A DNA stretch of 5,372 nt, from IMG/VR virus record IMGVR_UViG_2778261418_000009, positions 1-5,372 of that record, one strand, 5' to 3'. The notes under the pieces were generated by a model. That model had not been told where the DNA came from, searched no databases, and saw only the letters and a program-made list of their open reading frames with translations. Positions within the stretch are counted from its first letter, which is position 1. Every line of letters begins with the position of its first letter. The position numbers and the translations under genes were made by a program. This DNA comes from a virus. Taxonomy: Duplodnaviria > Heunggongvirae > Uroviricota > Caudoviricetes. Positions 1-5,372 of this stretch are shown here, one piece after another.

Positions 1-268
1 CATTGGCAAAGGCTGCACGCAACCCGGCCTTAATTTCCTCTACCTCATCAGCACCTGGCGATGAATCTGACAGTGCGCGATGGAATGCGTAAGCCATGTC
101 GTCGTTGATTTCTACAGGCACACTATCAGCCTTGCGGCGCTCCTGTAGCTCGCGCAGAGCCGCTACAACATAATGGCTATTGTGCTGGTCAGCCCACAGA
201 ATGAGCCGAATCAACGTTGCATTTGAAACGTATTCGTCTGTTAGTTTGCTATTGGTAAAAGTCGTCAT
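1..268 (-). CDS. Hypothetical phage protein, 5' portion only (start at 268, continues past the left edge)
   Basis: ATG at 266..268 (- strand) overlaps the HNH stop as ATGA. Upstream SD-like GAAGGGG. Frame stays open to position 1 (about 89 codons, MTTFTNSKLTDEYVSNATLIRLILWADQHNSHYVVAALRELQERRKA...). No motif recognised. Not in the ORF track because no stop lies inside the window. Confidence 0.45.
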   Translation of the reverse strand, partial: MTTFTNSKLTDEYVSNATLIRLILWADQHNSHYVVAALRELQERRKADSVPVEINDDMAYAFHRALSDSSPGADEVEEIKAGLRAAFAN

Positions 269-630
269 GCCGTAGCCCCTTCTTGATATTTTTCAAACCA
301 GAACACAACCGGGTCAGATTTCATTTCAACCAACCCCATACGAACCAGCGCTTTGCCTTTCCCGGACGCAAGGAATTCACGACGACCATCACTGATAATT
401 CGCCGATAATCTTCCAGGCTACTGCAATGCTTATGCAGATTGCATGGGTGGCATGCCGGAACCATGTTGGATATATCGTCACGTTCCTGGTGAAGCATAT
501 TTCCATCAAAACGAATGACCGGTTTTACATGGTCTGCATGCCACTTTTCGCCAAGTTCGCAGCCGCAATAAGCGCAGCGACCACCAAACTTCATGCGCAG
601 TTCTGCACGTTGTTTTTTCGTCAGTGCCAT
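265..630 (-). CDS. HNH endonuclease (121 aa)
   Basis: Within track ORF 265..720, but the start is placed at the internal ATG 628..630 because it is preceded by SD AAGGAAGG at about 5 nt spacing and sits 1 nt after the upstream gene's stop. Translation contains a classical HNH metal-finger layout: CAYCG ... HADHVKP ... N ... ACHPCNLHK. Confidence 0.8.
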   Translation of the reverse strand: MALTKKQRAELRMKFGGRCAYCGCELGEKWHADHVKPVIRFDGNMLHQERDDISNMVPACHPCNLHKHCSSLEDYRRIISDGRREFLASGKGKALVRMGLVEMKSDPVVFWFEKYQEGATA

Positions 631-631
631 A

Positions 632-850
632 TCAGCCTTCCTTATATGGATTAATTTTATTGTGTAGTGCGTTGAACGACGCCCATACCACGTCGTTATA
701 CAATTCAATAACTGGCTCAATTATTTTCCCGATTGCCCAGATAAAAATTAGCGGGGATATCGGTATCATCAACACGATAAACAGAATGAGAAACATGATT
801 TCTATTGTTCTGCTTCTTCGCGGGTATTCTTTTCTGAATAATGTAGGCAC
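632..850 (-). CDS. Small membrane protein (72 aa, one predicted transmembrane helix)
   Basis: Track ORF 632..850. GTG start preceded by SD AAAGGAGAG. Basic N-terminus (RKEYPRRSR) followed by a hydrophobic stretch IMFLILFIVLMIPISPLIFIWAIG. Stop TGA at 632..634 lies 1 nt before the HNH ATG. Confidence 0.45.
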   Translation of the reverse strand: MPTLFRKEYPRRSRTIEIMFLILFIVLMIPISPLIFIWAIGKIIEPVIELYNDVVWASFNALHNKINPYKEG

Positions 851-851
851 A

Positions 852-1040
852 TCACTCTCCTTTAGTGCGCAAGTGGCTTTTCCAGCGGTTTTGCGCCGCG
901 CTGGGCTTTTTGCAACAGCTGTGACCCATCACCCCGCAACACCCCGTCAACCTCACTCGTCTGTTACTAATCCTCAACCATCGCCAGACCCCAACACCGT
1001 TTCTGCGAGCTAACAGAATCTTTGCTTTACGGTTTTTCAT
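852..1040 (-). CDS. Small highly basic Cys-rich protein (62 aa)
   Basis: Track ORF 852..1040. ATG at 1038..1040 preceded by SD AGGAGAG. By my count 17 Lys/Arg and 1 acidic residue. Motif CC-x6-CC (GCCGVMGHSCCKK). Its stop is embedded in the RBS of the next gene. Comparable in size and charge to small nin-region proteins of lambdoid phages (analogy only). Confidence 0.4.
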   Translation of the reverse strand: MKNRKAKILLARRNGVGVWRWLRISNRRVRLTGCCGVMGHSCCKKPSAAQNRWKSHLRTKGE

Positions 1041-1207
1041 CGTTTTGCTCTCCTGCGTTTCTTTGCTGCACGTCGCGCCGCTGCAATACCGGTATGGCGC
1101 TTTGGTGCCGGGATAATATTGTCAGCCATCATGACATGTGGAATAACTGTTAATGACGACGCCCCAAACCGCACCAGATACGGCAATAAACAATTTTCCA
1201 TCCGCAT
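1037..1207 (-). CDS. Small protein with a poly-basic C-terminal tail (56 aa); below the track length cutoff
   Basis: Hand translation of the - strand: ATG at 1205..1207 preceded by GAGGTGA; product MRMENCLLPYLVRFGASSLTVIPHVMMADNIIPAPKRHTGIAAARRAAKKRRRAKR; stop TGA at 1037..1039 overlaps the ATG of the 62-aa gene (ATGA). Could still be spurious. Confidence 0.3.
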   Translation of the reverse strand: MRMENCLLPYLVRFGASSLTVIPHVMMADNIIPAPKRHTGIAAARRAAKKRRRAKR

Positions 1208-1283
1208 TTCTCACCTCAATTGATCTGAATATCAGTAATTGTTTGTTGCAACCATTCTTTAGTTAGTTCTGCCATTTTTATTA

Positions 1284-1335
1284 CCGCCCTTTCGGGCGGC
1301 CTCCGGATGATTTGAGGGTGCAGGAATCCCTCCGG
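1284..1335 (-). other. Structured intergenic element: GC hairpin with a GAAA tetraloop on the transcribed (-) strand, plus a second weaker hairpin
   Basis: 1284..1299 is ccgccc-tttc-gggcgg on +, which is CCGCCC-GAAA-GGGCGG on the - strand (6-bp GC stem, GNRA-type loop). 1314..1332 is gaggg-N9-ccctc. ctccgg occurs twice (1301..1306, 1330..1335). No U-tract follows on either strand. Lies in the roughly 200-bp gap between two - strand gene blocks. Confidence 0.3.
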
Positions 1336-1404
1336 TTAAGGATTTAATAAAAACCACTTCTGATTTAAATTTTCAGTGTTTTGTTGCCAGGTGATTTATC
1401 GCCT

Positions 1405-1716
1405 TTACGCTTCAGCCTTATTTCGCAACCAGACACAAACCGGGCCATCTTCGGTGTCATGTATTGAACCAATAAACCATCCATCGCCCTCTGGTCGTTC
1501 CGGTTTCCAGGAGGCAATATCGGGACCATCTGCGTCCAGATTAAAATCATCTTCATCCATAGTTCTGATGGTCCACTGAAGATTATTTTCCTCCATCCAT
1601 GCGTTAAACTCTTCCGTTGAAATATGTTCTCTACCATCACAGAATTTTTCATATTCAGGATGCGTCCAGCAGCCATATTCATCACGTACTACTGGTATTT
1701 CTTTAATTTCATTCAT
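1405..1716 (-). CDS. Strongly acidic, Trp-rich small protein (103 aa), function unknown
   Basis: Track ORF 1405..1716. ATG preceded by GGGAG and overlapping the upstream gene's end by 8 nt. By my count 26 Asp/Glu against 9 Lys/Arg, and 6 Trp. The overlapping alternative-frame ORF 1365..1685 lacks these signals. Confidence 0.6.
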   Translation of the reverse strand: MNEIKEIPVVRDEYGCWTHPEYEKFCDGREHISTEEFNAWMEENNLQWTIRTMDEDDFNLDADGPDIASWKPERPEGDGWFIGSIHDTEDGPVCVWLRNKAEA

Positions 1717-1963
1717 TTCTATTCTCCCACGTTTTCAGACTTTCACCACAGAACGGACAAAATGAAACCCGCACTGGTGATTTAGAAAATTCACCGGAAC
1801 GCAACATCACCAAATCAGGGCCGCGAGTTAAACTCTCATTCCAGATTTTGTATATCAGCAGACCTTTTCGCGTCGTGTATTCAGCATCATGCTCAAGGGC
1901 TTTTGCCAGTGCCGCACATGGTTCTATCTGATTGCCATTAACCTGGCATTTTGATTCACTCAC
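1709..1963 (-). CDS. Small protein with four Cys (84 aa), possible zinc-ribbon; function unknown
   Basis: Track ORF 1709..1963. GTG start preceded by GGAGGAGG and overlapping the upstream stop (GTGA). Cys at positions 6, 16, 69 and 72 (C-x9-C ... CPFC). Confidence 0.5.
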   Translation of the reverse strand: MSESKCQVNGNQIEPCAALAKALEHDAEYTTRKGLLIYKIWNESLTRGPDLVMLRSGEFSKSPVRVSFCPFCGESLKTWENRNE

Positions 1964-2382
1964 CGCACCTCCTCCTCAAAATTCCCCTGATAAAACGCCA
2001 GTACGTGCTGCATAGCTTCACTCTTCCGGCACTCGCGACAGATTATGTTTAGGCGCCTGTCGTAGCGGCGTATTTCGCCGTCTGGTAACGACCAGATAAG
2101 GTCCGGATCAACTACTGCAGGTTTCTTCACCTTTGTCCTTGAGAGTTTTTTGCGGGCATTTTGCCAGTCCTTACGAGCCTGTTCAGACGGGAATAACCCG
2201 TAACCAGAGTTGTATACATCGCCACTGGCAACCAGCTCTCTGGCAAGAACGCTCATCAGATATCTTGTCGCACCTGTCTTGGCTTCCAGTTGCCGTAACG
2301 TCTCGCGCCCACTCTGGCGTACGAATTCAACAACCTGCCCTTTAATTTTTTCCCGCTCTTCTTGTGTAAAAACTTTTGCCAC
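1960..2382 (-). CDS. Hypothetical early-region protein (140 aa) with a possible HTH-like N-terminal segment
   Basis: Track ORF 1960..2382. GTG start at 2380..2382 preceded by GGAGGA. Segment ETLRQLEAKTGATRYLMSVLARELV looks helix-turn-helix-like by eye (inference only). CxxC (CRECR) near the C-terminus. Sits directly downstream of the initiator gene. Confidence 0.55.
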   Translation of the reverse strand: MAKVFTQEEREKIKGQVVEFVRQSGRETLRQLEAKTGATRYLMSVLARELVASGDVYNSGYGLFPSEQARKDWQNARKKLSRTKVKKPAVVDPDLIWSLPDGEIRRYDRRLNIICRECRKSEAMQHVLAFYQGNFEEEVR

Positions 2383-2422
2383 AAGTCCTCCTGAAAATTA
2401 CCTCATGACCAGAAATCAACAC

Positions 2423-3493
2423 TTACCCCCTGAAGCCCGGTGGAATTTCGGTATCCGGTTCAGAAATATGATTCACACAACGCTGGTTGTTCGTGCCGCT
2501 TACCGGGAGCAACCAGGGGTTCTCAAAATTCCGGTCCGGTCCAAAAAACGTCGTCGCTCGCTGAACAAATTCCGTTCCCGTTTTCCCGGTAGCCGCCAGG
2601 TATCTTGCGTAACGCCTCACGCCATCCAGCATGGCCTCTGGTGGCACCCCCTCGCGTAATCTGGCCTTCCAGGCACTGAAAGCGGATTTCTTCGGATTTG
2701 CCCCGGCACGCAACGGGTACTCCCGCCAGACCTGTTCGAACACATCCGGATAATCCACTCGTCTCACAGGCTGCCCGGTGTTTTCCGGGACTACCCGATC
2801 GGCTTCCCGCTGAATGGAGGAATCGGCTTCAGGCTGCTGCAGTTGGTGTGATTGCTCCGGCCTTGCGGTCATCACCTGCTGCACAGCGCCCGAATCGGCT
2901 TTCAGCGCATACGCTGAATCGGCTTCCGGTGTCGTGCCTGCTGGCTGACCAGGATTGACGGTCTGAACATCCCCTGCCTGGTTCGTGGCGTTTTTTACGC
3001 CATGGACCATAGTGTTTTGATCTTCTTGATCTGTATCTTTATCTGTATCTTTATCTGTCGTGACTCGTCGTGACATGTGCGTGACATTTCGTGACGCGCC
3101 GTGACAATCTCCATTTTGTTCCCGCTTTCTTTCCCTCTCTCGCTGCGCCCTCTTGCGCTCTGCCGGAGATTTTGCGGTTTGCGAAATATTGCCGTTGTCC
3201 TCTTTCAGCACCTGGCGTTTTTCCCATCCAGTGATTAAATCACCATCAAGTACCCGCCCCTGCATCGTCTGCAAAATTGAATCAATTACCTCTTCTGTCA
3301 CGTCGAGCGCACTTGCCAAATCTTCTGTCGTGACATCAATGTGACCTCGCGTGACATTTCGTGACGCGCTCACCAATAGGTGGATATACACTGCCATCAC
3401 TGTTGCAATTGGCTGCCCTGACACCCTGGCAATTGTTCGCCACTTAGGGTCATTTGGCATGTCATGCCATAATCTGAGCCAGGCGTTAGCCAT
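2423..3493 (-). CDS. Phage replication initiation protein (O-like; replisome-organizer-type N-terminus, conserved phage C-terminal domain), carrying internal iteron arrays
   Basis: Track ORF 2423..3499. Start preferred at ATG 3491..3493 (MANAWLRLWHDMPNDPKW...), preceded by AGAGGTGA; a GTG two codons upstream is the alternative. The N-terminal W-x-R-L-x3-M-x-N-D-P-K-W pattern resembles phage replisome-organizer N-domains (from memory, not searched). Charged low-complexity linker (ERKRAQRERERKREQ, TDKDTDKDTD). Direct repeats typical of an ori lie inside the gene. Confidence 0.7.
   Translation of the reverse strand: MANAWLRLWHDMPNDPKWRTIARVSGQPIATVMAVYIHLLVSASRNVTRGHIDVTTEDLASALDVTEEVIDSILQTMQGRVLDGDLITGWEKRQVLKEDNGNISQTAKSPAERKRAQRERERKREQNGDCHGASRNVTHMSRRVTTDKDTDKDTDQEDQNTMVHGVKNATNQAGDVQTVNPGQPAGTTPEADSAYALKADSGAVQQVMTARPEQSHQLQQPEADSSIQREADRVVPENTGQPVRRVDYPDVFEQVWREYPLRAGANPKKSAFSAWKARLREGVPPEAMLDGVRRYARYLAATGKTGTEFVQRATTFFGPDRNFENPWLLPVSGTNNQRCVNHISEPDTEIPPGFRG
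3029..3058. repeat. Five tandem copies of a 6-bp unit ATCTKT (A/T-rich), adjacent to iteron array 1
   Basis: atctgt atcttt atctgt atcttt atctgt read directly from the sequence. Encodes TDKDTDKDTD on the - strand. Two GATC sites lie just upstream (3019..3022, 3028..3031). Confidence 0.8.
3059..3105. repeat. Iteron-like array 1: five direct CGTGAC repeats at 10-11 bp phasing (candidate origin of replication)
   Basis: CGTGAC at 3059, 3069, 3080, 3090 and 3100 (start positions), read directly. One-helical-turn phasing inside the initiator gene matches the lambda arrangement of ori within O (established knowledge for lambda; inference here). Confidence 0.6.
3329..3365. repeat. Iteron-like array 2: four (C/T)GTGAC repeats at 10-11 bp phasing, including a 21-bp exact copy of part of array 1
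   Basis: Repeats start at 3329, 3340, 3350 and 3360. gcgtgacatttcgtgacgcgc is identical at 3079..3099 and 3349..3369. An inverted copy GTCACG lies at 3297..3302. Confidence 0.55.
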
Positions 3494-3564
3494 ACTCACC
3501 TCTTTTGATACCGAATCTTTTTACTCACAAATTGCCGGAAGTGATCTGGTATGAATATCGCGAG

Positions 3565-3990
3565 TCAATGCACAGCCACAATATTTCCTGCAGGGCCACC
3601 ACGATTCATCTGGTTGAAACCAGCGATCGCCACTGCGACAAAATCATCAGCGTCTCTCACCAGTCGTTCCCGCGTCTCCACTAGTTCCCGAAAATAGGCT
3701 GAGCTATGGCTGCGCATTCGGGCCACCAGCAGAGGCGGCATTGCTTTTTCGATAGCTGGTAACAACGCCTGAATTTTTTTAACCGCATCAGGGGTGTCTT
3801 TCTCCACCCAGCGGAAAATTTTCTGAGTATTGCGAGCCAGGGCTTCCGGATGGCTGTCGTCATACAGTTCCGGGAACGTCATTCCCAGCTCGAAATACGC
3901 TTTGGTAATTTTCGCAGCCGGTACTTTTTCGCCGTCCGGATGCGCCCAGGCATTCATCGCCATGCGGATATGTTCATGCTTGATTTTCAT
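3565..3990 (-). CDS. ydaT: YdaT-like protein (functional analogue of CII in Rac/CP-933P-type prophages), 141 aa
   Basis: Within track ORF 3565..4062. Start placed at the internal ATG 3988..3990 (MKIKHEHIRMAMNAW...) because of the strong SD AAGGGGGG about 5 nt upstream. It overlaps the end of the cro-like gene by 17 nt. Assignment rests on position (directly after cro) and on my recollection of the YdaT N-terminus; not verified by search. Confidence 0.6.
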   Translation of the reverse strand: MKIKHEHIRMAMNAWAHPDGEKVPAAKITKAYFELGMTFPELYDDSHPEALARNTQKIFRWVEKDTPDAVKKIQALLPAIEKAMPPLLVARMRSHSSAYFRELVETRERLVRDADDFVAVAIAGFNQMNRGGPAGNIVAVH

Positions 3991-4216
3991 GAATCCCCCC
4001 TTGGTTAGAAGGCGGATTATGATCAGAACCGGGAATGACAACCGTCGGTATGTGTAACTCATATTTGAGCGCCCCGGCAGTGACTGCCTGAATTAGCAAC
4101 GCCCATTTCCACGGAACCTCTTCCCCCCACATGCTGACTGTGGTTTTTGACGTTCCTAGAGCTGCGGCTGTTTTAACAACTCCGCCAAAATAGCCTAATA
4201 CTTCTGATTTTTTCAT
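3974..4216 (-). CDS. cro: Cro/YdaS-like HTH transcriptional regulator (80 aa)
   Basis: Within track ORF 3974..4264. Start placed at ATG 4214..4216 (MKKSEVLGYFGGVVKTAAALGTSKTTVSMWG...) with SD GGAG at about 7 nt; an ATG four codons upstream (4226..4228) has no SD. HTH signature GGVVKTAAALGTSKTTVSMW. Divergent from the cI-like gene across the operator region. Confidence 0.7.
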   Translation of the reverse strand: MKKSEVLGYFGGVVKTAAALGTSKTTVSMWGEEVPWKWALLIQAVTAGALKYELHIPTVVIPGSDHNPPSNQGGIHENQA

Positions 4217-4307
4217 GAGTCGCTCCATAAAACTGAACGCCAAAAGTTTAATAATCAAAACCAAAGAAAGTCAAGAAACAAAACCATCTGTGTTTTAAAA
4301 TCAAAAC
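4217..4307. promoter_or_regulatory. Divergent immunity control region (PR-like and PRM-like promoters with operator half-sites)
   Basis: A/T-rich 91-bp spacer between the divergent cro and cI starts. Repeated GTTTT/AAAAC half-sites form imperfect 16-18 bp palindromes (for example tGTTTTaaaatcAAAACa at 4291..4308 and GTTTaataatcAAAAC at 4246..4261), and aatcaaaac occurs twice (4253..4261, 4299..4307). - strand -35 TTGACT (complement of 4269..4274) with a weak -10 near 4248..4253. + strand -10 TAAAAT at 4295..4300, only 7 nt before the cI ATG, with no SD, which suggests a leaderless cI mRNA as in lambda PRM. Confidence 0.5.
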
Positions 4308-4946
4308 ATGAGCAAGCAAACAATATCTGAACGCATAACCCAACGTATGCATGCGCTAAACCTGAAAGGCAAAGACCTTGTCAATGCCACTGGCGCATCA
4401 AAAGGCTCCGTAAGTCAATGGATGAACGGTGGAGGAGCGCCGTCCTCGCGTTACATAAGTTCACTGGCAAAAATATTGAAAGTAAACGAAAATTGGCTTC
4501 TTAATGGAGGAGAGTTAAATACAGGTGATTCGCTTGATCTATCTTTACCGCCGATAAAAACGGTTCCGCTACTATCACTTCAGCAGGCAGCAAGCTGGAG
4601 TGATTATATGAAAAATTCCTCAATAACCTCTTGTGTGCAGCTTGTCGGAGAAATCCCGGCCAATACCTTTGCAGTTGTTCTAGAGAGTGACAGTATGTCA
4701 ACATCTGGTGGGGGAGTTTCCATCCCAAATGGTTCAACAGTTTTTGTTGATCCCGATCGAACCGTACAACCAGGAAATATTGTCCTTGCCTTACCCAAAG
4801 GGACCACAACACCTGTCATTCGTAAACTGGAGATAGAAGGGCCGGATATTCTTTTAGTCCCCACGAATCCTCGCTACCCTTCAATTATGCTGGATGATCT
4901 ATCTTGCATATTGGGCGTATGCTTTAAAATTCAACAAGATATTTAA
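4308..4946 (+). CDS. cI: cI-like prophage repressor (N-terminal HTH_XRE, C-terminal S24 LexA-type peptidase), 212 aa
   Basis: Track ORF 4308..4946. HTH segment LKGKDLVNATGASKGSVSQWMNG. C-terminal domain has the Ser nucleophile context ESDSMS and the downstream Lys in VIRKLEIEG, as in LexA and lambda cI. No SD before the ATG. Confidence 0.88.
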   Translation: MSKQTISERITQRMHALNLKGKDLVNATGASKGSVSQWMNGGGAPSSRYISSLAKILKVNENWLLNGGELNTGDSLDLSLPPIKTVPLLSLQQAASWSDYMKNSSITSCVQLVGEIPANTFAVVLESDSMSTSGGGVSIPNGSTVFVDPDRTVQPGNIVLALPKGTTTPVIRKLEIEGPDILLVPTNPRYPSIMLDDLSCILGVCFKIQQDI

Positions 4947-4974
4947 CCGACCTCATCTATTTGATTAACTGTAT

Positions 4975-4991
4975 GCCATCGTGGTGATGGC
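4975..4991 (+). other. Perfect 6-bp-arm palindrome gccatc-gtggt-gatggc downstream of cI (possible weak terminator or protein-binding site)
   Basis: Read directly; lies 29 nt after the cI stop. No clear U-tract follows, so intrinsic-terminator function is uncertain. Confidence 0.25.
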
Positions 4992-5030
4992 TTAACAGCT
5001 GCCTGCTTAAAATGTTTTGATAAAAAAACA

Positions 5031-5059
5031 TTGACCTGAAAAGTTCATTTTTCTAAACT
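5031..5059 (+). promoter_or_regulatory. Candidate sigma70 promoter for the gene downstream of cI
   Basis: TTGACC (5031..5036), 17-nt spacer, TAAACT (5054..5059); an A/T-rich UP-like tract aaaatgttttgataaaaaaaca lies immediately upstream. Confidence 0.4.
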
Positions 5060-5238
5060 TCATTCATTCCCTCTCCCCACCCCACAGAATGCAGGGCAAT
5101 ACTTCGAGTTACCAGGCAGTGGTCAGGGGTTAAGTAGCCAGCCCGAGGCGTAAGAACATGACGGCAGGGTTCAACTTTAATAACTATGCAGCAGGTTTTT
5201 GTTCCGCTACCCCGGCGTTAAGGGGAAATGAGGTCAGC

Positions 5239-5372
5239 ATGGATACTATCGATCTTGACAACAGCGAATCTCTGGTATGTGGCGTGTTCCCCAACCAGGA
5301 CGGTACGTTCACCGCGATGACGTATACCAAAAGCAAAACGTTTAAAACCGAAAATGGTGCCCGTCGCTGGCT
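5239..5372 (+). CDS. Unrecognised protein in the rex/sieB-equivalent slot, N-terminal part only (runs off the right edge)
   Basis: ATG 5239 preceded by GAGGT at about 5 nt. Frame open to the window end (MDTIDLDNSESLVCGVFPNQDGTFTAMTYTKSKTFKTENGARRW...). An in-frame ATG at 5158 with a weaker SD (GAGG, about 9 nt) is an alternative start. Not in the ORF track because no stop lies inside the window. Confidence 0.5.
   Translation, partial: MDTIDLDNSESLVCGVFPNQDGTFTAMTYTKSKTFKTENGARRW

Follow-up and report, generated by a model that had tools for sequence, protein, structure and literature searches.

Do four small, tightly abutting genes in the early region of a lambdoid prophage make up one functional unit, or are they separate genes that merely share a way of being joined? 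The question is raised by a viral DNA of 5,372 nucleotides (the window, meaning the whole stretch that was analysed), in which a sequence-only reading had described a translationally coupled cassette of two small basic proteins, a small membrane protein and an HNH endonuclease, suggested to be made in fixed ratio and possibly acting as an accessory or exclusion module. The four genes are likely separate, interchangeable accessory genes rather than a fixed four-gene machine. The stretch that carries them is likely part of the hypervariable accessory section in the early-right operon of an Escherichia lambdoid prophage that is Rac/933W-like. Profile matches identified a cI-like repressor, cro/YdaT, an O-like replication gene and DUF977 in the window, while DUF968, RusA, Q and a methyltransferase are found downstream of the cassette region in relatives, where the accessory section lies between the replication genes and RusA/Q. 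The likeness to a lambdoid nin region, drawn earlier from the letters alone, is thereby borne out for the setting. An Rfam scan of the entire window at E<=1 gave no match. The features discussed below are, in the order of transcription:

1276..1304, minus strand: SD-hairpin element, consisting of GGAGG (1304-1300), stem CCGCCC (1299-1294), GAAA loop (1293-1290) and stem GGGCGG (1289-1284), with a spacer of 8 nt (1283-1276) before the ATG at 1275
1216..1275, minus strand: leader mini-ORF of 19 codons, reading MAELTKEWLQQTITDIQIN and a stop; the TGA (1218-1216) lies within the p56 SD
1037-1207, minus strand: p56 (56 aa), ATG at 1207, SD GAGGTGA at 1217-1211
852-1040, minus strand: p62 (62 aa), ATG at 1040 overlapping the p56 stop as ATGA (1040-1037), SD AGGAGAG at 1054-1048
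632-850, minus strand: DUF4014 gene (72 aa), GTG at 850, 1 base past the p62 TGA (854-852), SD AAAGGAG at 863-857
265-630, minus strand: HNH gene (121 aa), ATG at 630, 1 base past the DUF4014 TGA (634-632), SD AAGGAAGG at 643-636
1..268, minus strand: 5' part of the next gene, ATG at 268 overlapping the HNH stop as ATGA (268-265)

The layout proposed earlier, four minus-strand ORFs each with an SD and joined by ATGA, TGA-T-GTG and TGA-T-ATG junctions, holds in all its coordinates, as does the ATGA coupling of the gene that follows HNH at 268-265. The stop/start arrangement of a translationally coupled operon is thus present from p56 to the next gene (ATGA, TGA-T-GTG, TGA-T-ATG, ATGA). Further close junctions are found nearby, including a GTGA overlap between DUF977 and p84, an overlap of 8 nt between p84 and p103, and the leader ORF, which ends 8 nt ahead of p56. 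Close junctions are a property of the entire operon and not peculiar to the four cassette genes. Each junction is a short, conserved linker in three parts: the last codons of the upstream gene, in which the SD is encoded, the overlapping stop and start, and the opening 5-8 codons of the gene that follows. The same linker is shared by joins between many unrelated genes and serves as the ribosome-binding site, and linkers coincide with mosaic joints, where modules vary from phage to phage. Where HNH is absent, for instance, the junction takes the form DUF4014-TGA-T-ATGACNACTTTTACC.

In the annotated frame, pN/pS was 0.31 for p56, 0.35 for p62, 0.26 for DUF4014 and 0.07 for HNH. The remaining sense frames gave values of roughly 0.6-4, and this substitution pattern shows purifying selection on all four ORFs. 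The lack of synonymous bias that would have spoken against the small genes was not observed. Two plus-strand ORFs (283-654 and 624-1013) were considered as genes and rejected, as their antisense pN/pS was >1 or a mere third-position echo, and their open frame is not maintained in relatives.

Among the cassette genes, only p56 and p62 behave as a unit. A p62-family gene adjoins p56 in 74/77 p56-anchored loci, making the two a near-obligate pair that is common in Stx-phage and related prophages, where genome annotation sometimes misses the genes. The p56 protein is basic (pI 11.9), and its C-terminal tail (..TGIAAARRAAKKRRRAKR) is rich in arginine and conserved, with a pN/pS of 0.23 compared with 0.31 for the whole gene; the protein matches phrog_13831 (E 2.4e-25), while searches of Pfam and NCBIfam gave no family. 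The p62 protein is basic (pI 11.8) and Trp-rich, and matches phrog_1380 over its full length (E 8e-32). In the family alignment its ends are conserved (MKNRKAKxL.. and ..KPSAAQNRWKNH) and its middle is variable; the conserved ends differ by synonymous changes only, codons 1-10 having a pN of 0.000 and a pS of 0.22. Only 32 p62 protein clusters were found, the named ones being from Escherichia, plus one from Salmonella. The AF2 model of p62 was of low confidence (pLDDT 66) and too poor for a fold search. The earlier description of two small basic proteins therefore stands as to charge and the p56 tail, whereas the CC-x6-CC motif of p62 does not qualify as a zinc site, as its cysteines are not conserved across the family. 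Judging by their charge, p56 and p62 are probably nucleic-acid binders. Binding of the p56 tail to the nearby GNRA hairpin was also considered and found no support, because the hairpin rarely co-occurs locally (10/80 p56-anchored and 9/80 p62-anchored loci).

The third protein belongs to DUF4014 over its full length (PF13198, 88.7 bits, cut-off 23.2, residues 2-71 of 72) and also matches phrog_1832. The single TM helix read from the sequence is confirmed by a Kyte-Doolittle 19-residue maximum of 2.87, and the architecture is that of a single-pass protein: the N-terminus is basic, the TM segment spans about residues 18-41, and ~30 aa follow it as a C-terminal tail. The product would be a single-pass inner-membrane protein acting separately from its neighbours. 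Literature searches on DUF4014 and 933W L0066-L0068 gave nothing relevant.

The assignment of the 121-aa ORF as an HNH nuclease was upheld by a match to PF01844 at residues 19-68 (28.2 bits, cut-off 21.4) and to phrog_2118 (E 9e-57). Across 42 homologues no substitution is seen at C19/C22/C60/C63, D33-H34, N55 or N64, and the protein carries the catalytic and zinc residues of the beta-beta-alpha-Me group with a four-Cys zinc site. An AF2 model (pLDDT 90.8) displays strands then a helix, and a helical C-terminal extension. A fold search of the PDB returned generic HNH domains only as best matches, the similarity being limited to a core of ~60 residues (Foldseek E 0.005-0.1, TM about 0.4-0.5), while a sequence search of the PDB gave only a marginal match, 4H9D. 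The conserved helical C-terminal half (residues 72-119) found no structural match. Two closer identities were rejected: lambda NinG / Rap (PF05766, 18.2 bits, cut-off 25.4), with which the HNH core alone aligns, and a Septu PtuB or retron-associated effector, for which PADLOC gave a core match only (E 3e-8, profile positions 20-88 of 227). The score for TIGR02646 was 21.8, with a cut-off of 52.15.

If the four genes formed a block, they should travel together in related prophages, as had been suggested. However, of 5426 complete E. coli genomes, only 8 contain >=80% of the cassette, whereas parts of it are present in 1393. The full set in this order is seen in few E. coli genomes and on a single plasmid, and most relatives display the same modules in other combinations. 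Viral contigs anchored on HNH, p62 or DUF4014 likewise show many gene combinations. The anchored samples comprise the best 80 matches of each scan, and their fractions are rough because they hold many near-identical prophages: p62 is followed by DUF4014 in 4/77 loci, with at least 10 other genes in that place, and DUF4014 by HNH in 20/75 DUF4014-anchored loci, no fewer than 6 other gene families taking the place of HNH behind an identical TGA-N-ATG junction. For DUF4014, upstream and downstream partners are found in most combinations. The HNH gene is itself followed through an ATGA overlap by an MTTFT-type gene in 71/79 loci. This next gene, which starts MTTFTNSKL.. and is 199 aa long in relatives, belongs to a variable family of MTTFT... 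genes and matches phrog_12449 (E 8.6e-31); its 199-aa homologue in two loci had no Pfam match.

Among the alternatives, a selfish role of the nuclease survives best. HNH may be a free-standing homing-type endonuclease that inserts at gene-boundary linkers and may promote the shuffling of modules; this is possible, though doubtful, and is compatible, as a sub-hypothesis, with the independent assortment of the genes. It is consistent with the presence/absence polymorphism of HNH right at the boundary of DUF4014 (or p62) with the MTTFT-type gene, with an intact active site under strong purifying selection, and with the patchy and taxonomically very wide spread of the family in prophage early regions. 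In addition, HNH has diverged by 2.3% at the nucleotide level compared with 5.8% for the adjacent DUF4014, while the flanks are unrelated. However, stronger purifying selection also explains the lower divergence of HNH, every module in the region shows a like presence/absence, and the protein has no recognisable separate DNA-binding domain.

An alternative that we regard as unlikely is that DUF4014 and HNH form a two-gene module of Escherichia lambdoid prophages, with the other genes as bystanders. From the HNH side the pairing is frequent, DUF4014 being directly upstream in about 60/80 HNH-anchored loci, and unrelated sequence bounds the pair on both sides. The linkage is above chance within E. 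coli prophages: between a DUF4014 allele and its nearest counterpart, the downstream gene class agrees at a frequency of 0.53, compared with 0.26 at random. Yet, recent common descent of near-identical prophages could explain this linkage, and from the DUF4014 side HNH is the neighbour in only the 20/75 loci given above. Moreover, HNH directly follows p62 or other genes in several loci. Across 80 species of the HNH family, DUF4014 is upstream in 2/80, in E. coli and Shigella only, leaving 78/80 without it; one more locus carries a TM-like ORF that is doubtful and unrelated to DUF4014. In a census of motif and abutment, the HNH neighbours vary everywhere across species, yet they usually abut HNH.

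It could further be speculated that the linkers and the portable SD-hairpin-start constitute a dedicated exchange system for lambdoid accessory cassettes, in which HNH nicks or cuts the linkers and so drives its own spread and the shuffling of neighbours between pR (nin) and pL (exo-xis), with p56-p62 separately being a new arginine-rich RNA-/DNA-binding regulator pair; we consider this very unlikely.

Highly improbable, too, is the original proposal in its full form, namely that the four genes are one fixed-ratio cassette in which DUF4014 controls or localises HNH and the small basic proteins assist, the whole serving as an accessory or superinfection-exclusion module. The close stop/start junctions with an SD at every gene, the rare occurrences of the full order and a Shigella record that annotates a fused DUF4014-HNH protein are in line with it. 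However, junctions of this kind also connect each of the genes with many unrelated partners, leaving a fixed-ratio unit unsupported, and of the E. coli genomes only the 8 noted above have the block. Outside Escherichia/Shigella the HNH family is found without a membrane-peptide neighbour. Nor did the PADLOC search for defence systems yield anything beyond generic core-level HNH similarity; no PtuA-type ATPase gene lies near HNH, and no partner ATPase or sensor domain was found.

Finally, although HK97 gp74-type packaging HNH proteins are similar in size to this 121-aa protein and the fold is a generic HNH one, a role as a terminase-associated packaging accessory of that type is scarcely credible, because HNH sits between replication genes and Q, away from terminase. 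In Klebsiella, Comamonas and Salmonella prophages it lies in early regions and never adjoins terminase. None of the contexts read places it next to terminase or portal genes; its region is delimited either by replication genes and Q or by recombination genes and integrase, and lysis and structural genes are several kb away. In relatives, HNH is several kb upstream of Q. The gene that is cut off at 1..268, which had been put forward as potentially terminase-related, is not a terminase gene; it matches phrog_12449 and gave no Pfam match.

The preferred explanation, in contrast to these alternatives, is that independently assorting modules, i.e., the leader mini-ORF, p56-p62, DUF4014, HNH and the MTTFT... 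gene, are placed head to tail in an operon that would be transcribed from pR. The GC hairpin would bring the SD next to the leader AUG, where ribosomes would load, and these may then re-initiate from ORF to ORF or load at each SD. The products would act separately. HNH is predicted from its conserved residues to be an active, autonomous zinc-finger nuclease that works on DNA early in lytic growth, whether by nicking, by structure-specific cleavage or in a selfish homing-type mode, and would be neither a packaging factor nor the effector of a membrane-gated exclusion.

Ahead of the leader, the hairpin forms in both the MFE and centroid folds, and the SD-hairpin element is conserved in 120/251 loci, preceding at least 5 unrelated genes. 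At pattern-anchored sites, the layout is GGAGG, an 18-nt hairpin, 6-9 nt and the start, the start codon lying 6-9 nt past the stem in 125/125 sites, a sample in which the SD was fixed by the search pattern. In a BLAST-based sample, the SD was present or one base off in all 25 distinct variants. With its over-long SD-AUG spacing bridged by a hairpin, the element has the predicted layout of a split ribosome-binding site. Covariation was uninformative because the stem is almost invariant, and the element had no match in Rfam. An intrinsic terminator was rejected, since the hairpin has no U run and a terminator scan found none there. The leader mini-ORF is also found in five further loci and in four pattern-anchored loci, and longer genes sharing its start are seen in other loci; it is probably the leftover 5' end of a longer MAELTKE.. 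gene.

As the genes are likely separate and interchangeable, the finding is largely ordinary. Its main lesson is a cautionary one: that stops and starts overlap in a phage operon is not enough to mark a functional unit, and here each gene meets many different partners through the same junctions. A modest interest is left in p56-p62, a pair of tiny basic proteins whose substitution pattern points clearly to translation, in the stand-alone HNH nucleases of early regions, whose family is widespread, and in the hairpin-bridged ribosome-binding element, which is conserved and seems to act as a portable gene start.

Compared with known systems, the region resembles the nin and exo-xis/ea regions of lambdoid phages (lambda, P22, 933W L0065-L0069) in its small, non-essential early genes with overlapping stops and starts and in its mosaic joints at gene boundaries. 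The four proteins, however, have no match among the named nin or exo-xis proteins of lambda. In 933W, the Ea22-like L0069 and the DUF551 protein L0065 flank homologues of p56, p62 and DUF4014, and ea22 of 933W is split by an insertion at the L0065-L0069 spot (PMC8614690). The same modules occur in the exo-xis (pL) region of phage Dewey and 933W, whereas here they are on the pR side, the nin equivalent, of a Rac-like prophage. The HNH protein shares the beta-beta-alpha-Me fold, the CxxC...CxxC zinc site and the DH/N/N residues with the Geobacter Gme HNH nicking endonuclease (PDB 4H9D) and the HNH domains of Cas9, CBASS Cap5 and Septu/retron PtuB, yet it differs from them in its unmatched helical C-terminal half and in having no partner ATPase or sensor domain. 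Lastly, the SD-hairpin element resembles the hairpin-bridged split ribosome-binding sites of T4 genes 38 and 25 (PMC3014915), in that its SD lies 24-27 nt from the start and a stable hairpin would cut the effective distance to 6-9 nt. Unlike those sites, the element is found in lambdoid prophages, is portable and serves several unrelated genes, with a predicted effect on ribosome loading.

The 5372-nt window comes from a lambdoid, Rac/933W-like prophage and covers its immunity, replication and early-accessory region. Divergent from a repressor gene, the minus strand carries in order a cro-like gene, a YdaT-family gene, an O-like/DnaT-like replication gene, DUF977, two small ORFs (p84 and p103), a 197-nt gap, the four-gene cassette and the start of a further gene:

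4308-4946, plus strand: LexA/cI-type repressor gene
3565-4216, minus strand: cro-like (YdaS-type) gene, then YdaT-family gene (PF06254), the Rac prophage arrangement; the two frames overlapping by ~17 nt
minus strand: O-like/DnaT-like replication gene, 358 aa, with CGTGAC repeat clusters inside
1304-1273, minus strand: SD-hairpin-start element (GGAGG, CCGCCC-GAAA-GGGCGG, 6-9 nt, start codon), in the 197-nt gap 5' of p56
1275-1216, minus strand: 19-codon leader ORF, MAELTKEWLQQTITDIQIN and stop, unannotated, between hairpin element and p56
1037-1207, minus strand: p56 (56 aa), Shine-Dalgarno sequence (SD) GAGGTGA
852-1040, minus strand: p62 (62 aa), start in an ATGA overlap with p56
632-850, minus strand: DUF4014, GTG start one base past the p62 TGA
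265-630, minus strand: HNH (121 aa), start one base past the DUF4014 TGA
minus strand: next gene (start only), in an ATGA overlap with HNH
628-643, 848-863, 1037-1054 and 1205-1217: linker junctions

Among annotated E. coli relatives, the closest have the operon running on downstream into ORF6N or hokD, DUF968, RusA, antiterminator Q or DUF1133, and a DNA methyltransferase. This places the cassette in the nin-equivalent region, in these relatives several kb upstream of Q and far from terminase, and it is probably transcribed within the early-right operon. Within the O-like gene, CGTGAC(A) repeats form two clusters ~260 nt apart (3024-3059, 3058-3105 and 3327-3368, together with 12-nt tandem repeats), and the three 12-nt tandem repeats encode DKDTDKDTD on the minus strand. 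The repeats look like phage-origin iterons inside the initiator gene, in lambda fashion.

All features from which the sequence-only reading assembled a translationally coupled cassette were found at the coordinates it gave, including a purine-rich SD 5-9 nt 5' of each start, encoded by the final codons of the preceding gene. Over related loci from viral contigs, several hundred in all, pN/pS in the annotated frames was 0.31 for p56, 0.35 for p62, 0.26 for DUF4014 and 0.07 for HNH, against about 0.6-4 in other sense frames. This synonymous bias, the lack of which that reading had named as counting against the small ORFs, identifies them as real genes. At its conserved ends, p62 shows synonymous variation only (codons 1-10, pN 0.000 vs pS 0.22; codons 45-62, pN/pS 0.24); in the arginine-rich p56 tail, pN/pS is 0.23. 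Both proteins are extremely basic (pI about 12 each) and match PHROG families of unknown function (phrog_13831 and phrog_1380, respectively), while Pfam and NCBIfam searches returned no family for either. RefSeq annotation often omits them: the p62 gene at L001 6096-6281, and both genes in E. coli M19 (L165, about 3860-4357), have no RefSeq (PGAP) annotation though under purifying selection. The p62 family comprises several paralogous subtypes, at times in tandem; those of 58, 62 and 63 aa (L058, L055, L069, L114-L120) have in common a MKNRKAK start, a SNRR/SNHK core and a QNRWKNHLRTKGE end, and nothing else. The CC-x6-CC motif pointed out earlier is present in the window's p62 but is not conserved in the family, and the predicted p62 structure is unreliable. 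DUF4014 is a 72-aa single-pass membrane protein, and a literature search found no paper that mentions it.

The four genes are not one unit. Portions of the 943-nt cassette turn up in 1393 of 5426 complete E. coli genomes, and at least 80% of it in only 8. Its genes have interchangeable partners among related loci. Among the best hits of each scan, many of them near-identical prophages so that fractions are rough, HNH follows DUF4014 in 20/75 loci; other followers are an 87-aa protein (24), MTTxT-type or DUF551-type genes (16), a 933W L0066-type gene (12) and others, always across the same TGA-N-ATG junction. Upstream, DUF4014 is preceded by the hairpin element or a gene ending in KGE, and most combinations with downstream partners occur. 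Around the DUF4014-HNH pair, flanking sequences are unrelated from locus to locus. Across a one-genome-per-species collection (80 loci), DUF4014 stands upstream of HNH only in E. coli and Shigella, and a small TM-like ORF does so in three, two being DUF4014 and the third doubtful. The ORF upstream of HNH ends within 40 nt in 28/37 cases; a neighbour usually abuts HNH whatever its identity, and tight packing is therefore generic. A single database record, Shigella sonnei protein P0002 (194 aa; HNH part 100% identical to the window), is called as a DUF4014-HNH fusion, probably through a 1-nt indel or sequencing error because the two genes lie in different frames.

The sole real pair is p56-p62. 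A p62-family gene abuts p56 in 74/77 p56-anchored best hits and is no more than 400 nt away in the remaining three, and the ATGA junction is present in 58/79 p62-anchored ones. Downstream of p62, DUF4014 comes next in 4/77 and HNH directly next in 3/77, and at least 10 other genes occupy the slot. The ORFs, SDs, junctions and coding status of the earlier description thus stand, but its interpretation as a single unit holds only for p56-p62.

Tight junctions also occur outside the four genes (DUF977-p84, GTGA overlap; p84-p103, 8-nt overlap). The junctions are short conserved linkers: unrelated upstream genes end in KGE, YKE[NSG] or IRIKGGE, all encoding an SD, and unrelated downstream genes open with ATGGCAACTTTGACAAAAAAAGAAC, ATGGCACTGACGAAAAAACAACG, ATGACCACTATTACC or ATGACTGAATTAACCAAAGAACA. 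First codons (5-8) common to unrelated genes include MATLTKKE, MALTKKQ, MTTITRE and MTELTKEQ (window junctions; loci L166-L245). These 20-30-nt linkers coincide with mosaic joints, that is, points of module exchange. In Stx phage 933W (L164 2153-4619), the pL-side exo-xis region carries homologues of p56, p62 and DUF4014 between Ea22-like L0069 and the DUF551 protein L0065, and the modules therefore move between both early operons. A modelling study described 933W ea22 as split by gene insertion at that place (PMC8614690). Phage Dewey (L163 2432-3557) also carries the modules in its exo-xis region, between an Ea22-like and a DUF551 gene. Modular mosaicism is classic for lambdoid accessory regions (the Susskind-Botstein module concept). 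Shared linkers and modules in two regions are such mosaicism rather than evidence for a dedicated machine; the cassette is unremarkable as a mosaic stretch of lambdoid accessory genes, which Pfam, PHROGs and RefSeq already cover. The four genes are most likely independent accessory modules, p56-p62 forming one, and their head-to-tail coupling probably reflects compaction and shared linkers doubling as ribosome-binding sites and recombination joints.

HNH most likely works on DNA autonomously. Its zinc site (CxxC...CxxC) and DH/N/N catalytic residues are intact and invariant over 42 homologues, and its structure model is confident (pLDDT 90.8). Matches are to HNH cores only, both in structure (Cas9 HNH, Cap5, Gme nicking enzyme; T4 endo VII weakly) and in sequence (4H9D marginally, PtuB). 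The family is stand-alone (about 115-145 aa) and occurs in Enterobacterales, Acinetobacter, Comamonas, Pseudomonas and Paracoccus, with members as far away as Bacteroidota. Its prophage neighbours are early genes in Klebsiella (DnaB/NinE/NinG/Q), Comamonas (RdgC/integrase) and Salmonella (RdgC/Ea22/Dam/DinI); neither there nor in the relatives was the gene ever adjacent to terminase or packaging genes, a neighbourhood raised earlier as favouring a packaging role. It may be a useful recombination or anti-competitor enzyme. It may also be a selfish homing-type gene, which its presence/absence polymorphism and a divergence below that of DUF4014 (2.3% vs 5.8% nt) fit, although stronger purifying selection and the region's general behaviour explain both equally well. 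As NinG, its profile score fell below the cut-off.

The conserved hairpin element (GC stem of 6-7 bp, GAAA loop) was found in 120/251 fetched loci. Many lambdoid prophages have it, ahead of no fewer than five unrelated genes, and a start codon lies 6-9 nt past the hairpin in all 125 independently pattern-anchored sites. Linkage to p56/p62 was looked for and not found, Rfam gave no match, and a terminator scan gave none there. In the window, the element, as a putative split ribosome-binding site, would drive the leader ORF, which resembles the 5' end of a longer MAELTKE gene cut short. The p56 SD contains the stop codon of this ORF, and the coupled chain therefore really begins at the leader ORF. 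In T4 genes 38 and 25, split ribosome-binding sites use a hairpin to draw a distant SD beside the AUG (PMC3014915). The arrangement found here matches, and the hairpin element looks like a split ribosome-binding site of this T4 type that also marks a mosaic joint.

Follow-up and report, generated by a model that had tools for sequence, protein, structure and literature searches.

What does the small, strongly acidic and tryptophan-rich protein encoded at positions 1405–1716 (minus strand) of this viral DNA do for the element that carries it? The window, i.e., the whole stretch of 5,372 nucleotides analysed here, covers the immunity and early-right genes of an enterobacterial prophage of the lambdoid, Qin/Rac-like type. 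It comprises an S24/LexA-type repressor gene (4308–4946, plus strand), a P22-Cro-like gene and a cII/YdaT-like gene in the immunity region, an O-like replisome organiser (2423–3499, minus strand) and a DUF977/Ren-like gene (1960–2382, minus strand). The gene under study is located downstream of the last two, on the Cro/cII/replication strand of the lambdoid immunity region, which agrees with the early position ascribed to it in the preliminary description, and a gene for an HNH endonuclease is found a few genes further downstream, as is also the case in phage D6. According to the ORF listing and its translation, the ORF codes for 103 amino acids (MNEIKEIPVVRDEYGCWTHPEYEKFCDGREHISTEEFNAWMEENNLQWTIRTMDEDDFNLDADGPDIASWKPERPEGDGWFIGSIHDTEDGPVCVWLRNKAEA) followed by a TAA stop. 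The protein contains 26 Asp plus Glu residues, 9 Lys plus Arg and 6 Trp, numbers that had been counted before and proved exact on recount, and its computed pI is 4.22. The net charge of −17 over 103 residues represents a net acid density of 0.165 per residue, approximately 2.2 SD above that of the 99 gene families neighbouring it in related loci; two of these 99 families are as acidic as the 103-aa protein, or more. This composition is unusual for the setting, yet not unique.

The gene overlaps the preceding one. This upstream 84-aa ORF (1709–1963, minus strand), recognised in the ORF list and by a profile match to phrog_4030, carries a C-terminal CPFCG motif, and the ORF list and the sequence place its stop and the start of the 103-aa ORF together in ATGAATGA (1709–1716, minus strand). 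Since the start codon (ATG, 1714–1716) lies inside this overlap and direct reading of the sequence reveals a Shine–Dalgarno-like GGGAG 7 nt 5' of it (1724–1728, minus strand), translational coupling of the two ORFs, as proposed at the outset, is plausible. That the 103-aa ORF is a genuine early-operon gene, beyond a chance ORF, follows from its 142 close homologue clusters, its 943 representative clusters, and the 12 invariant columns found in a 44-sequence alignment.

The homologues place the protein in a family that has already been catalogued, PHROG 1372, of which one member (orf184, see below) has a published phenotype and the gene of the window is one more member. In PHROGs, residues 1–102 matched phrog_1372 with an E-value of 5e-54; the annotation of this group is “unknown function,” the same as that of its distant relatives phrog_20322 and phrog_6157, and its profile has 194 positions and so also spans flanking sequence or fusions absent from the 103-aa stand-alone form. 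The translation, this match and the homologues together define the coding sequence at 1405–1716 (minus strand) as that of an acidic, Trp-rich protein of the orf184 family. Homology is full-length, the location is a variable early accessory one, and both family motifs are present: R-D..G.W-T-H-P (R11, D12, G15, W17, H19, and P20) and W.P..P.G.GWF..S-I-H-D-T-E-D-G-P..C.W.R, running from W70 to R98. All criteria open to testing here assign the 103-aa protein to the orf184/PHROG 1372 family. Scans of the protein returned 0 families in Pfam (E ≤ 0.1), no match in NCBIfam and 0 families in PADLOC; a sequence search of the PDB gave no match, the PDB structural search gave no fold match for the family, and the search of predicted structures in BFVD returned only uncharacterised family members. 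In the literature, main-text searches for phrog_1372, WP accessions and family peptides found no mention, and the sequence turned up in a supplement only.

The distribution of the family is broad and patchy. The 142 close homologue clusters (90% identity) all carry the label “hypothetical” or “prophage protein” and originate from Escherichia, Salmonella, Citrobacter, Klebsiella, Erwinia, and other hosts. A profile search with a cutoff of E ≤ 1e-3 extended the family to 943 representative clusters, of which 335 also pass E ≤ 1e-10. By tblastn, members were found in 45 phage records, including mEp460 and phiSTEC1575-Stx2k (97% identity), the P1-like D6 (82%), mEp213 (42%), Yersinia phage PY54, phage phi1026b of Burkholderia (gp46), and phages of Klebsiella, Erwinia, Pectobacterium, Pseudomonas, Vibrio, and Acinetobacter. 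Among 5,426 complete E. coli genomes, 938 (ca. 17%) carry the gene, with a patchy distribution; the family member in an O157:H7 prophage is WP_000111243.1. Acidity is kept across most of the family: 140 diverse domains showed a median of 21 Asp/Glu vs. 7 Lys/Arg, a net charge of −14, a pI of 4.24 and 6 Trp, with a wide range of net charge from −2 to −21.

The genomic context of these homologues is informative about the kind of gene involved. In the window and in E. coli A37, the gene follows the replication genes at the start of a nin-like region. In mEp213 it comes immediately after N in the pL operon and precedes cIII, kil, erf, and abc2, which is the position of ral, and in mEp460 it occupies the distal pL region, before int. 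Another example is D6, where it is found among ead/Ea22-like genes, beside a ppp phosphatase gene and an HNH gene. The flanking genes of the family vary among the 80 closely related viral loci, and the family gene is a mobile accessory cassette that occupies variable early slots. It is also a plasmid gene. Homologues were detected on 2,033 plasmids of PLSDB; 1,760 of these plasmids are conjugative, and 1,496 come from Klebsiella. The literature searched makes no mention of this occurrence on some 2,000, largely conjugative plasmids. In IncFII(K) plasmids, the homologue is located between finO and repA, and it is coupled through ATGA to a gene for a membrane-anchored DUF2726 protein, followed by a gene for a “phospholipase D family protein” (PLD-family). 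DUF2726 has been classed in the literature as having a PD-(D/E)XK/restriction-endonuclease (REase) fold. In F-type plasmids of Enterobacter and Pantoea, the homologue is part of the tra operon, with traW on one side and traU/trbC on the other. The plasmid homologues are much less acidic, with net charges of −8 and −4, so that the fold, and perhaps also the function, does not depend on strong acidity.

Besides the stand-alone form, the family exists as part of larger proteins. Among the top 150 representatives, ca. 40% are fusions, with the family domain at either end, and the 64 long fusion proteins examined all match phrog_1372. The partners include the Lar restriction-alleviation domain (three proteins), Rv2179c-like 3'–5' exonucleases (two), and also DHH/DHHA1 phosphoesterase, Tad2-like, KTSC, and TrwB-like DNA-binding domains. 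Lar and the Tad2-like domain are not part of the 103-aa protein; they appear solely as fusion partners of some of its homologues. Most partner domains, including the largest partner group, have no annotation in Pfam or PHROG. Such modularity, seen in several kinds of mobile elements, points to a self-contained module that takes part in conflicts between element and host or between elements, and it speaks against a core phage function.

Experiments on the family have yielded a single result, the triggering of gop-beta-cII by orf184. A search of supplementary files with family peptides led to a sequence in the work of Silas et al. (bioRxiv 10.1101/2023.04.06.535777), namely orf184, which is UDP0184, AFM76385.1, or mEp213_045 of coliphage mEp213. 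The identity between orf184 and UDP0184 follows the UDP000N = orfN numbering, which holds for orf1 (Ocr) and orf7, and the published AlphaFold file “ORF184,” which starts MEALVVERSEDGYWT, was fully transcribed and found identical to AFM76385.1. Expression of orf184 has been shown to cause cell death in strain ECOR59, suppressor transposon insertions against this toxicity were located in gop and beta, and the toxicity was reproduced with the cloned gop-beta-cII in a laboratory strain, so that orf184 triggers this abortive-infection system of P4-like satellites (bioRxiv 10.1101/2023.04.06.535777). The gene had been picked up by an algorithm that finds accessory regions, its own accessory region also holds the anti-restriction gene ral, and the authors grouped it among “counter-defense-associated” accessory genes (bioRxiv 10.1101/2023.04.06.535777). 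In the text of Silas et al., orf184 is mentioned only as a trigger of cell death, and neither a counter-defence phenotype nor a target is reported; our literature search found no later work on the orf184 family or on gop-beta-cII triggers. The system gop-beta-cII itself has been described as an anti-phage, toxin–antitoxin-like system of the P4 hotspot.

The extent to which this result can be transferred to the window depends on the relationship between both proteins. By BLASTP, the 103-aa protein is 42% identical to orf184 over its full length (E-value of 2e-31). Both are of about the same size, acidic, and encoded in early accessory regions, and they share the N-terminal RD..G.WTHP and the C-terminal W.P..P.G.GWF.GSIHDTEDGP.C.W.R motifs. 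On the other hand, orf184 has a loop that is six residues longer and is modelled with pLDDT values of 91–97, and its gene belongs to the pL operon, after N, whereas the gene of the window belongs to the pR operon, after the replication genes. With only 42% identity, the 103-aa protein may not share the trigger activity.

Structure prediction gives a first idea of how such a protein might work. The AF2 model of the 103-aa protein (44-sequence alignment; pLDDT 83.8, pTM 0.72) has helices at residues 20–26 and 34–43, a strand at 46–52, and a hairpin formed by 80–88 and 91–99, with a less confident loop at 53–79. The protein is therein predicted to be a compact alpha/beta domain with a buried, Trp-rich core and an acidic surface. 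Conservation is concentrated in two blocks, V9-R-D-x-x-G-x-W-T-H-P and W70-x-P-x-x-P-x-G-x-G-W-F-x-x-S-I-H-D-T-E-D-G-P-x-C-x-W-x-R98. In the window, the alignments place the first one (VVRDEYGCWTHPEY) at 1651–1692 and, together with the models, the second one (WKPERPEGDGWFIGSIHDTEDGPVCVWLR), the beta-hairpin forming the Trp-rich core, at 1423–1509 (both on the minus strand). Residues R11, G15, W17, H19, and P20 of the first block are near-invariant, as are W70, W80, and R98 of the second one, and H86, D87, E89, and D90 are highly conserved. The segment that attracted attention at first, the acidic cluster DEDDFNLDADGPD (residues 54–66; 1519–1557, minus strand), is indeed present and, across the family, almost free of Lys and Arg. 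The emphasis placed on it needs correcting: it is a loop of lower confidence in the AF2 model (pLDDT 73–74), it falls where the protein is least conserved and prone to indels, and the alignments reveal it as the most variable segment of the family in both sequence and length. Conserved acidity within it is confined to its beginning, to D54 (acidic in 78% of the members) and D56 (87%).

The distribution of charge was analysed in three dimensions with CA/CB coordinates transcribed from the published AF2 model of orf184 (pLDDT mostly 90–98), after checking that the sequence was identical and the geometry valid; the resulting charge geometry refers to a prediction for a 42%-identical relative, at the CA/CB level, and is to be weighed as such. 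This model is a small, elongated globule with an Rg of 14 Å and a maximum dimension of 43 Å. The conserved residues W70, P72, P75, W80, F81, I85, P92, C94, and W96 are buried in it, and R11, W17, and H19 are semi-buried to buried; R11 seems to be packed against the backbone in the interior, and R98 forms a pair with a Glu. Since most of the conserved residues are buried, conservation would mainly reflect the Trp-rich core, with no obvious catalytic pocket. Acidic residues as a whole are evenly spread over the surface (p of about 0.4–0.55 vs. random exposed sets), and a one-sided acidic face or stripe was rejected on account of this even spread in the model of orf184. The seven positions that are acidic in at least 75% of the family (D12, E30, D54, D56, D87, E89, and D90) cluster at one pole, with a mean pair distance of 14.1 Å vs. 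20.9 ± 2.3 Å in random exposed sets (p = 0.005). The centre of this cluster in the model is the fully exposed hairpin tip D-T-E-D, and the corresponding HDTEDG is encoded at 1444–1461 (minus strand) in the window. The conserved acidic pole, made up of this tip plus D12, E30, D54, and D56, is a candidate binding surface on the basis of this model.

The explanation that we prefer, and that we regard as probable, if only just, is that of a widespread accessory family of mobile elements whose members are stand-alone, small binding effectors, with the acidic pole docking on a target protein. According to this proposal, the 103-aa protein would work alone, and its acidic pole would attach to a basic surface, probably one that binds nucleic acids, on a protein of the host or of a rival element. 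Docking would then block or redirect this target, for which a nuclease or a defence component is the leading candidate. This guess at the target is based on the repeated association of the family with DUF2726, Rv2179c-like, and DHH proteins, with the PLD-family neighbour, with Lar, and with ral. As a side effect, gop-beta-cII loci of the P4 type might sense the protein, or its effect, and kill the cell; in the case of the 103-aa protein, this sensing is conditional on its sharing the activity of the 42%-identical orf184. Of this mechanism, only the trigger activity of orf184 has been demonstrated; from composition, conservation geometry, genomic placement, and fusions, we infer that the 103-aa protein shares this activity and that the family binds a protein, as well as which surface is used and to which class the target belongs. 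Several features of the family fit the binding-effector proposal less well: the plasmid homologues are much less acidic, the fusion partners are heterogeneous and mostly without known function, and the plasmid gene occupies the distal end or the interior of the tra region, and not the leading region.

A more far-reaching reading can be formulated, in which the family members would be small acidic inhibitors with a new fold that disable a widespread host nuclease or defence component by mimicking nucleic acid with the conserved acidic pole, and gop-beta-cII would have evolved as the guard that detects them, a second pair of the Ocr-and-PARIS type. The inhibitor class would then be one common to temperate phages, phage-plasmids, and conjugative plasmids. 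We consider this reading rather unlikely, and put it forward only tentatively.

The idea with which the analysis started, a true DNA mimic like Ocr or ArdA whose acidic surface would pass for the DNA backbone and fill the DNA-binding groove of a type I R-M, BREX, RecBCD or similar enzyme, now looks improbable. It is true that Ocr (T7 gp0.3) and ArdA are also small, very acidic and early-expressed proteins of mobile elements, that the charge density of the 103-aa protein (0.165 per residue) is between those of Arn (0.098) and Ocr (0.239), and that acidity is maintained across most of the family, with a conserved acidic pole. The ral position of the mEp213 homologue after N, and the fusion of some members to Lar, also point in this direction. 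The PARIS system senses Ocr, and the triggering of gop-beta-cII by orf184 may, by analogy, be a parallel case. However, nothing in the structural results speaks positively for mimicry of DNA. Ocr is an all-helical, elongated dimer that mimics bent B-DNA, whereas the 103-aa protein is predicted to be globular and alpha/beta; ArdA has a three-domain, elongated fold and a family profile, neither of which was found here. Both profile and fold comparisons place the 103-aa protein outside the Ocr and ArdA families, and the preliminary description was right in seeing no similarity to them, since there was no Pfam, PDB-sequence, or structural match. The helical, DNA-like charge pattern that it suggested looking for by structure prediction did not emerge in the model of orf184, a small globular monomer in which the charge is evenly spread and follows no rod, but in which the seven conserved acidic positions do cluster at one pole. 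Some plasmid homologues, moreover, are only mildly acidic. The wider suggestion of a role in defence or counter-defence has gained indirect support from the triggering of gop-beta-cII by orf184, the accessory slots in phages, the presence on conjugative plasmids, and the Lar and Tad2-like fusions, whereas the specific one of DNA mimicry has found no support; for any member of the family, neither an anti-defence activity nor a binding partner has been reported.

The same low probability is assigned to a regulatory or immunity-like module associated with nucleases, which would bind and inhibit, or target, a cognate nuclease of its own element or of a competitor in the way of barstar or the colicin Im proteins. 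Barstar, the colicin Im proteins, UGI, T7 gp5.9, and lambda Gam occupy a nucleic-acid-binding site. These inhibitors are likewise acidic and of about 50–140 aa, and on the side of the family the likeness consists of the neighbourhood of, and the fusions with, nuclease genes: the IncFII(K) homologue is coupled to the membrane-anchored, REase-fold DUF2726 gene, and then comes the PLD-family gene; Rv2179c-like 3'–5' exonucleases and the DHH/DHHA1 phosphoesterase are fused in frame; and the HNH endonuclease is encoded nearby both in the window and in D6. In addition, the small protein diverges faster than its neighbour, with 63% identity vs. 86% for the adjacent DUF2726 gene. Nevertheless, local support comes from the plasmids only, as the neighbours in phages vary and are usually not nucleases, and the two IncFII(K) examples represent one lineage and not independent events. 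It would also be strange for an inhibitor to be fused to the very enzyme that it inhibits. Solved structures include known immunity proteins, but the family has no fold match to any solved structure. Its resemblance to the nuclease inhibitors would be functional, and is a matter of speculation.

Still less support is left for a binder of small molecules, metals, or nucleotides (e.g., an immune-signal sponge), or a small enzyme, with a conserved His/Arg/Trp site, which is very unlikely. This possibility is suggested by the near-invariance of R11, H19, W70, W80, and R98 and the high conservation of H86, D87, E89, and D90, by the conserved carboxylate cluster, which could chelate cations, and by the single members fused to a Tad2-like and to a DHH/DHHA1 domain. 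In the model of orf184, however, most of the conserved residues, including the Trp, form the buried core, with R11 apparently buried and R98 paired with Glu. The CA distance between H19 and H86 in this model, computed by hand, is approximately 10.7 Å, and a His/His/Glu metal or catalytic site was rejected because of this distance and because most conserved residues are buried. Solved structures include the sponges Tad1, Tad2, and Acb2, but none matched the fold of the family, and there is no match in Pfam or PADLOC either. Finally, a factor that assists the phage in its replication or recombination (e.g., an SSB or replisome adaptor) without any role in conflicts, to which the location of the window gene downstream of the replisome organiser and DUF977 genes and the fusions of some members to exonucleases and a TrwB-like DNA-binding domain might point, is the least probable reading of all, because elsewhere the family is unlinked to replication (pL in mEp213 and mEp460, plasmid tra, the accessory region of the P1-like phage), its distribution is patchy, its neighbours vary, and a homologue was found by an accessory-region algorithm.

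The biological significance of the binding effector proposed here lies in the family and its target, and the gene of the window adds little by itself beyond one more member. The family is common, being present in about 17% of complete E. coli genomes, including O157:H7 prophages, in phages of many Proteobacteria, and on some 2,000 plasmids, the majority being conjugative plasmids of Klebsiella. The identity of the target would explain what gop-beta-cII guards against and could reveal a new inhibitor fold, and a function would be assigned to a gene of clinically important plasmids and of relatives of Stx phages.

Two minor observations concern the neighbours of the gene. Anti-defence genes of plasmids are concentrated in the leading region. 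Such a location was looked for in the plasmid homologues and not found, the gene being either between finO and repA or within the tra operon. In the viral loci, the 84-aa ORF is the gene immediately upstream (−1) of the family member in 23 of the 80 related loci, and in E. coli genomes each of the two genes is found without the other; this partial linkage and separate occurrence rule out the 84-aa ORF as an obligate partner of the 103-aa protein.

A ydfA-like (DUF1391) gene begins on the right-hand side of the repressor (window 5239-5372, plus strand), which, judged against the prophage in E. coli A37 (gene order ydfA-ydfB-ydfC-dicB), marks the element in the window as Qin/Rac-like. Repeats have also been located within the O-like replisome-organiser gene (window 3024-3059, 3067-3105, and 3327-3365). 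They comprise a tandem repeat of three 12-nt units, translated as (DKDT)n, and two GTGAC-rich blocks 260 nt apart, which look like origin iterons. Upstream of the gene for the acidic 103-aa protein lies an 84-aa ORF (window 1709-1963, minus strand; phrog_4030), with weak matches to DUF6980/DUF7835 and a C-terminal end, CPFCG, that forms a zinc-ribbon-like motif. The 84-aa ORF moves independently of the 103-aa gene: in P1-like plasmids and in E. coli genomes, either one can be present where the second is missing.

Directly downstream of the 103-aa gene, the intergenic region contains a GC-rich hairpin, CCGCCC-TTTC-GGGCGG (window 1284-1299), which lacks a proper run of T on both strands; a folding z-score of -2.4 was obtained for the intergenic RNA of 190 nt. 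A 19-codon remnant, MAELTKEWLQQTITDIQIN* (window 1216-1275, minus strand), matches the N-terminus of a 187-aa protein, whose gene is the one most often seen next downstream in related loci; the remnant thus looks like a scar left by recombination. Towards its C-terminus, the 187-aa protein also resembles a partner to which the PHROG 1372 domain is fused in the representative protein P0175. Two overlapping small ORFs (window 852-1040, phrog_1380, and 1037-1207, phrog_13831; both minus strand) encode, in sharp contrast to the acidic 103-aa protein, extremely basic products (pI about 11.9), with 17 K/R residues in 62 aa and 13 in 56 aa, respectively. Three small genes downstream from the target is an HNH endonuclease gene (window 265-654, minus strand, the listed ORF extending to 720; Pfam HNH, phrog_2118), with weak PADLOC matches to HNH models of the Septu PtuB type.

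Acidic mini-proteins are a recurring feature of the accessory regions carrying a PHROG 1372 gene. In related prophages, further very acidic proteins of 58-74 aa recur directly beside it (L025:5442-5624, L078:4780-5004, and other related loci), examples being MRKFRIIIETGMAGGDFEDVF... and M..TNRELVDAAIELAGDFY...DLEDEE. In one representative, P0131 (305 aa), the domain itself is duplicated in tandem (residues 12-122 and 166-276).

The family has also been found on 2,033 plasmids, 1,760 of them conjugative. In Klebsiella conjugative plasmids (L088:8336-9946, from the K. pneumoniae IncFIB/IncFII plasmid NZ_CP009115.1, and L089:4351-5958), a gene for a membrane-anchored REase-fold DUF2726 protein is followed by the ATGA-coupled homologue and then by one bearing the annotation 'phospholipase D family protein', the set being flanked by finO and repA. 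Between two plasmid variants, the small homologue is 63% identical, whereas the adjoining DUF2726 protein is 86% identical. Finally, in F-type plasmids of Enterobacter and Pantoea (L090:4983-5306 and L091:4986-5327) the homologue lies within the tra operon, with traW on one side and traU/trbC on the other, surrounded by small hypothetical genes.

Follow-up and report, generated by a model that had tools for sequence, protein, structure and literature searches.

A probable prophage replication origin inside its own initiator gene, built like lambda ori from different parts

We propose that the replication origin of the prophage studied here very probably lies inside its own initiator gene, in a lambda ori-like build made from different parts, since a lambda-style layout, in which the repeat words differ, is found throughout the family of the initiator protein. 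The window, i.e. the whole stretch of 5372 bp of viral DNA that we analysed, carries within this gene two arrays of helically phased direct repeats (iterons), an A/T-rich tract and a palindrome (Table 1). An initial annotation had described an origin-like module made of GATC sites, A/T-rich tandem repeats and one iteron array, all inside the initiator coding sequence. These elements do occur, within the minus-strand open reading frame 2423-3499, but the module proved larger, as the annotation had overlooked the iteron array 1, the single inverted iteron and the palindrome.

Table 1. Position of the initiator gene and of the presumed origin elements in the window.
Feature	Position	Strand	Description
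Replication initiator gene	2423..3493	-	phrog_3729; open reading frame list; RefSeq name
N-terminal winged-helix domain coding sequence	3209..3493	-	About residues 1-95; fold predicted
Iteron array 1	3329..3365	-	Four direct GTCAC(G/A), 10/10/11 bp
Single inverted iteron	3297..3302	+	GTCACG on the + strand; CGTGAC in gene orientation
Iteron array 2	3059..3105	-	Five direct (T)GTCACG in gene orientation, 10/11/10/10 bp
A/T-rich tract (candidate DNA-unwinding element)	3015..3058	-	Purine-rich coding strand: GATAAAGATACA three times, then GATCAAGAAGATC
Palindrome	2979..3009	.	13-pair inverted repeat with a 5-nt A/T loop, just beyond the A/T-rich tract

The initiator gene and its two iteron arrays

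The mechanically delimited open reading frame opens at the GTG at 3499; the ATG at 3493 was chosen as the gene start, and the preceding AAGAGGTGAGT is read as its ribosome-binding site. The encoded protein matched phrog_3729, 'replication initiation protein' (E 9.8e-257, alignment from residue 3), its C-terminal part matched the phrog_1701 DnaD-like helicase loader, and its RefSeq name is 'phage replisome organizer'. A Pfam scan of the initiator returned no family above threshold, and in a sequence search against solved structures the match to DnaT was limited to the last 24 residues. The protein has three parts, namely a predicted winged-helix domain at the N terminus, a charged linker, and a DnaD/DnaT-like domain at the C terminus; the C-terminal tail reads SEPDTEIPPGFRG. 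The N-terminal domain is presumed to be the one that binds the iterons, although generic matches to winged-helix domains are no proof of such binding. The gene stands in the order cI, Cro, YdaT-cII-like, initiator; the gene downstream of it is of the DUF977/Ren-like type, and neither a helicase gene nor a loader gene of phage origin comes after it.

The five copies of CGTGAC reported in the initial annotation were confirmed, with starts at 3059, 3069, 3080, 3090 and 3100. As the gene is on the minus strand, the repeat unit reads (T)GTCACG, and the order in gene orientation is iterons first, then the A-rich tract. On both strands of the window there are 10 copies of CGTGAC as compared with 1.82 ± 1.46 expected, and none of 200 dinucleotide shuffles reached this number. 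Tandem Repeats Finder also reported a period-10 array at 3057-3106. This array 2 encodes the linker residues CHGASRNVTHMSRRVT, its successive units being in codon phases 1, 2, 0, 2 and 0.

Array 1 (GTGAC starts at 3330, 3341, 3351 and 3361) lies inside the gene about 130 nt from the gene start, about 260 bp upstream of array 2, and falls in the coding sequence for the loop between helix 1 and helix 2 of the predicted winged-helix domain (residues SRNVTRGHIDVT). Homologues carry it at the same offset. The inverted iteron is located 27 bp downstream of array 1. The GTG codon of V65 at this site is conserved in all (100%) of the 21 sequences out of 21 that keep the valine, and the Aeromonas, Pseudomonas and Ralstonia phages possess one or two inverted copies at the corresponding place. 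Array 1 probably cooperates with array 2 or plays a regulatory role.

Selection on the repeats and their recurrence in homologues

As judged from sequence comparison, the repeats are under selection at the level of the DNA, not of the protein, as indicated by the following lines of evidence. First, the gene contains eight GTCACG, where 0.87 would be expected if its protein were recoded synonymously, and none of 10,000 recodings reached eight. Second, the GTCACG units occupy all three codon phases, thereby giving different peptides. Third, the third-codon positions within array 1 are conserved at 0.89 versus 0.49 elsewhere in the domain (24 species, p = 5e-4), and the spacer codons of the array are free to vary in these species. 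Fourth, in 80 near-identical alleles the substitutions occur mostly in the spacers, and the iteron number is stable while that of the 12-mers in the A/T-rich tract ranges between about 1.5 and 5 in E. coli alleles. (In IMG/VR, 540 stretches were confirmed to encode an N-domain relative, 80 among the matches listed; a first scan of viral contigs, which yielded near-identical E. coli alleles only, served for allele variation only.)

These data bear on the view that the repeats are a functionless by-product, at the DNA level, of a low-complexity protein linker or of replication slippage. Array 2 and the A/T-rich tract do encode a charged and probably disordered linker (pLDDT <50 at residues 96-105 of the AlphaFold model), in which the peptide ASRNVT is present twice, and a copy number of the 12-mer that differs between alleles is what slippage predicts. 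However, the use of three codon phases, the excess of the hexamer over what the protein requires, the freezing of synonymous sites only at iteron positions and the constancy of the iterons besides variable 12-mers all argue against such a by-product, as does the finding that the hexamer and its phasing are maintained in E. coli, Aeromonas and Pseudomonas phages with different linker peptides. We regard this possibility as so improbable that it is almost negligible.

The arrays recur in homologues, which were found in prophages of many Proteobacteria. Chains of three or more phased units sharing NNACG are present in 51 of 60 species-level homologues, and the controls gave none in 1200 shuffles and none in 53 flanks. 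Nine of the 60 homologues fall short of a chain under the strict criterion; two of these loci are truncated, and the arrays may have degenerated in the remaining ones. Both arrays are present in 26 of the homologues; array 2 is kept at the same gene offset as three to seven phased units. The common layout of the family is that of one or two phased NNNACG arrays followed by a purine/A-rich tract, a (C/A)NAGATAAAGATA-type tract being found after array 2 in nearly all of them regardless of iteron type. Over 26 loci the spacing is 10 bp in 107 cases and 11 bp in 31 cases. Among the units anchored on GTCAC, 89% have G as the following base, and no spacer position exceeds 56%.

The word GTCACG itself is found in the closest homologues, most of them with at least 60% N-domain identity and two with 51-58%. 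With lower identity of the N-domain, the word becomes GTAACG, CGAACG, GCAACG, GTGACG or GGAACG. Thus, the comparison of relatives that had been suggested in the initial annotation shows that the 10-11 bp phasing is kept and that the word varies, and the claim that this DNA is the prophage ori, bound by the protein that it encodes, is supported by both the layout found in 51 of 60 homologues and the co-variation of the hexamer with the N-domain. In the alignment of the 60 N-domains sorted by iteron type, no specificity-determining residue could be separated from phylogeny; the peptide encoded by array 1 trivially tracks the iteron word.

The way in which the module is exchanged between phages points in the same direction. 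The Shigella phage 75/02 Stx has a C-terminal half in common with the present initiator, together with a different N-domain and no arrays, and its homology begins immediately past the A/T-rich tract. Reciprocally, the N-domain and the arrays stay together in the Aeromonas, Pseudomonas and Ralstonia phages, where the downstream partners differ (DnaC-like loader, primase/helicase, DnaB-like helicase). Short hexamers could be read by many protein folds, and the arrays might be sites for another protein, for instance the neighbouring YdaT/cII-like or DUF977 protein, a nucleoid protein of the host, or one with a recombination or packaging function. Yet the arrays travel with the N-domain over E. 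coli, Aeromonas, Pseudomonas, Ralstonia and other hosts where the neighbouring genes differ, the hexamer shifts as the N-domain diverges, and the arrays vanish where only the N-domain has been exchanged. It is thus very unlikely that another protein is their cognate reader.

In the complete 46-kb genome of the related phage Tritos, the GTCACG clusters are confined to the initiator gene, so that no alternative iteron-type origin is visible there. About 40% of the complete E. coli genomes (2210 of 5426), among them O157:H7, carry the module made of the initiator and its arrays. The origin is unannotated in all annotated relatives that we inspected, and in our literature searches we found neither GTCACG/GTGAC iterons nor this origin family described.

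The A/T-rich tract and the palindrome

The A/T-rich tract that adjoins array 2 is a candidate DNA-unwinding element. It has the lowest GC content of the gene (30% at 3020-3059), and its nearest-neighbour dG of −43.4 kcal/mol, versus a gene mean of −57.3 ± 3.8, makes it the least stable 40-mer of the gene and the third least stable of the whole window. Its coding strand is 71% A+T and 73% purine. The five tandem ATCTKT units of the initial annotation were found again, with starts at 3029, 3035, 3041, 3047 and 3053, and Tandem Repeats Finder reported a period-6/12 array at 3024-3058 (12-mer TCTTTATCTGTA, 2.9 copies, 95% matches). It is worth considering that the tract also encodes part of the charged linker (TDKDTDKDTDQEDQ) and is length-polymorphic, so that part of its composition could be protein-driven or slippage-driven.

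The two GATC sites that had been noticed initially, at 3019 and 3028, are both situated in the tract. The sites are real, but they are neither conserved nor enriched: the window contains 13 GATC in 5372 bp, which is not an enrichment, and the pair is absent from E. albertii and from some E. coli alleles. Considered as a possible Dam/SeqA control element, the pair was rejected as a conserved feature. A search for DnaA boxes (TTWTNCACA, at most one mismatch) gave 13 hits versus 11.9 expected, none of them beside the arrays.

When folded as single-stranded DNA, the palindrome has a dG of −10.9 (z −5.15) on the + strand and of −8.7 (z −3.05) on the − strand. In the Shigella phage 75/02 Stx it is kept, one T:A pair being replaced by A:T in a compensatory change, and other family members have hairpins with co-varying stems in its place. 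It may correspond to the palindrome found at the flank of lambda ori. We also considered that the region could act at the RNA level, as an antisense transcript, a terminator (the palindrome) or a regulatory hairpin controlling expression of the initiator. The palindrome folds better on the + (antisense) strand, where its two imperfect positions become G-T pairs and TAGTGTTTTG follows. However, this T-run is poor, there is no promoter-like site upstream on that strand, no Rfam family was found in the window, and an RNA element would leave unexplained both the 10-11 bp phased hexamers in two arrays and their co-variation with the N-domain, all of which renders it highly improbable. A scan of 2400-3600 for promoters and terminators gave one promoter-like and one terminator-like site, the latter being the palindrome, both at chance frequency.

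Plasmid iterons located outside an origin can control copy number by handcuffing or titration. Similarly, the present arrays could be initiator sites that serve for autoregulation, as a transcriptional roadblock or for copy-number control of this kind (handcuffing, titration), with replication starting elsewhere. Consistent with such roles, array 1 has no adjoining A/T-rich tract and is yet conserved as strongly as array 2; both arrays are in the path of the early transcript; and a weak sigma-70-like sequence, GTGACA-16-GACAAT (9/12), overlaps array 2 on the antisense strand. Against them, the promoter-like match is at chance level (one found versus 0.6 expected), no second hexamer cluster occurs in the complete related phage genome, and throughout the family array 2 goes together with a hairpin and with the gene's least stable DNA, an arrangement that known origins have. 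Though unlikely for the module as a whole, a non-origin role may apply to array 1 alone.

Proposed mechanism and comparison with known origins

In the proposed origin, the N-terminal winged-helix domain of the initiator would bind the asymmetric GTCACG as a monomer, and the 10-11 bp repeats would align the proteins bound at the five sites of array 2 on one face of the helix. These aligned initiators could form an oligomeric, DNA-bending complex, the strain of which would be released in the adjoining 40-bp A/T-rich, strand-asymmetric tract. The C-terminal DnaD/DnaT-like domain would then recruit the host DnaB-DnaC helicase complex; this recruitment is the weakest inference of the scheme since DnaA boxes are not enriched and no helicase-loader gene is adjacent. 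Array 1, with its four sites and the inverted one, would provide a second platform for the initiator, most likely for looping with array 2 or for tuning initiation or expression. Transcription from the early rightward promoter would cross the origin, as in lambda.

Going further, we tentatively suggest, as a possibility that we hold to be less than even, that the origin is bipartite and self-referential, i.e. that firing or its control requires both arrays, bridged by initiator oligomers over about 25 helical turns, as well as the hairpin, and that NNNACG is a simple, family-wide specificity code. As array 1 is inside the DNA coding for the winged-helix domain, the sequence of a surface loop in the reading protein would also be set by the word that it binds. 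If true, the NNNACG code would sort many prophage replicons into cross-reacting or incompatible groups, the present iteron type alone being found in the 2210 E. coli genomes mentioned above. The placement of the origin supplies a cis element for the construction of minimal replicons, for interpreting the in-situ amplification of prophages after induction, for predicting from the iteron word alone how co-resident prophages interfere in replication, and for studying the co-evolution of a binding site with the gene whose product reads it, both being the same DNA.

Arrays of short same-orientation sites about one helical turn apart are also found in the ori and crr of P4 and in the low-affinity DnaA-box arrays of oriC, and in P4 one short iteron forms two clusters, set apart from each other, in a bipartite origin. 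The likeness goes no further: the P4 alpha protein is a primase-helicase and DnaA an AAA+ protein, both unrelated to the present initiator, P4 ori and crr are kilobases apart, and the P4 clusters are outside the coding sequence of the DNA-binding domain. The iteron plasmids (pPS10, F, R6K, RK2, P1) have winged-helix Rep initiators, similarly to the domain predicted here. In contrast, their iterons are intergenic, 17-22 bp long and spaced by roughly two turns, and their origins usually have DnaA boxes, whereas the present module has hexamers at one-turn spacing within a coding sequence, and no enrichment of DnaA boxes.

Replisome organizers of Gram-positive phages bind direct repeats that lie within their own genes and adjoin an A/T-rich unwinding element, thereby defining the origin, with SPP1, TP901-1 and Tuc2009 as precedents for an origin inside the replisome-organizer gene (PMC6316719, PMC8965321). 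The present module similarly has its direct repeats in the gene of its own initiator, next to an A/T-rich tract. The proteins concerned are G38P (with oriL) for SPP1, ORF13 for TP901-1 and Rep2009 for Tuc2009, with Phage_rep_org_N as the Pfam family. The N-domain aligned with PF09681 at positions 1-119 of 121 (E 0.0081, 16.6 bits, below the cut-off of 23.3) and end to end with TIGR01714 (E 0.016, 15.4 bits, below the cut-off of 49.8), and PF09681 matched 7 of 44 homologues (best E 3.3e-4). A profile comparison of the N-domain with SPP1 G38P revealed no similarity, and the C-terminal domain is Phg_2220_C in G38P versus a DnaT-like tail here. From these alignments, a remote kinship of the N-domain to the Phage_rep_org_N replisome organizers is plausible.

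The closest parallel in layout is with lambda. As anticipated in the initial annotation, the specificity of the initiator would differ from that of lambda O. The two proteins are not homologous in sequence: hhalign of the N-domain profile against lambda O gave a probability of 0.2%, and the initiator did not match PF04492 (Phage_rep_O), which lambda O matches at 5.7e-36 in a Pfam scan. Lambda has four 18-19-bp inverted-repeat iterons (18 bp: PMC5043065), spaced by about 20-24 bp and bound by O dimers, whereas the window has asymmetric 6-7-mers in direct orientation, which recur at every helical turn and form two arrays separated by 260 bp. Furthermore, the gene directly downstream is DUF977 instead of a P-type helicase loader. 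Nevertheless, the parallel drawn with lambda ori holds for the order of the elements, which matches the annotated lambda ori: in both cases, when read in the direction of transcription, the iterons precede a roughly 40-bp A/T-rich tract with a purine-rich coding strand, beyond which there is an inverted repeat. The initiator-induced opening of the A/T-rich tract at lambda ori is a described mechanism (PMC5043065). Both regions belong to an early rightward operon, after cro and cII-type genes, and array 2 (nt 389-435 from the ATG) is situated, as are the lambda iterons (nt 349-433 of O), within the initiator gene, where the N-domain gives way to the linker. In lambdoid hybrids, the N-terminal half of the lambda initiator together with ori is an exchangeable specificity cassette, and the Shigella phage 75/02 Stx suggests that the N-terminal half plus origin behaves likewise here with respect to the C-terminal half. 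The present module would extend the lambda paradigm, without overturning it.

The initiator gene and its repeated elements

The window corresponds to the early region of an E. coli prophage of the lambdoid type. The C-terminal two thirds of the 358-codon initiator ORF also match phrog_1701 'DnaD-like helicase loader'. The gene most likely spans 2423-3493: its PHROG alignment begins at residue 3, and a good ribosome-binding site precedes the ATG at 3493 (AAGAGGTGAGT ATG). It occurs at 98-98.6% identity in seven E. coli phages (Tritos, Evi, vB_Eco...), labeled 'DNA replication protein O', 'replisome organiser' or 'primosomal protein I', and its RefSeq name is 'phage replisome organizer'. The last 24 residues of the initiator (..VNHISEPDTEIPPGFRG) match those at the C-terminus of DnaT from E. 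coli (NCBIfam NF002770, E 0.0016; PDB 6aep, 2ru8, 9zbt), a restart protein leading to DnaB-DnaC loading (PMC13220808). Since no helicase or loader gene was found in the window or after the initiator, we propose that the latter may reach DnaB-DnaC by mimicking the DnaT tail. The genes located 3' of the replication genes are typical nin-region content.

Features of the window, and hairpins of homologous loci (positions in the loci themselves)
Feature	Position	Strand	Remark
cI-like LexA/S24 repressor	4308-4946	+	
P22_Cro-like	3974-4216	-	
YdaT/cII-like	3565-3990	-	
Initiator ORF	2423-3499	-	matches phrog_3729 'replication initiation protein' over its full length, E 9.8e-257
DUF977 / Ren-like	1960-2382	-	
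HNH endonuclease; two small conserved genes without known function	265-630; 1405-1963	- (265-630)	phrog_2118 (weak NinG-like match); phrog_1372, phrog_4030
Array 1 (GTGAC x4)	3330-3365	+	spacing 11/10/10
Inverted iteron copy	3297-3302		
Array 2 (CGTGAC x5)	3059, 3069, 3080, 3090, 3100 (starts)	+	
A/T tract	~3024-3058		part made of the 12-mer GATAAAGATACA
Palindrome	2979-3009		13 pairs
Direct repeat GCGTGACATTTCGTGACGCG	3079-3098; 3349-3368		exact, 20 nt
Sigma-70-like match	3081-3108	+	GTGACA-16 nt-GACAAT (9/12)
PEADS-coding repeat, (G)AATCGGCTT(C) x4	2798-2929 (starts 2798, 2822, 2894, 2918)		coding strand GAAGCCGATTC
DnaT-like tail	2426-2497	-	
Hairpins, group 1	L104:1945-1975; L119:~1927-1957; L121; L129; L134; L137; L139		
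Hairpins, group 2	L005:1939-1961; L090; L101; L130; L135		

The initial annotation had described, inside this gene, five CGTGAC repeats (the iterons of array 2), five ATCTKT units and two GATC sites, all of which were borne out. CGTGAC occurs 10 times in the window versus 1.8 expected, a number reached in 0/200 shuffles, and Tandem Repeats Finder returned a period-10 array (3057-3106) and a period-6/12 array (3024-3058). The latter is part of the candidate unwinding A/T tract, which has the lowest GC content of the initiator gene (30%) and is its least stable 40-mer (dG -43.4 versus -57.3 ± 3.8 kcal/mol) and the third least stable in the window. The gene being on the minus strand, the unit reads (T)GTCACG and the A-rich, purine-rich tract comes after the array. 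Three elements had been overlooked: array 1, the inverted iteron copy that accompanies it, and the palindrome just past the A/T tract. Both arrays share a direct repeat encoding ASRNVT in each copy; recombination between the copies would cause an in-frame deletion of most of the winged-helix domain. A sigma-70-like match made of iterons, antisense to the initiator gene, occurs at the chance frequency for the region (one found, 0.6 expected) and thus is probably not meaningful.

Selection on the repeats and their linkage to the N-terminal domain

The following lines of evidence indicate that selection on the repeats acts at the DNA level, not at the protein level. First, the nine GTCAC units use all three codon phases and encode different peptides. 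Second, in 10,000 synonymous recodings of the gene that followed the codon usage of the window, GTCACG occurred 0.87 ± 0.87 times (maximum 5) versus the eight copies observed; permuting the gene's own synonymous codons yielded 1.55 (maximum 6). Third, in 24 species-level homologues using GTCACG, third-codon conservation at conserved residues with at least four synonymous codons was 0.89 inside array 1 versus 0.49 elsewhere in the domain (Mann-Whitney p = 5e-4); codons R49 and V52, in the spacers of array 1, are as free as background, and V65 GTG, which carries the inverted iteron copy, is invariant. Fourth, when units are anchored on GTCAC, G follows in 89% of cases and no base exceeds 56% at any spacer position, the spacing being 10 bp (107 cases) or 11 bp (31 cases). 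Fifth, 75 of 80 near-identical E. coli alleles (L007-L086) have five iterons, the others having lost one unit via a point change or another substitution, and allele substitutions fall mostly in the spacers. That the repeats are a pure protein or slippage by-product is, beside such data, barely conceivable. Among the same alleles, the copy number of the A/T-tract 12-mer ranges between about 1.5 and 5, so the candidate unwinding tract tolerates length changes.

Comparing related prophages, as the initial annotation had suggested, showed that the layout recurs and that the hexamer varies with the N-domain (the predicted winged-helix N-terminal domain of the initiator). Aeromonas phage pAEv1818 and Pseudomonas phage Marin (N-domain identity about 70%) each have two GTCACG arrays (4 + 3 and 4 + 4 units) at gene offsets as in the window, with inverted copies following array 1 and a GATAAAGATA-type tract directly following array 2, while linker peptides and codon phases differ. 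Distant relatives keep the layout with other words, namely CGAACG in an uncultured phage, RTAACG, and GCAACG in Ralstonia phage Firinga, whose two arrays are 260 bp apart. A scan of one genome per species then yielded 60 homologous loci (Gamma-, Beta- and Alphaproteobacteria, plus some other MAGs). Among the phased hexamers, GTCACG dominates in the closest homologues (most at ≥60% identity, two at 51-58%), and GTAACG, CGAACG, GCAACG, GTGACG, GGAACG or ACTACG below that identity, always NNNACG. Under a strict rule (at least three units, 9-11 bp apart, with identical NNACG), 51/60 loci have an array and 26/60 have one per zone, versus 0/1200 shuffled sequences and 0/53 downstream flanks. Irrespective of the word, tracts of the type (C/A)NAGATAAAGATA..., AGAGAAGAG... 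or CAGATACAGATA... come after array 2, with 60-80% A+T and 60-90% purine (coding strand) and in differing reading frames.

The arrays go with the N-domain, not with the C-terminal domain or the neighboring genes. Shigella phage 75/02 Stx and related Stx phages have only the C-terminal 160 codons in common with the initiator gene of the window (82% nucleotide identity); their initiators have an unrelated N-terminal half and a QEQEQE linker, and their genes contain no GTCACG array. In 75/02 Stx the similarity starts immediately past the A/T tract (..TMVHGVKNAT.. versus ..TLLVHGEKIAT..). Conversely, the N-domain and arrays are found with a DnaC-like loader in the Aeromonas phage, with a short protein and then a primase/helicase in the Pseudomonas phage, and with a DnaB-like helicase in the Ralstonia phage. 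In the complete genome of phage Tritos (46,360 bp), the sole GTCACG clusters are the two in the initiator gene; the 16 other copies are isolated, and the total of 25 compares with 22.6 expected by chance. It is very unlikely that the arrays are sites for another protein.

Two further observations concern the modules. The PEADS-type peptide repeats lie in the inter-domain region and, 75/02 Stx having similar ones, are part of the C-terminal module. Seven metagenome proteins of ~180-195 aa (P0042, P0060, P0061, P0073, P0097, P0098, P0105) combine an initiator-type winged-helix N-domain with an HNH endonuclease domain (PF01844/PF14279) replacing the usual C-terminal domain.

The hairpin and the putative origin

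Folded as single-stranded DNA, the palindrome has a dG of -10.9 on the + strand (z -5.15) and of -8.7 on the gene strand (z -3.05); phage 75/02 Stx keeps it, with GGCGT..ACGCC changed to GGCGA..TCGCC in a compensatory manner. Five family loci have a hairpin at the equivalent position, with a conserved 11-nt loop (TCACTACGTTC) and 6-8-bp stems of differing sequence, and seven have perfect 8-11-bp stems, all different, with a TRAC or TATC tetraloop. About 0.006 perfect 8-bp stems with a 4-nt loop are expected in the 370 nt searched, so the family hairpins are not due to chance. Stems that differ completely between loci, yet stay complementary, suggest a structured DNA or RNA element within the coding sequence, which could form a cruciform, act as a signal on the unwound strand or function at the RNA level. 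That the region as a whole is an RNA-level element is extremely improbable.

From the anatomy of the module, the selection on it, its co-variation with the N-domain, its cassette behavior and the predicted fold, we infer that it is very probably the origin, or the initiator-binding core, of the replicon. Winged-helix monomers would bind array 2 at its five in-phase sites to form a one-sided oligomer bending or wrapping the DNA; the A/T tract would then melt, and the C-terminal domain of the initiator would recruit the host DnaB-DnaC, possibly via its DnaT-like tail. Array 1 might be a second platform, for looping or control. Binding of the initiator to the arrays without origin function is rather unlikely, and is mainly relevant for array 1, array 2 being the one that the A/T tract follows.

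Distribution and comparison with known origins

Of 5426 complete E. coli genomes, 2210 contain the segment comprising the N-domain and the putative origin (2960-3499), with up to four copies per genome and seven places on plasmids; O157:H7 strain 86-24 has an 85%-identical variant. This initiator family is thus very common in E. coli. We found no description of its origin in the literature searched, and the annotated phage records inspected have no origin annotation for this module. The principle being textbook knowledge, an origin in the initiator gene of a lambdoid prophage will not surprise specialists; what is new is the proposed origin assignment for this phrog_3729-type family, and a layout of two arrays whose NNNACG word tracks the N-domain.

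No sequence relationship between the initiator and lambda O or SPP1 G38P was detected, and its N-domain aligns with PF09681 (Phage_rep_org_N) and with TIGR01714 from end to end, but below threshold. The lambda ori has four 18-bp iterons (nt 349-433 of O, NC_001416 annotation), after which come an A-rich, purine-rich tract (CACAAAAGACACTATTACAAAAGAAAAAAGAAAAGATTATT) and, beyond it, an inverted repeat. Counted from the ATG, array 2 occupies nt 389-435, the A/T tract nt 436-479 and the palindrome nt 485-515, i.e., in the same order and at an almost identical gene position. Similarly, SPP1 oriL/G38P (PMC6316719), TP901-1 ORF13 and Tuc2009 Rep2009 (PMC8965321) have their origin in the initiator's own gene, with direct repeats and an A/T-rich unwinding element. 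Whereas the lambda iterons are dimer sites, those of the window are short, asymmetric, direct and one per helical turn, thereby resembling more the phased, monomer-binding iterons of plasmids (PMC5043065).

Follow-up and report, generated by a model that had tools for sequence, protein, structure and literature searches.

Two questions are raised by this locus: where replication of the prophage starts, and why the gene of its predicted initiator carries two separate arrays of short repeats. A first-pass annotation of the DNA had read these arrays in one of two ways, either as a bipartite origin with two initiator-binding clusters or as a segmental duplication whose repeats could mediate an in-frame deletion of 90 codons.

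The initiator gene and its product

The window, i.e. the whole stretch of 5.4 kb analysed here, is the immunity and replication region of a lambdoid prophage of Escherichia coli. The best PHROG match of the initiator is phrog_3729, 'replication initiation protein' (E = 1e-256). Lower-ranked matches are to DnaD-like and replisome-organizer families, the latter being weak (E = 5e-6 and 2e-4). In phages about 98 per cent identical, the annotation given to it is replication protein O, replisome organiser or primosomal protein I, and its RefSeq name is 'phage replisome organizer'. The protein has no Pfam match at E <= 0.01, whether to the lambda O family or to a plasmid Rep family. All of its NCBIfam matches are sub-threshold, namely TIGR01714 (phage_rep_org_N; 15.4 bits, curated cut-off 49.8, E = 0.016) and the DnaT tail; homology to the replisome organizers of TIGR01714, if any, would be remote.

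In the AF2 model, an N-terminal winged-helix-like domain, the only one of its kind in the model, is followed by a basic helix and, through a disordered linker, by the C-terminal half, which is DnaD/DnaT-like. A PDB search with the sequence gave only a short similarity to the DnaT tail, and a Foldseek search of the PDB with the model gave only winged-helix regulators (MepR, CRP), all non-significant (E > 0.3). A DNA-binding role of the N-terminal domain is predicted from the PHROG annotation and the fold. The basic helix, whose codons separate array A from the winged-helix domain, is possibly a second DNA-contacting element.

The gene following the initiator is DUF977/Ren-like, and no P- or DnaC-like gene is found downstream within the window; a DnaC- or helicase-like gene occupies that place in relatives, among them Shigella phage 75/02 Stx and Aeromonas pAEv1818. 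The initiator module is carried by 2078 of the 5426 complete E. coli genomes, and the prophages that carry it span several phyla.

Anatomy of the two arrays

The coordinates of the features are given in table 1. The exact 21-bp repeat described in the first-pass annotation, GCGTGACATTTCGTGACGCGC, is present at both places, offset by 270 bp. There is no further match to it in the window at up to three mismatches, and two copies were obtained in none of 200 shuffles. The phased (C/T)GTGAC arrays were both recovered as well, with CGTGAC in eight of the nine direct copies and TGTGAC in one, and the paired peptide segments that had been pointed out, SASRNVTRGHIDVTTED and GASRNVTHMSRRVTTDKDT, both occur in the 358-aa translation. 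On the plus strand, GTGAC starts at 3060, 3070, 3081, 3091 and 3101 in array A and at 3330, 3341, 3351 and 3361 in array B. The word is found 14 times in the window, 10 times within the arrays and the inverted site and four times elsewhere.

Table 1. Features of the initiator gene and of the proposed origin (window coordinates; arrays and runs are described in the direction of the gene).
Feature	Position	Strand	Remarks
Replication initiator gene, 358 aa	2423..3499	-	ORF call, phrog_3729 match, phage annotations, AF2 model
21-bp repeat copy 2, two-iteron unit of array B	3349..3369		exact match
Array B, four direct iterons	3329-3334, 3340-3345, 3350-3355, 3360-3365	-	spacing 11, 10, 10 bp
Single inverted iteron	3297..3302	+	GTCACG on plus strand, CGTGAC on coding strand
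Basic-helix coding sequence, aa 112-129, AERKRAQRERERKREQ	3113..3166	-	AF2 helix 112-129
21-bp repeat copy 1, two-iteron unit of array A	3079..3099		exact match
Array A, five direct iterons, CGTGAC	3059, 3069, 3080, 3090, 3100 (3059..3105)	-	spacing 10, 11, 10, 10 bp
Purine-skewed, AT-rich run immediately following array A	3010..3058	-	tandem repeat 3024-3058/9
Palindrome, 13-nt arms, 5-nt loop	2979..3009		just beyond AT-rich run

The plus-strand CGTGAC and TGTGAC of array B correspond to GTCACG on the coding strand. The array encodes aa 45-57 (ASRNVTRGHIDVT), which form the end of helix 31-47 and the loop and strand 48-57 of the AF2 model. The single inverted iteron, about 33 nt further on in the direction of the gene, encodes D-V-T (aa 66-68). 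In the direction of the gene, the final direct iteron of array B precedes the opening iteron of array A by 229 bp. Array A encodes CHGASRNVTHMSRRVT within the linker, in a segment that is disordered in the AF2 model (pLDDT below 50).

The AT-rich run reads (TCTTTATCTGTA)x3 on the plus strand, i.e. repeats of GATAAAGATACA on the coding strand, and encodes DKDTDKDTD. The GC minimum of the initiator gene (0.30, at 3020-3059) adjoins array A, and the run is presumed to be a DNA-unwinding element. Array B has no AT-rich neighbour of its own. The palindrome may or may not belong to the origin. A scan for DnaA boxes gave matches at chance level, none of them near the arrays, and a scan for promoters and terminators gave nothing exceeding the shuffle expectation. 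One promoter-like match, at 3081-3108, consists of the iterons themselves.

The repeats could in principle act in the RNA, as mRNA structure or as the site of an RNA-binding protein regulating translation of the initiator. GUCACG can pair with the inverted CGUGAC, and the minimum-free-energy fold of the array B mRNA segment uses this pairing. The folding z-scores, however, are just -0.5 to -1.8 for both arrays on either strand, and mRNA structure was dropped as an explanation on these values. Rfam has no match in the window, and the phasing of 10-11 nt, the AT-rich neighbour and the location all fit DNA iteron origins. We consider an action at the RNA level extremely improbable.

Conservation of the layout

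The search for homologues was seeded with two invariant N-terminal peptides, and the resulting set samples one subfamily. The first-pass annotation had asked whether one or both arrays are conserved; alignment of the homologous genes reveals that both are, across Gamma- and Betaproteobacteria. Loci with variant hexamers carry the layout into Alphaproteobacteria, Acidobacteria and a Planctomycete MAG. At the species level, 22 loci have the layout, as do two phage isolates (Aeromonas pAEv1818 and Pseudomonas phi1); the genera include Escherichia, Serratia, Rahnella, Pseudomonas, Stenotrophomonas, Bordetella, Acidovorax, Chromobacterium, Aquitalea, Entomomonas and Gilvimarinus.

The conserved positions within the gene are four copies at approximately +128 to +159, the inverted copy at approximately +192 and three to six copies at approximately +380 to +420, followed by the AT-rich run. 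The four-copy array B lies at the same codons in all 22 species-level loci and both isolated phages, and GTGAC recurs about 33 nt past its fourth copy in most loci of the GTCACG class. A GATA-type run directly follows array A in all GTCACG-class loci but one (21 of 22); it has the form AGATAAAGA... in most of them and AGATAAGA or AGATTAGATAAGA in a few, the exception (L026) having only a degenerate purine run after array A. Two other loci (L035 and L052) have an enlarged array A and no array B, and three (L027, L029 and L041) have no clear iterons. Since array A stands alone in L035 and L052, some lineages can do without array B, and any role given to it is tentative.

The N-terminal 160 aa and both arrays move as one module, and the C-terminal halves attached to it are unrelated, as would be expected of a domain that cannot be parted from its sites.

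The age of this layout bears on the second of the initial readings, in which the repeats are a recent duplication or gene-conversion tract of this phage lineage, with an in-frame deletion of 270 bp as its main consequence. The 21 bp found here are the longest string common to both arrays among the 22 loci (range 7-21 nt), which makes some homogenisation between the arrays in the E. coli lineage possible, and array size changes in steps of 21 bp (two iterons, seven codons). Against a recent origin, distant Proteobacteria and isolated phages have the two-array layout, array B is thus present outside E. coli, and strings of 17 nt are common to both arrays in five other loci. A deletion of 90 codons would take out most of the winged-helix domain. 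The suggested 270-bp deletion variants were sought in 2080 E. coli records (from 2078 of 5426 genomes) and none was found as the best match, the search covering the best place in each record, beside which there are 389 secondary places. In every one of these records, the best match covers at least 80 per cent of the region, the only variants being of -6 and +12 bp. With an ancient layout and no deletion allele among the best matches, we find the duplication alternative unsupported and regard it as very unlikely.

Selection acts on the DNA of both arrays

A different explanation, named in the first-pass annotation as a possible refutation, is that the protein needs a conserved peptide repeat (xASRNVT...VT), from which the DNA repeats follow incidentally, with no function of their own. 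Both peptide motifs are indeed kept in protein alignments across many genera, and the ASRNVT unit occurs in one and the same frame in both arrays. The codons, on the other hand, are fixed: GTC, ACG, GGT, CAC and TCA are each found in 19-21 of 21 cases, in genomes of 34-63 per cent GC. Peptide selection cannot fix synonymous codons across such a range, which contradicts this explanation.

Moreover, GTCAC is read on the coding strand in three frames (gcG TCA Cga, GTC ACg and gGT CAC or tGT CAC), so that the shared peptide is encoded by only part of each array and the motif also occurs in frames yielding other residues (GH, CH, MSR). Neighbouring iterons are spaced by 10 or 11 nt in 121 of 131 cases (22 loci), which is no multiple of three; this periodicity belongs to the DNA rather than to the codons. 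Array A, in addition, is encoded in a predicted disordered linker.

Statistics of codon usage agree with these observations. The normalised entropy of conserved-residue codons is 0.125 where they overlap the motif and 0.819 for the 59 others (p = 3e-8), and control third positions are just 45 per cent identical (22 species-level loci, GC 0.34-0.63). In 20 other species, the reference codon is kept at 89 per cent of motif-overlapping codons and 41 per cent elsewhere (p = 1.3e-6), the motif columns being set from one reference only. The array A codons CAC, TCA and GTC are fixed across homologues. The Val codon of the inverted iteron is GTG in each of the 15 other species with this residue, and the Asp codon GAT of the AT-rich run is fixed (18/18).

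These data show purifying selection at the DNA level on both arrays. The codon analysis excludes the conserved peptide repeat as the cause of the repeats, and we give this explanation next to no credence. The disordered linker in one case, and the helix end and loop in the other, appear from the model to be places where coding constraint can yield to DNA constraint.

Motif classes and joint change of the arrays

Distant homologues have another hexamer, GTAACG or CGAACG, which is common to both of their arrays. The same top NNNACG hexamer is found in both arrays at 37 of the 50 loci (GTCACG, 21; CGAACG, 11; GTAACG, 5), whereas random pairing of the array hexamers yields 13 same-motif loci on average and never more than 21 (2000 trials); the covariation reflects few independent switches, the three or four motif classes being also clades. 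In L023, the inverted site at the equivalent place is CGTTAC, fitting the GTAACG motif of that locus.

Some factor that is not the initiator might use the arrays as functional DNA sites, or array B might be purely an autoregulatory operator or roadblock outside the origin. In favour of this are the lack of an AT-rich neighbour at array B, the loci L035 and L052, in which array B is missing and array A enlarged, and the plasmids P1 and F, whose second iteron arrays work in copy-number control, not initiation. However, the motif class follows the N-terminal module across host phyla, unrelated C-terminal halves and neighbouring genes, a pattern that speaks against a factor of the host. Motif and orientation agree between the two arrays, and DnaA boxes are absent near them. 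We judge another factor, or a purely regulatory array B, to be unlikely, though less so than the other alternatives.

In a strict screen, no residue separates all three motif classes. For the two large classes, the folded domain (aa 7-95) has just three discriminating residues, aa 49, 50 and 53, all encoded by array B, and the remaining positions lie in aa 103-119, comprising an indel and the basic helix (including Q119 versus W); this screen has few positions and is confounded by phylogeny. It is a speculative and rather improbable idea that array B encodes a loop of the initiator (aa 47-57) which helps to read the iteron, so that site and reader change together. Such a self-encoded reader, if true, would explain switching between GTCACG, GTAACG and CGAACG while the remainder of the winged-helix domain is nearly invariant. 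Winged-helix proteins usually recognise DNA by an element other than this loop.

Comparison with known origins

The iterons of lambda are 19-bp sites with internal dyad symmetry. The lambda ori lies midway in O and combines a single uninterrupted cluster of four iterons with an AT-rich tract; Stx phages have six iterons (PMC7466680). The remark in the first-pass annotation that two clusters are not the lambda arrangement is correct, the lambda cluster being single and contiguous (PMC7466680). There are several likenesses. The predicted origin lies inside the initiator gene, between the parts encoding the N-terminal DNA-binding and C-terminal regions; repeated sites (here nine direct and one inverted GTCACG, with binding predicted) are found inside the initiator reading frame and are directly flanked by an AT-rich tract; the N-terminal domain and the origin are swapped together as a specificity module; and the gene order is cI, cro, cII-like, initiator. 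The differences are the direct repeats with a 6-bp core and a period of 10-11 bp, their distribution over two clusters whose closest direct copies are 229 bp apart, the position of one cluster within the coding sequence of the DNA-binding domain, the lack of a Pfam match to lambda O and the lack of a P- or DnaC-like helicase-loader gene immediately downstream in the window.

[quoted passage not shown] The RefSeq name 'phage replisome organizer' and the weak replisome-organizer PHROG matches are further likenesses. In SPP1, a separate unwinding element goes with the second set of G38P sites (oriR), at a distance of about 13 kb, whereas here the second cluster lies in the same gene and has no such element; the initiator is also below the TIGR01714 cut-off (15.4 against 49.8).

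In the plasmids P1 (incC/incA) and F (incB/incC), two separated arrays of an initiator-binding repeat are associated with the rep gene, one adjoining the melting region and the other not. The likeness lies in the two separated arrays with the same iteron sequence, here in 37 of 50 loci against a random mean of 13, and by analogy suggests looping, handcuffing or control of the titration type. The plasmid arrays are in non-coding DNA flanking the rep gene, whereas both arrays are coding here; plasmid iterons are 17-22 bp long and bound by RepA-type proteins with WH1-WH2 domains, whereas the present sites are shorter and the initiator belongs to another protein family.

Proposed origin

We think it probable that the approximately 360 bp at 3010-3369 are the replication origin of the phage, situated within the gene of its own initiator, and we infer that the initiator is the factor that binds the arrays. 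The N-terminal winged-helix domain would bind GTCACG hexamers, whose period of 10-11 bp places them on the same side of the helix. Array A, with five sites, and the AT-rich GATAAA/GATACA run would form the core, a functional counterpart of the lambda ori, in which the duplex would open at the AT-rich run beside the array. The host helicase would be recruited through the C-terminal DnaD/DnaT-like half. Array B, with four direct sites and one inverted site, would be a second site cluster for the initiator within the region coding for the DNA-binding domain. It would most likely cooperate with array A by looping or wrapping, giving a larger initiation complex; alternatively, it may tune initiation through titration, through handcuffing in cis or as a roadblock on the transcript of the initiator gene.

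The bipartite origin of the first-pass annotation, with its predicted initiator binding and origin activity, is strongly supported at the level of sequence comparison by conservation, synonymous fixation and joint motif change of its two clusters. In the literature searched, with most subscription journals outside its scope, we found no report of binding, footprints or origin activity for the initiator family and no description of the module's origin. The proposal is directly testable, since synonymous recoding of array B is possible.

Significance

If this reading is right, an origin can be written twice into protein-coding sequence, one copy being in a disordered linker, as in lambda, and the other in the coding region of the DNA-binding domain. 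The second cluster would set this predicted origin apart from the textbook lambda type. The constraint on the DNA is so strong that codons are frozen in genomes ranging from 34 to 63 per cent GC. This is relevant to annotation and to analyses of evolutionary rate, peptide conservation in this region being partly DNA conservation. The three motif classes would represent natural orthogonal pairs of initiator and origin.

Gene context and identity of the initiator

The window corresponds to the immunity and early-right region of a lambdoid prophage in E. coli. Its genes, read from right to left, are the CI-like, Cro-like, YdaT/CII-like, initiator and DUF977/Ren-like genes, then small ORFs and an HNH/NinG-like gene, the last being ordinary nin-region content. 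The initiator gene is 98–99% identical to genes of the Escherichia phages Tritos, Evi, vB_EcoS-689R5 and others, annotated there as 'DNA replication protein O', 'N-terminal phage replisome organiser' or 'primosomal protein I'. Its product matches the PHROG family phrog_3729 'replication initiation protein' (E 1e-256); a Pfam search gave no match, and the score against TIGR01714 (phage_rep_org_N) is far under the cut-off.

The last ~22 residues of the initiator, NHISEPDTEIPPGFRG, resemble the C-terminal tail of the host primosomal protein DnaT (NF002770, E 0.0016; PDB 6aep, 2ru8 and 9zbt, E 0.02–0.07), and homologues whose C-terminal halves otherwise differ end in the same tail. The window has no helicase-loader gene after the initiator; the DUF977/Ren-like gene is found there instead. 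The DnaT-like tail and the missing loader gene suggest, from sequence, that host restart or primosome proteins may be used directly. By contrast, Shigella phage 75/02 Stx has a dnaC loader gene downstream; its initiator has the C-terminal 200 aa in common with that of the window (64% identity), and its N-terminal 160 aa are unrelated and contain repeats of their own. A mosaic joint lies directly past the proposed origin.

Features of the window and of the initiator gene
Feature	Position	Strand	Remarks
HNH/NinG-like endonuclease gene	265–630	−	left end of the window
DUF977/Ren-like gene	1960–2382		
Initiator gene	2423–3499	−	358 aa
DnaT-like tail	2423–2491		aa 336–358
Palindrome	2979–3009		13-nt arms, T-run
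Mosaic joint	~3020		aa ~160; also L002, 3001–3482
AT-rich tandem run	3024–3059		12-bp repeat coding for DKDT
Array A, GTGAC copies	3060, 3070, 3081, 3091, 3101	+	
21-mer, two copies	3079–3099; 3349–3369		one in each array
Inverted copy of GTGAC	3297–3301	−	
Array B, GTGAC copies	3330, 3341, 3351, 3361	+	
YdaT/CII-like gene	3565–3990	−	
P22-Cro-like gene	3974–4216	−	
CI-like repressor gene	4308–4946	+	S24/HTH

Two phased arrays of one short motif

Two clusters of the hexamer GTCACG (CGTGAC on the plus strand), named arrays A and B, lie within the initiator gene. The 21-mer GCGTGACATTTCGTGACGCGC occurs exactly twice, and no shuffle of the sequence reproduced this; the exact repeat reported in the first-pass annotation is confirmed, and the two peptides quoted there are correct by translation of the initiator ORF. 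Beyond the arrays and the inverted copy, GTGAC occurs only four times in the whole window, and eight of the nine direct copies have the extended form CGTGAC. The coding-strand pentamer is read in three frames (gcG TCA Cga as ASR or MSR, GTC ACg as VT, and gGT CAC or tGT CAC as GH or CH), so the DNA repeat is wider than the peptide repeat.

In gene direction, array A is directly followed by GATAAAGATACAGATAAAGATACAGAT. The plus-strand form of this AT-rich run is a tandem (TCTTTATCTGTA)x3, and the GC minimum of the gene (0.30) is located there. The length of this tandem repeat varies across E. coli prophages (record spans of 504 and 522 bp, versus 510 bp for the window). The palindrome lies just past the run, within the exchangeable C-terminal module; the order iterons, AT-rich run, palindrome recalls the lambda origin.

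Conservation of the layout across species

With the N-terminal 170 aa of the initiator as query, a protein search found 1160 relatives. The segments LLVsASRNVTRGHvDVT and CHxxSRNVTtDKDKDKD are kept across genera, unlike the C-terminal halves, which are unrelated. Scanning one genome per species gave 58 loci, 22 of which show the two-array layout of the window on the coding strand: four GTCAC copies near +128, +138, +148 and +159 from the start codon (array B), the inverted copy ~33 nt further on, and three to six copies near +380 to +420 (array A). Neighbouring copies are spaced by 10 or 11 nt in 121 of 131 cases, and a GATA-type AT-rich run directly follows array A in 21 loci (AGATAAAGATAAAGA in most).

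The GC content of these 22 loci ranges from 0.34 to 0.63. Their sources are Escherichia/Shigella, Serratia, Rahnella, Scandinavium, Superficieibacter, Erwinia, Pseudomonas, Entomomonas, Gilvimarinus, Stenotrophomonas, Bordetella, Acidovorax, Aquitalea, Chromobacterium and unclassified Pseudomonadota MAGs. The same arrangement is present in two isolated phages, Aeromonas pAEv1818 and Pseudomonas phi1 (a Detrevirus). The alignment of homologous initiator genes proposed in the first-pass annotation finds both arrays kept, in the same places, in 22 of the 58 species-level loci and in both phages.

In many homologues, paired C-tracts CCCCCC-N3-5-CCCCCC (PPLxPP) are present directly past the AT-rich run (just after the GATAAA run in L009, L013, L015, L016, L024 and L062); they may be a DNA element or just the beginning of one kind of C-terminal module.

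Selection on the arrays

According to an alternative raised in the first-pass annotation, the repeats merely reflect codon constraints of a conserved peptide repeat. Third positions of an invariant N-terminal control segment are 45% identical between species, and the codons of its conserved residues are scrambled (Leu: CTC 7, CTG 4, TTA 3, CTT 3; Gly: GGC 9, GGG 8, GGT 4, GGA 1), while those overlapping the motif are frozen: Ala GCG (19/22), Ser TCA (19/21 and 21/21), Val GTC (21/21 at three positions), Thr ACG (21/21 and 20/21), Gly GGT (21/21) and His CAC (21/21 and 19/19). Motif codons have a normalised codon entropy of 0.125, versus 0.819 for other conserved codons (Mann–Whitney p = 3e-8). 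As a guard against circularity, motif columns were set on a single reference and the 20 other species were scored; the reference codon is kept in 89% of cases in motif columns versus 41% elsewhere (p = 1.3e-6). Peptide-level selection could not freeze such codons, and this alternative is therefore rejected; the codon comparison indicates that both arrays are under selection at the DNA level. Were the repeats to act as RNA structure, this would be at odds with the folding z-scores (−0.5 to −1.8) and the lack of any Rfam match.

Joint change of the motif and exceptions

More distant homologues have no GTCACG, but another hexamer with the same period in the same two places. The GTAACG class comprises Pantoea, Enterobacter, Marinobacter, an Acidobacteriaceae MAG and Sphingomonas; the CGAACG class comprises Methylibium, Janthinobacterium, Massilia, Collimonas, Variovorax and Acidovorax, as well as Kordiimonas, Sphingobium, Terracidiphilus and a Gemmataceae MAG. 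One further MAG (L056) has GTGACG in both arrays, with CGAACG copies also in array B. The commonest NNNACG hexamer was called independently for each array in 50 loci, and was identical in both in 37 (GTCACG 21, CGAACG 11, GTAACG 5), versus a mean of 13 and a maximum of 21 matches on random pairing (2000 trials); the motif classes are also clades, so this covariation reflects few independent switches. The inverted copy of an Enterobacter locus (L023) is CGTTAC, fitting the motif of that locus.

Binding of the region by host DnaA would call for boxes, but there are none near the arrays. Any factor other than the initiator is an unlikely binder, because the motif class is tied to the N-terminal module whatever the phylum, the C-terminal half or the neighbouring genes.

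Array A is present alone in an Edaphobacter MAG (L035, seven copies of CGAACG) and in Novosphingobium (L052, five copies of GGAACG). The larger array A of these two loci may compensate for the missing array B, and hints at a shared pool of sites. Three low-GC loci carry the GATAAA run alone, with no clear iterons. A Serratia MAG (L042) and a Pantoea locus (L057) differ in architecture: the N-terminal domain is fused to another downstream part; the basic helix, the linker and any recognisable arrays are absent, and these elements may have their origin at another place. Array A and the AT-rich run are thus near-universal; array B is usual yet dispensable.

Position of the arrays in the protein

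An AlphaFold2 model of aa 1–170 (69 sequences, mean pLDDT 71.5) has a confident helical winged-helix-like domain (helices 4–13, 18–27, 31–47, 58–65 and 69–79; beta-hairpin ~80–91), a basic helix at 112–129 and disorder from residue 133 on. A Foldseek search against the PDB returned only non-significant winged-helix regulators. Array B codes for aa 45–57 (in the model, the end of helix 31–47 and the next loop and strand), the inverted copy for aa 66–68 between two helices, and array A with the DKDT run for the disordered linker. The winged-helix domain is nearly identical in the GTCACG and CGAACG classes; the differences are the array B-encoded residues aa 49, 50 and 53 and, within aa 103–119, an indel of 9 aa and Q119/W of the basic helix. 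As these three residues alone discriminate the classes within the folded domain, array B could conceivably encode part of the initiator's own specificity determinant, though we consider this improbable.

Duplication and deletion

Besides a bipartite origin, the first-pass annotation proposed a segmental duplication whose repeats could mediate an in-frame 90-codon deletion. The longest exact string common to both arrays measures 7–21 nt over the 22 loci, with 17 nt in five of them (GTCACGCAATGTCACGC or CGTCACGAAATGTCACG) and the maximum in the window and its Shigella twin; given this range, the 21-bp identity is a unit of two iterons with a few flanking bases. The arrays may have been homogenised to some extent in the E. 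coli lineage, though the identity is explicable without this. Array size changes by 21 bp, that is two iterons or seven codons, the smallest step that stays in frame and approximately in helical phase: array A of the window has an extra HMSRRVT that most homologues lack, and an extra TCHGVSL is present in array B of E. albertii and O157-type alleles.

The initiator module is present in 2078 of 5426 complete E. coli genomes. In every record, the best match spans 80% or more of positions 2990–3499, and the only length variants among the matches listed are −6 and +12 bp. A 270-bp deletion allele was not seen among the best matches of these E. coli records, and the deletion-substrate reading is rejected.

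A proposed bipartite intragenic origin

We propose that initiator molecules bind the hexamers along one helical face, that array A would set the complex beside the GATAAA/GATACA run, which would melt, and that the C-terminal half would then bring in host helicase machinery. The gap between the last direct copy of array B and the first copy of array A is 229 bp (~196 bp from the inverted copy). Array B may cooperate with array A by a DNA loop or wrap, or may act in control, as second iteron arrays do in P1 and F.

In lambda, iterons and an AT-rich tract lie in the middle of gene O (PMC7466680), and oriL of SPP1 lies within gene 38 (PMC6316719); by analogy, the window would likewise have its origin inside the initiator gene. 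The initiator is outside the lambda O family by sequence, and the window lacks the single cluster of 19-bp dyad iterons that defines the lambda arrangement; that two separated clusters depart from this arrangement had been remarked in the first-pass annotation. A search of the literature, incomplete in coverage, found no description of a second intragenic cluster. What is new is this cluster, which lies within the coding sequence of the DNA-binding domain and covaries with the first. The reading as a putative bipartite origin is well supported by the comparative evidence.
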